In this document: one piece after another, positions 1 to 64,000 of the stretch | Position numbering within the stretch: the first letter of the stretch is position 1 | Layout: each line of letters begins with the position of its first letter | DNA from: an uncultured Dehalococcoidia bacterium | GTDB lineage: Bacteria; Chloroflexota; Dehalococcoidia; Lucifugimonadales; UBA3495 | NCBI GenBank assembly: GCA_964502995.1 | Contig: CAZCZB010000006.1 | Coordinates: 16,057 to 80,056, forward strand | Direction: 5' to 3' | DNA: 64,000 nt | Position numbers and translations under genes: made by a program | Notes under the pieces: model-generated | Database searches by the model: none | The model's input: the letters and a program-made list of their open reading frames with translations, nothing else | What the model was told of the DNA's origin: nothing

Positions 1-1148
1 TGGCCCAGAGACGTGAACGGCTCGGTGACGCCCCGTATGGTGCCCAGCGACTGGCGTCCGAAGAAGTTTGCGTAGGCCACCGGCGGCACGACGAGGATAC
101 CGGCCACGGATACGCCGAACAGCCCGGCTCCGAGATAAGCCAGCCACACCGTGTCGGCGATGACGAATATCCCGCACGCCAGGGCCATCAGCAGGGCCAC
201 GATTGCGTAGGTGTAGGACACCCGCACCTGCTCCAGCACGCGGCCCCAGAGCAGGCTGCCGATGCCCGTGCCGGCGGCGTTGATCACGATGCTGAACTGG
301 GAAAGGGCGAGATCTATGCCCTTGGATCGGAGCAGGTCGGCCTGGTAGGTGTTGGTGCCGGACTGCAGCAGGAACAGGAACCCCGTGCCCAACGCCAGCA
401 CCCACAGGGCAGGAGTGTGCAGGGCTTCGCGGGTCGCCCATTCGATTTCGGACTCGACGGGGGCCGTTTCAATCGCTTGCGCAGGCTCCGCCGCGTCGCC
501 GGCGGAGTCGGGGTTGTCTCCATCCGGGAGCAGGCCCACGTCCTCGGGACGCTGGGCGATGAGCAGCGCGGCGGGCCCCAGCGCGATGGCGTACACCATG
601 ATTCCCAGGACGATCCAGGCCACTTCCCATCCCCAAACGACGCTGACCCACGTTGCCACCAGCGGGAACACCACCATGCCGCCCGAGTGAGACAGGAACA
701 GCAACCCAGTCGCCCGGCCGCGTTGCCTCACGAACCAGCGACCCACGACGGTGGCCGGCCCCACGTTCAATGGACTGCTGAACATGATCCGGCCGATGGC
801 CAGCGCAGCGTAGAAGATCGCGATGTGGACCGACAACCACGCCATCGCCACGGTGCTGAGGCCGATTATGACAATGCCCAGGACCAGCACGATGCGGGCT
901 CCGAACCGGTCAACCGACCAGCCAACGAGCGGCGACGCTCCGGTTGCCAGCAAACCGCCGACGGCCGCGGCGCCGCCGATCAGCGCGCGACTCCATCCGG
1001 TATCATCGGCAATCAGGGGAACGAATACCGCGAAGGTCAGGCTGCCGGCCGCGTTGCGGACGAACATGCTGCTGCCGGCGGAACCCAACACCAGCCAACC
1101 GTAGTAGAACGGCAAACGCCGCGACAGATATGCGATCAAGATGTGCAT
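1..1148 (-). CDS. MFS transporter (C-terminal part cut off by left window edge)
   Basis: Absent from ORF track because it runs off the edge. The minus-strand ATG at 1148 is the first ATG after the in-frame TAG (1175..1173). It translates MHILIAYLSRRLPFYYGWLVLGSAGSSMF..., with alternating hydrophobic helices and the MFS loop motif VDRFGARIV. By my hand translation the frame is open down to position 3. Confidence 0.75.
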   Translation of the reverse strand, partial: MHILIAYLSRRLPFYYGWLVLGSAGSSMFVRNAAGSLTFAVFVPLIADDTGWSRALIGGAAAVGGLLATGASPLVGWSVDRFGARIVLVLGIVIIGLSTVAMAWLSVHIAIFYAALAIGRIMFSSPLNVGPATVVGRWFVRQRGRATGLLFLSHSGGMVVFPLVATWVSVVWGWEVAWIVLGIMVYAIALGPAALLIAQRPEDVGLLPDGDNPDSAGDAAEPAQAIETAPVESEIEWATREALHTPALWVLALGTGFLFLLQSGTNTYQADLLRSKGIDLALSQFSIVINAAGTGIGSLLWGRVLEQVRVSYTYAIVALLMALACGIFVIADTVWLAYLGAGLFGVSVAGILVVPPVAYANFFGRQSLGTIRGVTEPFTSLG

Positions 1149-1206
1149 TGCGGCAATTGTCCCCGCCGAATACTACACCTTTTGCAGGAATCCGTGGCTC
1201 GGTTCG

Positions 1207-2625
1207 TTACGCGCCGGTTTCCCAAAATTCATCGGGAAAAGCCATTTGCGAGTGGCCTCGGGGGGTCGTAAAGGGTTTCAATGAGTTCAGGTCGAATCCG
1301 GCGGTGTCGCGGGCGCAGCGCCAGGCGCCCCGGTGCGGCACGCACGCCAGCCGGCGACGGTCCGTCTCACCGGGTGTGGATTCCGTGTTCAGGCTGTTGG
1401 CCCAGACCAAATCTTCGACCCGCTGCAATTGCACAACCAGAGGCGAATGAGTGGTCATGATGACCTGCCCGAGCGGGTTTCCCGGCCCGACCTCTTCACT
1501 GGGATTCACCGGGATTTGGTGGAGTAACGCGTTCATCGCCGCCAAGTTGGCCGGATAGATCCCGGTCTCAGGTTGCTCGATGCAGATCAATCCACCTTCA
1601 GCCGCGCTGGCGGCCAGGGTTGCCAACGCCAGCAGACGAAGGGTACTGTCCGCGGCTGCTCCAGCAGGCACCTCGAACCCGCCGGACGCCACAATGTTGA
1701 GGGACAGTCGTTGGCGAACGTCGTCCGCCACCAATCGGATTTCCTGAATCGGCAGCAACTCCGAAATTTGCGCCGACAACGGGACTGAGACCACACCAGA
1801 TTCCGGTCCTGCTTGAGCCAGGCTTCGCAATGTCGCCGGAATATGCGCTCCATCGCTGGCTACACCAGGCGACTGGGCGTAACTGTCCGATTGCCGCAGA
1901 GATTGGGAGTTCAGTTCCAAAACCAACCAACTTTGCATTTCGCGTCGGGCTGCCAGAATCGTGGGTGTGGCAATCGTGTTCTCTGTGCCCACTATGGTTT
2001 GACGCGCGTTTTCCGCTGGCGCGGGCCGTCCCCATCCCGGGGCGCCGCTGTCTTGATGGACGATTATGACGTTCCGCCCGGTCTCGTCATCGGGAGAGGT
2101 GGAGATATAACCGGTCCTGGCATGGCGCCTGTTGTACACAACGCCATCGCGGAAACGAACCTTGCTATGCGGGAACTTCAGGTGCCCTGCGGCCCGACCT
2201 GCCGTGATTGGCTTGAGCGCCTCATGTTCCAGCTCCAATCCGCCGGGCAATCCCGATGGGCCGGCGTGGGTCCGATATCGGAAACCCAGCTCATACCGCA
2301 AAAACGTGGATGAGGGTTCGCCCTCTCTACCAAAGTCATCGGTCACCGTTGAGCCCACCAACATCTCTGCGGCAAACGACATGCGCGCAGGATCCTCTCC
2401 GCCTTGTTGGAGCAACCAAAGAATGTCAGGGTCGGCGTCGCCGCCCCGGATGCGGAGGGCCGAATCGTTGATGGGAAACCGGGTTAAAAGCGAGAGGAAC
2501 CGTATCGCGTCCAGGATATTGGACTTGCCAACCTCGTTTGGACCAAAGATGCAGGTGAACGGCCCAAAGTCCAGCGAGAAATCGACCAGGTTTTTGAATC
2601 CGTTGACTTCCAGACGGGTCAGCAT
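1207..2625 (-). CDS. ABC/SMC-like ATPase (AAA_15/AAA_21-type), solitary
   Basis: Track ORF of 472 aa. The N-terminus MLTRLEVNGFKNL...FGPNEVGKSN carries Walker A. The C-terminus has LICIEQPETGIYP (Walker B/D-loop) and MTTHSP (H-loop), with a long insert between the two halves. Confidence 0.8.
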   Translation of the reverse strand: MLTRLEVNGFKNLVDFSLDFGPFTCIFGPNEVGKSNILDAIRFLSLLTRFPINDSALRIRGGDADPDILWLLQQGGEDPARMSFAAEMLVGSTVTDDFGREGEPSSTFLRYELGFRYRTHAGPSGLPGGLELEHEALKPITAGRAAGHLKFPHSKVRFRDGVVYNRRHARTGYISTSPDDETGRNVIIVHQDSGAPGWGRPAPAENARQTIVGTENTIATPTILAARREMQSWLVLELNSQSLRQSDSYAQSPGVASDGAHIPATLRSLAQAGPESGVVSVPLSAQISELLPIQEIRLVADDVRQRLSLNIVASGGFEVPAGAAADSTLRLLALATLAASAAEGGLICIEQPETGIYPANLAAMNALLHQIPVNPSEEVGPGNPLGQVIMTTHSPLVVQLQRVEDLVWANSLNTESTPGETDRRRLACVPHRGAWRCARDTAGFDLNSLKPFTTPRGHSQMAFPDEFWETGA

Positions 2626-2683
2626 GATCGCCTCCGCGCACGAGAGAGACGGCGATGATGCCCAATTCTAGCACGGGCCGTCG

Positions 2684-4432
2684 TCACCCCCTGCGCAGGC
2701 GTTCCATTTCGCAGGCGAACCAGAGGGCCATGCTGCCGGTGCGGTCGTCGTAGCCGTTGACTGCCGTTCGGTGCAGATAGGCGCGCATATCGGGCATCAC
2801 GCCGGTGCTGATGCAGCCGTCCACAACGTTGGCGTCGTCGTCGACGCGTTCGGCGACGGCCCGCCAGCAGGCTTCGACGCCGGCGCGGTATGCGTCGCCG
2901 TCACCGTCGGGGAGCCAGCCTTCCCGCAGCCCCCGCGCCAGCGCGTAACCGACCATGCAGGTGGACGTCAACTCGCCCCATGAACCGGGCACGTCCACCA
3001 GTTCGCCGAAGGTTCCCCAGGGCTGCTGACGGCGCAAGAGTGCGTCAAGATGTCGGCGGTGGCGCTGCAACAGTTCGGGTCGCGCCGGGTGATCGGTCGG
3101 CAGATAGGTCAGAGCCTCGGCATATCCGAGGGCGGCAAAACCGTTGCCCCGGCTCCAGAAATGCGGAGCCGAGCGGGCGTGCATGAACAGTCCGCTGCTG
3201 TCCTGCACGTCGCCGCCGTCCACCAGGAAACGGGCGAGCAGGTCGGCGTATTTGGCATCACCGGAAATGCGATAGGCGCGGCCCAGCATTGCGCCGCACA
3301 TGAACATGTCCTCGACGCGAAAATCGGGGTCGCACGGGGCCGGCGCTTCGTTGGGGCCGCGAGGGACGAAACGGTCGGCAGCGTTGAAAAACAGCCGTCG
3401 GTACCGTTCGTCGCCGGTGTAATCCGCCAACCGCGCCGACCAGATGACGCCGGTCAACGCTGCCCCGCCGACGTCGGCCAGGTGCGCGTCCGGGTCCGCC
3501 GCGATGTGCGCGATTAACCGTGCGATGTCCTCGGTGGGGCTTTCGCCGCCGGCATCCAGTTCGGCGAGACGCAGTCGTCCGCTGATACCAACGCCCTGGG
3601 TGTAGTTGACGGGATCAAGCACATGGCCGTAGCGACTCGCCAGGACGCGGCCGATTTCCAACGAAGTTCGGCCGCGCCGGGCTTCGAGAACCGACCGGCA
3701 TGGCGACGCGGAAATGTTGGAGTTCCGGCCGGTGATGGCCCACAGTTCTCGAAGTGCGTCGGAGAGGGCGGTCCAATGGGCGGTCAAACGCACCGCCGGG
3801 ATCGTGCCGGGCAAATCTTCGGCCGGCCGGCCGAGGGCGGAAATCAGCGAGTCGTCATCGTCCATTTGCGACGCGCCCAGCGCATCGGCGATTGTGCCTC
3901 CGGACGCGGCCGCGTTGGCTTGCCATTTTGCGCCGTCGGCCTGATTGTCCGCGATTGCGACCTCCACCAGCAGATCCGGAGCCTGGTAGGCGATCCAACG
4001 CCACAGGTACCGGCGTTCGGGCGCGCTCTCGTCGAAATAGAACCCTCCGTCCGGCGGATAGCCGTGGGTGAGGTCAACCCGGTTGGCCGAGGCCTCTTCC
4101 CAATCGCCTCCGGCCAGGGCGTCGGGATTCGCGGCCACTATGGCCGACAGCGCCACTCCAAATTCCTGCGCCGCGGCCGAACGGGCGTACAGTTCCAACG
4201 CCGTCAGAACGCGCGGGGTATCCGACGCATCTCCGCGCAATCCCGCGACCATGAGCACCGACGGACCGTGTTCAGTGTCCGAGAACGGCAGGGTCCGGGT
4301 GTCCTGCAGGGCCATGATTGGCCGCAGCGCGGGGGTCAATCCTATGGTGGTGGATTGCCAGTACGCCGGCGAACGGCGGCGGATGAGGTTGATGAGGGCG
4401 GCGTTGATGTCCGTGGGGTGCATGGTGGACAT
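2684..4432 (-). CDS. Glycoside hydrolase family 88/105-like protein with about 300-aa N-terminal extension
   Basis: Track ORF of 582 aa. The C-terminal half (YTGDERYRRL...MFMCGAMLGRAY...WSRGNGFAALGYAEAL...TSTCMVGYALARG...DDRTGSMALW) resembles unsaturated glucuronyl/rhamnogalacturonyl hydrolases. The N-terminal segment VLMVAGLRGDASDTP resembles an M14/AstE-like fold. Confidence 0.65.
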   Translation of the reverse strand: MSTMHPTDINAALINLIRRRSPAYWQSTTIGLTPALRPIMALQDTRTLPFSDTEHGPSVLMVAGLRGDASDTPRVLTALELYARSAAAQEFGVALSAIVAANPDALAGGDWEEASANRVDLTHGYPPDGGFYFDESAPERRYLWRWIAYQAPDLLVEVAIADNQADGAKWQANAAASGGTIADALGASQMDDDDSLISALGRPAEDLPGTIPAVRLTAHWTALSDALRELWAITGRNSNISASPCRSVLEARRGRTSLEIGRVLASRYGHVLDPVNYTQGVGISGRLRLAELDAGGESPTEDIARLIAHIAADPDAHLADVGGAALTGVIWSARLADYTGDERYRRLFFNAADRFVPRGPNEAPAPCDPDFRVEDMFMCGAMLGRAYRISGDAKYADLLARFLVDGGDVQDSSGLFMHARSAPHFWSRGNGFAALGYAEALTYLPTDHPARPELLQRHRRHLDALLRRQQPWGTFGELVDVPGSWGELTSTCMVGYALARGLREGWLPDGDGDAYRAGVEACWRAVAERVDDDANVVDGCISTGVMPDMRAYLHRTAVNGYDDRTGSMALWFACEMERLRRG

Positions 4433-4530
4433 ATAGAAAACTCCGGTTCCCTGCCGTGTGTTGATTGAAATGGGTTGGCAGGGCGTCGCGTATTATAACG
4501 GTCGTCGCCGGGCCCACGGAGCAACCGGTT

Positions 4531-4559
4531 TTGACATCGCCGGCCGACGGCGATACATT
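4531..4559 (+). promoter_or_regulatory. Putative sigma70-type promoter TTGACA-17-TACATT
   Basis: TTGACA at 4531..4536, a 17-nt spacer containing the palindrome TCGCCG/CGGCGA, and TACATT at 4554..4559. It lies upstream of the CoA-transferase pair. Confidence 0.4.
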
Positions 4560-4627
4560 CACTTCGTTTTCAATTCGCAAAATTGCCAATTACCACCGTT
4601 CCTGATTTCTACTGGGGGCTGGCGTCC

Positions 4628-5872
4628 ATGCCGCGTTTCGACGAATACACGGGAGAGAACCTGATCCCGCCCTATCGCATCCTGGACCTGACCGACCGGC
4701 GGGCCGCGTTTTGCGGCCGTCTGCTGGCAGATTATGGCGCGGACGTGGTGAAGGTGGAGCCGCCGCGAGGTGACCCCTCTCGCCACATGGGGCCGTTCGC
4801 ATCCGACGATGCCGACCCCGAACACAGCCTGGACTTCCTCTTCTACAACACCAACAAGCGCTCGGTTACGCTGGATCTGGAAACCGAGCGGGGACGCGCA
4901 CTGTTCCGGCGTCTGGCAGCGGACGCGGACGTGATTATCGAGAGTTTCGATCGCCACTACCTCTACGACCGGGGCATTGGGTTCGACGCGCTGCGGGCTG
5001 ACAATCCCGGTTTGATCATGGCGTCGGTGACTCCCTTCGGTTGCTCCGGCGAGTGGGCGGACTACCAGGGTGACGACCTGGTGGTGATGGCGGCCAGCGG
5101 ATACATGCAGATCACGGGCGAGCCCGACGAGCCTCCCGTGCGCCAGGGCAACGAACACAGCCACTACCCGGGGGCGCAGTACGCCGCCGTCGGGATACTG
5201 GCCGCGCTTTATCACCGGGACTTCTGCGGGGGCGAGGGCCAGCACATCGACGTTTCATCGCAGGAGGCGCTGATCACCTACTACACCGACGCGCATCCCG
5301 CGCTACTCTGGCGAAAGCTGGGCCAGAATGTTACGCGGGTGGGCACCAATTCCACGCTGGTGATTCCGTTGGGGGCGTATCCCTGCAAGGACGGCTGGAT
5401 CGCCGCCGGCGTGATCACGCCCCGGGAGTGGGACGCGCTGGCCGAATGGATTCACGAGGTGACCGGGAACGATGAGGTGCTGAGCGAAACATACCGCGGC
5501 GGCAACCAGGACCGGGCCGAGCACATCGACATCATCACCGCGCTGTTCCTGGAGTTTGCCGAGAATTTCACGGTGCAGGAACTTTTCCACGAGGGGCAGC
5601 GCCGGAACCTGGTGTTCCTGCCGGTCAACGAAATAGCCGATCTGCTGGCCGACCCGCAGCTTGCGGAATCCGGCTTCTGGTACGACATCGATCACGGCCA
5701 GGATGGGTTGGATTCCGTCAAGTATCCCCTGGGCATTTTCCACAGCGATGAGGTGAAGGCCCGCAGCCAACCCGCTCCGTCGCTGGGCGCGGACAACGCC
5801 GCCGTGTATCGGGGCGAACTTGGCCTGACCGACGACGAAGTCGCCGCGCTTGTTTCCGATGGAATCATCTAG
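4628..5872 (+). CDS. Family III CoA-transferase (CaiB/BaiF-like)
   Basis: The track ORF runs 4583..5872 from a TTG; I prefer the in-frame ATG at 4628. It contains ILDLTDRRAAFCGRLLADYGADVVKVEPPRGDPSR, the typical family III N-terminal Rossmann motif. Confidence 0.9.
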   Translation: MPRFDEYTGENLIPPYRILDLTDRRAAFCGRLLADYGADVVKVEPPRGDPSRHMGPFASDDADPEHSLDFLFYNTNKRSVTLDLETERGRALFRRLAADADVIIESFDRHYLYDRGIGFDALRADNPGLIMASVTPFGCSGEWADYQGDDLVVMAASGYMQITGEPDEPPVRQGNEHSHYPGAQYAAVGILAALYHRDFCGGEGQHIDVSSQEALITYYTDAHPALLWRKLGQNVTRVGTNSTLVIPLGAYPCKDGWIAAGVITPREWDALAEWIHEVTGNDEVLSETYRGGNQDRAEHIDIITALFLEFAENFTVQELFHEGQRRNLVFLPVNEIADLLADPQLAESGFWYDIDHGQDGLDSVKYPLGIFHSDEVKARSQPAPSLGADNAAVYRGELGLTDDEVAALVSDGII

Positions 5873-5898
5873 CGCCTGCACCGTTGGAGAATCTTGAA

Positions 5899-7152
5899 AT
5901 GACAACCGCCTCACCTGATACACAAACCTCTACTCCCAACGCGCTGAGCGGAATCCGCGTTGTGGAATTCGGCCCATACGTCGCCCTGCCGCTGACCGGG
6001 CGCATCCTGGGTTCGCTGGGGGCCGAGGTGATCAAGGTGGAGACCAACAAGGTGCTGGACGAGATGTCCTTCATCCCCGCCTGGTCGCGGGGAGCCGGGC
6101 AGCCCGAATACCAGCGTGGCAAGCGGCGCATCACCCTGGACGTGCGGACCGACGCGGGACGCGATCTGATCCTGGAAATGGTGCGAATCAGCGACGTGTT
6201 CATGACCAACTTCCGGCGCAACGTACTGGACCGTTGGGGCATCGACTTTCCGGAGATCCGCCGCCACCGGCCCGACGCGATCATCATGTGGCAGACGGGG
6301 CTGGGCGGACACGGGCCCTACTACACCTACAAGTCTTTTGGGATCCTGGTGCAGCACCTTTCTGGCGTTTCGCTGATGACCGGGTTGCCGGATGAACCGC
6401 CCGGCGTGGTCAACACGTCGTACTCCGATTACCACACCGGGGTGTTCCAGCCGGCCGGGATCATCGCGGCGCTGATGCGGCGGAACCTCACGGGCAAGAC
6501 CGCGACGCTGGAATCGTCGATTTTCAAGTCGGGAGTCGCCACGTGTGGGCCGGCTCTGCTGGATTACCAGATCAACGGACGTGGCCCCGAGCGTCGGGGC
6601 AACCGGGACGCCTGGGCGGTCCCGCACGGGGTCTATCCGTGCGCGGGCGATGATCGTTACATCGCGATTTCGGTGGCGGACGATGATCAGTGGCAGCGGT
6701 TCCTCAAGGCGATGGGCGACCCCGCCTGGGCGGCATCAGCGGAGTATGCGACTCGCATCGGGCGACGCCGCAACGAGGACTCACTGGACGCCGCCATCGG
6801 CGAGTGGACGCGGTCGCAGGACTCGTCGGCGCTGATGGATTCACTGCAACAGTCGGGGGTGCCGGCCGGTATCGTATCGCAGGGGGCGGACCTCAACGAA
6901 AGCCGGCACCTGAATTCGCGCGACTTTTACCAGGACACGCAATACTGGGAGGCCGAACGCGGCATCAAAGCCACCGAATGGGTGGAGGGAGAGAGCGTGT
7001 CATGGTCGATACCCGCCAAAATGTCGGGGACGCCGATCGCCTTCGGGAAATACAGCAACATCGGCGAGGACAATGCCTACGTGTTCGGGGAACTGCTGGG
7101 TCTCACGCCCGCCGAAATCGCGGAACTGGAAGAGGCCGGGGTGATTTACTAG
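5899..7152 (+). CDS. Family III CoA-transferase (CaiB/BaiF-like), second tandem paralogue
   Basis: The track ORF runs 5884..7152 from a TTG. The ATG at 5899 is preceded by GGAGA (5886..5890). Motif: GIRVVEFGPYVALPLTGRILGSLGAEVIKVE. Confidence 0.9.
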   Translation: MTTASPDTQTSTPNALSGIRVVEFGPYVALPLTGRILGSLGAEVIKVETNKVLDEMSFIPAWSRGAGQPEYQRGKRRITLDVRTDAGRDLILEMVRISDVFMTNFRRNVLDRWGIDFPEIRRHRPDAIIMWQTGLGGHGPYYTYKSFGILVQHLSGVSLMTGLPDEPPGVVNTSYSDYHTGVFQPAGIIAALMRRNLTGKTATLESSIFKSGVATCGPALLDYQINGRGPERRGNRDAWAVPHGVYPCAGDDRYIAISVADDDQWQRFLKAMGDPAWAASAEYATRIGRRRNEDSLDAAIGEWTRSQDSSALMDSLQQSGVPAGIVSQGADLNESRHLNSRDFYQDTQYWEAERGIKATEWVEGESVSWSIPAKMSGTPIAFGKYSNIGEDNAYVFGELLGLTPAEIAELEEAGVIY

Positions 7153-7231
7153 CTCACGCCTCAAATAGCAACGGGCCGCTCTCCGGCGGCCCGATCCGTG
7201 CAGCGGGCGGCATCAACGGACGCCGGACGAA

Positions 7232-7381
7232 CTAATCGGCGTCGCTGCGCTTCGGCGTCGAGTTGGGGGGCAACTTGCCGCCCGGCGGCTTGCCCTCGGG
7301 CCATGCGATGGGCGTGCCCTTGCGAGGCGCGGTGCCTTTGATCACCCGCGTCTTTACGTATTTCGGTTTGTTAGATGGCAT
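7232..7381 (-). CDS. Small basic hypothetical protein (49 aa), below the track length cutoff
   Basis: Hand translation gives MPSNKPKYVKTRVIKGTAPRKGTPIAWPEGKPPGGKLPPNSTPKRSDAD, ending at TAG. AGGAGGTG (7391..7384) lies just upstream of the ATG at 7381. The ORF starts 38 nt after the stop of the 7419..8114 gene on the same strand. Third codon positions are mostly G/C. Confidence 0.45.
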   Translation of the reverse strand: MPSNKPKYVKTRVIKGTAPRKGTPIAWPEGKPPGGKLPPNSTPKRSDAD

Positions 7382-7418
7382 GGCACCTCCTGTCAATCAC
7401 CAAGAATGCCTTCTCTAT

Positions 7419-8114
7419 TTACACTATATCATCGTGGACGGTGGTGGCTGACCAGCCCTGGGCAGATTGGCCGTAATCGGAATATCCCGTATTGAAAAAG
7501 TAAGAATACACAAGCACGGTCGTCACGTGTCGAGACACTATGAACTCACACGGTTCATGATGACAAGCGCCCGGTTCAATGACGATTTCGTTTGGCTCCA
7601 TCCGGCGCGCAACTTCATCGATGATTGGCCATTCTATGTATGCGCTGCCGTCCTCACGGAACGCCTCAACATAGTAATGCTCCACGTCATCGTCGCTCAA
7701 TGGCTGCACTTGATGAATCTGAAACAGACACTCCCGTACTTCCACCCGCACCTTTGAACTGTTGCGCAGCGTCGTGGTCACGGCGATGTGGGCATAAGAG
7801 GACCCGACGGCGCGGCTGGTGACAGTTTGGGTTACGGTCAGGTGCGGCTCGAAATCGCGGAACAGTTGCAGCTTGCGGTAGGCGAAGATCCCGCCGGCCA
7901 CCAGCACCAGGGTCGTGGCCAGGGATTGCAAAAGACCCACCGCCGAGATGAACTGCCCCAGAACGAATCGGTCGGTTTGCGCCCCGCCAATCCACGACAT
8001 CCATACGTAGAGCGCCAGCGCGACCAGCCCGAGGCCCGCCAGCACACCCACCGCGATAAGGACATCGGCCGCCAACCGCCGGTGAGGTCCGTACAGTAAC
8101 CGCAACGCACGCAT
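7419..8114 (-). CDS. Hypothetical membrane protein: two N-terminal TM helices plus beta-rich C-terminal domain
   Basis: Track ORF of 231 aa. TM1 is roughly ADVLIAVGVLAGLGLVALALYVWMSWI and TM2 roughly VLGQFISAVGLLQSLATTLVLVAGGIFAY. These are followed by alternating beta-like segments (HLTVTQTVTS, AHIAVTTTLRN, VRVEVRECLFQIHQV, EIVIEPGA, EFIVSRHVTTVLVYSYFF). The C-terminal coding region looks AT-richer than its surroundings by eye. Confidence 0.7.
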   Translation of the reverse strand: MRALRLLYGPHRRLAADVLIAVGVLAGLGLVALALYVWMSWIGGAQTDRFVLGQFISAVGLLQSLATTLVLVAGGIFAYRKLQLFRDFEPHLTVTQTVTSRAVGSSYAHIAVTTTLRNSSKVRVEVRECLFQIHQVQPLSDDDVEHYYVEAFREDGSAYIEWPIIDEVARRMEPNEIVIEPGACHHEPCEFIVSRHVTTVLVYSYFFNTGYSDYGQSAQGWSATTVHDDIV

Positions 8115-8165
8115 CTCGTCGCATCGTAGCGCGCGCGGGCCGTTGCTGTCCCACCCGTGCCGTCA

Positions 8166-8203
8166 CCCAAAAGCGAGCCGTCGCCAGATCGGACCGGCGA
8201 CGG
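8166..8203 (-). terminator. Rho-independent-like terminator after the alcohol dehydrogenase gene
   Basis: Stem CCGTCGCC/GGCGACGG (8178..8185 with 8196..8203). On the minus strand it is followed by CTCGCTTTTGGG. Confidence 0.45.
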
Positions 8204-8242
8204 CGCGCGATTGCCGAAAATCCGCAGGACTCAGTTTCAGAA

Positions 8243-9334
8243 TCAGTTATCGAAGTCTGTGATCACGCTGCGGCGCACGCTGCCGGCTTTCATGTCGGCG
8301 AAGGCCCGATTGATTTCGGACAGAGCCATCTCCTGGGTTACCAGTTCGTCCAGCTTCAGGCGGCCCTGCTTGTAGAACTCGATGTAGCGGGGCATGTCGG
8401 TGCGGAACCGGTTGGAACCCATGGTGCAACCCTGGATGGCCCGGCCCCGACGCAGGTAGTTGCCGGCGTCAAGTTCGATCTTCACGCCTTCCGGAACCAT
8501 GCCGATAATGGTGGCGACTCCGCCGGGCCGCAGCATGTTGTAGCAGTCCTCCGCGGTCTGCTTGAGTCCGATGGCTTCGAATGAATAGTCCACGCCGCCG
8601 CCGGTGAGTTCCACGATGCGCTCGGCGACGTTCCCGCCGGTGGCGTCGATGACGTCGGTGGCGCCAAACTCGCGGGCCAGGGCGAATTTGTCCTCGGTGG
8701 TGTCCACCGCGATGATGCGCAACGCGCCGGCCAGGGCCGCCGCCTGCACGCAGTGGATGCCGATGCCGCCGCAACCGACGACGGCCACGGTGCTGCCGGG
8801 CTCTACCCTGGCGGTGTTCAGCACTGCGCCCAGGCCGGTGGTGGCGCCACAGCCGATCAGGGCCAACTGCGGGAACGGGATGTCGTCTTCAACCTTCACC
8901 AGGGCGTTTTCGTGAACCAGCATTTCGGCGGCGTAGGAACCAAGCTGGGCGAACTGGGTGATGGCTTCGCCGTTCCGTCGGAGCCGCGGGGGCTCGTTGC
9001 GGCTGCGGGTAACGGCGGTGCGGTCGCACAGGTAGGGCTGGCCCCGGGTGCAGAATTCGCAGACGCCGCAGAATACGGACAGGCAACTGATCACCGAGTC
9101 GCCGGGCCGGACGTAGCTGACCTGATCTCCGACCGCCTCAACGGTGCCGGCCGCTTCGTGGCCAAGGATGCAGGGCATCGGGGTGGTGTACAGGCCCTCT
9201 ACAAAGTGCAGGTCGCTGTGGCATACCCCGGACGCACCGGTGCGCACCAGAACTTCCCGAGGCGCCGGAGCGTCAACCTGAACATCTTCAACCACCACGG
9301 GCTGGTTAACCTCGCGCAAAACTGCTGCTTTCAT
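8243..9334 (-). CDS. Zinc-dependent alcohol dehydrogenase (class III-like)
   Basis: Track ORF of 363 aa with GVCHSDLH, GHEAAGTVEAVG, the structural-Zn cysteines CGVCEFC, and the NAD fold VVGCGGIG. GGAGGG lies upstream of the ATG. Confidence 0.9.
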   Translation of the reverse strand: MKAAVLREVNQPVVVEDVQVDAPAPREVLVRTGASGVCHSDLHFVEGLYTTPMPCILGHEAAGTVEAVGDQVSYVRPGDSVISCLSVFCGVCEFCTRGQPYLCDRTAVTRSRNEPPRLRRNGEAITQFAQLGSYAAEMLVHENALVKVEDDIPFPQLALIGCGATTGLGAVLNTARVEPGSTVAVVGCGGIGIHCVQAAALAGALRIIAVDTTEDKFALAREFGATDVIDATGGNVAERIVELTGGGVDYSFEAIGLKQTAEDCYNMLRPGGVATIIGMVPEGVKIELDAGNYLRRGRAIQGCTMGSNRFRTDMPRYIEFYKQGRLKLDELVTQEMALSEINRAFADMKAGSVRRSVITDFDN

Positions 9335-9495
9335 TTGTAATCCCTCCGGAGGATAACGTCATGGGTGCGGGGATGTTAACCTTGTGGCCGGCAAGCGTCA
9401 ATAAAGCAATCCGACAGTTGCGGTGAGGGTCGTCAGCCGCCCCTTATGCCGATTGATAATAACAACGTGGGGGTCACATTCCGTGACTCGCTGAA

Positions 9496-9525
9496 TTGAC
9501 AAAATCGCTGGCGCGTCGTTAGTAT
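9496..9525 (+). promoter_or_regulatory. Putative promoter TTGACA-18-TAGTAT
   Basis: TTGACA at 9496..9501 and TAGTAT at 9520..9525, upstream of the ABC substrate-binding gene. Confidence 0.4.
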
Positions 9526-9534
9526 TCGGCACCA

Positions 9535-9557
9535 CACGTCGGCACAAGGCCGACGTG
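9535..9557 (+). promoter_or_regulatory. Perfect 9-bp hairpin/palindrome in the 5' leader of the SBP gene
   Basis: CACGTCGGC-acaag-GCCGACGTG, lying between the putative -10 and the RBS GGAGGAGG (9572..9579). Confidence 0.35.
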
Positions 9558-9590
9558 CAAAACTATATTCCGGAGGAGGCAAAGGATATT

Positions 9591-11564
9591 ATGAGACGAA
9601 TTCGCATTCCGCGTTTGCGCCTCTATCAGCTGTTGGCACCTGCAGCGGTAGTTGCGTTAATTGTTGGCGTTGCCTGCGGAGGAGCAGAAGCGCCAGCCCC
9701 GTCCGACAGCGGCGACGGAGGCAGCAGCAGCGCAGCCCCGGCGGCCACTGCGCCTGCTTCGGCGGGCCAGGTAGGAGCCACCGCTACCCCGCTGCCAGCC
9801 CAGGAACCGGCAGCAATGGCCGATTCCGGCGAGGGCAAGCGGTTGGTCGTTTTGACCGAATCCTTCGGCAACGAAGTGTGGGACCCCAAGTACGAGAGCG
9901 GCGACAAACACCTGTGGCACTTCCCGATTCACTCCCACCTTATGACCACAGACGATGATTTGAACTACACCAAGGACGGCCTGGCGACCGATTGGGCGGT
10001 ATCTGCCGACGGTCTGACCCTGTCCTGGACTCTGCGCGACGACGCCGTCTTCCATAACGGCGACCCGGTTACCGCGGACGACGCGGCATGGTACCTGCGC
10101 TACATCTGGGACGACGGAGCGCGTTCCGTGGTGCGTATTCGTATCTGGCGCATCGTTCAGGCCGATGGGGAAAATGCCGCTTACGAGGGTGAAAACACTG
10201 CCAACGAGAAGGAAGGCCACGCTCGCGTGACCGGCTCCAACGAAGTGTCCATTACCTTCCAGAAGCCCGCGCTGAACTTCTTCTCCGACGTGAGCGAAGT
10301 TGGCGGCGGCACCGGCGGGGCCATCATGTCCAAGGCCCACTTCGAGAGCCTGGGCGCCACCGCTCAGGAACGCTCGGACGGATTGATCGCCGATCCCGAC
10401 CCGGGTTCAGCCGGCCCGTTCGACCTGGTTTCGTTCACTGCCGGTTCCCAGATCGTGTACAACAAGCGCGACGAGCACTTCATCCTCGAAAAGCGCCCGT
10501 ACCCGTTCGACGAACTGGAAATCAACCTGGTCTCGGAGGCGGCAACCCGCAAGGCAGCCCTGCTGAGCGGCGAGGCCGACATTTCCCCGATGGACCTGGA
10601 CTCGCGCGAGGAACTGGAAGCCCAGGGCTTGCAGTATCGCTTCGGTCCGGAATCCACGGTGATCTGGATCAACGCCTGGAACTGCAGCGAAGACGCGCCG
10701 CAGACGCTGGGCTATGACCAGTCCCGCCAGCAGGACGCTGAGGGCAACTACATTGGCGACCCGGTCGGAACCAAGCTGATGTGCTCCGACAAGCGCATCC
10801 GCCACGCCCTGGACTATGCCATTGACAAGGAAGCCATCCAGGAACTGGTTGGCGGCCCTGACGTCTTCCACATTGCAGGCACCGCTGCCTCCTCGCCTTC
10901 CGGCGTGGGTTACAGGCCAGGCGGCGCTCTCGACCCGTTCCCCTTCGACCCCGCAAAGGCACGCGAACTGTTCGTGGAAGCCGGATACAACGTCCCCGAA
11001 GCGCCGAACCCGGCGGGCGGAACGTTCCCGGCAGTGACCGACCTGCAGGACCCGATCATGCCTGGCGGCGGCGACGAGTGGAACGTGTGGACCTGGGAAG
11101 CCGGAGCAACCGTGCCCAAGATGCTGCAGATCGTTGAATTCGTTTGCGACGACTGGTCAACCTATCTGGGCTTGAACTGCAAGGTCAACGTCGGCGAAGA
11201 AGCCGCGATCAAGGACCGGCAGTACGGCGGTGAAATCCCCGGCCAGTACCTGGTTCGCTCGAACGAGCACTCCTTCGACACCGGCTCCAAGTTGGTGGGA
11301 CGCTTCGGCGACGCCGCAGGTTCGTACATCAGCTACGATCCGTTGGTTGCACCTCTGGTAACGGCGGCCCTGGCGGCCACGTCCGAAGAGGCCAGGCAGG
11401 AAGCGTACTTCAACGCCCTGTCGCAGGCGCACGAAGGCCACTGGGACTTCGCGCCCGGCTACCTGGACGCGCCGTATGCCATGGGCACGCGGATCGCAGA
11501 CTGGCGCCCTCGCCCGCTGCGCCCGTCCCCCAGCGCGCTGTGGACCATCCGCTGGGCCCAATAA
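9591..11564 (+). CDS. ABC transporter substrate-binding protein, family 5 (peptide/nickel type), lipoprotein-like
   Basis: The track ORF runs 9555..11564. The ATG at 9591 follows the RBS. The signal/lipobox is MRRIRIPRLRLYQLLAPAAVVALIVGVACGG, followed by a low-complexity Ala/Ser/Pro/Gly linker. The body resembles DppA/OppA-type SBPs. Confidence 0.85.
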   Translation: MRRIRIPRLRLYQLLAPAAVVALIVGVACGGAEAPAPSDSGDGGSSSAAPAATAPASAGQVGATATPLPAQEPAAMADSGEGKRLVVLTESFGNEVWDPKYESGDKHLWHFPIHSHLMTTDDDLNYTKDGLATDWAVSADGLTLSWTLRDDAVFHNGDPVTADDAAWYLRYIWDDGARSVVRIRIWRIVQADGENAAYEGENTANEKEGHARVTGSNEVSITFQKPALNFFSDVSEVGGGTGGAIMSKAHFESLGATAQERSDGLIADPDPGSAGPFDLVSFTAGSQIVYNKRDEHFILEKRPYPFDELEINLVSEAATRKAALLSGEADISPMDLDSREELEAQGLQYRFGPESTVIWINAWNCSEDAPQTLGYDQSRQQDAEGNYIGDPVGTKLMCSDKRIRHALDYAIDKEAIQELVGGPDVFHIAGTAASSPSGVGYRPGGALDPFPFDPAKARELFVEAGYNVPEAPNPAGGTFPAVTDLQDPIMPGGGDEWNVWTWEAGATVPKMLQIVEFVCDDWSTYLGLNCKVNVGEEAAIKDRQYGGEIPGQYLVRSNEHSFDTGSKLVGRFGDAAGSYISYDPLVAPLVTAALAATSEEARQEAYFNALSQAHEGHWDFAPGYLDAPYAMGTRIADWRPRPLRPSPSALWTIRWAQ

Positions 11565-11593
11565 ACGGCTGAACGAATAGTCCGCAGGCATGT

Positions 11594-11624
11594 GGCGGGG
11601 GCGATCCGGTGGGTTGTCCCCGCC
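11594..11624 (+). terminator. Hairpin after the SBP gene (attenuating terminator candidate)
   Basis: GGCGGGG...CCCCGCC stem followed by ATTGTTATCTT. Stem-loops in the SBP-permease gap are common in ABC importer operons. Confidence 0.35.
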
Positions 11625-11729
11625 ATTGTTATCTTGATGGTGCGGGCTTGTTTTCTGAAGTTCCTCTTGTATTCGCTCCTTATCTGATATAATCCGCCAA
11701 ACGTTCGCAGGCGCGAGGGAGGCAACGGA

Positions 11730-12653
11730 TTGGTACGCTTCATCCTATTCCGAATCATCCAGGCCGTCGCCACGCTGGTGGTGCTGAGCGCAGCCGTTTT
11801 CTTCGGGACCGACCTGACCGGCGACGCTGCGCTGGCGATGGCTCCCGGAGACGCCAAGCCGTCCGAAATTGAGGCGATCCGCAAGAACCTCGGGCTGGAT
11901 CGCCCGGTGGTTATTCGCTACTTTGACTACCTGGGCGGCCTGTTCATCGGCGATTTTGGGCGTTCGTACAACAAGCGCCAGCCTGCCTTTGACCTGATTA
12001 TTGCCCGCATTCCCAACACGATTCAACTGGCGATCAGCGCGTTGATTATCGCCATCGTGATTGGCATACCATTAGGAATCTTATCGGCGGTGAAACGGGA
12101 CAGTTTCCTGGACCGGCTCGGCAAGTCTTTCGCCATCCTGGGCATGTCGATGCCCCAGTTCTGGCTGGCGATCATCCTGATGTGGATATTCGCGGTGGAG
12201 TTGGGACTCCTGCCAACCTTTGGCAAGAATGGGCTGGATCCCAGGTACTTCGTTATCCCCGCGTTCTCCATCGCCGTTTTCACCATGGCCGGATTCATGC
12301 GCCTGACCCGCTCGGCGATGCTTGAGGTGCTGGACAGCGAGTACGTGAAGTTCGCCCGGATCAAGGGGCTGGCCGAGCAACTGGTGATATTCAAGCACGC
12401 GCTCAAAAACGCGGTGATCCCCGTGCTGACTTTTGGCGGGATCAGTTTCGCGGGCCTGCTGAACGGGTCCATCGTGGTGGAGGTGATCTTCTCCTGGCCG
12501 GGGCTGGGCCTGCTGATGCTGGAAGGCATCCGCACCCGCGACGTGCCCATCATCGAAGCAACGATCCTGACGTCCGGCTTCCTCTACATTTTTATGTCAA
12601 CCATCGTTGACATTGTTTACGCCTACGTTGACCCACGCATCCGGTACGGCTAG
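11730..12653 (+). CDS. ABC transporter permease (DppB/OppB-like)
   Basis: Track ORF of 307 aa with a TTG start after GGGAGG. It begins MVRFILFRIIQAVATLVVLS, has multiple TM helices and the EAA-like region MRLTRSAMLEVLDSEYVKFARIKG. Confidence 0.9.
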   Translation: MVRFILFRIIQAVATLVVLSAAVFFGTDLTGDAALAMAPGDAKPSEIEAIRKNLGLDRPVVIRYFDYLGGLFIGDFGRSYNKRQPAFDLIIARIPNTIQLAISALIIAIVIGIPLGILSAVKRDSFLDRLGKSFAILGMSMPQFWLAIILMWIFAVELGLLPTFGKNGLDPRYFVIPAFSIAVFTMAGFMRLTRSAMLEVLDSEYVKFARIKGLAEQLVIFKHALKNAVIPVLTFGGISFAGLLNGSIVVEVIFSWPGLGLLMLEGIRTRDVPIIEATILTSGFLYIFMSTIVDIVYAYVDPRIRYG

Positions 12654-12691
12654 GCCAAGTACGGGATTCGCAGGCTCAGGAGACCATTACC

Positions 12692-13582
12692 GTGGCAACT
12701 CAAGAACTAGCAACCGCCACCCCACAGGCAAACAAGGCCTCCCGCGTGTGGCTGAAAGCGCGAGAACTGCGCTTGCCGTGGATACCCATTGTGGTGCTGG
12801 TGGTGCTGATGGTGGCGGCGATATTCGCGCCCCTGCTGGCCCCGCACGACCCACAGGCGCTGAACAAACGCGACCGCGAAGTGCCCCCCTTTGAGACCAC
12901 CAAGTTCCTGCTGGGCACCGACAAGTCCGGCAAGGACATTCTGAGCCGCCTTATCTACGGCGCTCGGACTTCGGTTTTCATCAGCCTGGTGGCGTTGGGC
13001 ACCGGAGCGGTCGTCGGCAGCGCGCTTGGCGTGATGTCCGGTTACTTCGGCGGGCGCGTTGACATCGTGCTGATGCGACTGGTGGACGCGGTGCTGGGGT
13101 TCCCGACCGTGCTGTTAGCGCTGATTATCGTGGCGATCGCGGGTGGCGCCGGCATAGGCAACGTGATCGTCGCGGTGGCGGCGACGGTATGGGCGAGGTT
13201 CGCCCGGCAGGCGCGGGGAGAGGTGCTGAGCATCAAGGAACGGGACTTCGTGACGCTGGCCATTGTGGCAGGCGTATCGGCTCCGGTCATCATGTGGCGG
13301 CACATATTCCCCAACGTGATCAATACCGTGCTGATCGTGATCAGCCTGCTGGTGGGCCAGACCATCCTGCTGGAAGCGTCGCTGAGCTTCCTGGGCGTGG
13401 GCGTGCCGCCCGGCGACCCGGCGTGGGGCATCATGGTTTCGGAAGGGCGCGATCAGATCTTTGAAATCTGGTGGCTGGCGCTGTTCCCCGGAGTAGCCAT
13501 TACCATCGTTGTGATGGCGATGAACTTCTTCGGAGACTGGTTGCGGGATACGCTGGACCCGCGCCTGCGCCGAACCCGTTAG
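12692..13582 (+). CDS. ABC transporter permease (DppC/OppC-like)
   Basis: Track ORF of 296 aa containing LLGTDKSGKDILSRLIYGARTS and ARQARGEVLSIKERDFV, both typical of OppC/DppC. Confidence 0.9.
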   Translation: MATQELATATPQANKASRVWLKARELRLPWIPIVVLVVLMVAAIFAPLLAPHDPQALNKRDREVPPFETTKFLLGTDKSGKDILSRLIYGARTSVFISLVALGTGAVVGSALGVMSGYFGGRVDIVLMRLVDAVLGFPTVLLALIIVAIAGGAGIGNVIVAVAATVWARFARQARGEVLSIKERDFVTLAIVAGVSAPVIMWRHIFPNVINTVLIVISLLVGQTILLEASLSFLGVGVPPGDPAWGIMVSEGRDQIFEIWWLALFPGVAITIVVMAMNFFGDWLRDTLDPRLRRTR

Positions 13583-13600
13583 AGTATTGCGCATCCAAAT

Positions 13601-13626
13601 CGGGGACGGACTTTCATCCGTCCCCG
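13601..13626 (+). terminator. Hairpin after the permease genes
   Basis: 10-bp stem CGGGGACGGA-ctttca-TCCGTCCCCG with no clear U-run. The 3' arm is repeated once more (CCGTCCCCGAACCT at 13613.. and 13636..). Confidence 0.4.
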
Positions 13627-13697
13627 AACCTATGACAGCCGTCCCCGAACCTTTGGAAGCGCGCGCGATTCGGTGGTTTCCTCCGGCGCCAAATCTA

Positions 13698-13726
13698 TTG
13701 ACACCCAATCCTTCCGGCGATACGAT
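13698..13726 (+). promoter_or_regulatory. Putative promoter TTGACA-17-TACGAT
   Basis: TTGACA at 13698..13703 and TACGAT at 13721..13726. It is followed by an AT-rich leader of about 130 nt before the DUF1800 gene. Confidence 0.4.
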
Positions 13727-13864
13727 TATAAACTGATAACGGTTACGTGATTTCATGGCGTGACGGCGCCAGATTTATTGCGGAAACCGGGGGTTTGCGA
13801 TATATTCTTCGTACCCAAAAATCCCCTTGGAAACACAAAAAGGGAGTACAAAAAGGAGGAACCA

Positions 13865-15289
13865 ATGGCAGGAAGCAACGACATCGCATTGATGGCTCAC
13901 CTTCTTCGCCGGGCCGGCTTCAGCGCCAGCCGCGATGAGATTGAAGCCGCCGCTGCGAAGGGATATGACACCGTGGTGGAGGAGCTACTGAATCCGGGCG
14001 AGTCTTCCGGTGTCGAAGACGACCTGATGCTGCGCTACCATCCCACCTACAATCACCCGGGCGCCATCGAGATCAACATCCAGAACTGGATGTATCGCAT
14101 GGTCAACACCGAGTACCAGCTTCGGGAAAAGATGGCCCTGTTCTGGCACATGATCTTCTGCGCCGGTCATTCGAAGATCGACTCCGGCGAAGAAATGGGC
14201 ATCATGATCCAGATGTTCCGGGACAAGGGCATGGGCAATTTCCGGGAACTGCTTTTCGAACTGTCCACCAGCCCCGGTATGGTCTATTACCTGGACAACT
14301 GCGAGAGCCACAAGACGGCCATCAACGAGAATTACGGCCGTGAGTTGCTCGAACTGTTCTCCATGGGCGTCGGCATGAACGAAGAGTTCAACTACAGCGA
14401 GGACGACGTGAAGGCCTGCGCCCGCGCGTTCACCGGCTGGAACATCGCTCCGCCGTATCCCCCGTTCCCCTACGGCCGCAGCCCCTGGGAATTCCGGTTT
14501 GACCCGGCCGACCACGACGATGATGAGAAGACGTTCCTGGGCCGCACCGGCGCGTGGAACGGCGACGACATTCTCGACATGATCGCCGCGGAACGGGCCA
14601 CCGCCCGGTTCATCGCCCGCCACATGTACAACTTCTTCGTCGCCGACGAGGTTCCCGTACCCAGCTGGCGGCAGACTCCGCCCAAGGACGAGCGGACCCT
14701 GGCCGCGGTCGAGAAGGCCTACTTCGACAGCGGTTACAACATCACCGAGATGCTGCGCGTGCTGTTCAACTCGGAAGGCTTCAAGAACGCCCGCTACTCC
14801 AAGGTCAAGAACCCGGCCGAGATGGTTGCCGGCACCCTCCGCATGGTTGGGGACCACCGCAACGAGATCAAGCCCGGCATGTTCGAGCTGAGCCAGGAAC
14901 CCAAGTACATGGGCATGGACCTGATGAACCCGCCCACCGTCGAGGGCTGGCACACCGGCCACGAGTGGATCGACTCCGGCACCCTGGTCGAGCGGATCAA
15001 CTTTGCCGCCGACTACCTGGGTCGCACCGACCTGCCCGGCGTCCAGAGCATGATCTCCAGGCTCATGGACCAGGGCGACAGCCTCAGCCCCGAGGATTTC
15101 GTGGACTCCTGCGCCGACCTGGTCGGCTGCGGCAACCTCACCGACGACACCCGTGAACAGTTGATCGCCCACGCTGGACGTGGCGGGAACCTGACCCACG
15201 GTTCGGACGCCGAGCGCGCCGAGTTCGCTCGCCGCTCCGGTGAGATGTTCCAGATCATCGCTTCCACCTCGGAATTCCAGTTCGAGTAA
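13865..15289 (+). CDS. DUF1800 family protein
   Basis: The track ORF runs 13760..15289. The ATG at 13865 is preceded by AAGGAGGA. The N-terminus MAGSNDIALMAHLLRRAGFSAS is the typical DUF1800 start. Confidence 0.85.
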   Translation: MAGSNDIALMAHLLRRAGFSASRDEIEAAAAKGYDTVVEELLNPGESSGVEDDLMLRYHPTYNHPGAIEINIQNWMYRMVNTEYQLREKMALFWHMIFCAGHSKIDSGEEMGIMIQMFRDKGMGNFRELLFELSTSPGMVYYLDNCESHKTAINENYGRELLELFSMGVGMNEEFNYSEDDVKACARAFTGWNIAPPYPPFPYGRSPWEFRFDPADHDDDEKTFLGRTGAWNGDDILDMIAAERATARFIARHMYNFFVADEVPVPSWRQTPPKDERTLAAVEKAYFDSGYNITEMLRVLFNSEGFKNARYSKVKNPAEMVAGTLRMVGDHRNEIKPGMFELSQEPKYMGMDLMNPPTVEGWHTGHEWIDSGTLVERINFAADYLGRTDLPGVQSMISRLMDQGDSLSPEDFVDSCADLVGCGNLTDDTREQLIAHAGRGGNLTHGSDAERAEFARRSGEMFQIIASTSEFQFE

Positions 15290-15398
15290 TCGGAAAGCAA
15301 CACCAATCCAGCCGGGACGCGTCGCCCGCATTGATCAAGTGGCGCGCGTCTCCGGCCCGCTACCCAAGTAACCAGTAAGCACAACGGAGGACTATCAA

Positions 15399-16538
15399 AT
15401 GGTCTCTACCAACAAAGACAACGTTCTGGTGGTGCTTTCCCTCTCCGGCGGGAACGACGGCCTGAACACTGTCATTCCTTTCAACGACGGCCACTACCGT
15501 GACTTCCGCCCCAACCTGGGCGTTCCGGCCGAGTCGGTCATCGACCTGAACGGGGAAATCGGCATGCACCCGACCATGCTTCCCCTGAAGAAGTATTGGG
15601 ACGAAGGCAAGCTCGCGATCTTCCTGGGCATTGGCTACGCCAACCCCTCCTACAGCCACTTCCGCAGCATGGACATCTGGCACACCTGTGAGCCGGACAC
15701 CATCGGGACCGAAGGCTGGCTGGGCCAGGTCATCCACGAACTGGACCCCAAGAACGAAGGCCAGGGCGTGACCGGCGTCAACTTTGGCCGCGGCCTGCCC
15801 CGCGCCCTCGCCAAGGAAGGCGTCCCCGTCGCCTCCGTCGGCAACCTCGAGACCTACGGTCTGCTGACCGGCATCGAGGGTGAGGACCAGCGCGCCGAAG
15901 CGCTGGACCTGTTCAGCAAGATTTACGCGCCCACCGTCGGACAGGGTTTCGTGAGCGACTACCTGCGCTCCACCGGCACCTACGCCCGCATCGGCGCCGA
16001 CATCCTGGCCACCGCGCCGCCGAAGTACACCTCCAACGTGGAGTACTCGACCAGCACCGTCGGCCAGTACATGAAGAACATCGCGCAGACCCACCTGGCT
16101 GACCTGGGGACCCGCGTGCTGTTCACCACCAGCCCCTACAACGGCTTCGACACCCACGCCAACCAGGCGCAGGCCCACAGCGCGCTGTGGACCGACGTGT
16201 CCGCCAACGTCGACACCTTCGTCACCGACCTGCGCGAGCATGACGCCAGCGAGAACGTCATCACGTTCATGTTCTCCGAGTTCGGCCGCCGCGTCGGCGA
16301 CAACGGCTCCGGCACCGACCACGGCGCAGGTTCCGTGGCCTTCGCCATCGGCGAGAAGGTCAAAGGCGGCATCTACGGCGTGTACCCGTCCCTGGAACCC
16401 AGCCAGCAGGAAGAGGGCGGCAACCTCAAGTCCAACATGGACTTCCGCCAGGTTTACGCCACCATCCTGGAGGACTGGATGGGCCTGGACTCCAACCCCA
16501 TCAACCGCGGCGTCTTCGAGAAGGTCCCCTTCCTGTAG
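15399..16538 (+). CDS. DUF1501 family protein (sulfatase-like fold)
   Basis: Track ORF of 379 aa after GGAGG, containing VVLSLSGGNDGLNTVIPF, YNGFDTHANQ, SEFGRR and GTDHG. Confidence 0.85.
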   Translation: MVSTNKDNVLVVLSLSGGNDGLNTVIPFNDGHYRDFRPNLGVPAESVIDLNGEIGMHPTMLPLKKYWDEGKLAIFLGIGYANPSYSHFRSMDIWHTCEPDTIGTEGWLGQVIHELDPKNEGQGVTGVNFGRGLPRALAKEGVPVASVGNLETYGLLTGIEGEDQRAEALDLFSKIYAPTVGQGFVSDYLRSTGTYARIGADILATAPPKYTSNVEYSTSTVGQYMKNIAQTHLADLGTRVLFTTSPYNGFDTHANQAQAHSALWTDVSANVDTFVTDLREHDASENVITFMFSEFGRRVGDNGSGTDHGAGSVAFAIGEKVKGGIYGVYPSLEPSQQEEGGNLKSNMDFRQVYATILEDWMGLDSNPINRGVFEKVPFL

Positions 16539-16557
16539 GCCGGTTGAGCGACATTTT

Positions 16558-16597
16558 GGCCACAGCGGACGGTCCACACGACGGTCCGACTGTGGCC
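16558..16597 (+). other. Long intergenic hairpin between the DUF1501 and NHL genes
   Basis: Outer stem GGCCACAG/CTGTGGCC with inner stem CGGAC/GTCCG; no U-run. Confidence 0.3.
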
Positions 16598-16628
16598 TGA
16601 CTACTGATTACCACAGCGAGGAAAGTCT

Positions 16629-17633
16629 ATGAGCACCCACCTATTCGGTCTCGTGGACACTGCTTTCACCTATAGCCACTCCATAGGGCGCAACGAGTTC
16701 AACGGAACCGGACTGCGCAACCCCATGGACCTGGCCATCGACGATGAAGGCAAGGTTTACGTGGTCAACCGCTCCTACGAAAACCGACCCGACGGTGTCC
16801 GCATTTCCATCGTCACCATGGACGAGGATTTCGTAGGCGAATTCAGCAAGTTCGGCGAAGAGCCCGGCGACCTCTACTGGCCCACGGCCTGCGCGCTGGA
16901 CTCCGAAGGCAACCTTTACGTTGCTGACGAATGGCTCAATCGCATCACCATTTTTGACGGCGACGGCGAGTACCTGCGCCACTGGGGCGAGGCCGGCAGC
17001 GGCCCCGGACAGTTCAATGGCCCGTCCGGTATTGCCATTGATGGCGACACCATGTGGATCGTGGACAGCAGGAACAACCGCGTGCAGAGCTACGGCCTTG
17101 ACGGCTCCTTCAAGAGCCAGTTCGGGGAGCGCGGTTCCGCCGACGGCCAGATGAACCTTCCCTGGGGCATCTGCCTGGACCAGAACGGCCTGGTGTACGT
17201 GGCTGACTGGCGCAACGACCGCATCCAGGTCTTCAACCAGGGCGGCGAGTGGCAAGCGTCCTATGGGACGAGCGGCAACAGCCCCGGACAGTTCAAGCGT
17301 CCCAACGCCGTGTTCGTTGACAACGATGGCGACATCTACGTCTGCGACCGCGAGAACGACCGCGTCCAGATCCTGGCTCCGGACGGACGGTTCCGCGCCC
17401 AGCTCAAGGGCGACCACCAGATCTCCGGCTGGGGCAAGAGCAAGCTCAACTCGAACCCTGACATGATCCGCCAGCGGACCATGGCCATCACCCATGATGG
17501 CGGCGAGTTCGAGAAGATCTTCGCCAACCCCTGCGCGGTTCGCGTAACCCCCGAAGGACAGATCGCGATCCTGGACCACACCCGCGGCCGGATCCAGGTC
17601 TATCAGAAGGAAAAGGAACCGGTACTGCTGTAA
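16629..17633 (+). CDS. NHL-repeat (six-bladed beta-propeller) protein
   Basis: Track ORF of 334 aa. It has repeated blades of the form G.F..P.G(I/V)A.D..G..YV(A/C)D..N.R(I/V)Q(V/I), for example NRVQSYGLDG, DRIQVFNQGG and DRVQILAPDG. Confidence 0.85.
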   Translation: MSTHLFGLVDTAFTYSHSIGRNEFNGTGLRNPMDLAIDDEGKVYVVNRSYENRPDGVRISIVTMDEDFVGEFSKFGEEPGDLYWPTACALDSEGNLYVADEWLNRITIFDGDGEYLRHWGEAGSGPGQFNGPSGIAIDGDTMWIVDSRNNRVQSYGLDGSFKSQFGERGSADGQMNLPWGICLDQNGLVYVADWRNDRIQVFNQGGEWQASYGTSGNSPGQFKRPNAVFVDNDGDIYVCDRENDRVQILAPDGRFRAQLKGDHQISGWGKSKLNSNPDMIRQRTMAITHDGGEFEKIFANPCAVRVTPEGQIAILDHTRGRIQVYQKEKEPVLL

Positions 17634-17658
17634 AGCGAACCGGGAATCCGAAAACTTT

Positions 17659-17693
17659 GTAGGGGCGAATGATCATTCGCCCCTACGATTTTT
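17659..17693 (+). terminator. REP-type perfect palindrome acting as a terminator after the NHL gene
   Basis: GTAGGGGCGAATGATCATTCGCCCCTAC (28-bp perfect palindrome, 17659..17686) followed by GATTTTT. Confidence 0.6.
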
Positions 17694-17721
17694 AGTGGAG
17701 TTGCGTCAGGGCGACGGCAGG

Positions 17722-18081
17722 CTATTGGTCGTCCTCGGGGCCCTTGGGCATTCCCGCGTCAATCCACGCCGCGATTTCGGCTGCCTCTGCACGCGACAGG
17801 AACGGGCCGCGCAAGGGCATCCGGCCAAAGGTTCCGCAACCCAACCGAAGAGAACGCACCAGGTGCGTTTCGGCGCCCGGCTTGCCCGGCTCGATGGATG
17901 GATAGCCGTTCAGCACCGATGCGGCCAGTTCCTCCGGCGTCTCCCACCAGTATTCGTGGATGCCAGGGTAGGGATCCCGGCCGTGGCGGTCGATCCAGCG
18001 CTCCATTATGCCGTCGAGCAGTTCCTTGACCCGCGGCCAATAGACGGGAGCGGATTCGTTCGGGTTTGCGTTGGTGGTCAT
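17722..18081 (-). CDS. Hypothetical protein (119 aa)
   Basis: The track ORF 17722..18204 is trimmed to the internal ATG at 18081 (MTTNANPNESAPVYW...), which has GGAGA upstream. The C-terminal FGRMPLRGPFLSRAEAAEIAAWIDAGMP resembles the tail of planctomycete-type cytochrome-c (PSCyt) domains, but there is no CxxCH. Confidence 0.55.
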   Translation of the reverse strand: MTTNANPNESAPVYWPRVKELLDGIMERWIDRHGRDPYPGIHEYWWETPEELAASVLNGYPSIEPGKPGAETHLVRSLRLGCGTFGRMPLRGPFLSRAEAAEIAAWIDAGMPKGPEDDQ

Positions 18082-18112
18082 CTTACGGCGATCTCCATGT
18101 GTTTGATGACTG

Positions 18113-18604
18113 TTATCGTGGGTGTTCCTGCACCGATTCGCGCTGCAGCAATTCCAGCGCGTGGGGCAGCACCGGCAGAACCACGTCCAGGCACTCGCCG
18201 ACACCGCGAGGGCTGCCGGGCAGCGTGATGATGAGCGTATATCCCCTGATGCCCACGACCGAACGGCTCAGCATGGCCATCGGGGTGAACCGGAGGGTCT
18301 GAGCGCGCATGGTCTCGGCCATGCCGGGAACCTCGCGGTCCATGGCGCGGCTCACGGCCTCGGGGGTAACGTCCCGCCGACCCATGCCGGTGCCGCCGGT
18401 GGTTACGATGAGGTCCACTTCGCCGGAGTCGGCCCACTCACTTACGCGGTTGGTGATCACGTCAGCGTCGTCGGCAACTATTTCGTAGCGCACTTCTTCG
18501 TAGTCGGGCGGCGGCAACTTGTCGCGGACGGCCCGGCCCCCGGTATCCTCACGCTGGCCGTGCGCTCCTGAAGTGCTGACAGTAAGAATGGCGAGACGGT
18601 GCAT
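18113..18604 (-). CDS. MoaB/MogA-family molybdenum cofactor biosynthesis protein
   Basis: The track ORF 18113..19057 is trimmed to the ATG at 18604 (MHRLAILTVSTSG...). It contains DLIVTTGGTGMGRRDVTPEA and LPGSPRG, both typical MoCF_biosynth motifs. Confidence 0.85.
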   Translation of the reverse strand: MHRLAILTVSTSGAHGQREDTGGRAVRDKLPPPDYEEVRYEIVADDADVITNRVSEWADSGEVDLIVTTGGTGMGRRDVTPEAVSRAMDREVPGMAETMRAQTLRFTPMAMLSRSVVGIRGYTLIITLPGSPRGVGECLDVVLPVLPHALELLQRESVQEHPR

Positions 18605-18767
18605 ATAAAGGTTCGCTATAGCCGGGTTGATGCTGGCAGCAATCATACCATACCGCCCCACCGCCCATTGGCATATAATGGCGGCGGAATAAACCGCAGG
18701 CTGCCCGCTCACGGTGGGCTTGTCGAACCATGCGCCGACCAACCAGGCAGACCATGAGAGGTGATTT

Positions 18768-20021
18768 ATGCTCGCAATAGTAGGTGGCAATCTGATCGAC
18801 GGCAGCGGATCTCCTACCGTGGAAAACGTGGCCGTGCTGATCGACGGGGAACGCATCATAGAGGTTGGGCCGCTCGCCTCCGTCCCCATTCCCGAGGGCG
18901 CCGAGATTCTGGACGCGACGGGACACACCATCATGCCGGGACTGATTGACGTGCATGACCACCTGGCGTCGGGCGGGTACGGTCTGACCGGTCGCTGGGG
19001 AATGGACGAGCCGATGTCGCTGTTCAGCATCCGCACCTCGCAGGTGATTGAGGACACGCTGGCGGCGGGCTACACCACGGTACGCGACGCCGGCGGCCTT
19101 GATGCGGGATTCAAGATGGCCGTTGAGGAGGGTCTGATCAAAGGCCCGCGCCTGGTGATCTCAGTGAACATCATGTCGCCCACCGGCGGCATTGAGGACA
19201 AGGTGAGCGGCAGCGGGCACCGCAAGACCATCCTGGGCCACGACCCGTTGTCTCCCGACGGTGTGGCCGACGGCGTGGACGGCATCCGCGCCAAAGTGCG
19301 GGAGTTGATACGCTGCGGCGCCGACCAGATCAAGTTCGCGACCACCGGTGGAGCATCCGGACGCCCCGGCAACGGGCCGCTGGATCAGGCCTACGCGCTG
19401 GACGAGGCCCGGGCGCTGGTTGACGAAGCCGCCGCGCTGGGTCGCAGCACGCTTTGCCACGCCGTCGGCGGCACGGGGCTGCCCATCGCCATCCAGGCCG
19501 GCGCGGGGTCCATTGAGCATGGTTGCTACCTGGCCACGGATCCTGACATGCTCAAGATGATGGCCGATCAGGGCACGTTCTTCACGCCGACCTTCGAGGT
19601 GTACGACTTCCACAGCACGGTGAGCGTGCCGCATATCCGAGTGCGGGCACAGGCGCTGATGGACGTTCACATCCGGAGCGTGGAACTGGCGATCAAGGAG
19701 GGCGTCCGCATCGTGGCGGGAACCGACGCCGGCGGGTTCGTGCATGGCGACAACGCCCGCGAGCTTGAACTGATGGTGGAGAAGGGAATGAGCGCGTCGC
19801 TGGCGATACAGTCCGCCACGGGGTACGCCGCCGAGTGCTGCGGGCTGGGCAACGACGTGGGAACCATCGCCAAGGGCAAGCTGGCCGACATACTGGTGGT
19901 GGACGGCGACCCGCTGCGCAACATCTCGGTGCTGCGCGACCGGGAGAAGCTGCTGCTGATCATGAAGGGCGGCGACGCCTACAAGAATCTGCTGCCCGCC
20001 CGCGAATTGCAGCCGGCATAG
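18768..20021 (+). CDS. Amidohydrolase family protein (metal-dependent hydrolase)
   Basis: Track ORF of 417 aa after GAGGTG, containing IMPGLIDVHDHL (the HxH metal motif) and a GTDAG..HG region. Confidence 0.85.
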   Translation: MLAIVGGNLIDGSGSPTVENVAVLIDGERIIEVGPLASVPIPEGAEILDATGHTIMPGLIDVHDHLASGGYGLTGRWGMDEPMSLFSIRTSQVIEDTLAAGYTTVRDAGGLDAGFKMAVEEGLIKGPRLVISVNIMSPTGGIEDKVSGSGHRKTILGHDPLSPDGVADGVDGIRAKVRELIRCGADQIKFATTGGASGRPGNGPLDQAYALDEARALVDEAAALGRSTLCHAVGGTGLPIAIQAGAGSIEHGCYLATDPDMLKMMADQGTFFTPTFEVYDFHSTVSVPHIRVRAQALMDVHIRSVELAIKEGVRIVAGTDAGGFVHGDNARELELMVEKGMSASLAIQSATGYAAECCGLGNDVGTIAKGKLADILVVDGDPLRNISVLRDREKLLLIMKGGDAYKNLLPARELQPA

Positions 20022-20040
20022 GTTCGAGATTCTCACGGAC

Positions 20041-20064
20041 GGGGGCGAATGGTTATTCGCCCCC
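20041..20064. repeat. REP-type palindrome (GGGGGCGAAT-ggtt-ATTCGCCCCC)
   Basis: Intergenic between the amidohydrolase gene and trmD. It has the same GGGGCGAAT...ATTCGCCCC arms as the 17659 element. Confidence 0.6.
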
Positions 20065-20077
20065 ACATGCTTGCAGT

Positions 20078-20836
20078 ATGCGGTTCCACGTTTTGACGCT
20101 GTTCCCCGATGCGTTTCGCATCATCACGGAGTACAGCATCATCGGGCGGGCCGTGCAAGACGGGCTGATTTCGGTGGAGGCGACGGACATCAGACAGTTC
20201 ACCACCGACCGGCACGGGACCGCCGATGATTACCAGTTCGGCGGCGGGCCAGGCATGGTGATGAAAGCGGAACCGGTGTACACGGCGGTTGACGCCGCGC
20301 TGGAAAATGTACCGGAGGACGAACGGGGCAGCGTGCCGGTGATCCTGACGTCGCCGCAGGGCGTTACGCTGGACCAGGATCTTGTGGACGAATTCGCCGC
20401 TGCGCCCGGAATGGTCATCATCTGCGGGCACTATGCGGGGGTGGACGAACGCATCCGCCAGGGGCTGATTACGCACGAGGTGTCCATCGGTGATTACGTT
20501 CTGACCGGCGGCGAATTGGCGGCCATGGTGATCATCGACGCGGTGTCGCGGTTTGTGCCGGACGTTGTCGGGTCGGAGGAGAACGTGCGCGAAGACAGCA
20601 TAACGTCGGGGCTGTTGCAGCATCCGCTGTACACGCGGCCGGCCGAGTTTCGGGGCATGGCGACACCGGAGGTGCTGCGTTCCGGAAACCACGCTGAGAT
20701 CGAACGGTGGCGGCGCCAGCAATCGCTGGAGCGCACGCTGCGACTGCGGCCCGACCTGCTGGAAACCGCGCCGCTGACCAACTCCGACCGCATCTACCTG
20801 GCCGGACTGGGCTGGGACGGTGGACATGATGGCTGA
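20078..20836 (+). CDS. trmD: tRNA (guanine37-N1)-methyltransferase
   Basis: The track ORF 19835..20836 is trimmed to the ATG at 20078. It begins MRFHVLTLFPDAF, then DIRQFTTDRHGTADDYQFGGGPGMVM and GHYAGVDERI. Confidence 0.92.
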   Translation: MRFHVLTLFPDAFRIITEYSIIGRAVQDGLISVEATDIRQFTTDRHGTADDYQFGGGPGMVMKAEPVYTAVDAALENVPEDERGSVPVILTSPQGVTLDQDLVDEFAAAPGMVIICGHYAGVDERIRQGLITHEVSIGDYVLTGGELAAMVIIDAVSRFVPDVVGSEENVREDSITSGLLQHPLYTRPAEFRGMATPEVLRSGNHAEIERWRRQQSLERTLRLRPDLLETAPLTNSDRIYLAGLGWDGGHDG

Positions 20837-21338
20837 GGGCAGGCGGCGGTCTGATTACCGCTTCGGCACGCCGGTGCGCGTGCGCTGGCAGGAGTGCGAC
20901 GCGCAACACATCGCGTTCAACGGGAGTTACCTGGGCTGGCTGGAGGTGGCGCAGGCGGAGTACTTCCGCAACCTGGGGTTTGGAATCTACAAGGTCGCCG
21001 CGGCGGGTTACTTCGACAGCGCGGTGGTCAAGGTGACCATCGAGTACCGGGCGCCGGTGCGGGTGGACGAGATGCTGGACGTGCGCGCCCGGGTTACGCG
21101 AATAGGCAACACCAGCCTGACGCTGGAGGTTGCGATTTTCCAGGAGGGCGACGATCCGGAATCATCCGCGCTCACCGTCATGGAGTCGGTTTACGTTGGA
21201 TTCTACGCCGACACCGGCGGCACGCGCCCGGTGCCCGAATCCATCCGACGGTTGGTGGACGCCTGGGAACAGACGGGCGAAATCCTGCCGCTGACGGATT
21301 TTCCGGAGTTGGCCGCCGCGCAGGGAGTTGAGCCATAA
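20820..21338 (+). CDS. Acyl-CoA thioesterase, hotdog fold (YbgC/4HBT-like)
   Basis: Track ORF of 172 aa containing VRVRWQECDAQHIAFNGSYLGWLEVAQAEYFRNLG. The start is uncertain (GTG 20820, or ATG 20826/20829) and overlaps the end of trmD. Confidence 0.8.
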   Translation: MDMMAEGRRRSDYRFGTPVRVRWQECDAQHIAFNGSYLGWLEVAQAEYFRNLGFGIYKVAAAGYFDSAVVKVTIEYRAPVRVDEMLDVRARVTRIGNTSLTLEVAIFQEGDDPESSALTVMESVYVGFYADTGGTRPVPESIRRLVDAWEQTGEILPLTDFPELAAAQGVEP

Positions 21339-21386
21339 CGACGATCCAATCACGAATCACCAGACGCACGCGACGGAGGTGCAACC

Positions 21387-22052
21387 ATGTCATTCTGCGA
21401 CGAGATCGAACTGGAATCACAGGCACAGCGGGAGGCGATGGCTTTTCATCCCTTTGTGCAGGGAATCGGGAACGGCACGCTGCCGATGGACCGATTCAAG
21501 CACTTCATCACGCAGGACTATGTCTATCTGATCGACTTTGCGCGCTGCCTGGCGCTGGCCGCCGCCAAGGCGCCGGACCTGGAAACCATGTCGTGGTTCG
21601 CTCGCTCCGTGGACTATATCCTCAACACCGAGATGGAGCTGCACCGTTCGTACTGTTCGCAGTTCGGCATCACCGAGGAGGAACTGGACGCCACGGTCCA
21701 CGCGCCGACGTGCTACTCGTACACCAGCTACCTGCTCAGGGTGGCGCACCAGGGCAGTTTCGGTGAATTGGTGGCGGCGCTGCTGCCGTGCATCTGGGGG
21801 TACTGGCGGGTTGGCGAGCGCCTGGCCGATCAGGGTCTGCCGGACCATGCCGGTTACGCCGAGTGGATCCAGATGTATGCCGCTGCCGAACAACAGGGCG
21901 TGGCCGAGGAATGCCGGGCCATTTGCGACCGGGTGGCGGCGACGGCAGGTTCCGCAGAGATCGCGGCGATGAAAGAGGCGTACATCACCTGCACGCGGTA
22001 CGAGCAGGCCTTCTGGGAAATGGGCTGGACGCTGGAGGACTGGCCGGTATAA
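21387..22052 (+). CDS. tenA: TenA-family thiaminase II / aminopyrimidine aminohydrolase
   Basis: Track ORF of 221 aa after GGAGGTG, containing HPFVQGIGNGTLPMDRFKHFITQDYVYLIDFARCLA and a C-terminal YEQAFWEM. Confidence 0.85.
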   Translation: MSFCDEIELESQAQREAMAFHPFVQGIGNGTLPMDRFKHFITQDYVYLIDFARCLALAAAKAPDLETMSWFARSVDYILNTEMELHRSYCSQFGITEEELDATVHAPTCYSYTSYLLRVAHQGSFGELVAALLPCIWGYWRVGERLADQGLPDHAGYAEWIQMYAAAEQQGVAEECRAICDRVAATAGSAEIAAMKEAYITCTRYEQAFWEMGWTLEDWPV

Positions 22053-22105
22053 CGGCGCGCCGGGGTTCAGCGACACCGGCGATTGACGCAATGGATCCGG
22101 GTTGA

Positions 22106-22180
22106 TGGTCGGGGTGGGCAGATTCGAACTGCCGATCTCCTGCTCCCAAAGCAGGCGCCTTGCCGCTAGGCCACACCCCG
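22106..22180 (-). tRNA. tRNA-Pro (anticodon TGG), CCA encoded
   Basis: The minus strand reads CGGGGTG-TG-GCCT-AGCGGCA-AGGC-G-CCTGC-TTTGGGA-GCAGG-AGATC-GGCAG-TTCGAAT-CTGCC-CACCCCG-A-CCA, a full cloverleaf. Confidence 0.92.
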
Positions 22181-22218
22181 ATTGAGACCGTTCGCCTGGC
22201 CACGACCAACTAAGCAAG

Positions 22219-22290
22219 TACCCCCGCGGAGACTCGAACTCCGGTCTCTGGCTCCGGAGGCCAGCACTCTATCCACTGAGCTACGGGGGC
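22219..22290 (-). tRNA. tRNA-Arg (anticodon CCG), CCA not encoded
   Basis: The minus strand reads GCCCCCG-TA-GCTC-AGTGGATA-GAGT-G-CTGGC-CTCCGGA-GCCAG-AGAC-CGGAG-TTCGAGT-CTCCG-CGGGGGT-A. Confidence 0.9.
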
Positions 22291-22297
22291 ACTTGTT

Positions 22298-22306
22298 ATT
22301 TTAGCA
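22298..22306 (-). promoter_or_regulatory. Extended -10 element TGCTAAAAT for the tRNA-Arg/tRNA-Pro unit
   Basis: The minus strand reads ...TTGTGCTAAAATaacaagtGCCCCCG. The -10 ends 7 nt before the mature tRNA-Arg 5' end. Confidence 0.45.
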
Positions 22307-22506
22307 CAAGGCGGTTGCCACGCCGGATTGACCGGATTGGAAATCAGGGCTTTCCGACGCCGCTGCCGCCGGTGATTGTCTGAATCAGGATCTGCAGGAT
22401 TTACGGATGGGGATCCATCACTTACATCCTGAAATCGAGCAAATCGCAGTCAGGCAATGACACTTGGAACGCCCGAACCAACCGGGGGAACGGGCGAAGG
22501 GACGAC

Positions 22507-22908
22507 TCAGTAAGAGATGCCGCCTTCGCAGGAGACCATTTCGACCCGGGAGCCGGCAGCGGCCGGATCGCTTGTGTGTACCTCGTAGTGATCGCCGTTG
22601 TGGCTGAAGGTGATGCGACGGCCCGGTACGATGGCCTGGGCATAACCCATACCCTCCTGCGGGCAACCCAGGGATGCGTCGGCCCACTGCACCGCCTCAT
22701 CGCTGACCAGGACGAGGCTGTCGACCGGCGCGGACAGTCTCTCCGCCAGAAGTTCGCGGGCATCCACCTGAAGCGGGGTAAGCTGGGGCGCTTCCGGGGC
22801 GGCCTGGGCTGGGGAGGATTCGCCGCCGGCGGGTTGCTCAGATTGTGGTTCAGAACCGCAGGCTGCGAGCAATCCGGCGACCAACACCGACGCCACCAAC
22901 AGACCCAT
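22507..22908 (-). CDS. Hypothetical lipoprotein (133 aa)
   Basis: The track ORF 22507..22974 is trimmed to the ATG at 22908. It has the lipobox signal MGLLVASVLVAGLLAACGS followed by a Pro/Ala/Glu/Gln-rich linker, and no recognisable domain. Confidence 0.6.
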   Translation of the reverse strand: MGLLVASVLVAGLLAACGSEPQSEQPAGGESSPAQAAPEAPQLTPLQVDARELLAERLSAPVDSLVLVSDEAVQWADASLGCPQEGMGYAQAIVPGRRITFSHNGDHYEVHTSDPAAAGSRVEMVSCEGGISY

Positions 22909-23033
22909 AATCCGTGCCACACCGGAATGGGCTGCGAATCCTACGACGTTGTACCAACTGCACATGCTTCGCACCGTCCGGATTCAACCATGCTTGCCCG
23001 CTGATTGATCGGTTCTGCCGCCGTCGATTGCCC

Positions 23034-23060
23034 AAACAAAACGCCCCGTCTGGCGGGGCG
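23034..23060 (-). terminator. Rho-independent terminator downstream of tRNA-Asp
   Basis: The minus strand reads CGCCCCGCCAGACGGGGCG followed by TTTTGTTTGGG. Confidence 0.65.
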
Positions 23061-23089
23061 CGGGTTTATCGCGAAATCGTTGGTGAAAA

Positions 23090-23165
23090 TGGCGACCCGG
23101 AGCGGATTCGAACCGCCGATCTCTGCCTTGACAGGGCAGTATGTTAACCGCTACACCACCGGGCC
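23090..23165 (-). tRNA. tRNA-Asp (anticodon GTC), CCA encoded
   Basis: The minus strand reads GGCCCGG-TG-GTGT-AGCGGTTA-ACAT-A-CTGCC-CTGTCAA-GGCAG-AGATC-GGCGG-TTCGAAT-CCGCT-CCGGGTC-G-CCA. Confidence 0.92.
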
Positions 23166-23281
23166 GCATCACACCGCAATCGACGACTGCGTAACGAAGA
23201 TTTTAGGCAGGAACACGCCGAATTGTCAAACGGGCCGCGCCTCTCGCGGTAACCTTCCGCTCGGGTGGTTGAGTATCCGCA

Positions 23282-23306
23282 GGGGGCAGGTTTGAAACCT
23301 GCCCCC
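23282..23306. repeat. REP-type palindrome GGGGGCAGGTTT-g-AAACCTGCCCCC
   Basis: Perfect 12-bp arms, located in the 550-bp non-coding stretch after tRNA-Asp. Confidence 0.55.
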
Positions 23307-23481
23307 GCATTTGGCGGTATGGCTTGGGGATACTGACCGCCTGGATTGCAGCGATACTCCGTTCCCTGCTCGTGCCCGGATTGACGTTGTGCAAATGGGA
23401 CGGCGCTGGTATCAGACGGAGGGTGGAGTTTTTACATCGATTGACAGGATTTACAGGATGTTTGTGGTTGTGCGACGGTGG

Positions 23482-23576
23482 TTCGACAGGCTCACCATGA
23501 GCGGGGGTTGGGCTCACCATGAGCGGGGGTTGGGCTCACCATGAGCGGGGGTTGGGCTTACCTTGGGCGGGGGTTG
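23482..23576 (+). repeat. TTCGACAGGCTCACCATGAGCGG element extended into a 4 x 22-bp tandem array
   Basis: The unit GGCTCACCATGAGCGGGGGTTG occurs at 23489..23510, 23511..23532 and 23533..23554 (all identical), with a degenerate fourth copy GGCTTACCTTGGGCGGGGGTTG at 23555..23576. Confidence 0.85.
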
Positions 23577-23718
23577 TTGGGGATGTTGGGTGCGTCAGGA
23601 TTGGTGGGGTTTGGGATTTTGGTTGTGCGCTTTGACTGGCGCGTCCTGGTGGGTATAGTTGGCGTCAGATGATGAATACTGCGGGTTCGTGCAACCCGGA
23701 ACCCATGCGGAGCGAACG

Positions 23719-24969
23719 ATGACAACAGCAACACAAGCCAACCGCGATTTGCAGGCGCTGCCACTGGAAGGGCTGCGAGTTCTCGACGCCACCCACATCG
23801 TGGCCGGGCCATTTTGTTCAATGATCCTGGCCGACATGGGCGCGGAGGTCATCAAGATCGAACGGCCCGGCCGGGGAGACCAGGCGCGGTTGAATCACCC
23901 GTTTGTTGAGGGGCCGGACGGTGAGCAGGTGAGCGCGCGTTACCTGGGCGTGAACCGCAACAAGAAGAGCGTGTCGCTGGATCTGCGCGACCCGGTGGCC
24001 AAGCGCGCTTTTGAGAATATGCTCAGGGTATCCGACGTGCTGCTGGACAACTGGGGACCCGGCGCCATGGGCAGGCTGGGGTATCCATACGAGCGGCTGA
24101 GCGAGATCAACCCCGGACTGGTGTACGCCAGCATATCGGGTTACGGCGACAGCGACGGGCTGCGCGGCCCCTATTCCAACTGGCCGGCCAATAACCCGTG
24201 CGTGCAGGGCATGGGCGGCTGGATGGCGACCACGGGCACGCCGGACAGCGGCCCGCAGATGGTTGGCGACAACATGGGCGACTCGGTGCCCGGCGTCTGG
24301 ACCGCTCTCGGCATCATGCTGGCGCTGGAATCGCGGCGCAAGACGGGCAGGGGGCAGCACGTGGATATGGCGATGTACGACTGCATGGTGGCCCATACCA
24401 CCAGCAGCATGCCGCTGTACCAGTCAACGGGGCAGATCACCACCACGGCGCGGGAGAATATGTTCTCGGCGCAACTGGCGCTGCGGGCATCGGACGGGTA
24501 CGTGGTGCTGGCCGGAGCGGGCAACGCGGACGACAAGTGGCGGGCCATGTGGAACCTGATCGGGCGTCCGGAACTGGCGGAGGATCCGCGGTATCTGGGG
24601 CACGGCGTGACGGGGCCGTTCTACTTCAGCAACATCGTGCCGGCCATTGAGGAATGGTCGCAGCATCTGCCCAAGCGGGAGGTGAACCAGCACCTGCTGG
24701 ATTGCGGTTTTTCGATGGGAATCGTGCAGGATTCGGCCGACCTGGACAACTGCCCGCACCTTGAGACACGGAACATGTTCATCGACAGCGGCGATACCTT
24801 CGGCGGGTCGTTCCGTACCGTGAACACGCCGGTGCAACTCACCGGGTGCGTGGACACGCCGGCGGTACCGCCGCCTACGCTGGGGCAACACAACGCCGAC
24901 GTGCTGTGCGACCTCGGCGGGCTGACGCGGGAGGAACTGGCGCAACTCGAGGCGGAGGGCAAGGCGTAA
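23719..24969 (+). CDS. Family III CoA-transferase (CaiB/BaiF-like), third paralogue
   Basis: The track ORF 23659..24969 is trimmed to the ATG at 23719, which has GGAG upstream. Motif: GLRVLDATHIVAGPFCSMILADMGAEVIKIERPGRGD. Confidence 0.9.
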   Translation: MTTATQANRDLQALPLEGLRVLDATHIVAGPFCSMILADMGAEVIKIERPGRGDQARLNHPFVEGPDGEQVSARYLGVNRNKKSVSLDLRDPVAKRAFENMLRVSDVLLDNWGPGAMGRLGYPYERLSEINPGLVYASISGYGDSDGLRGPYSNWPANNPCVQGMGGWMATTGTPDSGPQMVGDNMGDSVPGVWTALGIMLALESRRKTGRGQHVDMAMYDCMVAHTTSSMPLYQSTGQITTTARENMFSAQLALRASDGYVVLAGAGNADDKWRAMWNLIGRPELAEDPRYLGHGVTGPFYFSNIVPAIEEWSQHLPKREVNQHLLDCGFSMGIVQDSADLDNCPHLETRNMFIDSGDTFGGSFRTVNTPVQLTGCVDTPAVPPPTLGQHNADVLCDLGGLTREELAQLEAEGKA

Positions 24970-25457
24970 TGCGGATCCCATGGGCCCGCGGCGATCGTCC
25001 CCAACAGCCAAATGTTATACTTGCAAACGGTGACAGCGCCGCGCCCTGGGCCTTCGTCGAAGGGTCAATATCGATCACGGCCAGTATCGTAATGGCGGAT
25101 GCGATCGCCCGGTGCAGCCGTTGCGACGGTTGGCCGCTGGTCTCATACTTCAAGAGGCTGACCGAACAAGAAGACGGCGTGATTATAGCGGGCATGGCGC
25201 TGCTGTTTCCAACCGCCCTGACAATTTACCTGGTGGGGAAAATGGTCTTTTCGGCTTACAGAGAGTACAAACGATGGTGGGAATCCTACAAAGAAGAACG
25301 GTTCGAGCAAGGCCGTCAAGAAGGCCGCCAAGAAGGCCGCCAAGAAGGCCGCCAAGAGGAACGGGCCCGCATGAAGCGGGATCTCGCCGAGCGCGGCGTG
25401 TCCCTGGAACCGGAAGCTGAGCGGATATTGTTCGGCGAGAACGACACCACCAACTAG
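24969..25457 (+). CDS. Hypothetical protein with one TM segment and a (QEGR)n repeat
   Basis: The ATG overlaps the upstream stop codon (TAATG at 24967..24971). The TM-like segment is VIIAGMALLFPTALTIYLVGKMVFSAY, followed by EQGRQEGRQEGRQEGRQEE. The start is uncertain: internal Met codons at about 25092 and 25195 are alternatives. Confidence 0.4.
   Translation: MRIPWARGDRPQQPNVILANGDSAAPWAFVEGSISITASIVMADAIARCSRCDGWPLVSYFKRLTEQEDGVIIAGMALLFPTALTIYLVGKMVFSAYREYKRWWESYKEERFEQGRQEGRQEGRQEGRQEERARMKRDLAERGVSLEPEAERILFGENDTTN
25308..25358 (+). repeat. 12-nt in-frame tandem repeat CAAGAAGGCCGC (about 4 copies)
   Basis: CAAGGCCGT CAAGAAGGCCGC x3 CAAGAG, which encodes the QEGR repeats. Confidence 0.9.
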
Positions 25458-25497
25458 AATCACAGCCGGCCCGACCGACGGAGCGACAACCGACGTT

Positions 25498-26757
25498 ATG
25501 CCTACCTTTCAGGCCCCGAGGGGCACCACCGACCGACTGCCGCCCGAGCAAAAATACTGGCGATACATCGAGGGCAAGGCCATGGACGTGGCCCGGCGGT
25601 TCGGTTACGGGCGCATCGACAGTCCGATGTTCGAAGACGCCGGGCTGTTCGTGAGGGGCGTGGGAGAGGGTACCGACATCGTCGAAAAGGAGATGTACGT
25701 CTTCGAGGACCGCGGGGGCGACATGCTCACCCTGCGGGCCGAGGGCACGGCGCCGGTGTGCCGCGCCTACCTGCAGCACGGGATGCAGAACCAGGCCCAG
25801 CCGGTGCGGATGTACTACCTTTGCCCGGTGTTCCGGTACGAGCGGCCCCAGGCGGGACGGTTCCGTCAGCACCACCAGTTCGGCATCGAGGCCATCGGCG
25901 ACCCGGACCCGTCGGTGGACGCCGAGGTGATCGAACTGGCGTGGACGTTCATGCACGACATCGGCCTGTCGGACATCACGTTGGTGACCAACAGCATAGG
26001 CGACGGCAAGTGTCGGCCGGAATACATTCGCGGGCTGAAGTCCTACTACGAAGGGATGCAGACCCATCTGTGCCAGGACTGCAAGAGCCGGCTGGAACGC
26101 AACCCGCTGCGTCTGCTGGACTGCAAGGTGGAAACGTGCCGCGCGCTGGGCGAGGATGCGCCCAAGTCCACCGAATGCCTGTGCGGCGAGTGCGACACCC
26201 ACTGGAGCCGGGTGCAGTCGTATCTGGACGCCATGGGCATCGCCAACCGTGTGGATCACCGACTGGTTCGGGGACTGGATTACTACACGCGGACGGTGTT
26301 TGAGATTCAACCGGCTGTTGAGGGTGCGCAGTCCACCATCTGCGGCGGTGGGAGATACGACGGGCTGATCGAGCAGTTGGGCGGTCGGGCGACTCCGGGC
26401 ATCGGGTTCGGGAGCGGGATTGAGCGGTTGGCGCTGAACGTGCAGCGGGCCGAGGTTGAGGTGCCGGATGAGCCGTCTCCACAGTACCTGATCGCGACGA
26501 TTGGCGAGGAAGCGCGGGTTGAGGGCGTGCGGCTGGCCAACCGGCTGCGCGGTGTCGGGGTCGGCGCGATTCTGGCCAACGGCGGCCGGGCGCTGCGAGG
26601 ACAGATGCGGCAGGCCAACGCGCTGGGAGTTTCGGCGGTTCTGATCATCGGTGAGGACGAGGTGCGGGACGGCACGGTGATGGTGAGGGATATGGGGACG
26701 TCGAGTCAGGAGGCGGTAACCGTTGACGGATTCGTCGGGAGTCTCGCCTCCGGGTAG
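25498..26757 (+). CDS. hisS: Histidine--tRNA ligase
   Basis: Track ORF of 419 aa. It begins MPTFQAPRGTTDRLPPEQ, then MLTLRAEGTAPVCRAY and RMYYLCPVFRYERPQAGRFRQHHQFG (class II motif 2), then GGGRYDGL (motif 3). Confidence 0.95.
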   Translation: MPTFQAPRGTTDRLPPEQKYWRYIEGKAMDVARRFGYGRIDSPMFEDAGLFVRGVGEGTDIVEKEMYVFEDRGGDMLTLRAEGTAPVCRAYLQHGMQNQAQPVRMYYLCPVFRYERPQAGRFRQHHQFGIEAIGDPDPSVDAEVIELAWTFMHDIGLSDITLVTNSIGDGKCRPEYIRGLKSYYEGMQTHLCQDCKSRLERNPLRLLDCKVETCRALGEDAPKSTECLCGECDTHWSRVQSYLDAMGIANRVDHRLVRGLDYYTRTVFEIQPAVEGAQSTICGGGRYDGLIEQLGGRATPGIGFGSGIERLALNVQRAEVEVPDEPSPQYLIATIGEEARVEGVRLANRLRGVGVGAILANGGRALRGQMRQANALGVSAVLIIGEDEVRDGTVMVRDMGTSSQEAVTVDGFVGSLASG

Positions 26758-26783
26758 TGGTCTGGCGCGTTCCCCGGAGCATG

Positions 26784-26807
26784 GGCCGGCCGAATGGTCG
26801 GCCTTTT
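26784..26807 (+). terminator. Rho-independent terminator after hisS
   Basis: GGCCGGCC-gaat-GGTCGGCC (8 bp with one G-U pair) followed by TTTT. Confidence 0.7.
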
Positions 26808-26867
26808 GATTTGCCCATGCGCCAATCAGAATAGAAAAAAGATTCGGAAATTGCGTCTCGATATTCG

Positions 26868-26895
26868 TTGACATCGAACGTCTGTTTCCTAGAAC
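26868..26895 (+). promoter_or_regulatory. Putative promoter TTGACA-16-TAGAAC
   Basis: TTGACA at 26868..26873 and TAGAAC at 26890..26895, upstream of the 26946 gene. Confidence 0.35.
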
Positions 26896-26945
26896 ATATC
26901 ACCAATACAAATGCGCGCCATGGGCGCGACAGGAGACAGGACGAA

Positions 26946-27245
26946 ATGACCAAGCAAGGCAGCATCGTAGGCGCGACCACCGCCGTGAAAACGGTGAGCA
27001 TTCCCGACCGGGGCAAGAAGGTGTACTACCGGGGCTTTTTGATTCACGGCGAAGTGCCCGGGTTGTGCTACGTGATCTACGGGAACAACGAACTGGGGCA
27101 GTTGGCCGAGTTGGGCGCCGCCGACGGGTTCTTTGCGGCCATGCGGTGGGTGGACCGTCACATGGGGGAGATGGCGAAACTGATGCCGGTGCCGCCCGCT
27201 GAGCCGGAGTACACGGACACGGACGAGCTACGCGCAGCCGCCTGA
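26946..27245 (+). CDS. Hypothetical protein (99 aa)
   Basis: The track ORF 26868..27245 is trimmed to the ATG at 26946, preceded by AGGAGA. It begins MTKQGSIVGATTAVKTVSIPDRGKKVYYRGFLIHG... with no recognised domain. Confidence 0.55.
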   Translation: MTKQGSIVGATTAVKTVSIPDRGKKVYYRGFLIHGEVPGLCYVIYGNNELGQLAELGAADGFFAAMRWVDRHMGEMAKLMPVPPAEPEYTDTDELRAAA

Positions 27246-27273
27246 CCTGTCGCGAGCAAATGACGGTAAAATC

Positions 27274-27307
27274 GTTCTGGGTTCCTGATGCTTCGGGAAC
27301 CCAGAAC
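27274..27307 (+). terminator. 12-bp perfect hairpin after the 26946 gene
   Basis: GTTCTGGGTTCC-tgatgcttcg-GGAACCCAGAAC followed by CGTTTCC. Confidence 0.5.
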
Positions 27308-27375
27308 CGTTTCCGGGTTCGATCCGGCGGGCGTTATGCGCCGCCGCCGGTAACCTCCAGGAGTTGACACGCCGA

Positions 27376-28095
27376 ATGACCGAAGACGCCGAGAAAACGA
27401 TTTGCTACCGCCGGGTGATTGACCTCAGCCATCCGGTTACACCGGGTATGCCTCGATGGCCGGGGGATCCGCCGGTGGCGTTTGATATCGTCGCACAGCG
27501 GAACCGCGATGGCTATTTCCTGCGGCGGTTCAGCATGGGCGAGCACAGCGGGACACATCTGGCCTCGCCATCCGCGTACCATGAGGGCGGGTTGGATTCG
27601 AGCGATGTTCCCGTTGATTCGCTGGTTGCGCCGGCGGTTGTGATCGATATCAGCGGGCCGGCGGAAGAAGACCCGGATTATGCGCTGTCGGCGACCGACG
27701 TTGCGGAGTGGGAGCGGGAACACGGTCCGATCCCGGCGGGTTCGCTGGTTCTGCTCAATACCGGGTGGAGCAGGTATTGGGACGATCCCCAACGGTTCAT
27801 CAACGCGGACGCAACAGGGATCATGCACACGCCGGGTTTCAGTCTCGAAGCCGTGCGCTTCCTGCTGGAATGGCGCGACGCGGGCGGTTTCGGGATTGAC
27901 ACGCATGGCATCGACGCGGGCATGGATGGCGACCTGTCGGTCAGCAGGTTTGCGCTGGGTCAGTCGGCGCTGGCGCTGGAATGCCTCAACGCCCTGGACA
28001 GATTGCCGGCAACAGGCGCAACCATCATCGTGGGACGGTTGCGCCTGGTCGGTGGCAGCGGTTCGCCGGCGTCGGTTATCGCGCTGACACCGTGA
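27376..28095 (+). CDS. Cyclase family protein (kynurenine formamidase-like)
   Basis: The track ORF runs 27364..28095. The ATG at 27376 lies 12 nt after AGGAG. It contains VIDLSHPVTPGMPRWPGDP and GEHSGTHLASP (the HxGTHxD-like motif). Confidence 0.8.
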   Translation: MTEDAEKTICYRRVIDLSHPVTPGMPRWPGDPPVAFDIVAQRNRDGYFLRRFSMGEHSGTHLASPSAYHEGGLDSSDVPVDSLVAPAVVIDISGPAEEDPDYALSATDVAEWEREHGPIPAGSLVLLNTGWSRYWDDPQRFINADATGIMHTPGFSLEAVRFLLEWRDAGGFGIDTHGIDAGMDGDLSVSRFALGQSALALECLNALDRLPATGATIIVGRLRLVGGSGSPASVIALTP

Positions 28096-28113
28096 CCGCT
28101 GCGGGGCAATTGG

Positions 28114-28509
28114 TCAGACGGTCGCCGCACCGGCGGCGGCGCACTGCTCGTCCTCCTGGCTGGTTCCGCCGCCGACGCCGCAGGCTCCGACGACCGCGCC
28201 GTCGCTGACGATGGGGACTGCGCCCTGGCCGAAGATCATCTCGGATCCCGAACGCTCGCGGATGCCGGCGGGCGTGGGCGCGGTGGCCCGGTCCTGCATC
28301 TCGCCGCTGGGACGGCCGAACGCGGCCGAGGCGACGGCCTTGCCCTGGCATCCGTAGGCCGACGCCCAGATGGCGCCGTCCATGCGCTGCAGGCCGATGA
28401 GGCGTCCACCGGAGTCCACGACTGCGACGCTGATCTTGATGTTCAACTCTTCGGCCTTGGCGATGGCCGCGGCCATGATACGGTTGCTGTCCGCTAGTGA
28501 TAGGGCCAT
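28114..28509 (-). CDS. GlcG/HbpS-like haem-binding protein (DUF336)
   Basis: Track ORF of 131 aa containing AAIAKAEELNIKISVAVVDSGGRLIGLQRMDGA and GAVVGACGVGGGTSQEDEQCA. Confidence 0.8.
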   Translation of the reverse strand: MALSLADSNRIMAAAIAKAEELNIKISVAVVDSGGRLIGLQRMDGAIWASAYGCQGKAVASAAFGRPSGEMQDRATAPTPAGIRERSGSEMIFGQGAVPIVSDGAVVGACGVGGGTSQEDEQCAAAGAATV

Positions 28510-28725
28510 TTTGATTCCTCCATGCAGTTGGCCGGCGTCGCTGCGCCGGCGGTTCGCCGGCCATGATATGTGCGGAGGGAACTGTCGGCAAGCGGGAATC
28601 GTTTCTGCGGCGCGGTGCGACGTTCCGTTTTGGGTGGATTGGCCGTGCGCAGGGGCGGCGTGGTGATTCTGCCACCACAGATTGCAGCGCCGCCGGGGCC
28701 GGCGGCGGGCGCGGTTACTGGGCCG

Positions 28726-28734
28726 ATGCTATAC
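28726..28734 (+). promoter_or_regulatory. Extended -10 element TGCTATACT upstream of hisF
   Basis: The 15-mer ATGCTATACTGATTT (28725..28739) recurs on the minus strand upstream of tRNA-Lys (55469..55483). Confidence 0.45.
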
Positions 28735-28770
28735 TGATTTGCGATTTTTCTGACTGAGCCGTATGCCATC

Positions 28771-29580
28771 GTGTTGACGCGCCGAATCATACCCTGCCTT
28801 GACGTTGACGCCGGCCGTGTCGTCAAGGGGACCAGTTTCGTCAATCTGCGCGACGCCGGCGACCCTGCCGAATTGGCGTCCCGCTACGACGAGGAGGGCG
28901 CGGACGAGTTGGTCTTCCTGGACATCACCGCGAGCAGCGACGCCCGGGACACCATCGTGGACGTGGTGCGCGCCGTGTCGGAGCAGGTTTTTATCCCGCT
29001 GACCGTGGGCGGCGGCATCCGTTCCATTGAGGACGTGCGCCGGATGCTCAACGCCGGGGCCGACAAAGTGTCTGTCAACACCGCCGCGATCAACACTCCT
29101 GAGCTTGTGGTGGAGGGATCCGCGCAGTTCGGCAGCCAGTGCATCGTTACGGCCATCGACGCCCGGCGCGTTGTGCCCGGTGAATCGTACCCCGAGCCCA
29201 GGGATGAGTCCCTGGGGTTGGATGAGGCGTCGGGCTGGCAGGTTTACACCCACGGCGGCCGCAACCCGACGGGCCTGGATGCGGTGAAATGGGCGAAGCG
29301 CACCGTTGCCTTGGGATCGGGCGAGATCCTGCTGACCAGCATGGACGAGGACGGGCAGCAGGACGGATATGACCTGCCGCTGACCCGGTCGATCTCGCGA
29401 GCGGTGCCGGTGCCGGTAATCGCCAGCGGCGGCGCGGGCAAACTCGATCACCTCTACGACGCCTTCTCCGACGGAGAGGCTGACGCGGTGCTGGCGGCGA
29501 GTATCTTTCACTTCGGCTCCTATTCCATCGCCGAGGCCAAGCAATTCCTGGCCGGGCGCGGCATCCCGATGCGGGTCTGA
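28771..29580 (+). CDS. hisF: Imidazole glycerol phosphate synthase, cyclase subunit
   Basis: Track ORF of 269 aa with a GTG start. It begins [32 protein letters not shown], then [17 protein letters not shown], and SGGAG...ASIFHFG. Confidence 0.95.
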
Positions 29581-29610
29581 TTCCACCTCACATCCTCCCG
29601 GAGCGAGTAC

Positions 29611-30309
29611 ATGAGCGTTATCACCACCGTAATCTTCGACATGTTCAACACGATAGCGCAGGATACCCGGGAGTTCTGGCACCGCTCGTTCGTCGACATC
29701 ATCGAGGAGCAGGGGCTGGACACCACGCCGGAGGCGCTGCGGGACGCCTGGGATAACGGGTCCGGCAGTTTTCGGACTCGGCGCATCGACCCCGATGGAC
29801 CGTTCATATCCTACCTGGACGGTTGGGCCGACGCTTTCCGGTGCGCGTTTGAGGACCTGAACGTTGACGGCGACCCGCTGGCCGCGTCGCAGAAATCCAT
29901 CAACGACCTGCGGGAACGCCCGCTGTTTCCCGATGCACCCGATGCCCTGTCGTTACTGGGACAGGACCGGCGACTGGCGGTGCTGTCCAACGCGGACGAC
30001 GCGTATCTTGAGCCCGTGGTCGCCCGGATACCTGTGTCCTTCGCCACCGTTATTTCATCGGAAGGCGGCAGGTGTTACAAACCCGACGCCAGACTGTTTC
30101 GGATGGCGCTGGAACGATTGCAGGTGGAGCCGACGGAGTGCGTGTACGTGGGCGACAAGCAGTTTGAGGACATCAAAGGCGCGCGCGGCGTCGGCATGTC
30201 GGCAGTGTGGATCAACCGCAGGGGCGATCCGTTCAACCCGGACCTGCCCGCGCCCGACGCGGAAATCCGCGATCTGCTGGAACTGCCCGCCGTGCTGGAA
30301 CGCCTGTGA
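29611..30309 (+). CDS. HAD-superfamily hydrolase (haloacid dehalogenase-like subfamily)
   Basis: Track ORF of 232 aa. Motif I reads FDMFNT, which is DxFxT rather than DxDxT; motif II is LSNA; motif III/IV is K...GDKQFEDIKGARGVG. Confidence 0.8.
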   Translation: MSVITTVIFDMFNTIAQDTREFWHRSFVDIIEEQGLDTTPEALRDAWDNGSGSFRTRRIDPDGPFISYLDGWADAFRCAFEDLNVDGDPLAASQKSINDLRERPLFPDAPDALSLLGQDRRLAVLSNADDAYLEPVVARIPVSFATVISSEGGRCYKPDARLFRMALERLQVEPTECVYVGDKQFEDIKGARGVGMSAVWINRRGDPFNPDLPAPDAEIRDLLELPAVLERL

Positions 30310-30353
30310 TCGGGGCGCGGCAATACCGTTAGAAACCTGGAGGAATGCAGGCC

Positions 30354-30977
30354 ATGACCGAAGTAAAACTGGATGACAGGGGGCTGGTGCCGGCCATCGC
30401 CCAGGACATCAACACCGGGCAGGTGCTGATGCTGGGTTACATGAACCCGGGTTCGCTGAAACGCACCGTGGAGGGCGTTCAAGTCTGGTTCTACAGCCGG
30501 AGCCAGGAGGACCTGTGGCACAAAGGGGAAGTCTCCGGCAACTACCTGAACCTGCGGGAGTGGTACGTGGACTGCGACTCCGACACCATCCTGCTCAAGG
30601 TGGAACCGGACGGCCCGACGTGCCATACCGGGGAGCCGAGCTGCTTCTTCACCAAAATGGACGGTCTGCCGGACGAATATACGGTAACGGAAGGCGGGCC
30701 CCGAGTTCTGGATGAATTGTTCGCCGTGATCAAGGACCGCCAACGGGAGATGCCTGAGGGCAGTTACACCGCCCGCCTGTTGGCGGAAGGCACCAGCAAG
30801 GTGGGCCAGAAGGTGATCGAGGAAGCCGGCGAGACTGCGCTGGCAGCGGCCACCGGGGATTCGGAAAACCTGCCCGGCGAGATTGCCGACCTGCTCTACC
30901 ACACACTGACGCTGATGGCGTCGGCAGGAGTGTCGCCCAACGCCGTTTGGGCGGAATTGCGCAACCGTCGCGGTTAG
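30354..30977 (+). CDS. hisIE: Bifunctional phosphoribosyl-AMP cyclohydrolase / phosphoribosyl-ATP pyrophosphatase
   Basis: The track ORF runs 30345..30977. GGAGGA abuts the ATG at 30345, so I prefer the ATG at 30354. It contains LVPAIAQD..TGQVLMLGYMN, DCDSDTILLKVEPDGPTCHTGEPSCFF, and a HisE tail SYTARLL...EEAGE...LLYH. Confidence 0.92.
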   Translation: MTEVKLDDRGLVPAIAQDINTGQVLMLGYMNPGSLKRTVEGVQVWFYSRSQEDLWHKGEVSGNYLNLREWYVDCDSDTILLKVEPDGPTCHTGEPSCFFTKMDGLPDEYTVTEGGPRVLDELFAVIKDRQREMPEGSYTARLLAEGTSKVGQKVIEEAGETALAAATGDSENLPGEIADLLYHTLTLMASAGVSPNAVWAELRNRRG

Positions 30978-31115
30978 GGATTCATGCGTGCCCGGTTCAC
31001 CGCGTAAGGGCGGTTCGCATGGATGAACGGGAGTTGATATTGTGAATGGGCATCCCGCTCCCGATTCTCTACTGCCTAAAGCGGACAGATAACGACGAAC
31101 CGCCGGAGAGCAACC

Positions 31116-31472
31116 TTGGGAACTGTAACAGTATCGCTCCAGGTCGGCGACCGCCAGGGCCGTAATTTCGAAGAGCTGAAAATTATCGTGGACACCGGCT
31201 CTACCTACACCGCAGTGCCCCGGGCCATGCTCGAACGACTGGGAGTGCCCATCCAACGGTCAATGCCATCACAGACCGCAGACGGCAGGATCGCCCCAGT
31301 GGACATCGGCCAAACCATCGTGAGGCTCGAAGGGCCAGAGTTTTACACGCCAGTCATATTCGCCGAAGAACACGAACCCAGCCTCCTGGGGGTCGTAACC
31401 TTGGAAGAGGCAGGTCTCGCTGTTGACCCAGTCAACGGCCACCTCATCCCCACACATCTCCTCCGATACTGA
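31116..31472 (+). CDS. Retropepsin-like (clan AA) aspartyl protease domain protein
   Basis: Track ORF of 118 aa with a TTG start 7 nt after GGAGA. It has the catalytic-type motif IIVDTGSTYTAVP and the size typical of single-domain bacterial retropepsins. It sits in a locally AT-richer patch. Confidence 0.65.
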   Translation: MGTVTVSLQVGDRQGRNFEELKIIVDTGSTYTAVPRAMLERLGVPIQRSMPSQTADGRIAPVDIGQTIVRLEGPEFYTPVIFAEEHEPSLLGVVTLEEAGLAVDPVNGHLIPTHLLRY

Positions 31473-31535
31473 GCGCACCGGGCACGTCGCTGATGCCGGC
31501 GGCGCATCAAACCCGCCATCAATTGGTCCATATAT

Positions 31536-32255
31536 CTATGCGGTTGGGCCGTCGATCGTGAGGTTTGGGATTGGTTCGCCGTGGGCGTAGCGGCGCCAGA
31601 TTCCGTCGCGGTACACCGTTATGTTCGAACTGCCCAGGGCGGTGGCGGCGCCGGGTTCCAGTAGGACGCCTGAGCCGCCGTCGATTCCCAGCACGGTCAG
31701 GCCGACGAACTCGCGACCGACAATTTGGGTCAGCACGGATTCCGGATCGCTGCGTTCGTGGTGGGGCAGCGTCATGACGTTGGGCACGATGTTCAGGGCG
31801 TTGGATACGGGTGAGCGTGACGACGGGCGTCGCATCACCGCGCCCAATACCATCGCGCCCGCGCTTGAGCCGGCCAGGATCGCGCCGGCGTTGTTGGCCG
31901 CAACCACCGCATCGAGCAGGACGGAGCGGACCAGTACGGTATGGAGATGCTCGGGACTGCCGCCGGTGAAATAGATGACATGGGCGCCCTGGAGTTGGCC
32001 CGCCATGCGGGGGTTGTCGGCGTCCTGGCGTTGGATCACGTCCACGCTGTACGCATCGGCGCCGAGGCCCTGGAAATGGCGGATGCCGTTGGATGCGGCC
32101 AGCGCCGGGTTTTCGCGGGCGGCGGCCGTTGGTATGATAGCCACGCGCGGCGCGGTCTGGCCCGTCAATTCCAACATACGGCGGTCCATACCCACCGCAG
32201 CGGGGCGAAACTCCTCGCCGCCAACCAGCAGAATCCTTCGCGTTACAGTAGTCAA
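31536..32255 (-). CDS. Peptidase S51 / type-1 glutamine-amidotransferase-like protein (cyanophycinase/dipeptidase E family)
   Basis: Track ORF of 239 aa containing VAIIPTAA, IYFTGGSP and LAGSSAGAMVLG (the nucleophile Ser motif). Confidence 0.75.
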   Translation of the reverse strand: MTTVTRRILLVGGEEFRPAAVGMDRRMLELTGQTAPRVAIIPTAAARENPALAASNGIRHFQGLGADAYSVDVIQRQDADNPRMAGQLQGAHVIYFTGGSPEHLHTVLVRSVLLDAVVAANNAGAILAGSSAGAMVLGAVMRRPSSRSPVSNALNIVPNVMTLPHHERSDPESVLTQIVGREFVGLTVLGIDGGSGVLLEPGAATALGSSNITVYRDGIWRRYAHGEPIPNLTIDGPTA

Positions 32256-32296
32256 ATGCCCAAACCTACCTGGCCAACGCCTACCCTGGGGGAAAG

Positions 32297-32698
32297 ATGT
32301 TCGAGTTTATACATCACGTCCGTATCCTTGTCCATGACGCCGACGAAATGGCGGCGTACATCGAGGAGAACTTCGGCATGACGCCGGTCAAGATCGAGGT
32401 GTTTCCGGCGCGGGGAATGAAGAACGCGACCTTCAAGGTTGGCCAGACCAACGTGGAGTTCACCGAGCCTCTGGATCCGGAATCGGCGATGGGGCAGTAT
32501 CTCAAGACCTTTGGGCCCGGCCCGTATCACATGGCGTTTGGCGTGACCGGCATTGCCGACAGGGCCGCCGAACTGGCCGCCAAGGGAAACGAGATGCGCG
32601 GCGAGAACGGGATGTCGCGCAGCGCCGAGGGCTACATGACCGCGAATATCTCGCCCGGCAGCGCGCTGGGATTCCCATTCCAGATCGCAGAGGGGTAA
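32297..32698 (+). CDS. VOC family protein (glyoxalase / methylmalonyl-CoA epimerase-like)
   Basis: Track ORF of 133 aa containing HHVRILVHD, EFTEPLD and GPGPYHMAFGV. Confidence 0.75.
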   Translation: MFEFIHHVRILVHDADEMAAYIEENFGMTPVKIEVFPARGMKNATFKVGQTNVEFTEPLDPESAMGQYLKTFGPGPYHMAFGVTGIADRAAELAAKGNEMRGENGMSRSAEGYMTANISPGSALGFPFQIAEG

Positions 32699-32774
32699 CC
32701 GCCGCGCCGGGCGTAGCGGGTGCTAACATATAGCTTCGATTTTCACGCCGACATATCCCACCGGATTACCAAAA

Positions 32775-34466
32775 ATGCTTGTCAGAGATACCATCGCCAC
32801 AGCAGTAGCCGCCGCAATGGAACGGGCCAACGCAGACGGCGCCATCAGCGTCGATGCGGTGCCCGACATTGAGATTGAACGGCCCAACAACCCTGAGCAC
32901 GGCGACTTCGCCACCAACCTGCCGCTGCGCCTGGCGCGGGCGGCGCGGGCCAACCCGATGCAACTGGCGCAGATCATCGCCGACCGCATTGAGAGCGGGC
33001 CGGAGATCGAAAGCGTGTCCGCCGCGCCTCCGGGGTTCGTCAACTTCAAGCTGAGCGAGTCGTGGCTGCAGCAGCAGGTTGAGATCGTCCGGGAGGCTGG
33101 CGATTCATTCGGCGCGTCGGACGTTGGCGCCGGGCGCAGGGTGATGGTGGAGTTTGTAAGCGTGAACCCGACGGGGCCGGTACACGTCGGCCACACTCGC
33201 GGCGCCGTGCTGGGCAGCGCGCTGGCGAACACGCTGGCGGCGGCCGGGTATGACGTGACGCGCGAATACTACATCAACGACGCAGGGTCGCAGATGGAGG
33301 CATTCTACCGCTCGGTTTGGACGCGGTATCAGCAGGCGCTGGGGCAGGACGCAGAGATGCCCGACAACGGATACCAGGGCGACTACATCGCGGACATAGC
33401 GTCGGACATCATCGGCGTGGACGGCAACAGTTACCTGGAAAAGCGGGAAGCCGCCGCCGTGCGCGAGATCGGCGACGTGGCCCGCGAGAAGATGGTCGCG
33501 CTGATCAGGGACGACCTGGACGCCATCGGCGTGCGGTTCGACAACTGGTTCAGCGAGCGGCAGTTGTTCCAGAATCCCGAAAACGACGCCAGCAATTACG
33601 ACCGGGCGATGGCGCGCCTGCGTGAGGGGGGGCACCTGGCGGAGCGCAGCGGCGCGCTGTGGTTCATGTCCACCAATTTGGGCGACGAACGCGACAACGT
33701 GGTGGTGCGGTCATCGGGTGAACCCACGTACTTCGCGTCGGACATTGCGTACCATTTCAACAAGTTTGAGGATCGGGGATTCGACCGGGTCATCGACATC
33801 TGGGGCGCGGACCACCAGGGCCACGTACCCCGGATGCACGCCGCCGTTTCCGCGCTGGGCATCGAACCCGACAACCTGACCGTCCTGATTTCCCAGATGG
33901 TCACGCTGAAACGGGGCGACGAGACCGTTCGGGCCTCGAAGCGCACCGGGGATTTTGTGACGCTGCGGGAGTTGGTGGACGAGGTGGGGATGGACGCCTG
34001 CCGGTACTTCTTCCTGGCGAGGGCGGCGTCCACGCAGATGGAGTTTGACCTGGAGTTGGCGACCCGGGAATCGTCGGAAAATCCGGTGTACTACGTGCAG
34101 TATGCGCACGCGCGGAACGCGAGCATCCTCAACCTGGCCGCCGAGCGGGACATCCGGTACGAGGACGGCGACGTCAGTCTGCTGACGCATCCTTACGAGC
34201 TGGAACTGATCCGCACAATGCTGCGGCTGCCGGAGTTGATCGTGCAGGTGGCGGAAAACCTGGAACCGCACCACCTGCCGCACTATGCCACCGAGTTGGC
34301 GACGGCGTTCCATCACTTCTACGAGAATTGCCGGGTGATCTCGGCGAATCCCGAGGATAACGACGTTACCCTGGCGCGTTTGAAGCTGGTCGCCGCCGCG
34401 CAGGTTGCGTTCCGCCGCACGCTCACACTGATGGGGATGTCGGCGCCGGAACGAATGGAGAGGTGA
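32775..34466 (+). CDS. argS: Arginine--tRNA ligase
   Basis: Track ORF of 563 aa containing HGDFATN, SVNPTGPVHVGHTRGAVLG (the HIGH region), EYYINDAGSQM and a DALR anticodon-binding C-terminus. Confidence 0.95.
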   Translation: MLVRDTIATAVAAAMERANADGAISVDAVPDIEIERPNNPEHGDFATNLPLRLARAARANPMQLAQIIADRIESGPEIESVSAAPPGFVNFKLSESWLQQQVEIVREAGDSFGASDVGAGRRVMVEFVSVNPTGPVHVGHTRGAVLGSALANTLAAAGYDVTREYYINDAGSQMEAFYRSVWTRYQQALGQDAEMPDNGYQGDYIADIASDIIGVDGNSYLEKREAAAVREIGDVAREKMVALIRDDLDAIGVRFDNWFSERQLFQNPENDASNYDRAMARLREGGHLAERSGALWFMSTNLGDERDNVVVRSSGEPTYFASDIAYHFNKFEDRGFDRVIDIWGADHQGHVPRMHAAVSALGIEPDNLTVLISQMVTLKRGDETVRASKRTGDFVTLRELVDEVGMDACRYFFLARAASTQMEFDLELATRESSENPVYYVQYAHARNASILNLAAERDIRYEDGDVSLLTHPYELELIRTMLRLPELIVQVAENLEPHHLPHYATELATAFHHFYENCRVISANPEDNDVTLARLKLVAAAQVAFRRTLTLMGMSAPERMER

Positions 34467-34588
34467 TTGGCGGGGATGCCTCCGGGGTTGATTGGGGCGA
34501 TCCACGGGCGCGGCGGTTGACGTTGGATGGGGGGGTTGGGCCTGCGATTATTGGCACGCCGGCCCTGACCGGCACACCGGCCCGTAAT

Positions 34589-34650
34589 CCGCTCATGGTG
34601 AGCCTGTCGAACCCATGAACCCCATCCTTCGACAAGCTCAGGATGAGCGG
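34589..34650. repeat. Inverted pair of the TTCGACA(G/A)GCTCA..ATGAGCGG element (composite palindrome)
   Basis: CCGCTCATGGTGAGCCTGTCGAA (34589..34611, reverse orientation), a 16-nt gap, then TTCGACAAGCTCAGGATGAGCGG (34628..34650). Together they could form a hairpin of about 23 bp with 3 mismatches. Confidence 0.8.
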
Positions 34651-34671
34651 CAGGGGCGGGACGGACGACAG

Positions 34672-34710
34672 GGTGGCGTGCGCGATGGATGAGCCGGTGG
34701 CGTGCGCGAT
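34672..34710 (+). repeat. Direct repeat GGTGGCGTGCGCGAT x2, 24 nt apart
   Basis: Copies at 34672..34686 and 34696..34710, just upstream of the ABC-exporter promoter candidate. Confidence 0.8.
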
Positions 34711-34744
34711 AATCGAAAAACCCTGAAACAGGGGAAGGCCATCC

Positions 34745-34773
34745 TTGCCCTTGCCCGGCGGCAGGTGTATATT
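34745..34773 (+). promoter_or_regulatory. Putative promoter TTGCCC-17-TATATT
   Basis: TTGCCC at 34745..34750 and TATATT at 34768..34773. A leader of about 145 nt precedes the ABC exporter genes. Confidence 0.45.
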
Positions 34774-34923
34774 GATGTGCCTATGGCACCCTCTTTTTGT
34801 GTAGTGCCTCGGGTCGTAGCCCATTGGCACACCGCCGCCGAATGTCGTAGGTTTGCACACGGTTTGATTCCCGGTTTCGAGCACAGCGGCGCGGCTGCGT
34901 GCCAGCGGGGGTTCAGCGCTTAG

Positions 34924-36738
34924 ATGAGCATCCTGTGGCGCATAATCAGGATGGCCGCTCGCTACCCGATGCGGCTGAGTCTGGCGTACATTTCGGCGCT
35001 GGTCGCCATCGGGTTCTCCCTCGCTCTGCCGTGGTTGTTTGGCAATGCGATCGACCTGATGGTCGGCCGCGACCCGGAAACCGGCGGATTCATTCTCATC
35101 GACTTCTCACTGGCCGCGCTGGTGGTCTTCGGGGTTGGTATCCTGGGGGTGAGCCTGGGGCGTGGCTTCTGCGACTTTGCGCGAACCTACACCACCGAAT
35201 CGCTGTCGCAGAAGGTGTCGTTCGATTGCCGCAACCTGCTTTACGACAAGTTGCAGAACGTCAGCTTCGCGTTCCACGATAAGGAGCATACGGGCGACCT
35301 GATGTCGCGGGCCACCGCCGACGTGGAAGCGATGCGCCGGTTCGTGAACCTGGGAATGATCCGCTCTCTGGACGTTGTGGTCCGGATATTCGCCATCCCG
35401 TTCATCCTGTTCTTCCTGAATTGGGAACTGGCGCTGATCAGCATGATTTTCGTGCCGGCCATCGTGCTGCGTTCCACGTTCGTGATGCGCGCCCTGCGAC
35501 GCAAGTGGCTGCACGTGCAGGTGGTGATGGGCGAGTCGGTGACCGTGCTGCAGGAAAACCTGGCCGGTATGCACGTGGTGAAAGCCTTCGCCTCGGAGGA
35601 CTTTGAGCGCAGGAAGTACAACCGCAAGGCCGAAGAGCTGCGCGTGGAGTATTACGACGCCGAGCGGATGCAGGGGACCAACAGCGCGTGGATGACGCTG
35701 TACTTCACCTTCGCGCTGGGCGTGGTGCTGTGGTACGGCGGTTGGCAGGTCGTTGACGGCAACCTGACGCCCGGTGAGTTGGCCAAGTTCTTCCTGTACC
35801 TCAACCAGTTGACCTTCCCGATTCGCGCGTCGGCGCAGATCATCAACACGTTCTCCCGCGCCATGTCCTCGGGTCAGCGCCTTTTCAACGTGCTGGACAC
35901 CCGGTCTCCCGTTTCCGAACGCGACAACGCTCGTGACATGGGCCGGCCCGACGGCCACGTGCAGTTCGACCACGTCGGGTTCTCCTACGAGGACCGCTCT
36001 CCGGCGCTGCTTGACGTTGAAATTGACGCAAAGCCCGGCCAGGTTACCGCGATCCTCGGCGCGCCGGGCAGCGGCAAGACCACCGTGGTGAACCTGCTGC
36101 CCCGGTTCTACGACGTAACCGATGGCAAGATCACCATTGACGGCGACGATATACGCGATTTCACCCTGCAGTCCCTGCGGCACAACGTGGGCATCGTTCA
36201 CCAGGACGTGTACCTGTTCAGCGCGAGCATCCGCGACAACATCGCCTACGGCGTGAGCAACGCCACCCATGAGGACGTGGAACGCGCGGCCAAGGTGGCC
36301 CAACTGCACGAGCAAATAATGGCCCTGCCCAACGGATACGACACCTGGGTTGGCGAGCGCGGCACGACACTCTCGGGCGGCCAGCGGCAGAGGCTGTCCA
36401 TCGCGCGCACGATTCTGATTGACCCGCCGGTGCTGATCCTGGACGACTCGACGTCGAGCGTTGACGTGGAAACCGAGCGCCAGATTCACCGGGCGATGGT
36501 TGAGGTGATGAAGGGTCGCACCACGTTTGTGATCGCGCACCGTCTCAGCACGGTTCGCGAGGCTGACCAGATTCTGGTATTGGACAAGGGGAACGTCGTG
36601 GAGCGCGGCAATCACGAGGAACTGATCCGCTCGGGCGGCATCTACCAGAGCATCTACGAATTGCAGTTGCGTCCGCAGGAGGAAGTCCTGCTGGAGGCTG
36701 CGGTGCCGGCCATGGCCGACGGGAGGGCCGCGCTATGA
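34924..36738 (+). CDS. ABC exporter, fused permease/ATPase subunit (MdlA/MsbA-like)
   Basis: Track ORF of 604 aa: six-TM N-terminal domain, Walker A GAPGSGKTT, signature LSGGQRQR, and Walker B ILILDD. Confidence 0.92.
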   Translation: MSILWRIIRMAARYPMRLSLAYISALVAIGFSLALPWLFGNAIDLMVGRDPETGGFILIDFSLAALVVFGVGILGVSLGRGFCDFARTYTTESLSQKVSFDCRNLLYDKLQNVSFAFHDKEHTGDLMSRATADVEAMRRFVNLGMIRSLDVVVRIFAIPFILFFLNWELALISMIFVPAIVLRSTFVMRALRRKWLHVQVVMGESVTVLQENLAGMHVVKAFASEDFERRKYNRKAEELRVEYYDAERMQGTNSAWMTLYFTFALGVVLWYGGWQVVDGNLTPGELAKFFLYLNQLTFPIRASAQIINTFSRAMSSGQRLFNVLDTRSPVSERDNARDMGRPDGHVQFDHVGFSYEDRSPALLDVEIDAKPGQVTAILGAPGSGKTTVVNLLPRFYDVTDGKITIDGDDIRDFTLQSLRHNVGIVHQDVYLFSASIRDNIAYGVSNATHEDVERAAKVAQLHEQIMALPNGYDTWVGERGTTLSGGQRQRLSIARTILIDPPVLILDDSTSSVDVETERQIHRAMVEVMKGRTTFVIAHRLSTVREADQILVLDKGNVVERGNHEELIRSGGIYQSIYELQLRPQEEVLLEAAVPAMADGRAAL

Positions 36739-38663
36739 TGCGAGGAGGCGGCGGGATCGGCGGCGGCATGATGCGGGGGATGCGCGGCACCTCTGCGGAC
36801 AGCATGTTCGCGCCGTCCAACGATAACCTAACCGACGAGGATGTGGTCGGCCGCGTTTATGACAACAAGGTCGTGATGCGGTTCATGACCTTCATCAAGC
36901 CCTACAAGAAATACGCGCTGATTGCGTTGATATCGCTGTTGGTGTATGCCGCGGTCAACGCCACCATACCGCTGTTGATCAAGTACGGCATCGACTGGGC
37001 CATTGCCGAGGGCAGCGTGAACCGCGTCCACATCATCGGCGCGGCTTTCATGGTCATCACGGTCGTTCACTTCATCTCCAACCGGCTGCAGTTCATCTTC
37101 ATATCGCGCACGGGACAGCACGTGCTGTATGACCTGCGTTCCGGGATGTTCAGCCACCTGCAGAACCAGTCCAACTCGTTCTACCACCGCACGCCCATCG
37201 GGCGGATCATGTCGCGGATGCAGTCGGACGTGCTCCAGTTGCAGGAGACCTTTGAGTTGCTGGCCCTGGCCCTGGCCGAGCTGGTGACGGTGGTCGCCAT
37301 CATCGTGCTGATGCTCATTGTGAGCTGGCAATTGGCGCTGGTGTGCATGTTCGTGGTGCCGGTGCTGACGTTCATCATGATGTTCTGGCAGCGGTTCGCT
37401 CGCCACTCGTTCATGCGGATTCGCCGGGCCATCGCCATGGTCAACGGCGAATACAACCAGAACATCACCGGGGTTCGCGTCGTCCAGAGCCTGAACCGGC
37501 AGGACGAGAACATGGCGCACTTCCGCACGCTGAACCAGGAGTACCTGGACGCCAACCTGGAGGCGGCACGCTATTCGGGAATGCTGCAGCCGATGGTCGA
37601 ATTGCTGATCGGCCTGGGCATTGGTCTGGGCGTGGTGCTGTTCGGAGGCTGGCTGCTGAAACTGGACGCCCTGGAGATCGGCACGCTGGTGGCGTTCGCC
37701 TTCTGGATCCAGCGGTTCTTCGAGCCCATTCGCCAGCTGACCATGCAGTACAGCCAGTTGCAGCGCGCGATGGCTGCCGGCGTCCGCATCTTTGAGGTGC
37801 TGGACCTTGATCCCGACATCATGGACAAGCCCGACGCCGAGACCCTGCCCGAGGTGAAAGGCGAGATTCGCTACGATGGCGTCAACTTCCATTACGTTGA
37901 GGGTGTTGAGGTGCTGCAGAACGTCAACGTTCACATCAAGGCGGGCGAGAACGTCGCGCTGGTCGGTTCCACGGGAGCGGGCAAGAGCACGTTCGTGAAC
38001 CTGCTGCACCGGTCGGCCGATGTAACCGCCGGTTCGATTTCGGTGGACGGTTATGACATTCGGGACGTGAAGCGCGAGTCCCTGGTCCACCAGATGAGCA
38101 TGGTGCTGCAGGAGCCATATCTGTTCTCCGGAACCGTGCGCGAGAACATCGCGTACCAGAACGAAGGTCTGACCGATGAGCAGGTGGTCGAAGCCGCCCA
38201 GGCGGTGGGCGCGCACGACTTCATCATGGAGATGGACAACGGCTACGATTCGATCCTGGCCGAGCGCGGAGTCAACCTGAGCATCGGGCAGCGCCAGCTC
38301 ATCAGCTTTGCGCGGGCCATTGCCGGCGACCCCCGGATCCTGGTGCTGGACGAGGCCACGGCCAACATCGACACGCACACCGAGTTGCTGATTCAGCAGG
38401 CTTTGAGCCGCATCCTGAAGGGCCGAACTTCCATCGTGATCGCGCACCGTCTGTCCACCATCCGCAACGCGGACAAGATCGTGGTGCTGAACCGAGGGCG
38501 GGTCGCCGAGATCGGCAACCACGACCAACTGCTGGAAGCGGGCGGAGTGTATGCCCAGCTTTACGCCATCAACTACGGGTTGTCCGGCCCCAGCGTGGAC
38601 GTCGCGCCCGTGGGCGGCGAGGTTATCGGCGCGGACGGTCTTTCGCCAGCAGCGGCCGACTAG
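36735..38663 (+). CDS. ABC exporter, fused permease/ATPase subunit (MdlB-like partner)
   Basis: Track ORF of 642 aa with ATGA overlap onto the upstream gene. It has Walker A GSTGAGKST, a degenerate signature LSIGQRQL, and Walker B ILVLDEAT. This suggests a heterodimer with one degenerate site. Confidence 0.92.
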   Translation: MMRGGGGIGGGMMRGMRGTSADSMFAPSNDNLTDEDVVGRVYDNKVVMRFMTFIKPYKKYALIALISLLVYAAVNATIPLLIKYGIDWAIAEGSVNRVHIIGAAFMVITVVHFISNRLQFIFISRTGQHVLYDLRSGMFSHLQNQSNSFYHRTPIGRIMSRMQSDVLQLQETFELLALALAELVTVVAIIVLMLIVSWQLALVCMFVVPVLTFIMMFWQRFARHSFMRIRRAIAMVNGEYNQNITGVRVVQSLNRQDENMAHFRTLNQEYLDANLEAARYSGMLQPMVELLIGLGIGLGVVLFGGWLLKLDALEIGTLVAFAFWIQRFFEPIRQLTMQYSQLQRAMAAGVRIFEVLDLDPDIMDKPDAETLPEVKGEIRYDGVNFHYVEGVEVLQNVNVHIKAGENVALVGSTGAGKSTFVNLLHRSADVTAGSISVDGYDIRDVKRESLVHQMSMVLQEPYLFSGTVRENIAYQNEGLTDEQVVEAAQAVGAHDFIMEMDNGYDSILAERGVNLSIGQRQLISFARAIAGDPRILVLDEATANIDTHTELLIQQALSRILKGRTSIVIAHRLSTIRNADKIVVLNRGRVAEIGNHDQLLEAGGVYAQLYAINYGLSGPSVDVAPVGGEVIGADGLSPAAAD

Positions 38664-39547
38664 GCAGTTTCCTGTAGGAACGAACGGATCACGGCGGCCA
38701 GTTCCTGGGGCTTGTCGTAGCCAATGTCGTGGATGGTGTCCGGGATCCAGTGGGCGCGCCCGTTGGGCAGGGCACGCTCGGCGGCGGCAACCATGACCTC
38801 ACGCTGACGGGAAAACGATGAATTCGCACGCTCGGGACGCGGGCCGGCGGCCACCACCAGGGTGGGAACGGTGATCCTGGGCAGCACGACCGACGGGGGT
38901 TCGCCCCACATGGTTTCCAACACCTGGGCGTGATTTTCCGGGCGCAGGATGTCGCGCATCTGGCCGTCGGTTCCCTCGTACACCATGGTGAGGGCGATTT
39001 CGGCCAGGTCGTCGCCCCAGCAGAAGGACAGGTTCGCGGCCAGTTGGTCCAGGTATTGCGCGCGCGTGCCGGCGACCAGACGAGGGGCCAGGCGCTGCCG
39101 GAACGCCTCCCAGGTCGGATCCGGGAGGAGCCGGCCATCCTGGAACCCGCCGTCGATCATCACCAGGCGGCTGACCCGGTCGGGGAAACGCATGGCAAGA
39201 TTGCTTGATACGTGCCCGCCCCAGGAATGGCCCAACACGGCGGCTTGTTCCATGCCGAAGTGGTCCAGCACCCTCACGGCATCCTCCGCGAGGGTCTGCC
39301 AGTCGTAACCTGATGGCGCCTGCGTGGTGGCGCCATGCCCGCGCTGGTCGGGAGCGACAATACGGTATTCCTGCCTCAGAAACGGGGCCAGACGGCGGTA
39401 CCAGTGTCCCGAGGAGGCCAGGCCGTGCAATGCCAGCAACGGTTGACCATCGCCTCCCCAGTCAAGGCAGTGAACGTCGAGTTCGCCGAGGGGGATTGTG
39501 CCGGCAAACTGCGGGCCGGTGGGGGGTTCCGAGTTTGTGTTAGCCAT
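38660..39547 (-). CDS. Alpha/beta-fold hydrolase
   Basis: Track ORF of 295 aa containing LLALHGLASSGHWY and the nucleophile elbow GHSWGG. Its stop overlaps the stop of the convergent ABC gene. Confidence 0.85.
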   Translation of the reverse strand: MANTNSEPPTGPQFAGTIPLGELDVHCLDWGGDGQPLLALHGLASSGHWYRRLAPFLRQEYRIVAPDQRGHGATTQAPSGYDWQTLAEDAVRVLDHFGMEQAAVLGHSWGGHVSSNLAMRFPDRVSRLVMIDGGFQDGRLLPDPTWEAFRQRLAPRLVAGTRAQYLDQLAANLSFCWGDDLAEIALTMVYEGTDGQMRDILRPENHAQVLETMWGEPPSVVLPRITVPTLVVAAGPRPERANSSFSRQREVMVAAAERALPNGRAHWIPDTIHDIGYDKPQELAAVIRSFLQETA

Positions 39548-39882
39548 AGACGCACCAGATGCCTCGATTGGGTGGATCCCGTGCGATTATACTCCGGGAA
39601 ACAGGCGCTCCGGAGATGGCGCGTGGCAATTGCGGATGGTGCCAACCAGGGAGACCGGCGGTTGGGGCCGGCGTATTTGACCGGGATAGACCGGTTGAGC
39701 GGGATGGACAGGAGATTCGGGTTGGTGATTTTCGGGTGATCAGACGGCATACGGGACTTTAGCGGGACGCGATGTATCCGGAACGTTTTCCCCGGCTATA
39801 CAATGCAGCAACCGGCGCTGGGTGTTTTGATTGCGTCATTGCCCGGCTGGGCGTGGGGGATTCCGGGAGTTGCCGGGCTGTG

Positions 39883-39898
39883 TGCTAGAATGACGGCA
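39883..39898 (+). promoter_or_regulatory. Extended -10 TGCTAGAAT (motif TAGAATGACGGCA) upstream of pgi
   Basis: The 13-mer TAGAATGACGGCA (39886..39898) is identical to the one upstream of clpC (55968..55980). Confidence 0.45.
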
Positions 39899-39930
39899 TA
39901 CAGCAACGCACCGATGGTCAGGAGGTTGCG

Positions 39931-41571
39931 ATGACGACCGACCGTTTCCATCTCGGCGATTATGAGGATTTGGTGGCCAATTCGGCCGCCACACTGGACG
40001 CCGCCAACGCGCGAGCCCGGTTGAAAGCCCACGACCACACGCTGTGGAGCGACGACCCCACGGAAATCGCCAACCGCCTGGCGTGGCTGACGCTGCCCAC
40101 GGATATGCGAAGCCTGGTTGGCGAACTGCGTGATTTCGCTGACTCCGTGGTGTCAGAGGGCTATCGCGACCTGGTTTTGCTGGGCATGGGCGGCAGCAGT
40201 CTGGGGCCGGAGGTTATCCGTCAGGTGATCGGCGAGTCCCAGAACGCCGGCTTGGGCATGTTCACGCTGGACAGCACGGTTCCCGCCTGGGTGGCGGCCA
40301 CTACGGCGGCGGTTGACCCGGCGCGAACCGTATTCGCCATATCGTCCAAATCGGGAACCACCACGGAACCGTTGGCGTTCTACGCTCATTTCCGCCGCCT
40401 GGTGGAGTCCAGCATCGGGTCGGAACGCGCCGGCCGCAACTTCATTGCGGTCACGGACCCGGATACACCGTTGGCTCGGATGGCCGGAACCGCCGGGTTC
40501 CGTCATGCCTTCATCAATGATCCGGACATCGGCGGCCGTTACTCGGTGCTGTCGCACTTCGGGCTGGTGCCCGCCGCGCTGACCGGGGTTGATCTCGACC
40601 GACTGCTGGCGTCTGCCGCCGACATGGAGGCGCAGTGCCTCAGAGCGGGTAGTACCGCCGCCGATCCCGGAGCGTGGCTGGGCACTGTGATCGGCGCGCT
40701 GGCGAACCACGGGCGGGACAAGCTCACGCTGGTTGCCGCGCCGAACATCGCCGGGTTCGGGCTGTGGGTGGAGCAACTGCTGGCGGAAAGCACCGGCAAG
40801 AACGGGACGGGCATCGTGCCGGTTGCATCCGAGCCGCTGGCAGAGCCGGGGCGCTACGGGGACGACCGGGTTTTCGTGCAGTTGCGTCTGGCGGACGACA
40901 ACAGCCCGGAGGCTCGCAAGGCCGACAGTGTCCTGGACCAACTGGAGGTTGCAGGGCATCCCGTGATCCGGCTGCAAATGGCCGACCCCTACGATCTGGG
41001 CTCCGAGTTCTACCGATGGGAGTACGCAACCGCCATCGCCGGGCACGTTCTGGGCATCCATCCCTTTGATCAGCCGGACGTGCAGGGGGCGAAGGATCGC
41101 ACCGTTGCGGTACTCGACCGGTACGAGTCCGAGGGCCGGCTGCCCGATCGTCGGTACGACGATGCTGAAGCTCTGAGGCGCCTGTTGGCGGAGTGCAAGG
41201 CGGGTGACTACCTGGCCGTCATGGCATACCTTCCGGACGCAGCGGGAATCCCGGAATCGATTCACCGGTTGCGGAGCAGGGTGATTCACAAACACGGGAT
41301 TGCCACCACCGCCGGGTACGGGCCGCGATTCCTGCACTCGACGGGCCAGTTGCACAAGGGCGGGCCCGATTCGGGGATATTCCTGCAACTTACGCAACCG
41401 CACACCGACGACGTCGCCATTCCGGATTGGCCGTACAGTTTCGGCACGCTGGCCGACGCGCAGGCGCTGGGCGATTTGCAGGCGCTGCGGGAATTGGGAC
41501 GGCGCTGCGTGTCAATCCGGCTGGATGGCGACCCTGCCGGGGGCATCGACCTGCTGGCAGAAACCCTATGA
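39931..41571 (+). CDS. pgi: Glucose-6-phosphate isomerase
   Basis: Track ORF of 546 aa after AGGAGG, containing LGMGGSSLGPEV, ISSKSGTTTEP and DIGGRYSVLSHFGLVPAAL (SIS domains). Confidence 0.88.
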   Translation: MTTDRFHLGDYEDLVANSAATLDAANARARLKAHDHTLWSDDPTEIANRLAWLTLPTDMRSLVGELRDFADSVVSEGYRDLVLLGMGGSSLGPEVIRQVIGESQNAGLGMFTLDSTVPAWVAATTAAVDPARTVFAISSKSGTTTEPLAFYAHFRRLVESSIGSERAGRNFIAVTDPDTPLARMAGTAGFRHAFINDPDIGGRYSVLSHFGLVPAALTGVDLDRLLASAADMEAQCLRAGSTAADPGAWLGTVIGALANHGRDKLTLVAAPNIAGFGLWVEQLLAESTGKNGTGIVPVASEPLAEPGRYGDDRVFVQLRLADDNSPEARKADSVLDQLEVAGHPVIRLQMADPYDLGSEFYRWEYATAIAGHVLGIHPFDQPDVQGAKDRTVAVLDRYESEGRLPDRRYDDAEALRRLLAECKAGDYLAVMAYLPDAAGIPESIHRLRSRVIHKHGIATTAGYGPRFLHSTGQLHKGGPDSGIFLQLTQPHTDDVAIPDWPYSFGTLADAQALGDLQALRELGRRCVSIRLDGDPAGGIDLLAETL

Positions 41572-41764
41572 GGCGCGGCAACGCATCCCCAAACCACTCG
41601 TAGCTCCGATGCAAGCAATGGATCAGAACCCAAATCCAGGGGGGCTGACGGATTTTTGCGGCGGGTTTGACGGTACTGCGGGCCGGGAACGGCAGCGTCT
41701 TGAAACTGACGGCATATAGCGATTGGTGGCTTATCGCTACGGTTCTTGAAACTGGAGGAACATT

Positions 41765-42690
41765 TTGGAACTCGGAATGATTGGGCTGGGCCGCATGGGC
41801 GCTAACATGACGCAGCGTCTGCTGGGCGGCGGACATACCGTGGTGGTGTACGACCAGAACGCGGAGGCAGTGGAGTCCAGCGCATCCGGAGGAGCAACGT
41901 CCGCCGGGTCGGTTGCGGACGTTGTGAGCCGTCTCGCCGCGCCGAGGGCGGTGTGGGTGATGCTGCCGGCCGGGGCCGTGACCGATACCGTCATCGAGGA
42001 ACTGGCCGGGCTGCTGGACGGCGGCGATGCCATCATCGACGGGGGCAACGCCAACTACAAGGACACGCTGCGCCGGGGCGAGACGCTGGCGGAGCGCGGC
42101 ATCCACCTGCTGGATGCCGGCACCAGCGGCGGCGTTTGGGGTCTGGTCGAAGGATACTCGCTGATGGTTGGCGGTGATGCCGATGTGTTCGCTCGCCTGG
42201 AACCCATCTTTCAGACTCTGGCGCCCGGTGAGGACAAGGGATACAGCCGCGTGGGTCCCACGGGCGCCGGCCATTTCACGAAGATGGTGCATAACGGCGT
42301 GGAGTACGCGCTGATGCAGGCGTACGCCGAGGGGTTCGAATTGCTGGAGGCCAAGCAGGCGGATTTCGACCTGGACCTGATGGCCATCGCCAAGACGTGG
42401 CAGCACGGCAGCGTGGTGCGCTCGTGGCTGCTGGATCTGGCGGTGCTGGCGTTGGAGGCCGACCCGGGACTGGAGAGCCTGTCCGCCTACGTGGACGACT
42501 CCGGGGAGGGTCGCTGGACGGTGAACGAGTCGGTGGAGATGGCGGTCCCGACGCCGGCCATCACGGCGGCGCTGTACCAGCGCTTCCGCTCGCGGCAGGA
42601 GGAACCCTTCGGAGGGCGGATGCTGGCGGCGCTGCGCAACCAGTTCGGCGGCCACGCGGTTCGTGAATCGGGCCGGGAGGCCAACTCCCA

Positions 42691-42694
<4 letters not shown>
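41765..42694 (+). CDS. gnd: 6-phosphogluconate dehydrogenase, decarboxylating (short Gnd/YqeC-like form)
   Basis: Track ORF of 309 aa with a TTG start 6 nt after GGAGG. It begins MELGMIGLGRMGANMTQRL, then GGNANYKD and HFTKMVHNGVEYALMQAYAEG. Confidence 0.9.
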
Positions 42695-44193
<1,499 letters not shown>

Positions 44194-44267
44194 CCGACGG
44201 AGGTTGACGGGCGAATTGCAGGGTTGGGGCAGATGATTGTCTGCTCCTGCGTGTCCGTTTTCCAAGA

Positions 44268-44296
44268 GTAGGGGCGGGTCTGAGACTCGCCCCTAT
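44268..44296. repeat. REP-type palindrome, TCTGAGA-core subfamily (2 mismatches)
   Basis: GTAGGGGCGGGTCTGAGACTCGCCCCTAT, in the convergent gap between zwf and the CMD gene. Confidence 0.75.
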
Positions 44297-44331
44297 GGGA
44301 TTTGGGCCATTTGGATGGGGATGATTGCGGG

Positions 44332-45114
44332 TTAGGCGTTGGCGAAAATCTCGTTGGCGACGTCCATTGCGCCGCGGGCGAAGGGGATGCCGGCGTACAG
44401 GGTCATGTGTCCGAAGACCTCGATGATCTGGTCCTGAGTGAAACCGATGTTGAGGGCGCCCCGGATATGGCTGCGCAACGGCCCTTCGCGTCCCAGCGCG
44501 GCGAGGCACGTCATGGTGCAGATGCAGCGGCTGGGCAGGTCGAGGCCGGGACGGGTCCACGTAGCCCCCCAGTAGTATTCGCCGGTCACGCGGCCCAGTT
44601 CCGCCTCGGCCTGCGTGGGAGGAGCGGAACGGCTGCCGCCGCCGCCCATGTAGTTGCGACGGTACTCGTCGCCCCTCTGGAACAGGCTGTCGGAGTCCTC
44701 GTTGGTGTCGTGGACGCGGGCGGGCGTGAAATCTATGCCGCGCTCGTCGAACACGTCCTTGCAGATGGTGAGGGCCTGGATTCCGCCGGGCGCGCCGGCA
44801 TACCAGGTGTCGTGGATGATCAACTCGACGATCTGCTCGGGCGTGAGGCCAATGTTGAGGGCGTTGCCAAGATGACGGCGCAGTTGCACCTCCCGGTTAA
44901 GCACGATCAGGGATGACAGGGTGATCATCTCGCGCTGCACCGGGGTCAGGGCCGGTCGTCGCCAGATTATGCCGAACAGTCCCTCGCCGAGGATGCGTTC
45001 AAGGTCGGGCGCGATGTCCCACGCGCCAGGCGAGGAACCGCCGGTGATCTGTCCGCCGCCGAACATTCGGCGCGTCTCCTGTCCCAGTTCGTAGCGGTCG
45101 TCCAATTCGCTCAT
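44332..45114 (-). CDS. Carboxymuconolactone decarboxylase (CMD/AhpD-like) family protein, two tandem domains
   Basis: The track ORF 44332..45237 is trimmed to the ATG at 45114, which has GGAGG upstream. It contains two copies of a ...L(S/T)..E..(I/C)....L.......L..H...AL..G.T..QI.E...H...YAG.P pattern. Confidence 0.8.
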   Translation of the reverse strand: MSELDDRYELGQETRRMFGGGQITGGSSPGAWDIAPDLERILGEGLFGIIWRRPALTPVQREMITLSSLIVLNREVQLRRHLGNALNIGLTPEQIVELIIHDTWYAGAPGGIQALTICKDVFDERGIDFTPARVHDTNEDSDSLFQRGDEYRRNYMGGGGSRSAPPTQAEAELGRVTGEYYWGATWTRPGLDLPSRCICTMTCLAALGREGPLRSHIRGALNIGFTQDQIIEVFGHMTLYAGIPFARGAMDVANEIFANA

Positions 45115-45368
45115 GGTTTGCCTCCGATATACGATTGCCGGCAGTGTACGAGCGCAGTTCCGGCAACGCAACCGGCGGAGCCAGCGGACGGGTATCGCCG
45201 GGATGGCGAATGTCCTTGTGACATCGGGGATGACCAATCGGGACGTGGGTGCGCCGCGGACGGAGCAACCACAGAAGTTCTCCCCACACCAGGACGTCCG
45301 GTTTTATGGAGGTCGCAGTGTGGGCTTGAGACGGTCGCCGCAGGTCTGTGCAGGAGCTTTGCTGTGCT

Positions 45369-46961
45369 ATGATTCCGGCCATGATTGACCTACTGATTAC
45401 CAACGGGCAGGTGATTGACGGCTCCGGCAGCCCCGGGTTCTTTGCGGCCGTTGCCATCACCGGAGATACCGTAACGATACATCGGGGCAACGACGCCGAT
45501 CTGCGGGAGAACGCCGCCAGGATCATTGACGCCACCGGCCACGTGGTTTGCCCCGGGTTTGTTGACCTGCACTCGCACGCCGGACTGACCATCCTAGGGG
45601 AGCCGCACCACGATCCCAAGGTGCGGCAGGGGGTGACCACCGAACTGGTGGGCATCGACGGCATTTCCCACGCGCCGTTCAAGACCCAGGAGGAACTGCA
45701 CCGGTACATCTGGCTGGACGCCGGGCTGAATGGTTACCCGCCCATGCCCGCCGACTGGCTGACGGTGGCCGATATGCTGGGCAAGTACGACGGTACGGTA
45801 GCCATCAACATGGCATACATCCTGGGCAACTCGCCCGTGCGGATCTGGAGCGTGGGCTGGGAACAGCGCGCCGCCACCGAGGGCGAAATCGCGGATATGC
45901 AGTCGGTGGTGCGCGAGGCCATGGAAGAGGGGGCGTGGGGGCTGTCCACCGGGCTCGACTATCCGCCCGGCGCCTACGCGGACACCGACGAGTTGGTGGC
46001 GCTGTCCGAAACCGCCGCGTCGATGGGCGGCATCTATCACACCCACACCCGCGCCAGCCTGCTCAGCCAGGGCTACCTTGCTCCGTGGCACGAGGCGCTG
46101 GACATCGGGCGACGCAGCGGCATACCGGTGCATCTGACCCATTACCGCCAGTCGGTTTCGGGCGTGGGCAGCCATATCGGACACCTGGAGTTGGTGGAAA
46201 ACGCGAGAGCCGAGGGTATCGACTGCACGTTCGACTGCTACACGTACCCGTACTCGGGCACCACTCCCACCATCGGGCTGCCTCACTGGGCCAAGGACGG
46301 CGGGCCGGAACGGTTGATCGCCGCGTTGCAGGACGCCGACGACCGCGTCCGCATGAAACGGGAGATCACCCCCAGCCGCCTGGAAAACAACTGGCTGACC
46401 AATTTCACGCGCCCCGAAAATCAGATCTACGACGGGCGGCTGATCACGGACATAGCGGAGATGCGTGGCCAGGATCCCGCCGACGCGCTATTCGATATGC
46501 TGTTGTCGGAGAACCTGGGAATCAGCACGGTTGGTTTGGGCACCAACGCGCAGACGCTGTACGCGTTCGTGTCGCATCCCTACGGGATGATCGCGTCGGA
46601 CGCCATCCTGTTCGGTGAGTATCCCAATCCGCGCACCTATGGCTGCTTCCCGATCGTGCTGGCAGAGTTCGTGCGGGCGGAGCAGCACCTGAGGCTTCCG
46701 GAAGCCATCCGCAAGATGACGTCGTTCCCGGCGCAGCGCATCGGCATACCGGATCGGGGCCTGCTGCGCGACGGGTTCAAGGCCGACGTGGTGGTGTTCA
46801 ACCCCGACACGGTGAAGGCGCTGGCGACCAAGGAGAACCCCAAGCAGTACCCGGTGGGCATCGAGTACGTGATAGTCAACGGGCAGGTGGTGATAGAGCA
46901 GGGTCAGAATACCGGGGCGCTGCCGGGCCGGGGGCTGCGGCGGGGCCACGCCAGCACCTAA
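45369..46961 (+). CDS. N-acyl-D-amino-acid deacylase (D-aminoacylase) family amidohydrolase
   Basis: The track ORF 45348..46961 starts at GTG. The ATG at 45369 lies 12 nt after AGGAG. It contains DLLITNGQVIDGSG, VCPGFVDLHSHAG and a C-terminal VIVNGQVVIEQG. Confidence 0.85.
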   Translation: MIPAMIDLLITNGQVIDGSGSPGFFAAVAITGDTVTIHRGNDADLRENAARIIDATGHVVCPGFVDLHSHAGLTILGEPHHDPKVRQGVTTELVGIDGISHAPFKTQEELHRYIWLDAGLNGYPPMPADWLTVADMLGKYDGTVAINMAYILGNSPVRIWSVGWEQRAATEGEIADMQSVVREAMEEGAWGLSTGLDYPPGAYADTDELVALSETAASMGGIYHTHTRASLLSQGYLAPWHEALDIGRRSGIPVHLTHYRQSVSGVGSHIGHLELVENARAEGIDCTFDCYTYPYSGTTPTIGLPHWAKDGGPERLIAALQDADDRVRMKREITPSRLENNWLTNFTRPENQIYDGRLITDIAEMRGQDPADALFDMLLSENLGISTVGLGTNAQTLYAFVSHPYGMIASDAILFGEYPNPRTYGCFPIVLAEFVRAEQHLRLPEAIRKMTSFPAQRIGIPDRGLLRDGFKADVVVFNPDTVKALATKENPKQYPVGIEYVIVNGQVVIEQGQNTGALPGRGLRRGHAST

Positions 46962-46970
46962 GCGTCGCGT

Positions 46971-47495
46971 ATGCCCGATTCGCTCTCTCCCGACTACCGG
47001 TTCTGCCCGCGCTGCGGGGAACCGTTGGAGGCCAGGATTCGGGGCGGTCTGCCCCGACCCAGTTGCGCGTCGTGCGGGTTCGTGCATTTTCGGAATCCGG
47101 CGGTTGGCGTCGCGGTGGTGCTGCTGGACGACCACGGGCGCATCTTGCTGGGACGCAGGTCGGCGGGTGGCAACGTGGGCGAGTGGTGCATCCCGTGCGG
47201 TTACGTCGAGTGGGGCGAGGACATTCGGAACGCGGCGCGGCGGGAGTTTCGTGAGGAGACCGGCATCGAGGTGGAAACCGGCGACGTTTGCGCCGTCCAT
47301 TCCAATTTCCACAACGAGGCGTCGCTGACCGTGGGCGTCTGGTTCTACGCCCGGCGCGTGGCCGGAGAGCCGCGCGCATCCGATGATCTCGACGCGGTGG
47401 AGTGGTTCGACCCGAAGCATCCGCCGGAACCCCTGGCGTTTCCCACCGACCGGGTGGTGCTGGAAGATTTGGCCGCAGAATCTCGGGGCGACTGA
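46971..47495 (+). CDS. NUDIX hydrolase with N-terminal zinc ribbon (NudC-like arrangement)
   Basis: Track ORF of 174 aa. It has CPRCGEPL...CASCGF (a 4-Cys ribbon) and the Nudix box GYVEWGEDIRNAARREFREETG. Confidence 0.85.
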   Translation: MPDSLSPDYRFCPRCGEPLEARIRGGLPRPSCASCGFVHFRNPAVGVAVVLLDDHGRILLGRRSAGGNVGEWCIPCGYVEWGEDIRNAARREFREETGIEVETGDVCAVHSNFHNEASLTVGVWFYARRVAGEPRASDDLDAVEWFDPKHPPEPLAFPTDRVVLEDLAAESRGD

Positions 47496-47507
47496 TAAAC
47501 TAACATC

Positions 47508-47867
47508 ATGCTCGTTGAAGAACACCAAAACACAGCGCTCGCTTTCCTAGATGCGGCGAGCGAGGAATTCGCGTCCGGTGACCACCTGCAGGGATCGGAG
47601 AAATTGTGGGGGGCTGCCGCGCACACGATAATGGCGGTGGCCCAGCTCAGAGGATGGCCTTTCGGAACGGACCAAGCCTTGAAAATCGCTGCGGACCAAC
47701 TAGCCAGCGATTTTGACGATCCAACGCTGGCCGCAGGGTTTGGCATCGCGCAAAAATTCCACGCCAATTTCTACCACGATTTCATGGAACCCGACGATAT
47801 TCGCAGAGACCAACCCGCGGTGGCGGATTACGTGGGGCGTCTCCTGGCGTTGGTCGACCACGACTGA
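47508..47867 (+). CDS. PaREP1-like (HEPN-superfamily-related) small helical protein
   Basis: Track ORF of 119 aa. GDHLQGSEKLWGAAAHTIMAVAQLRGW...AQKFHANFYHDF matches my recollection of the PaREP1 signature (SEK.WGA...A.KA.A..RGW ... LH.NFYE). There is no SD, and the ATG lies 12 nt after the NUDIX stop. Confidence 0.55.
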   Translation: MLVEEHQNTALAFLDAASEEFASGDHLQGSEKLWGAAAHTIMAVAQLRGWPFGTDQALKIAADQLASDFDDPTLAAGFGIAQKFHANFYHDFMEPDDIRRDQPAVADYVGRLLALVDHD

Positions 47868-47942
47868 CGACGTTCTCTCGCTGGATGGTTTCGACCGCAC
47901 CGCCCGATCAATGCGCGCCGAAGTTGTGCTGCGACTCACCCC

Positions 47943-48719
47943 ATGACCAGGCGCGCCGTTATCATCCAGCACATTGCGGTGGAGACGCTGGGGTCCAACT
48001 TCGCGGGCATATTACGCGACGGCGGCTTCAGTCTGACCACTGTTCCGGTGTATGCCGGCGCTCCTGATTTTGCCGAGTTCGACGCGCCGGACGTTTCGGA
48101 GGTCGATCTGATCGTCGCGCTGGGCGGGCCCATGTCCGCGAACGACAACTACCCGGCGCTGGTGCAGGAAATAGCATACCTGCGAGCGGCGGCCACCGGT
48201 TCGTTGGGCGCAACGGACCCGACGCCGGTGGTGGGCATTTGCCTGGGGGCGCAGTTGCTGTCCCGCGCGCTGGGCGGCGCAGTCGCTCCGACCGGCGGCT
48301 ACCAGTTCGGGCTGCGCAAGATCGACGTTACCGCCGAGGGTGCGGCGGACCCGGTGTTTTCCAGGATGCGGATTCCGCTGGTTCCCACGCTGCACGGCGA
48401 GCAGTTCACCGTGCCTCCCGACGCGGTGCGGCTGGCAGACGCCACCATGCTGCGGCGCGACGGGGGCTACGTCCGTTTTCCGATGGCGTTCCGGTACGGT
48501 ATTTCCTACGGCTTCCAGTTTGAGCCGCAACTGACGCTGGACGAGTTGCGAGTGTGGAACCGCGAGCTTGCCGGCGACTATGACCTGATGGGCGACCGGT
48601 TCGACCCGGCGGAGGAATCCGCCCGCAACCTGCGGGAGTTTGAGAAGTTTGCCGCGTACCACGAGGCGCAATGCGGTGCAATGCTGAGGGCACTGCTGGC
48701 GCAGGCAGGGCTTGATTAG
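47943..48719 (+). CDS. Class I glutamine amidotransferase-like protein
   Basis: Track ORF of 258 aa with the nucleophile motif VVGICLGAQLL and a downstream H..E-type region. Confidence 0.8.
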   Translation: MTRRAVIIQHIAVETLGSNFAGILRDGGFSLTTVPVYAGAPDFAEFDAPDVSEVDLIVALGGPMSANDNYPALVQEIAYLRAAATGSLGATDPTPVVGICLGAQLLSRALGGAVAPTGGYQFGLRKIDVTAEGAADPVFSRMRIPLVPTLHGEQFTVPPDAVRLADATMLRRDGGYVRFPMAFRYGISYGFQFEPQLTLDELRVWNRELAGDYDLMGDRFDPAEESARNLREFEKFAAYHEAQCGAMLRALLAQAGLD

Positions 48720-48743
48720 CTGAAATATTCAGGAGCGAGTTGA

Positions 48744-48776
48744 CCGCTCATGGTTCGACAGGCTCACCATGAGCGG
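48744..48776. repeat. TTCGACAGGCTCACCATGAGCGG element with flanking inverted arm
   Basis: CCGCTCATGG-ttcgacaggctca-CCATGAGCGG (10-bp arms). The core is identical to 23482..23504. Confidence 0.8.
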
Positions 48777-48834
48777 ACCCCACGTCATGAGCAGATTCCA
48801 CGTCTGCTACAGCATGAGCGGGCGTAACCTCTGC

Positions 48835-48840
48835 TACAAT
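48835..48840 (+). promoter_or_regulatory. -10-like TACAAT 7 nt upstream of the methyltransferase ATG (possible leaderless mRNA)
   Basis: GCTACAATccgcgacATG, with no SD between the -10 and the start codon. Confidence 0.3.
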
Positions 48841-48847
48841 CCGCGAC

Positions 48848-49855
48848 ATGGAGAACCTGTTTTACGCCGGCGACAATCTGGACGGTCTGGGCATCATTGC
48901 GGACATGGGAATCGCGGTCGATCTGGTGTACATCGACCCGCCCTTCGCCACCAACAACGATTTCCTGATTGACGACGGACGGGCGAATACCATCAGCGCT
49001 TCCGGCCGGCCGGCCTATTCGGACCGGTTGCGCGGGTCCGATTACCTGGACGCGCTGGGCGAACGGCTCCGGGCCATTCGCAAGGTGATGGCTTCCGCCG
49101 GATCGATCTACGTCCACATCGATGTGAAGATGGAACATCACGTCCGTCTGCTGATGGATGACGTGTTCGGCGCCGCCAACTTTCGCAACGCCATCACGCG
49201 CATCAAGTGCAACCCCAAGAACTTTGACCGCTATGGGTACGGGAACATCAAGGACACGATCCTGTTCTATTCCATGACGCCGGACCGCATCACCTGGAAC
49301 CCGCAGCGTGAACCGTTGAGCGACGACGAAGTGAACCGGTTGTATCCGCAGGTTGACCCCGCGGGGCGGCGTTACACCACAACTCCGCTGCACGCACCCG
49401 GAGTCACGGCCAAAGGAGCCACGGGGCAACCCTGGCGGGGAATGATGCCGCCGGCCGGCCGTCACTGGAGGTACCCACCTGCCGAACTTGAAGCTCTGGA
49501 TGAGGCCGGCCTGATTGAATGGAGCCTGACGGGCAACCCTCGAAAAATACGGTATGCGGACGAAGCGGCCGGCAAACTGCCCCAGGATGTGTGGCTGTAC
49601 AAGGATCCTCAACGTCCCGCATACCCGACCGAGAAGAACGCCGAGATGCTGGAACGCATCATTCGCACTTCGTCGAATTCCGGTGATACGTTTCTGGACT
49701 GCTATGCCGGAGGCGGTGGTTCCCTGGTGACGGCGGCCCGGCTGGGCCGGCGAGCCATCGGGATGGACAACTCGACCGCTGCGGAATCCGTCATACGACG
49801 GAGAACGGCCGGACACGACTTTGTTGACCTGAAGCCGATCCACGTACTCGTTTGA
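48848..49855 (+). CDS. Site-specific DNA methyltransferase, beta class (N6-adenine or N4-cytosine), orphan
   Basis: Track ORF of 335 aa. Motif IV DLVYIDPPF is N-terminal, YPTEKN lies in the middle, and motif I FLDCYAGGGGS is C-terminal, which is the beta-class order (N6_N4_Mtase). There is no nuclease gene on either side. Confidence 0.85.
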   Translation: MENLFYAGDNLDGLGIIADMGIAVDLVYIDPPFATNNDFLIDDGRANTISASGRPAYSDRLRGSDYLDALGERLRAIRKVMASAGSIYVHIDVKMEHHVRLLMDDVFGAANFRNAITRIKCNPKNFDRYGYGNIKDTILFYSMTPDRITWNPQREPLSDDEVNRLYPQVDPAGRRYTTTPLHAPGVTAKGATGQPWRGMMPPAGRHWRYPPAELEALDEAGLIEWSLTGNPRKIRYADEAAGKLPQDVWLYKDPQRPAYPTEKNAEMLERIIRTSSNSGDTFLDCYAGGGGSLVTAARLGRRAIGMDNSTAAESVIRRRTAGHDFVDLKPIHVLV

Positions 49856-49964
49856 CACTGGTTATCCCGAATAGTAATCTTGCCGAAATTGGTTGCGGGG
49901 CAATCAATTTTCAAATCGCGCAAACCCAACTCAAACCACCTGAATTGAAACGGAGGTTTTAACC

Positions 49965-50711
49965 ATGCCTTACCAGGGAATGACGGCCGAACACATCTGG
50001 ATTGAAGGCCACAACGGCGACGCGATCAACGCTTACCTGGCGCGGCCCCTGGGCCCCGGGCCCTTCCCGGCGGTTCACCTGTTCCACCACATGCCGGGCT
50101 GGGACGAGGCCAGCAAGGAAATGGCGCGGAAGTTCGCGCACAACGGCTACATCGCCATTATGCCCAACCTGCACTACCGCCAGGGGCACGACGACCCGGT
50201 CGCCAACAGCAACAGCATTCGCGAGGCCGGCGGCATGCCCGACGACCGCACGCTGGGCGACGCGGCGGGCGCCATCGGCTACCTGCGCCACCTGGGGAAC
50301 TTCAACGGCAAGGTGGGGATCATCGGATTCTGCTCCGGCGGACGCCAGGTATTCCTGGCCGCGTGCAAACTCCAGGGCATCGACGCGGCGGTGGACTGCT
50401 GGGGCGGCGGAGTGACCCCGCGCGACAGTGAGCCTCCCACCGAGGCCATGCCCCACGCGCCCATCGAGTTCGTGTCGGACCTGTCGTGTCCGATGCTGGG
50501 AATCTTCGGCGAGGATGACGCACGGCCCACGGTGGACGAGGTGAAGGCCACCGACGCTGCCATCAAGGCGGCCGGAAAGTCCTGGGAGTACGAAATCTAC
50601 CCCAACGCCGGCCACGGCTTCGTGGCGGTTGACCGACCCAGCTACGCCGTGGAAGCGTCCAACGCAGCCTGGCCACGGATCTTCCAGTTCTACGCGCAGC
50701 ACCTGTCGTAG
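49965..50711 (+). CDS. Dienelactone hydrolase family protein
   Basis: Track ORF of 248 aa after GGAGG, containing GPFPAVHLFHHMPG, the nucleophile GIIGFCSGG, and a C-terminal YPNAGHGF. Confidence 0.85.
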   Translation: MPYQGMTAEHIWIEGHNGDAINAYLARPLGPGPFPAVHLFHHMPGWDEASKEMARKFAHNGYIAIMPNLHYRQGHDDPVANSNSIREAGGMPDDRTLGDAAGAIGYLRHLGNFNGKVGIIGFCSGGRQVFLAACKLQGIDAAVDCWGGGVTPRDSEPPTEAMPHAPIEFVSDLSCPMLGIFGEDDARPTVDEVKATDAAIKAAGKSWEYEIYPNAGHGFVAVDRPSYAVEASNAAWPRIFQFYAQHLS

Positions 50712-50735
50712 GGTTCGTTGCTAACGCCAACACAG

Positions 50736-50764
50736 GTAGGGGCGGGTCTGAGACCCGCCCCTAC
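50736..50764. repeat. REP-type perfect palindrome, TCTGAGA-core subfamily
   Basis: GTAGGGGCGGGTCT-g-AGACCCGCCCCTAC. Confidence 0.85.
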
Positions 50765-50898
50765 GGTTTTGGAGGCTCACTGCTTGTTTCCGCGTTTCAA
50801 TTGCGGATGGGAATACCGGCCTCGCCGCGGGTCGGTTTGTGATACAACAGCGTTCCCGTTCCAGTGGTTTGCACCCGCCCACACTCGTGCAGGCAACG

Positions 50899-50927
50899 GT
50901 AGGGGCGGATCTGAGATCCGCCCCTAC
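50899..50927. repeat. REP-type perfect palindrome, TCTGAGA-core subfamily
   Basis: GTAGGGGCGGATCT-g-AGATCCGCCCCTAC, 135 nt from the previous copy and in the same convergent intergenic gap. Confidence 0.85.
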
Positions 50928-50946
50928 GGTGGATATCGGCGGCTCT

Positions 50947-51468
50947 CTAGTTGTCGGTAGCCTCGAAGGCGAGGGTTGCGAACCGCATGAATATGCCGCC
51001 ACGCGGGGCGGCCAGCGGCCCGTTGAGGCACAGGCAGGCGATGACGTACTGCGATCCGGGCTCGCCTACCTCTGCAATCTCCACCCGGTGCGGCGTGTTG
51101 AGGCCGACGATGCTGCCGTAAGCGCGGTCGATCTCACCGTTGACCCAGACCTCGCCGTAGTTGTCGAAGTTGGTTTCAAACCACACGCGATAACCGGAAA
51201 CGTCCACGCCATCGATGGACTCCGGCAGGGTAACGGCGATACGATACCACGCGAAGGTGAATCCTACGGACAGGCTCTGGCGCACGTTGTCGCACACGTC
51301 CCACGATGAATCGTCAAAATCGGCGAGGCGGGCCGGGGTTGCCAGCAACTGTGCCGACAGGCCCTCGTTTGGTTCGCCGGGAACCAGTCCGGGCGCGACT
51401 TTCCACGGCTGGCCGCCGACCTGTGCGCGGCCCTCCGGAGTGTTCAAATCAACTGCGAATCTGGGCAT
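50947..51468 (-). CDS. Hypothetical protein, galactose-binding-domain-like
   Basis: The track ORF 50947..52113 is trimmed to the ATG at 51468, which has AAGGAG upstream. GFTFAWYRIAVTLPESIDGVDVSGYRVWFETNFDNYGEVWVNGE resembles the GH2 N-terminal sugar-binding jelly-roll. Confidence 0.6.
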   Translation of the reverse strand: MPRFAVDLNTPEGRAQVGGQPWKVAPGLVPGEPNEGLSAQLLATPARLADFDDSSWDVCDNVRQSLSVGFTFAWYRIAVTLPESIDGVDVSGYRVWFETNFDNYGEVWVNGEIDRAYGSIVGLNTPHRVEIAEVGEPGSQYVIACLCLNGPLAAPRGGIFMRFATLAFEATDN

Positions 51469-51527
51469 GGTTGATGCTCCTTGATGTTCGATTCTGGTCT
51501 TGACCATCCGATTGTTGCGAAACCATA

Positions 51528-51549
51528 GGGGCGACGCATGCGTCGCCCC
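51528..51549. repeat. REP-like palindrome GGGGCGACG-catg-CGTCGCCCC
   Basis: Perfect 22-bp palindrome between the amidohydrolase-2 stop and the 50947 gene start. Confidence 0.6.
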
Positions 51550-51572
51550 CACACTGACCGGATCAGGGGTGT

Positions 51573-52382
51573 TTACCGAAACTCCCACAACCCGGCCGCC
51601 GTGCGGCCGAACACCATGTCGCGCGATTCGACGCTGGGGTATTCGATGAGTTCCATGGGGAACCGCAGGGCGTTGCGGTATCCCTCGCGGTTGGCGGACG
51701 GCGGGAAGTCGCTGCCCCACATCAGACGGTCGCCCCCGAAGGCTTCTACCGCCATCTCGATGAGCGGCGGGATGTTGTCGAACGGGATGGGCTGACGGAA
51801 GGGCTGGGGCCGCGGGCAGAACTCGCCGAGGCCCGGTATCTTCATGTACACGTTGGGGTATTTGGACAGTTCGAGCGAACGCCGGTAGGTGTCCATGGGG
51901 ATTTCGGTGTCCGCGCGGCCGGGGCCCCAAAAGGCGCCGACGCCGGCCAGGTGCTCGACAACGATTTTCAGGTTGGGCAGTTCGCGGACGATTTCCTCGA
52001 ACTCCGGGGCGGCGTAGTGTTCCGCTGGGCCCATGACGCTGGCGACCACGTCCAGTTCGGCGCATTTGCGCCAAAGCGCCAACGGATCGTCGCCGGACGA
52101 TCGCCACGAGCACTGGAAGCGCAGGCCGTCCACGCCCTGGTCCTTGAGTTCGGCGACACGATCCGTCGCGTCCGGTTGGGTGTGATCCACGATGGCAATT
52201 ACGGCGAACCGGTTGGGGAACCGCCTGACCGCTTCCACCAGGTAGCTGTTGTCGAACACGCCGAAGAACTGGGTCAGCACCGCCTGATCAACACCGGCCC
52301 GTTCCATTTCGTCCAGCAGGATTTCGACCGGCTCGAACCAGTAGGGCGATGCGTGGCAGTGGGTATCGATGACTGGAGCCAT
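51573..52382 (-). CDS. Amidohydrolase-2 family (TIM-barrel metal-dependent hydrolase/decarboxylase)
   Basis: Track ORF of 269 aa containing MAPVIDTHCHASP, HLAG and WGSDFP. Confidence 0.85.
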   Translation of the reverse strand: MAPVIDTHCHASPYWFEPVEILLDEMERAGVDQAVLTQFFGVFDNSYLVEAVRRFPNRFAVIAIVDHTQPDATDRVAELKDQGVDGLRFQCSWRSSGDDPLALWRKCAELDVVASVMGPAEHYAAPEFEEIVRELPNLKIVVEHLAGVGAFWGPGRADTEIPMDTYRRSLELSKYPNVYMKIPGLGEFCPRPQPFRQPIPFDNIPPLIEMAVEAFGGDRLMWGSDFPPSANREGYRNALRFPMELIEYPSVESRDMVFGRTAAGLWEFR

Positions 52383-52394
52383 TGCTTCGCCTCC

Positions 52395-53150
52395 CTATGC
52401 CGCGGTGGTGCCGCCGTCGATTACCACCTCGGAGCCGGTGACAAACGACGATTCGTCGGACGCCAGGTATATTGCGCCGTAAGCAATCTCGCTGGGCTTG
52501 CCGACCCGCCCAAGCGGAAGCCGCTGCATCCGCAATTCCAGGTTGGCAGGATCGTTCAGCGTGTCGGCGATCATGTCGGTTTCGATGGGGCCCGGATGGA
52601 TTGAGTTGCAGCGGATTCCTTCGCGGGCGTGCTGGATGGCCGTGGACTTGGTGAACAGGCGGACGGCGCCCTTCGTCGCCGTGTAACTGGCAGATCCATT
52701 GGGGCTTCCCACCAGCCCGGCAGTGGAGGAGATGTTGATGATCGAGCCGCCGCCGTTCTCACGCATGGCGGGTATGGCCGCCTTTGTGCCGAGGAAAACA
52801 CCCTTGGCGTTCACGGCGAAAATCCGGTCCCAATCCGCCTCGGTGGTTTCCTCGATGTTCTTGCGGATCAGAATGCCAGCATTGTTCAGCAGGATGTCGA
52901 GCTTGCCGTAGGCGCTGACGGCGGCCTGCACCGCCGATTCCCAGTCCGACTCGCTGGTCACGTCGAGGTGGACGTAGGTTACGTTGTAGCCAAGTTCCTG
53001 CAACTCGGCTTCGGTTTTGCGTCCTTCTTCGTCGAGAATGTCGCCGATAACCACGCTGGCGCCTTCTTCTGCGAACATTCGCGCCTCGACCGCGCCCTGG
53101 CCCCTGGCGCCGCCGCTGATAAGGGCAACCTTGCCTTCCAGTCTGGCCAT
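52395..53150 (-). CDS. Short-chain dehydrogenase/reductase (SDR)
   Basis: The track ORF 52395..53570 is trimmed to the ATG at 53150, which has GGAGG upstream. It contains GKVALISGGARGQG, NNAG, S...YTATK and PGPIETDM. Confidence 0.9.
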   Translation of the reverse strand: MARLEGKVALISGGARGQGAVEARMFAEEGASVVIGDILDEEGRKTEAELQELGYNVTYVHLDVTSESDWESAVQAAVSAYGKLDILLNNAGILIRKNIEETTEADWDRIFAVNAKGVFLGTKAAIPAMRENGGGSIINISSTAGLVGSPNGSASYTATKGAVRLFTKSTAIQHAREGIRCNSIHPGPIETDMIADTLNDPANLELRMQRLPLGRVGKPSEIAYGAIYLASDESSFVTGSEVVIDGGTTAA

Positions 53151-53325
53151 TTTGATACCTCCGGTTGGTGGCGACGGCCCGGGGCCGGCGCCGAGTTGCG
53201 CCCAACTGTATAAGCATTGGCAAAGCGGCGCAACCGCAATGAACGGCCGGCGGTGGCAGTACAAAATTCGCGGTTGTTTGGTATCATTTTCAGAATAACC
53301 AAATAATGATCGCAAGGGGGACGTG

Positions 53326-54177
53326 ATGGCCATTCTGGGACGCATCGGGACTTCGGTAAGAGATACGTTGACGGGAACATTGGAAGGGACCGGCCGCGTG
53401 GGCAACGTGGCAATCGACACGGTGCGGGACACGACAGCCAACTCGCTGCGCAGTGCCAGATCGGTCGGTGGCGAATTGGGCGGACTGGCGCAGGATGCAG
53501 TGGTTGGCACGCTCCACGCCGTGGGCAATGTCAGCGGCACCGCCGGATCAGTAGTCAGGGATTCCACCATCGGCGTGATTCAAGGCGTGGGGATGGTGGG
53601 AACCGCCACGACGACCATGCTCCACGACGTGGTGGTGGGCGCGATTCGAGGATCCAGCGACGCCGGGGCGGAACTGGGCACGGCCACCCAACAGGCGGTT
53701 GAGGGCGCCCTGCGCGGAGGCGCGTCCGTGGGGTTGGCGGCGGAAGAATCGGTGGTGCAGGTGACCCGCGGCACCATTGACGGTACCAGGGAAATCGGCG
53801 GCGCGCTGTCGGAAGCCGCTCGCGCCACCGTCGCCGGCGTCGTAACGGCGGTTGCGGGAACGGCCGGGGACGTCACCGCCGCCACCACCGCGACGACTCG
53901 GCAGTTGGTGAGCAGCGCAGCCCAGACCGGAGAGGACGTGGCGCAGGTGGCGGTATCGGCGGTGAACGGGGCCATCGACGCCGCCCGGACCACGGGCCAA
54001 AATGTGGAGCAGACCGCTACCGCAGCCGCCACCGGGGCGATTGACGCGGCCTACGACGTGAGCGACGCGGCCGGCGACGCGGTGCGCAACGCCGTTACCG
54101 GAACGGTCAGCGGGGTTCGCGTGGTGGTGGACTCGGCCTACGGGCAGTCCAGCAGCGAACGCGGCAACCGCTCGTAG
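53326..54177 (+). CDS. Repeat protein: twelve consecutive 22-residue repeats (Gly/Ala/Thr/Val-rich)
   Basis: The track ORF runs 53323..54177. In track numbering, Gly (or N/Q) recurs exactly every 22 residues: G18, N40, G62, G84, G106, G128, G150, G172, Q194, G216, G238, G260. The unit is approximately [DQAS]x[VT]xG[ATV][ILV]x[GA]xxxxGxx[VL]xxxxx. Confidence 0.7.
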   Translation: MAILGRIGTSVRDTLTGTLEGTGRVGNVAIDTVRDTTANSLRSARSVGGELGGLAQDAVVGTLHAVGNVSGTAGSVVRDSTIGVIQGVGMVGTATTTMLHDVVVGAIRGSSDAGAELGTATQQAVEGALRGGASVGLAAEESVVQVTRGTIDGTREIGGALSEAARATVAGVVTAVAGTAGDVTAATTATTRQLVSSAAQTGEDVAQVAVSAVNGAIDAARTTGQNVEQTATAAATGAIDAAYDVSDAAGDAVRNAVTGTVSGVRVVVDSAYGQSSSERGNRS

Positions 54178-54293
54178 ATTCGCCCAAAAGCGACGTGAAA
54201 AGGGGACGCCGGCGAATCGCCGGCGTCCCCTTTTTTCTGCGGAGATTCCAACCGGCTCCCATGGTGGGCCGGCAGGGCGATGGTTCGGTCGGT

Positions 54294-54743
54294 TCAGCCG
54301 CCGGAGCGCCATCGCAGGCGGGCGCCGACTTCGGTAAAGCCGGCCCGGCGGTAGAATTGAATCTGGCGGTCACCGTCGTATGGGGTTCCCAACTCCACGG
54401 TTTGGCAACCATGGTCGGCCGCGTGCTGCAGGGCGAAATTGAGGACGTCCATGCCGATGCCGGCGCTGCGCATCGCGGGTTCGACGAACATCTCCTGGAT
54501 GACGGCGTAGCGGCCGAGGGTGCGGAGAGCGTCCAGATAGGAGACGGTGCAGACCGCCACGATGCACCCGTCGTCCTCGCCGACTGCGATGAATCCAACG
54601 TCTTCGCGGGAGATGATCCGGTCGTAAGTTGGCGCGTAGTCCTGCGCCGGAGGAGGAGTCGCGCCGAGTTCGGCCAGCAGACCGCGCACCAATTCCACCG
54701 CGGCGTCGCGGTCGTCCGGGGTTGCGAGTCTGACGTTGGTCAC
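54294..54743 (-). CDS. GNAT family N-acetyltransferase
   Basis: Track ORF of 149 aa containing IQEMFVEPAMRSAGIGMDVLNFALQHAADHGC (the acetyl-CoA binding Q/RxxGxG/A motif). Confidence 0.85.
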   Translation of the reverse strand: MTNVRLATPDDRDAAVELVRGLLAELGATPPPAQDYAPTYDRIISREDVGFIAVGEDDGCIVAVCTVSYLDALRTLGRYAVIQEMFVEPAMRSAGIGMDVLNFALQHAADHGCQTVELGTPYDGDRQIQFYRRAGFTEVGARLRWRSGG

Positions 54744-54776
54744 GCCTTTGCCTTCCTGTGATCCGAACGGACGGAA

Positions 54777-55199
54777 TCAGCGTTCCGCGATTTCCTGACG
54801 CAGACGGTCTTCCTGTTCACGCAGCTCCAGGGGCACGGCATCGGCGAAGTCTTCCAGTTCGTACAGCGGTCGGATCTCGATTTCGCTGGGCCCCGACATT
54901 GGATTGGGACAGCGTTTCACCCACTCCAAGGCTTCATCCATATCCTTCACGTCCCACAGCCAGAAACCGGCGACCAGTTCGTTCACCGCCGGGAATGGCC
55001 CGTTGACCACGGTCCGGTCTGACCCATCGAACCTGATGCGCCGGCCCTCCGACGAAGGTTTGAGCCCTTCTCCGGCCAGCATGATTCCGGCTTCGACCAG
55101 TGCCGCGTTGTAATCTCCCATCGCCTTGAACAGGTCGGCCGAGGGCATTATTCCTGCTTCGCTGTCCGCCGTAGCCTTAACCAGCACCATAACGCGCAT
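54777..55199 (-). CDS. YCII-related (DGPF) domain protein
   Basis: The track ORF 54777..55430 is trimmed to the ATG at 55199, which has GGAGG 8 nt upstream; the longer form would read through tRNA-Lys. It contains MRVMVLVKAT and VAGFWLWDVKDMDEALEWVKRCP. Confidence 0.8.
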   Translation of the reverse strand: MRVMVLVKATADSEAGIMPSADLFKAMGDYNAALVEAGIMLAGEGLKPSSEGRRIRFDGSDRTVVNGPFPAVNELVAGFWLWDVKDMDEALEWVKRCPNPMSGPSEIEIRPLYELEDFADAVPLELREQEDRLRQEIAER

Positions 55200-55369
55200 T
55201 GTGTCGCCTCCAATGGGATCGGTATTGGGCAGCGTTACGATACTGGCGTTCTGCCTGATCGACGCCTGAGCCCGCAGCAGCGGCGGATAATAATTCGCCC
55301 CTGTGATGGAAAACGGCCTGATTTTCAACAGTAAATCAGCGATGCACAGGCGCACGGGCACCGATGGAG

Positions 55370-55445
55370 TGGTGGGCCGTGTGGGGGTCGAACCCACGAC
55401 ACCCGGATTAAAAGTCCGGTGCTCTACCAACTGAGCTAACGGCCC
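55370..55445 (-). tRNA. tRNA-Lys (anticodon TTT), CCA encoded
   Basis: The minus strand reads GGGCCGT-TA-GCTC-AGTTGGTA-GAGC-A-CCGGA-CTTTTAA-TCCGG-GTGTC-GTGGG-TTCGACC-CCCAC-ACGGCCC-A-CCA. Confidence 0.92.
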
Positions 55446-55473
55446 AAAAACCGTCTTTGCAACGGCCGAAATC

Positions 55474-55482
55474 AGTATAGCA
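55474..55482 (-). promoter_or_regulatory. Extended -10 TGCTATACT for tRNA-Lys
   Basis: The minus strand reads CTATGCTATACTGATTTCGG, about 29 nt upstream of the tRNA 5' end. It shares a 15-mer with the hisF upstream region. Confidence 0.45.
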
Positions 55483-55550
55483 TAGGCTTATCAGCCCACC
55501 GGTGAGCCAGGTCGTGCTTGGATTGCGCGAAAATTCTTCGGCCGGCACCC

Positions 55551-55579
55551 TTGCCAACGGGTGGATAATGGTGGATAAT
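55551..55579 (+). promoter_or_regulatory. Promoter TTGCCA-17-GATAAT driving the 5S rRNA
   Basis: TTGCCA at 55551..55556 and GATAAT at 55574..55579, about 11 nt before the 5S 5' end. The spacer contains the tandem GTGGATAATG x2. Confidence 0.55.
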
Positions 55580-55590
55580 GACGGAGCTAA

Positions 55591-55712
55591 CTTTCTGGTG
55601 GTTCAAGCGGGGTGGCACCACCCGTTCCCATCCCGAACACGGAAGTGAAACGCCCCAGCGCCGACGATACTGCTCTGGTGACGGAGTGGGAAAATAGGTC
55701 ACCGCCGGGAAG
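55591..55712 (+). rRNA. rrf: 5S ribosomal RNA
   Basis: Contains CCCGTTCCCATCCCGAACACGGAAGTGAAACGCCCCAGCGCCGA(C)GATACTGC, matching the universal 5S loop B/C-helix III-loop E core. Helix I closes 55591..55602 with 55701..55712. The ends are accurate to about 3 nt. Confidence 0.9.
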
Positions 55713-55730
55713 TGTTAGCCAGATGGCGAG

Positions 55731-55750
55731 GGAGCGGATTCGTCCGCTCC
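55731..55750 (+). terminator. UUCG-tetraloop hairpin downstream of 5S
   Basis: GGAGCGGA-ttcg-TCCGCTCC, 19 nt after the 5S 3' end, with no U-run. Confidence 0.35.
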
Positions 55751-55967
55751 GCCATCGTGACACTAAACAGTCCCCGCATATCGCGACGCCCAGCGTTGGC
55801 GCTACCGTGGGGCTCCACGAATTGTTCCAAACGGGGCGGGCGTGATGGTACACGAAGGAACGGCTGGCTGTCCGAAAAAATCGCTGTTGGGCAACTGAAC
55901 CCATTTGGGGTGGCTTCGCCGTTGCGTGATCGGCGAAAATGCCACTTTTATTTTTGCCCAAATGCGT

Positions 55968-55980
55968 TAGAATGACGGCA
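55968..55980 (+). promoter_or_regulatory. -10 TAGAAT (motif TAGAATGACGGCA) upstream of clpC
   Basis: Identical 13-mer to the pgi upstream region. It is preceded by an AT-rich tract, AAAATGCCACTTTTATTTTTGCC. Confidence 0.4.
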
Positions 55981-56032
55981 CGAACGTAATCCTCCGGCAG
56001 ATCACTCGCTTATCCCAACCCAGGAGAGACTC

Positions 56033-58507
56033 ATGGGCAGCAGGTTCGAGAAGTTTTCGGAAAGGGCACGTCGGGTTTTGTCCCTGGCCCAGGAAGAAGC
56101 GCAGCGGTTCAACCACAACTACATCGGCACCGAGCACATTCTGCTGGGTCTGGTACGAGAAACCGAAGGTGTAGCCGCACGAGTGCTGTCTGGCCTGAGC
56201 GTTGACCTGACGAAGGTGCGCTCGGCCGTTGAGTTCATCATTGGACGCGGAGAGCGTCCGGCGCAGGGCGAAATCGGTCTGACCCCCAGGGCCAAGAAGG
56301 TCGTGGAGTTGGCGGTTGACGAAGCCCGCCGGATGAACCACACCTACATCGGGACCGAGCACCTGCTGATCGGCCTCCTGCGAGAGGGCGAGGGCGTTGC
56401 CGCCGGTGTCCTAGAGAGCCTGGGCGTCAACCTGGAAAAGGTACGCGCCGAGACCCACCGCATCCTCAGCAACTCCGGCAGCGGCAGTTCGACCAGCTCC
56501 CGCTCCAACACTCGCACCCCCACGCTGGACCAGTTGGGCGTCGATCTGACCAACGCGGCGCTGGGCGGCAAGCTTGACCCCGTGGTTGGCCGGGATACCG
56601 AGATCGAGCGGGTCACACAGATTCTCAGCCGCCGCACCAAGAACAACCCGGTGCTGGTTGGCGAGCCGGGCGTAGGCAAAACCGCCATCGTCGAAGCGAT
56701 GGCGCAGCAGATATCCTCGGGCGACGTGCCCGAAACCCTGCAGGGCAAGCGCCTGGTGACGCTGGACATGGGCGCGCTGGTGGCCGGCACCAAGTACCGG
56801 GGTGAATTCGAAGAGCGCCTGAAGAAGGTCATTGAGGAAATCAAGACCTCCGGCAACTGCGTCCTCTTCATCGACGAGATTCACACCCTGGTGGGGGCCG
56901 GCGCCGCAGAAGGCGCGGTTGACGCGTCGAACATCCTCAAACCGTCTCTGGCGCGCGGCGAGATCCAGTGCATCGGCGCCACCACGCTGGACGACTACCG
57001 CAAGTATGTGGAGCGCGACCCGGCGCTGGAGCGTCGCCTGCAGCCCGTCCGGGTTGAAGAACCCGACCCCGACATGACCGTGGACATTCTCCAGGGCGTG
57101 AAGGGACAGTACGAAGAGCACCATAACGTAGAGATCACCGACGACGCCGTCCGCGCTGCCGCCACGCTGTCCACTCGTTACATACCCGACCGCTTCCTGC
57201 CGGACAAGGCGATTGACCTGCTGGACGAGGCCGGCTCGCGGGTTCGCCTGCGGGGCAGCCACGCGCCGGAAGAAGTCAAAGAGGCCATGGAAGTCCTGGA
57301 GCGGGTTCGCAAGGAAAAGGACGAGGCCATCGCCGCGCAGCAGTACGAAGTCGCCGCCGAGTTGCGCGACCGCGAACTGCACCTTTCCGAGAACGTGGGC
57401 AACCTTGAGGCCGAGTGGAAGGCCGACCGCAGCAAGGAACGCGCCCAGGTAACCGAGGAAGACATTGCAGAAGTCGTGAGCATGTGGACCGGCATTCCGG
57501 TCACCCGCCTGGCGCAGGAAGAGACCGAGCGTCTCCTGCAGATGGAAGAGGAACTGCACAAGCGCATCATCGGCCAGGACGAGGCCATCGTCGGCATCGC
57601 CAAGGCGGTCCGTCGCGCCCGCGCCGGCCTGAAGGATCCGCGCCATCCCATCGGAGTGTTCCTGTTCCTGGGTCCCACCGGAGTCGGCAAGACCGAGTTG
57701 GTGCGAGCCATGGCAGAGTTCCTGTTTGGACACGAGGACAACATGATCCGGCTGGATATGTCGGAGTTCCAGGAGCGACACACCACCGCCCGTCTGATTG
57801 GCGCGCCTCCGGGCTACGTGGGCTACGACGAGGGCGGCCAGCTAACCGAGGGCGTGCGCAAGAAGAACTACTGCGCCATCCTGCTGGACGAAATTGAGAA
57901 GGCTCACCCCGAGATTTTCAACATCCTGCTCCAGATCTTCGACGCCGGCCAGTTGACCGACGCCCGGGGACGGCGGGTGGACTTCCGCAACTCGATCATC
58001 GTGATGACCAGCAACCTGGGCTCCGACCTGATCAAGCGGGACACCTCCATGGGGTTCGCGGTCAAATCCGACGAGGCCCAGACGGATCGCCAGGCATACG
58101 AGCGGATGAAGGACAAGGTGATGGACGAGGTCAAGCGGTTCTTCCGCCCCGAGTTCCTGAACCGCCTGGACGCCACAATCGTGTTCCACGCCCTGGATCA
58201 GAGCGAGATTCACCAGATCGTTGACCTGATGATGAACATGGTCCGGGAAGAACTGAAGGAACGCAACATCAACATCGAACTGACGGAAGCGGCACGCGAG
58301 CACCTGGGAGCCAACGGATTCGATCCGGTTCTGGGAGCGCGCCCGCTGCGCCGACTGATTCAGAACGAGGTTGAGGACCGGATGTCCGATGTCCTGCTCG
58401 GTGGAGAGTTGGAAGAAGGCGACACCGCGATCGTGGACCTGGACGACGATGGGAACATCATCATCAAGGTACGCAAGGAGGAAATGGCCGCGCTATCGCC
58501 GGCCTAA
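56033..58507 (+). CDS. clpC: ATP-dependent Clp protease ATP-binding subunit ClpC
   Basis: Track ORF of 824 aa after AGGAGA. It has two Clp_N repeats ([11 protein letters not shown] and [11 protein letters not shown]), AAA-1 GEPGVGKT, a UVR-like linker [14 protein letters not shown]-2 GPTGVGKTE, and a ClpB_D2-small domain. Confidence 0.95.
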
Positions 58508-58547
58508 ATCCGAAAGCGGGTCGAACACCCAACCCAAGGAAAAATCC

Positions 58548-58571
58548 GGGGGCGTCATTATTGGCGCCCCC
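58548..58571. repeat. REP-like palindrome GGGGGCGTCA-ttat-TGGCGCCCCC
   Basis: Intergenic after clpC, related in its arms (GGGGGCG...CGCCCCC) to the 20041 and 17659 elements. Confidence 0.5.
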
Positions 58572-58690
58572 AAACGCTATAATCTTAACGACGAACATTC
58601 GCGACCGGGGCCGGCGCATACCCAGATTGACTGCGTTTCGCCCCCTTGTTACAGTCTGTCAACCATCTCGGTTAGCGATGAGGTGAAATA

Positions 58691-59827
58691 ATGGCCAGGC
58701 GTTTGCTCAAGGAACTGGAAAGGTCTTATGGGTTCGACGAAGTCGCTATCGTCCCCGGCGAAGTTACCATCAACCCGGAGATGACGTCGACTCAAATGAG
58801 CATCGGGCCGTACAGTTTTGAATCCCCGGTAATCGCTTCCGCGATGGACGGCTCGGTGTCCCCGAGGTTCGCGACGCTGATGCACGAAATGGGCGGCCTG
58901 GGCGCGCTGAACGGCGAGGGGCTTTACTCCCGCTACGAGGACCCCTACTCGGTTCTGGAAGAGATCATCTCGATGGACCAGAGCGAGGTCACCGAGTACC
59001 TGCAGGAAGTGTACAGCGAGCCCGTCAAGGAAAACCTGATCGGCGAGCGGGTGCGCGAGATCAAGCAGTCGGGCGCCGTCGCAGCCATTGCGTTCACGCC
59101 CCAGACCACCAAGAAATACAGTCCCCTGGCGGTGGAGGCCGGCGCCGACATCATCATCGTCCAGTCCACCGTCACCACGGCGCGCCACATGTCCCGCAGC
59201 TACCGCGGGCTGATATTCTCTGAGCTAATCAGCTCCCTGAACGTGCCGGTGGTCGTGGGCAATTGCGTCAGCTACAGCGTTGCCAGCGAGTTGATGGAAA
59301 CCGGCGTCGACGCCATCCTGGTTGGGGTCGGGCCCGGAGCGGCCTGCACCACCCGCGAGGTTACGGGCGTGGGCGTACCGCAGGTTACCGCTACGCTGGA
59401 ATGCGCCGCGGCGCGCGAGGACTATTTTGAGCGCACAGGCCGCTATGTCAGCGTCATAACCGACGGCGGGCTGCGGACCGGCGGCGACGTGTGCAAGGCC
59501 ATGGCCAGCGGAGCCGACGGCGTGATGCTGGGCACTCCGTTTGCCCAGGCTGCCGAGGCTCCCGGGCGCGGCTACAACTGGGGCATGGCCAACGCGCACC
59601 CCGAACTGCCGCGCGGCACCCGCATCAACGTGGGAACCAAGGGATCGCTGCGCCAGTTGCTCCACGGCCCCAGCAACGTGACCAACGGCACGCAGAACCT
59701 GGTGGGCGCGCTGCGCGTGGCCATGGGCATGTGCGGTTCCTACACGGTGCGTGATTTCCACAAAACCGAAATGGTGATCGCCCCGGCCATCAAAACCGAG
59801 GGCAAGCACTACCAGATGTTGGGCTGA
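58691..59827 (+). CDS. GuaB3-type IMP dehydrogenase-related protein (no CBS pair)
   Basis: Track ORF of 378 aa after GAGGTG, containing [44 protein letters not shown] and GADGVMLG. Confidence 0.88.
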
Positions 59828-59881
59828 TGTCAAACCCTTTCACCCTTTGATACCCGTTGTATCACGATTCGGAGGAAGCCA

Positions 59882-60418
59882 ATGACGACTGCAACCATCC
59901 AGATTCTGGACCCGCGTCCGGAGCACAAGACCGAGGAACGGGCGGCGGCCGGCCGGCTGCCGGGCCTTGCCGGCAAGACCATCGGCCTGCTGGAAAACCG
60001 CAAGTACCACTCCGACAACTTCCTGCAGGAACTGCAGGTGATCCTGGAGGAGGAGTACGCGGTGGAGAAGGTGCTGTACCTGCGCAAGTTCAGCTTCAGC
60101 GCCCCCTGCGCCGATGAGACCATCGACGAGTTGATCGCCGAGTGCGACGCGGTGGTGCATGGAATCGCGGATTGAGGGAGCTGCACGGCGTGGGGTCTCC
60201 ACGACACAGTAGTAACCGAGAGCCGCGGCGTTCCTTCCGTGAGCGTCATCACCGAGAGTTTCACCCGGGCCGCGCACGCCCGCGCGTCGTCGCTGGGTAT
60301 GCCAACCGTACAGATACTGGCGTTGCCCAGCCCCCTGGCGCCCCGTTCCATTCCGGAAGTTCGCCAGATGGCGCATGAGTACGCCGGACAGATCGCCGAG
60401 ATGCTAACCAACGACTAG
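59882..60418 (+). CDS. Predicted selenoprotein (178 codons, Sec at codon 98, motif U-G-S-C)
   Basis: The track ORF 59882..60175 stops at TGA 60173..60175. The same frame stays open for 80 more sense codons to TAG 60416..60418, and a SECIS-like hairpin follows the TGA. GGAGGA lies upstream of the ATG at 59882. Confidence 0.7.
60173..60205 (+). promoter_or_regulatory. Candidate bacterial SECIS element
   Basis: UGA GGGAGCUGCACGG CGUGG-GGUCU-CCACG. With the U of UGA as +1, the loop occupies +22..+26 (G23, U24), the same loop sequence and spacing as E. coli fdhF (from memory). Confidence 0.6.
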
Positions 60419-60436
60419 GCGCGCCGCCGGAATTCC

Positions 60437-61189
60437 ATGGGCCTTCGGGTCGTGAACTGGAATGTTGAATGGGCTACGCCCCGATCGGAGCGTAGCCCTG
60501 TAATTCTGTGCCGGATCGCCGAGCACGACCCGGACATCATCTGTCTCACGGAAACCAACGAAAGGCTGCTGGAAAATTTCGCCGGGCACACGATCCACTC
60601 GCTGCCCGACTATGGCCACCGGATGATCGAGGGCCGGCGCAAGGTGATGCTTTGGTCCCGCAAGCCCTGGCGGCCAGCGGCCGGATTTGGCAGGGCCACG
60701 TTTCCGCCCGGCCGTTACGTGGCCGGGACCACGGACACGTCGGACGGCCCGGTTACCGTGGTTGGGGTCTGCATTCCGTGGTCGGGGTCGCGAACCGGGC
60801 GATTTGGGGGCAACAGGGTCCAATGGGAGGACCACGAAAGCTACCTGGATGGCCTGGCCCAGTTGTTCAGCACAGGACTCAAAGGTAGGGTCGTGGTTGT
60901 CGGAGACTACAACCAGTCGATCGGGGGGCGCAATTCGGCGCCGGTGAGACTGCGCGAGAAGCTCAGGCGAACGTTCGATGATGCGGGGCTGAGTATTTCC
61001 ACGGCAGAGCTTGAATTTGCCGGGCGCCGGGCCATCGATCACATGGCGATTACGCCTGACCTGGAAGCCGGTGCGCCGACTGCCATCAGCAACCTTCGAG
61101 AGAGCGGCAGGAAATTGTCCGACCACTTCGGTGTCGTCGTGGATCTGTCAATCAAAAATATCCCGAACCAACAACAACCGGAAGAGTAA
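60437..61189 (+). CDS. Endonuclease/exonuclease/phosphatase (EEP) family protein
   Basis: Track ORF of 250 aa containing LRVVNWNVEW, DIICLTETN, VVVGDYN and a C-terminal SDHFGVVVDL. Confidence 0.85.
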   Translation: MGLRVVNWNVEWATPRSERSPVILCRIAEHDPDIICLTETNERLLENFAGHTIHSLPDYGHRMIEGRRKVMLWSRKPWRPAAGFGRATFPPGRYVAGTTDTSDGPVTVVGVCIPWSGSRTGRFGGNRVQWEDHESYLDGLAQLFSTGLKGRVVVVGDYNQSIGGRNSAPVRLREKLRRTFDDAGLSISTAELEFAGRRAIDHMAITPDLEAGAPTAISNLRESGRKLSDHFGVVVDLSIKNIPNQQQPEE

Positions 61190-61194
61190 CGCTT

Positions 61195-62268
61195 ATGTCC
61201 ACCAACTCCGCTGCCCTCAGTTCTCGGCGCATCGACGTGCCCGACACCTACGAGGCGATCCAGGACTATTACGAGGAACAGGGCTGGACCGACGGCATGC
61301 CCGTGGTTCCGGCCACCGAGGACGCCGTGCGCCGCATGCTTGGCCCCTGGGGCGAGGATCCATCGCTTTCGCTGGGGATCGCACAGCCTTCCAACGCCGA
61401 AGTGACCATTGAGAAAGTTGCGGTGAACGCCGTGATGGCGGGATGCCGGCCGGAGTATTTTCCGGTGGTGGTCGCCTGCGTCAAGGCTGCGTTGCAGGGT
61501 CCGTTCAACCTGGCGGGATGCCAGGCGACCACGGGCGGGGCCGCCCCGGTGGTGATAGTCAACGGCCCCATCGCCGAGCGGTTGGGGATCAACGGCGACT
61601 CGGGCGCATTTGGGCCCGGATACCGGTCCAACGCCACCATCGGCCGGGCGCTGCGGCTTTTCGTGCGCAACGTGGCCGGTCTGATCATCGGCGACATGGA
61701 CAAGGCGACGCTGGCGATGCCGGGCCGCTACTCGTTCTGTTTCGCGGAGAACGAGGCCCGCAGTCCGTGGGAACCGCGCCACGTCGAGTTGGGGCTGGAC
61801 CCTGAGGACAGCATGGTCACCCTTCATGCCATCCGTGCGTTCTACCCGATCATGGAGACCACCGTATCGCGGGGCATTGAGGTGCTGAACACGCTGGTGC
61901 AGGCGACAAGGGCCACCGGGTTCTCAAACTATTACCAGATTGGGACCGGGGCGCAGGTTACGCTGGTGCTGAGCCCGGAACACGCCGCCGAGATCGCGGC
62001 CGACGGTCTGAGCAAGCGGGACGTCCGGGAGTACATTTACGCCAACGCGCGAATGTCCATTGAGGAACTTTCCGGGTTGGGCCACTGGGGGAACCGCAAC
62101 TACCCGTCATGGATCGACGACAGCAAGCCCGACACGATGGTTCCCATCGCGCCGCGGGCCGAGGACATCGTCATCGTGGTGGCCGGGGGCGACGGACGGC
62201 ACTCGGCCTGGCTGGCCGGATGGGGCGTGACTCGGGTGGTGACCGAAAAGATCGATATCCCGAATTAA
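61195..62268 (+). CDS. Conserved hypothetical protein (357 aa), function unknown
   Basis: Track ORF starting 5 nt after the EEP stop. It contains GWTDGMPVVPATEDAV, VAVNAVMAGCRPEYFPVV, NLAGCQATTGGAAPVVIVNGP and FGPGYRSNATIGRALRL. I recognise this only as a recurrent unnamed family. Confidence 0.75.
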   Translation: MSTNSAALSSRRIDVPDTYEAIQDYYEEQGWTDGMPVVPATEDAVRRMLGPWGEDPSLSLGIAQPSNAEVTIEKVAVNAVMAGCRPEYFPVVVACVKAALQGPFNLAGCQATTGGAAPVVIVNGPIAERLGINGDSGAFGPGYRSNATIGRALRLFVRNVAGLIIGDMDKATLAMPGRYSFCFAENEARSPWEPRHVELGLDPEDSMVTLHAIRAFYPIMETTVSRGIEVLNTLVQATRATGFSNYYQIGTGAQVTLVLSPEHAAEIAADGLSKRDVREYIYANARMSIEELSGLGHWGNRNYPSWIDDSKPDTMVPIAPRAEDIVIVVAGGDGRHSAWLAGWGVTRVVTEKIDIPN

Positions 62269-62296
62269 TTCCCCGCGTATCGTCTCCACGCCATCG

Positions 62297-62325
62297 CGCC
62301 CGCCGCCCGTTTCGGGTGGCGGGCG
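62297..62325 (+). terminator. 13-bp GC hairpin terminator after the 61195 gene
   Basis: CGCCCGCCGCCCG-ttt-CGGGTGGCGGGCG followed by CTCTGATTTG. Confidence 0.6.
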
Positions 62326-62493
62326 CTCTGATTTGCCGACCGTTTTCCGCGACTTTGCGCCGTCGGGGACGATGGTTTCACACCGGGTTATGTCCACGTC
62401 GCTGGCCGTTTTCGGTGGCAACCGTTTACGCCGACTGCTATTATTCAGTATCCGAGCCACCCCATATATTTTAGACAAACAGGTATCATCATC

Positions 62494-64000
62494 GTGTTCA
62501 CTCACCTCCATACCCACACCGAATACAGCCTGCTGGACGGCATCAGTCGTATCCCCGATCTGGTCAGCCGGACGCGCGAATTGGGCATGGATGCCGTGAG
62601 CATCACCGATCACGGATCCCTGTATGGGGTGGTTGATTTCTACTCGGAGTGCAAGGACGCCGGCATCAAGCCGATCATCGGTTGTGAGCTATACGTGGCG
62701 CACGGGAGTCGCCGAGACCGGACGCCCAACGAGCGCACCGCCAATCACCTGGTGGTTATCGCCAGGAACAACACCGGATACCGAAACCTGCTGCAACTGG
62801 TGACCCGCTCTCACCTTGAGGGGTTCCACTACCGGCCGCGCATTGACAAGGAATTGCTTCACGAGCACCGTGAGGGTCTGATCTGTCTGTCCGGGTGCCC
62901 GTCTGCCGAGGTGCCGATGCTGCTGGCCGACGGCAATTACGACGCCGCCAGGGAGCAGGTGGGTTGGTACCGGGAACTGTTCGGAGAGAACTACTTCCTG
63001 GAGCTGCAGCAGCACGAGCACATACCCCAGTTGCCGCGCATCAATGACGGCCTGATCCGGTTGAACAAGGACACCGGAATACCGCTGCTGCTCACCAACG
63101 ACGCCCATTACGTGCGGAAGTCCGACTACCAGTTTCAGGACGTGTACATCTGCATCCAGACCGGGACGAACGTGCAGGATGCGAACCGCCTGCGGATGGA
63201 GGACTCGTCCTACTACATCAAGTCACCGGCGGAGATGGCCGCGCTGTTTCCGGAGTTTCCCAAAGCGCTGGACATTACCGGAGAGGTGGCCCAGCAGTGC
63301 GACGTTTCGCTGGGATTCGGCCAGATGCACCTGCCCCGGTATCCCACGCCCAACGGCGAAGACGCCGAGACCTACCTGGCCCGTTTGTGCTGGGACGGTT
63401 TCAACAAGCGCTACGGCCACAACAACGAGGCGGCCCGGGCCCGCATGGAATACGAACTGGAGGTGGTGCGCCAGACCAGCTTCGCCAACTATTTCCTGGT
63501 GGTGTGGGACATCATATCCTTTGTGCGACGCCAGGAGATCCTGTTCGGCGTGCGGGGCAGCGCAGCCGCCAGCGTCGTGCTGTACTGCCTGGGCATCACA
63601 GACATCGACCCGATGCAGTACAACCTGGTGTTCGAGCGGTTCCTGAACTTTGAACGCAAGGAAATGCCCGACATCGACATGGACTTCCAGGATGACCGGC
63701 GGGACGAGGTGCTGCGGTACGTCATTGATCAGTACGGCAGCGACCGGGTGGCCCAGATCATCACCTTCGGAACCATGGGGCCCAAGGCGGCATTGCGCGA
63801 CGTGGGGCGAGGCCTGGGCATGAGCTATGGCGACGTTGACCGCATCGCCCGCATGGTGCCGTTCAAGTCGCGGACCCTGCGTGACGCCATGTCCGCCAAC
63901 CCGGAGATGATGGACAGCTACCAGACCGACTCCGCGATACAGAGCCTGGTGGACAACGCGCAAGCCCTGGAGGGCATCGTTCACCACGTCAGCACCCATG
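62494..64000 (+). CDS. dnaE: DNA polymerase III alpha subunit (N-terminal about 500 aa; continues beyond the right edge)
   Basis: Absent from the ORF track because it is edge-truncated. The GTG at 62494 opens VFTHLHTHTEYSLLDGISRIPDLV...ITDHGSLYGVVDFY (PHP domain), then ...NYFLVVWDIISFVR...GVRGSAAASVVLYCLGITDIDP...FERFLNFERKEMPDIDMDF. The frame is open to the end of the window. Confidence 0.93.
   Translation, partial: MFTHLHTHTEYSLLDGISRIPDLVSRTRELGMDAVSITDHGSLYGVVDFYSECKDAGIKPIIGCELYVAHGSRRDRTPNERTANHLVVIARNNTGYRNLLQLVTRSHLEGFHYRPRIDKELLHEHREGLICLSGCPSAEVPMLLADGNYDAAREQVGWYRELFGENYFLELQQHEHIPQLPRINDGLIRLNKDTGIPLLLTNDAHYVRKSDYQFQDVYICIQTGTNVQDANRLRMEDSSYYIKSPAEMAALFPEFPKALDITGEVAQQCDVSLGFGQMHLPRYPTPNGEDAETYLARLCWDGFNKRYGHNNEAARARMEYELEVVRQTSFANYFLVVWDIISFVRRQEILFGVRGSAAASVVLYCLGITDIDPMQYNLVFERFLNFERKEMPDIDMDFQDDRRDEVLRYVIDQYGSDRVAQIITFGTMGPKAALRDVGRGLGMSYGDVDRIARMVPFKSRTLRDAMSANPEMMDSYQTDSAIQSLVDNAQALEGIVHHVSTH

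Follow-up and report, generated by a model that had tools for sequence, protein, structure and literature searches.

The locus described here lies in a 64-kb window, by which is meant the whole stretch of DNA that was analyzed. It contains a gene of the UGSC family with an in-frame TGA, together with the following features and neighboring genes.

58691..59827, + strand: GuaB3-family IMP-dehydrogenase-related gene, directly upstream of UGSC (TIGR01304, 436 bits)
59871..59875, + strand: Shine-Dalgarno-like GGAGG, seen in the sequence 6 nt 5' of the ATG
59882..60418, + strand: predicted complete coding sequence of a UGSC-family selenoprotein, 178 residues with U98, ATG to TAG (translation, PF24696, NF041046, dN/dS)
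60173..60175, + strand: in-frame TGA, the predicted Sec codon (U98 of the U-G-S-C motif; TGA/Cys comparison across homologs)
60437..61189, + strand: endonuclease/exonuclease/phosphatase-family gene between UGSC and ORF357 (PF03372)
61195..62268, + strand: conserved partner "ORF357", 357 aa, with conserved C84 (NAVMAGC) and C182 (FCFAENE) (adjacency, fusions)
62296..62326, + strand: terminator-like hairpin of 14 bp, 13 of them G-C, just 3' of the ORF357 stop (consensus scan only)

The GuaB3-family gene is syntenic with UGSC within the Dehalococcoidia only, and there is no sign of a functional link between the two. A consensus scan also places a promoter-like site by this gene, at 58627-58655.

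The reading frame and its family

The ORF begins at ATG 59882 on the + strand and, as listed, encodes 97 aa (59882..60175), stopping at TGA 60173-60175. The earlier note held that this frame runs on without a stop for a further 80 codons, up to TAG 60416-60418. Reading and translating the sequence bore out all of its statements about the frame, the peptide of the continuation included. Around the selenocysteine site the product would read GIAD-U-GSCTAWGLHDTVVTESR. The first potential start in this frame 3' of the TGA is GTG 60239, and the competing ORF at 60142..60378 occupies a different frame from the UGSC coding sequence.

When the 178-aa conceptual product was used as the query, with U98 replaced by C, it scored 169.2 bits against PF24696 (UGSC; cut-off 25), with residues 7-176 covering positions 1-171 of the 172 in the profile. 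Similarly, it reached 132.4 bits against NF041046 (positions 2-147 of 147), passing the curated cut-off of 125, and the name "UGSC family (seleno)protein," which the note had proposed, is a real one. The note also called for a search for full-length homologs with Cys or Sec at position 98. Those with Cys are present in the Archaeoglobi, the Sphingomonadaceae, the haloarchaea and other groups as single uninterrupted proteins, so that known homologs do cover both halves of the frame. The motif D-[U/C]-G-S-C (D97, C/U98, G99, S100, C101) is invariant in 54 aligned sequences. At the codon level, all 57 Dehalococcoidia genes (the window gene and 56 Dehalococcoidia/SAR202 orthologs), which have diverged down to 70% protein identity, retain the TGA, and six distant homologs have TGC or TGT in its place. 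In the selenoproteome surveys of the Sargasso Sea and GOS, the family appears as the "UGSC-containing protein." Its Sec forms dominate in aquatic metagenomes, with 255 Sec to 21 Cys sequences in GOS, and by number it ranks fifth among the selenoprotein families tabulated in that ocean survey.

Selection on the frame was compared on the two sides of the TGA. The dN/dS ratio is 0.03-0.18 on the 3' side (dS up to 1.8) vs. 0.09-0.23 on the 5' side, so that, judged by this ratio, purifying selection is no weaker beyond the TGA than ahead of it. Moreover, the 21 codons from the TGA to GTG 60239, which precede any possible separate start, combine conservation of the protein with synonymous variation. 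Among the orthologs, the serine at +2 is encoded in some by the AGY codon family and in others by TCY, and selection must therefore act on the amino acid. On these sequence comparisons, translation past the TGA, membership in the family and the Sec/Cys pairing can be regarded as demonstrated. It is very probable that 59882..60418 is a single gene for a 178-residue UGSC-family selenoprotein in which UGA 60173 specifies Sec.

Public databases present a different picture. The closest 120 database proteins are all fragments of 97-103 aa, and Sec-type UGSC fusion genes are likewise broken at the TGA into a pair of gene calls. Therefore, UGSC and ORF357 are systematically mis-modeled in the metagenome catalogs of SAR202 and sponge symbionts.

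The SECIS-like hairpin and decoding of the TGA

The RNA element that follows the TGA is described below, with the U of the UGA numbered +1.

60187..60205, + strand: putative SECIS minihelix (+15..+33), with G15-C33, bulged A32, stem C17-G21/C27-G31 and apical loop GGUCU at +22..+26 (fold, conservation)
60176..60217, + strand: putative extended lower SECIS stem (+4..+45), from the minimum-free-energy structure; variable among loci, with partial compensation

The hairpin CGUGG-GGUCU-CCACG, proposed in the earlier note for +17..+31 (60189-60203), is part of the minimum-free-energy fold and exposes G23 and U24 in its apical loop. A hairpin, which the note required, is thus predicted, and it is also conserved. 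The loop sequence that the note gave for E. coli was correct as well, as the real fdhF SECIS has GGUCU at +22..+26; of 5426 E. coli genomes, 5419 match the 43-nt fdhF SECIS sequence at 100% within annotated fdhF. Folding energy was dropped as evidence for a SECIS because neither the window hairpin nor the real fdhF SECIS can be separated by it from shuffled sequence (z-score of -1.57 for the 45-nt element vs. -1.56 for the genuine fdhF SECIS).

Conservation is more informative. Across the 57 genes, all five informative codons of the hairpin are codon-invariant, vs. 4 of 118 elsewhere in the gene (Fisher p = 6e-7). Synonymous variation is missing only at codons +5..+10, and the longest invariant nucleotide run of the gene is +16..+35 (run-length permutation p = 7e-5). 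As measured by these comparisons, the hairpin is under constraint at the RNA level. Four unrelated Sec-type UGSC genes carry a hairpin in the identical register. In this comparison G23 is invariant, 97% of cells are paired, and pairs 15-33 and 18-30 show compensatory changes from GC to AU. The helix does not vary within the Dehalococcoidia, so the covariation score is based on these four outside sequences, and it is reached by 32 of 500 shuffles. Cys-type UGSC genes are without this hairpin. An Rfam scan at gathering and permissive thresholds returned no SECIS family for it. The bSECISearch method of Zhang and Gladyshev from 2005 reportedly looks for an apical loop with a G and usually a U in it, at a distance of about 16-37 nt from the UGA, a description into which the loop GGUCU at +22..+26 falls.

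Taken together, the proposed sequence of events is that the hairpin at +15..+33, through its loop GGUCU with G23 and U24 exposed, would bind SelB and recruit it with Sec-tRNA(Sec) to the ribosome, and that the UGA at 60173 would then be decoded as selenocysteine during translation. The product would accordingly be expected to contain selenium. As the earlier note stated, the window itself contains no sel genes: neither tRNA-Sec nor, in tblastn searches using the E. coli proteins, SelA, SelB or SelD is present in the 64 kb, and none of the four was found in any of the compared loci. The SAR202 bin87 (MPNC01) is the source of locus L035, which bears a syntenic TGA ortholog, and three SelA, one SelB and one SelD are tabulated for this bin (PMC5649159 Table S4). 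SelA, SelB and SelD are present in all five SAR202 bins of that study.

Two other explanations of the TGA were considered. In the first, the UGA would be read through without Sec, with Trp, Cys or Arg inserted by a near-cognate tRNA in a leaky or programmed fashion, or the genetic code would be reassigned. The lack of a tRNA-Sec in the window is in keeping with this explanation, which is nevertheless very unlikely. TGA is an ordinary stop in 10 of the 34 long genes of the window, and the code is for this reason not reassigned. The constrained RNA element matches a SelB-binding SECIS both in where it lies and in its G23-U24 loop, and the aligned residue in the homologs is always Cys, the standard counterpart of Sec. 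In addition, UGSC is a recognized selenoprotein family, and SelA, SelB and SelD are reported from a genome that carries an ortholog (PMC5649159). The second explanation, that the TGA is a genuine stop behind a 97-residue protein or a decaying pseudogene, with the downstream frame non-coding or separately translated from GTG 60239, is slightly less probable still: while the uniformly short public gene calls, the use of TGA as a normal stop in this genome and the unexceptional folding energy of the hairpin would suit it, the conserved 21 codons before that GTG (the serine codon switch included), the dN/dS on the 3' side and the alignment of family HMMs and continuous Cys-type homologs through the TGA all contradict it, and retention of the TGA in 57 diverged genomes is therefore not decay.

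A second TGA-interrupted gene, as an independent sign of Sec decoding, was sought in the window and none was found. Only one more junction, at 29578, is flanked by coding character on either side, and there HisF simply precedes a HAD hydrolase that has a start of its own.

Fold, partner and proposed function of UGSC

UGSC has no relative in the PDB by sequence or by profile, and the structure considered here is a model of a 36%-identical Cys ortholog from the Archaeoglobi (pLDDT 92.3) rather than of the window protein itself. The modeled topology is beta-alpha-beta-alpha-beta-alpha-beta-alpha with parallel strands, and the motif C-G-S-C lies between beta-3 and alpha-3 of a Rossmann/flavodoxin-like fold, in agreement with the Rossmann-like strand end envisioned in the earlier note. 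Foldseek matched the model to flavodoxin-like, PTS-IIB and periplasmic-binding-protein-type folds but to no thioredoxin, and to no PDB entry significantly (best E = 1.3e-3, TM <=0.5). A thioredoxin-like fold, which was suggested for UGSC in 2008, is not supported by this model (pLDDT 92). The prediction for UGSC is instead a flavodoxin-type beta/alpha domain with four parallel strands. The model places U98 and C101 where strand 3 ends and helix 3 has its N-terminus, which is the customary site of a redox-active UxxC or CxxC pair.

Over 46 columns, profile-profile comparison by hhalign aligns the Sec of UGSC on the Sec of PrdB, with a probability of 75% and E = 2.7e-5. The score of 38.9 was reached in none of 150 column shuffles, whose maximum was 23.3, and after masking of the CGxC motif in both profiles it was still 29.1 with the register unchanged. 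By HMMER, PF07355 (GRDB) was not matched by the window protein or the 54 family members, even with E up to 10. The architecture of the PrdB/GrdB Sec site (strand, U-G-x-C, helix, strand) thus appears to be matched as a resemblance of sequence profiles and not as membership.

The partner ORF357 adjoins UGSC in 61 of 62 loci, plus four further contexts, in both Bacteria and Archaea. Fusions of the two occur in both domain orders, and a UGSC domain is present in 38 of 116 diverse ORF357 representatives. Apart from UGSC, ORF357 is fused only to a TrxR-like Pyr_redox_2 that bears a CAVCD motif, to FeThRed_B and to AhpC/TSA, as would be expected of a thiol/disulfide relay. Genes that recur in the neighborhood encode DUF6282/amidohydrolase_2 proteins, NAD(P) dehydrogenases, and binding proteins of the NMT1 or TctC type. 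The family is large, comprising 5,000 or more representative clusters at 50% identity, and the "Unknown_1" domain described in the 2008 GOS paper is probably the same family. Searches with the sequence, with a diverse profile and with Foldseek on a pLDDT 80 model returned no Pfam, NCBIfam or PDB relative. The Foldseek matches to class I fumarase, Toblerone-fold hydrolases and PrpD/IRG1, at a TM of about 0.26, are not significant, and a PrdA/GrdE-like proenzyme was rejected at an hhalign probability of <=0.6% vs. PrdA, PrdD, PrdE, PrdE2 and PrdF. The PF03372 gene that separates ORF357 from UGSC in the window is a variable insertion and probably lies outside the module. Its identity is only 43-77%, against about 90% for the genes on either side of it, and it is missing from every non-Dehalococcoidia locus as well as from loci L019, L020, L039, L042-46 and L048-50.

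Based on the gene context and the fusions, UGSC is probably, though by a modest measure of confidence, a dedicated electron-carrying subunit of a two-protein reductase, working by selenol or thiol, with ORF357 as the other subunit. UGSC would cycle between selenolate-thiol and selenenylsulfide while reducing ORF357 or a substrate bound to it, and would be recharged by a thioredoxin-reductase-like or ferredoxin:thioredoxin-reductase-like protein.

Another possible function, which is the less likely of the two and which we regard as doubtful, would be catalysis in the manner of PrdB. The Sec of UGSC would be the catalytic nucleophile on a substrate held by ORF357, C101 would resolve the Se adduct to a selenenylsulfide, and an external reductase would reduce it. 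The alignment of the two Sec residues, which survives both shuffles and motif masking, speaks for this function, as does the excess of Sec over Cys forms in GOS, which fits a role where the chemistry of Sec matters. PrdB itself forms a tight complex with a larger subunit, depends on Sec, its U151C variant being inactive, and relies on a separate reductase for its regeneration (PMC11229817). On the other hand, no UGSC member matches PF07355, ORF357 is unlike PrdA, PrdD, PrdE and PrdF and gives no sign of a pyruvoyl group, and many lineages manage with Cys. The TrxR, FTR-beta and AhpC/TSA fusion partners fit both models equally.

There is also a broader proposal, for which confidence is evenly balanced: UGSC and ORF357 may form a widespread two-component selenol/thiol-dependent reductase of Bacteria and Archaea. 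UGSC would be a flavodoxin-fold redox subunit with a Sec site descended from or converged on that of PrdB/GrdB, and ORF357 would be a new catalytic fold using its two conserved Cys, with electrons supplied by TrxR-like or ferredoxin:thioredoxin-reductase-like modules. In one fused UGSC domain, P0323, both redox residues are lost, and redox chemistry may therefore not be family-wide. Overall, the pairing with ORF357, the thiol/disulfide reductase fusions of the latter and the PrdB-like Sec site provide a testable two-protein redox system for the uncharacterized UGSC.

Comparison with known systems

The UGSC family has been known since 2005-2008, is HMM-curated and is functionally uncharacterized. 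The window protein has in common with NF041046/PF24696 a full-length match, the invariant motif, the Sec/Cys dimorphism and a length of about 180-210 aa. With no essential difference from the family it is a member of it, and the gene is a new, mis-annotated member of a known family and not a new kind of thing. Many Cys-type members possess a C-terminal tail of about 30 residues ending in a conserved Cys, which is absent from the sponge-associated and marine Dehalococcoidia/SAR202 lineage.

The window hairpin and the fdhF SECIS both start just past the UGA, carry GGUCU at +22..+26 with G23 and U24 exposed on a two-tier helix, and have comparable folding energies. In contrast, their stem sequences are unrelated. 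The loop is closed by G21-C27 in the window, leaving 5 nt, whereas fdhF has A21-U26, and the base left unpaired in the window hairpin is A32, on the 3' side, rather than a bulged U on the 5' side. The fdhF-like loop suggests that the gene might yield a true selenoprotein in E. coli.

As with the CxxC redoxins thioredoxin and glutaredoxin, UGSC appears to place its UxxC/CxxC pair at a strand-to-helix junction. However, it is modeled as a parallel four-stranded flavodoxin-like sandwich, while thioredoxin has a mixed-sheet fold.

With PrdB and GrdB, UGSC appears to have in common a module of only about 46 residues, made up of a beta-strand (DAVV...), U-G-[S/T]-C, a helix and the strand "E..G[VI]PT." PrdB and GrdB are small Sec subunits with a larger partner and a separate reductase, an arrangement to which that of UGSC can be likened, but their pyruvoyl-proenzyme partner (PrdA/GrdE) is not matched by ORF357. 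The genomic contexts also differ, that of UGSC being aerobic or marine heterotroph catabolism and that of PrdB/GrdB being Stickland fermentation.

Reading frame and family of the UGSC gene

The reading frame that opens at ATG 59882 runs for 97 codons to TGA 60173-60175, beyond which it stays open for 80 further codons and ends at TAG 60416-60418. The first in-frame start 3' of the TGA is GTG 60239. On re-reading of the window, the ORF, its TGA, the open continuation to TAG and the hairpin behind the TGA are as the earlier note had described them.

59871-59875, + strand, Shine-Dalgarno-like GGAGG, 5' of ATG 59882
59882..60418, + strand, UGSC gene, 178 residues, with TGA-encoded residue U98 in the motif U-G-S-C

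The 178-residue product, with U replaced by C, matched the Pfam family PF24696 "UGSC family" with 169 bits (residues 7-176, profile positions 1-171 of 172), and the profile alignment crosses the TGA without a break. In NCBIfam it passed NF041046 at 132.4 bits against a curated cut-off of 125, and the name given in the earlier note, "UGSC family (seleno)protein", is real. [quoted passage not shown] The gene described here is a new, mis-annotated member of this known, curated family, and 59882..60418 very probably encodes a Sec-decoded UGSC protein.

The best 120 proteins listed in a search of a 5.8-billion-protein database were all 97-103 aa long, indicating that they had been cut by gene callers at the TGA codon. 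This annotation error is systematic in public databases, which hold 120 of the 120 nearest UGSC proteins as such fragments. DNA was fetched for 62 genomic relatives, 56 of which were Dehalococcoidia/SAR202 loci, many from sponge metagenomes. By tblastn, these 56 loci span both UGSC halves at 70-97% protein identity. TGA is kept at the Sec site in the window as well as in each of these 56, while one Archaeoglobi MAG and five Sphingomonadaceae have TGC or TGT. Thus, the full-length homologues with Cys or Sec at site 98 for which the earlier note had proposed a search do exist. A further search added about 60 Cys-type proteins of full length, some of them already carrying the name "UGSC family (seleno)protein", and D-[U/C]-G-S-C does not vary when both types are aligned together.

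Against seven relatives, dN/dS was 0.09-0.23 for the part 5' of the TGA and 0.03-0.18 for the part 3' of it, at dS values reaching 1.8. Additionally, the Ser two codons past the TGA is encoded by both AGY and TCY codons. TGA terminates 10 of the 34 long genes in the window, which indicates that the genetic code is standard. Readthrough of the UGA as a residue other than Sec is very improbable. TGA conservation, homologues, dN/dS, the Ser codon switch and TGA use together exclude a reassigned code, gene decay to a pseudogene, separate initiation of a downstream peptide and a true stop, the last of which, opposed by the retained TGA of all 56 relatives and the low dN/dS beyond it, is likewise very improbable.

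The SECIS hairpin and the Sec machinery

Counted from the U of UGA as +1, the hairpin CGUGG-GGUCU-CCACG lies at +17..+31 (60189-60203) and forms within the minimum-free-energy fold. Rfam contained no matching family. The loop and spacing of the E. coli fdhF SECIS are also as given in the earlier note: GGUCU occupies +22..+26 in both elements, in identical register. Of 5426 complete E. coli genomes, 5419 carry a 100% match to the 43-nt sequence from the fdhF UGA within annotated fdhF. Folding energy does not discriminate (-16.0 kcal/mol, z = -1.57, for the 45-nt UGSC element; -14.9, z = -1.56, for the genuine fdhF SECIS), and it is conservation that bears the SECIS case. In a comparison of 57 distinct genes, no synonymous change was seen in codons +5..+10 (GCG TGG GGT CTC CAC GAC), and nearly all other degenerate codons within 90 codons varied. 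Of the informative codons, 5 of 5 within the hairpin are invariant, compared with 4 of 118 in the rest of the gene (p = 5.8e-7 by Fisher test; p = 7e-5 by run-length permutation). Moreover, +16..+35 is the longest invariant nucleotide run of the gene.

No equivalent hairpin was present in the Cys-type UGSC genes examined. Because the invariant Dehalococcoidia helix cannot show covariation, four unrelated Sec-type UGSC genes (loci L147-L150) were added. In each, the corresponding codon is again TGA and is followed by a same-register hairpin, with the loops AGUGU, AGUGU, AGCGU and AGUAU, respectively; G23 is invariant among them and U24 is present except in L149. In an alignment of six sequences, 97% of cells are paired, compared with 19-56% if the 3' partner is shifted. 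A GC-to-AU double change occurs at both pair 15-33 and pair 18-30, in a small sample for which 32 of 500 shuffles score at least as high.

The 64-kb window lacks a tRNA-Sec by tRNA search, and tblastn with the E. coli proteins found no SelA, SelB or SelD in the window, both as noted earlier, or in any fetched locus. A syntenic TGA-type orthologue of 89% identity is found on MPNC01000001.1 (locus L035), "SAR202 cluster bacterium bin87", the genome described as bin87 by Slaby et al. (2017; PMC5649159). Table S4 of that study gives 3 for SelA (COG1921), 1 for SelB (COG3276) and 1 for SelD (COG0709) in bin87, and all three are present in five of its five SAR202 bins (PMC5649159).

The partner ORF357, its neighbors and fusions

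60437..61189, endonuclease/exonuclease/phosphatase (EEP, exonuclease III-like) gene, wedged between UGSC and ORF357
61195..62268, + strand, ORF357, 357 aa, partner of UGSC, no family assignment
62296..62326, G+C-rich hairpin of 14 bp, 13 of them G-C, 28 nt past the ORF357 stop

ORF357 has no relative in Pfam, NCBIfam or PDB. It lies downstream of UGSC in 61 of 62 loci, including Archaeoglobi (4-nt gap) and Sphingomonadaceae, and in a haloarchaeon, Sphingobium and two metagenome contigs the partner starts at most 1 nt from the UGSC stop or overlaps it. An exhaustive search placed the partner family at 5132 representative clusters at 50% identity, with at least 7955 matches in the 90% database. 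Its cysteines C84 (NAVMAGC) and C182 (FCFAENE) are each at least 90% conserved. The predicted fold (pLDDT 80, pTM 0.85) had no significant Foldseek match in PDB, and on this model ORF357 may be a new enzyme fold.

Among relatives that share about 90% identity in the flanking genes, the EEP gene is only 43-77% identical, and many of them lack it. Its poor conservation and frequent absence suggest an insertion, either fast-evolving or repeatedly exchanged at one fixed spot. The hairpin past ORF357 is very strong with a weak T-tail (TCTGATTTGC), and could be a terminator or other structured element. In a haloarchaeon, a metagenome contig and Sphingobium, a DUF6282/amidohydrolase_2-type gene adjoins the UGSC-ORF357 module (L143 6696-7547, L150 2517-3383, L144 3128-3958); it might act as a third functional partner or hint at the substrate. 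Elsewhere in the window, a 5S rRNA gene lies beside an opposite-strand tRNA-Lys (55594..55710 and 55370..55445). Rfam found no 23S or 16S rRNA anywhere in the 64 kb, which suggests that the 5S gene is not linked to the large rRNA genes.

UGSC and partner form a single ORF of 589-611 aa in five of five Sphingomonadaceae, and the UGSC domain shares the gene call in 38 of 116 diverse partner-family representatives. The only other domains fused among those 116 were FeThRed_B (2) and a thioredoxin-reductase-like flavoprotein (1). P0374 and P0408 join the partner to the ferredoxin:thioredoxin reductase (FTR) catalytic chain, P0411 to a TrxR-like domain with a CAVCD motif, and P0462, outside the set, to AhpC/TSA. 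Calls of 414-453 aa start just past U-G-S-C (P0336: MSWSVHD) and those of about 460 aa terminate with "...AIGD", precisely where the Sec codon lies; breaks from either side indicate Sec-type fusions in both domain orders, split by gene callers. Public databases store such fusions as two calls broken at TGA (L147-L150). The fusion of UGSC with ORF357 probably corresponds to the "UGSC/Unknown_1 fusion" that the GOS paper mentions. The full fusion P0323 (553 aa) has I-G-G-S replacing U/C-G-S-C, with no Cys or Sec, and the UGSC domain may be purely structural in that lineage. Four proteins of 713-741 aa (P0325, P0352, P0377, P0392) consist of two tandem ORF357 domains with no other Pfam domain.

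Predicted fold, function and resemblance to PrdB

The fold was modeled on the Archaeoglobi Cys orthologue of UGSC from a 53-sequence alignment (pLDDT 92.3, pTM 0.86). Helices alternate with four parallel strands, and C-G-S-C sits where strand 3 passes into helix 3, in agreement with the predicted location at the end of a Rossmann-like beta-strand. Foldseek hits in PDB were confined to generic flavodoxin-like structures (MccF N-domain, WrbA, flavodoxin, lumazine synthase, PTS IIB), none at E <= 1e-3 and none a thioredoxin. The model does not support the thioredoxin-like fold guessed in 2008.

In the best-supported functional model, which we consider reasonably probable, UGSC would be a dedicated selenol/thiol redox subunit serving ORF357, and would be recharged by TrxR-like or FTR-like reductases. 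That the two constitute a new two-component selenol/thiol reductase has about an even chance. Identification as UGSC is in itself what a specialist would call routine. A testable hypothesis, for a family without a function for two decades, comes from the partner protein, the network of its fusions, a fold that is not of thioredoxin type and a Sec site like that of PrdB.

The Sec context of UGSC is like that of the proline reductase PrdB. With a bait 85% identical to the C. difficile sequence, 80 prdB loci were fetched, and "VDAV..TAG-U-GTCHR" occurred in all 61 prdB genes read. In hhalign, the UGSC and PrdB profiles aligned over 46 columns with their Sec positions matched (probability 75%, E = 2.7e-5, score 38.9), versus 20.2 for the reversed template and a maximum of 23.3 in 150 column shuffles; with CGxC masked in both, the register was unchanged and the score 29.1. 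In Prd, PrdA binds the substrate that the Sec attacks, the U151C variant has no activity, and regeneration of the enzyme falls to a separate protein (PMC11229817). By analogy, the Sec of UGSC might attack an ORF357-bound substrate. This main rival to the redox-subunit model draws on the Sec-on-Sec alignment, but HMMER found no PF07355 signal in any UGSC member and ORF357 is unrelated to PrdA, PrdD, PrdE and PrdF, and we regard this rival as the less likely of the two. Profile likeness with no PF07355 match and an unrelated partner argues for a shared Sec-site module rather than family membership.
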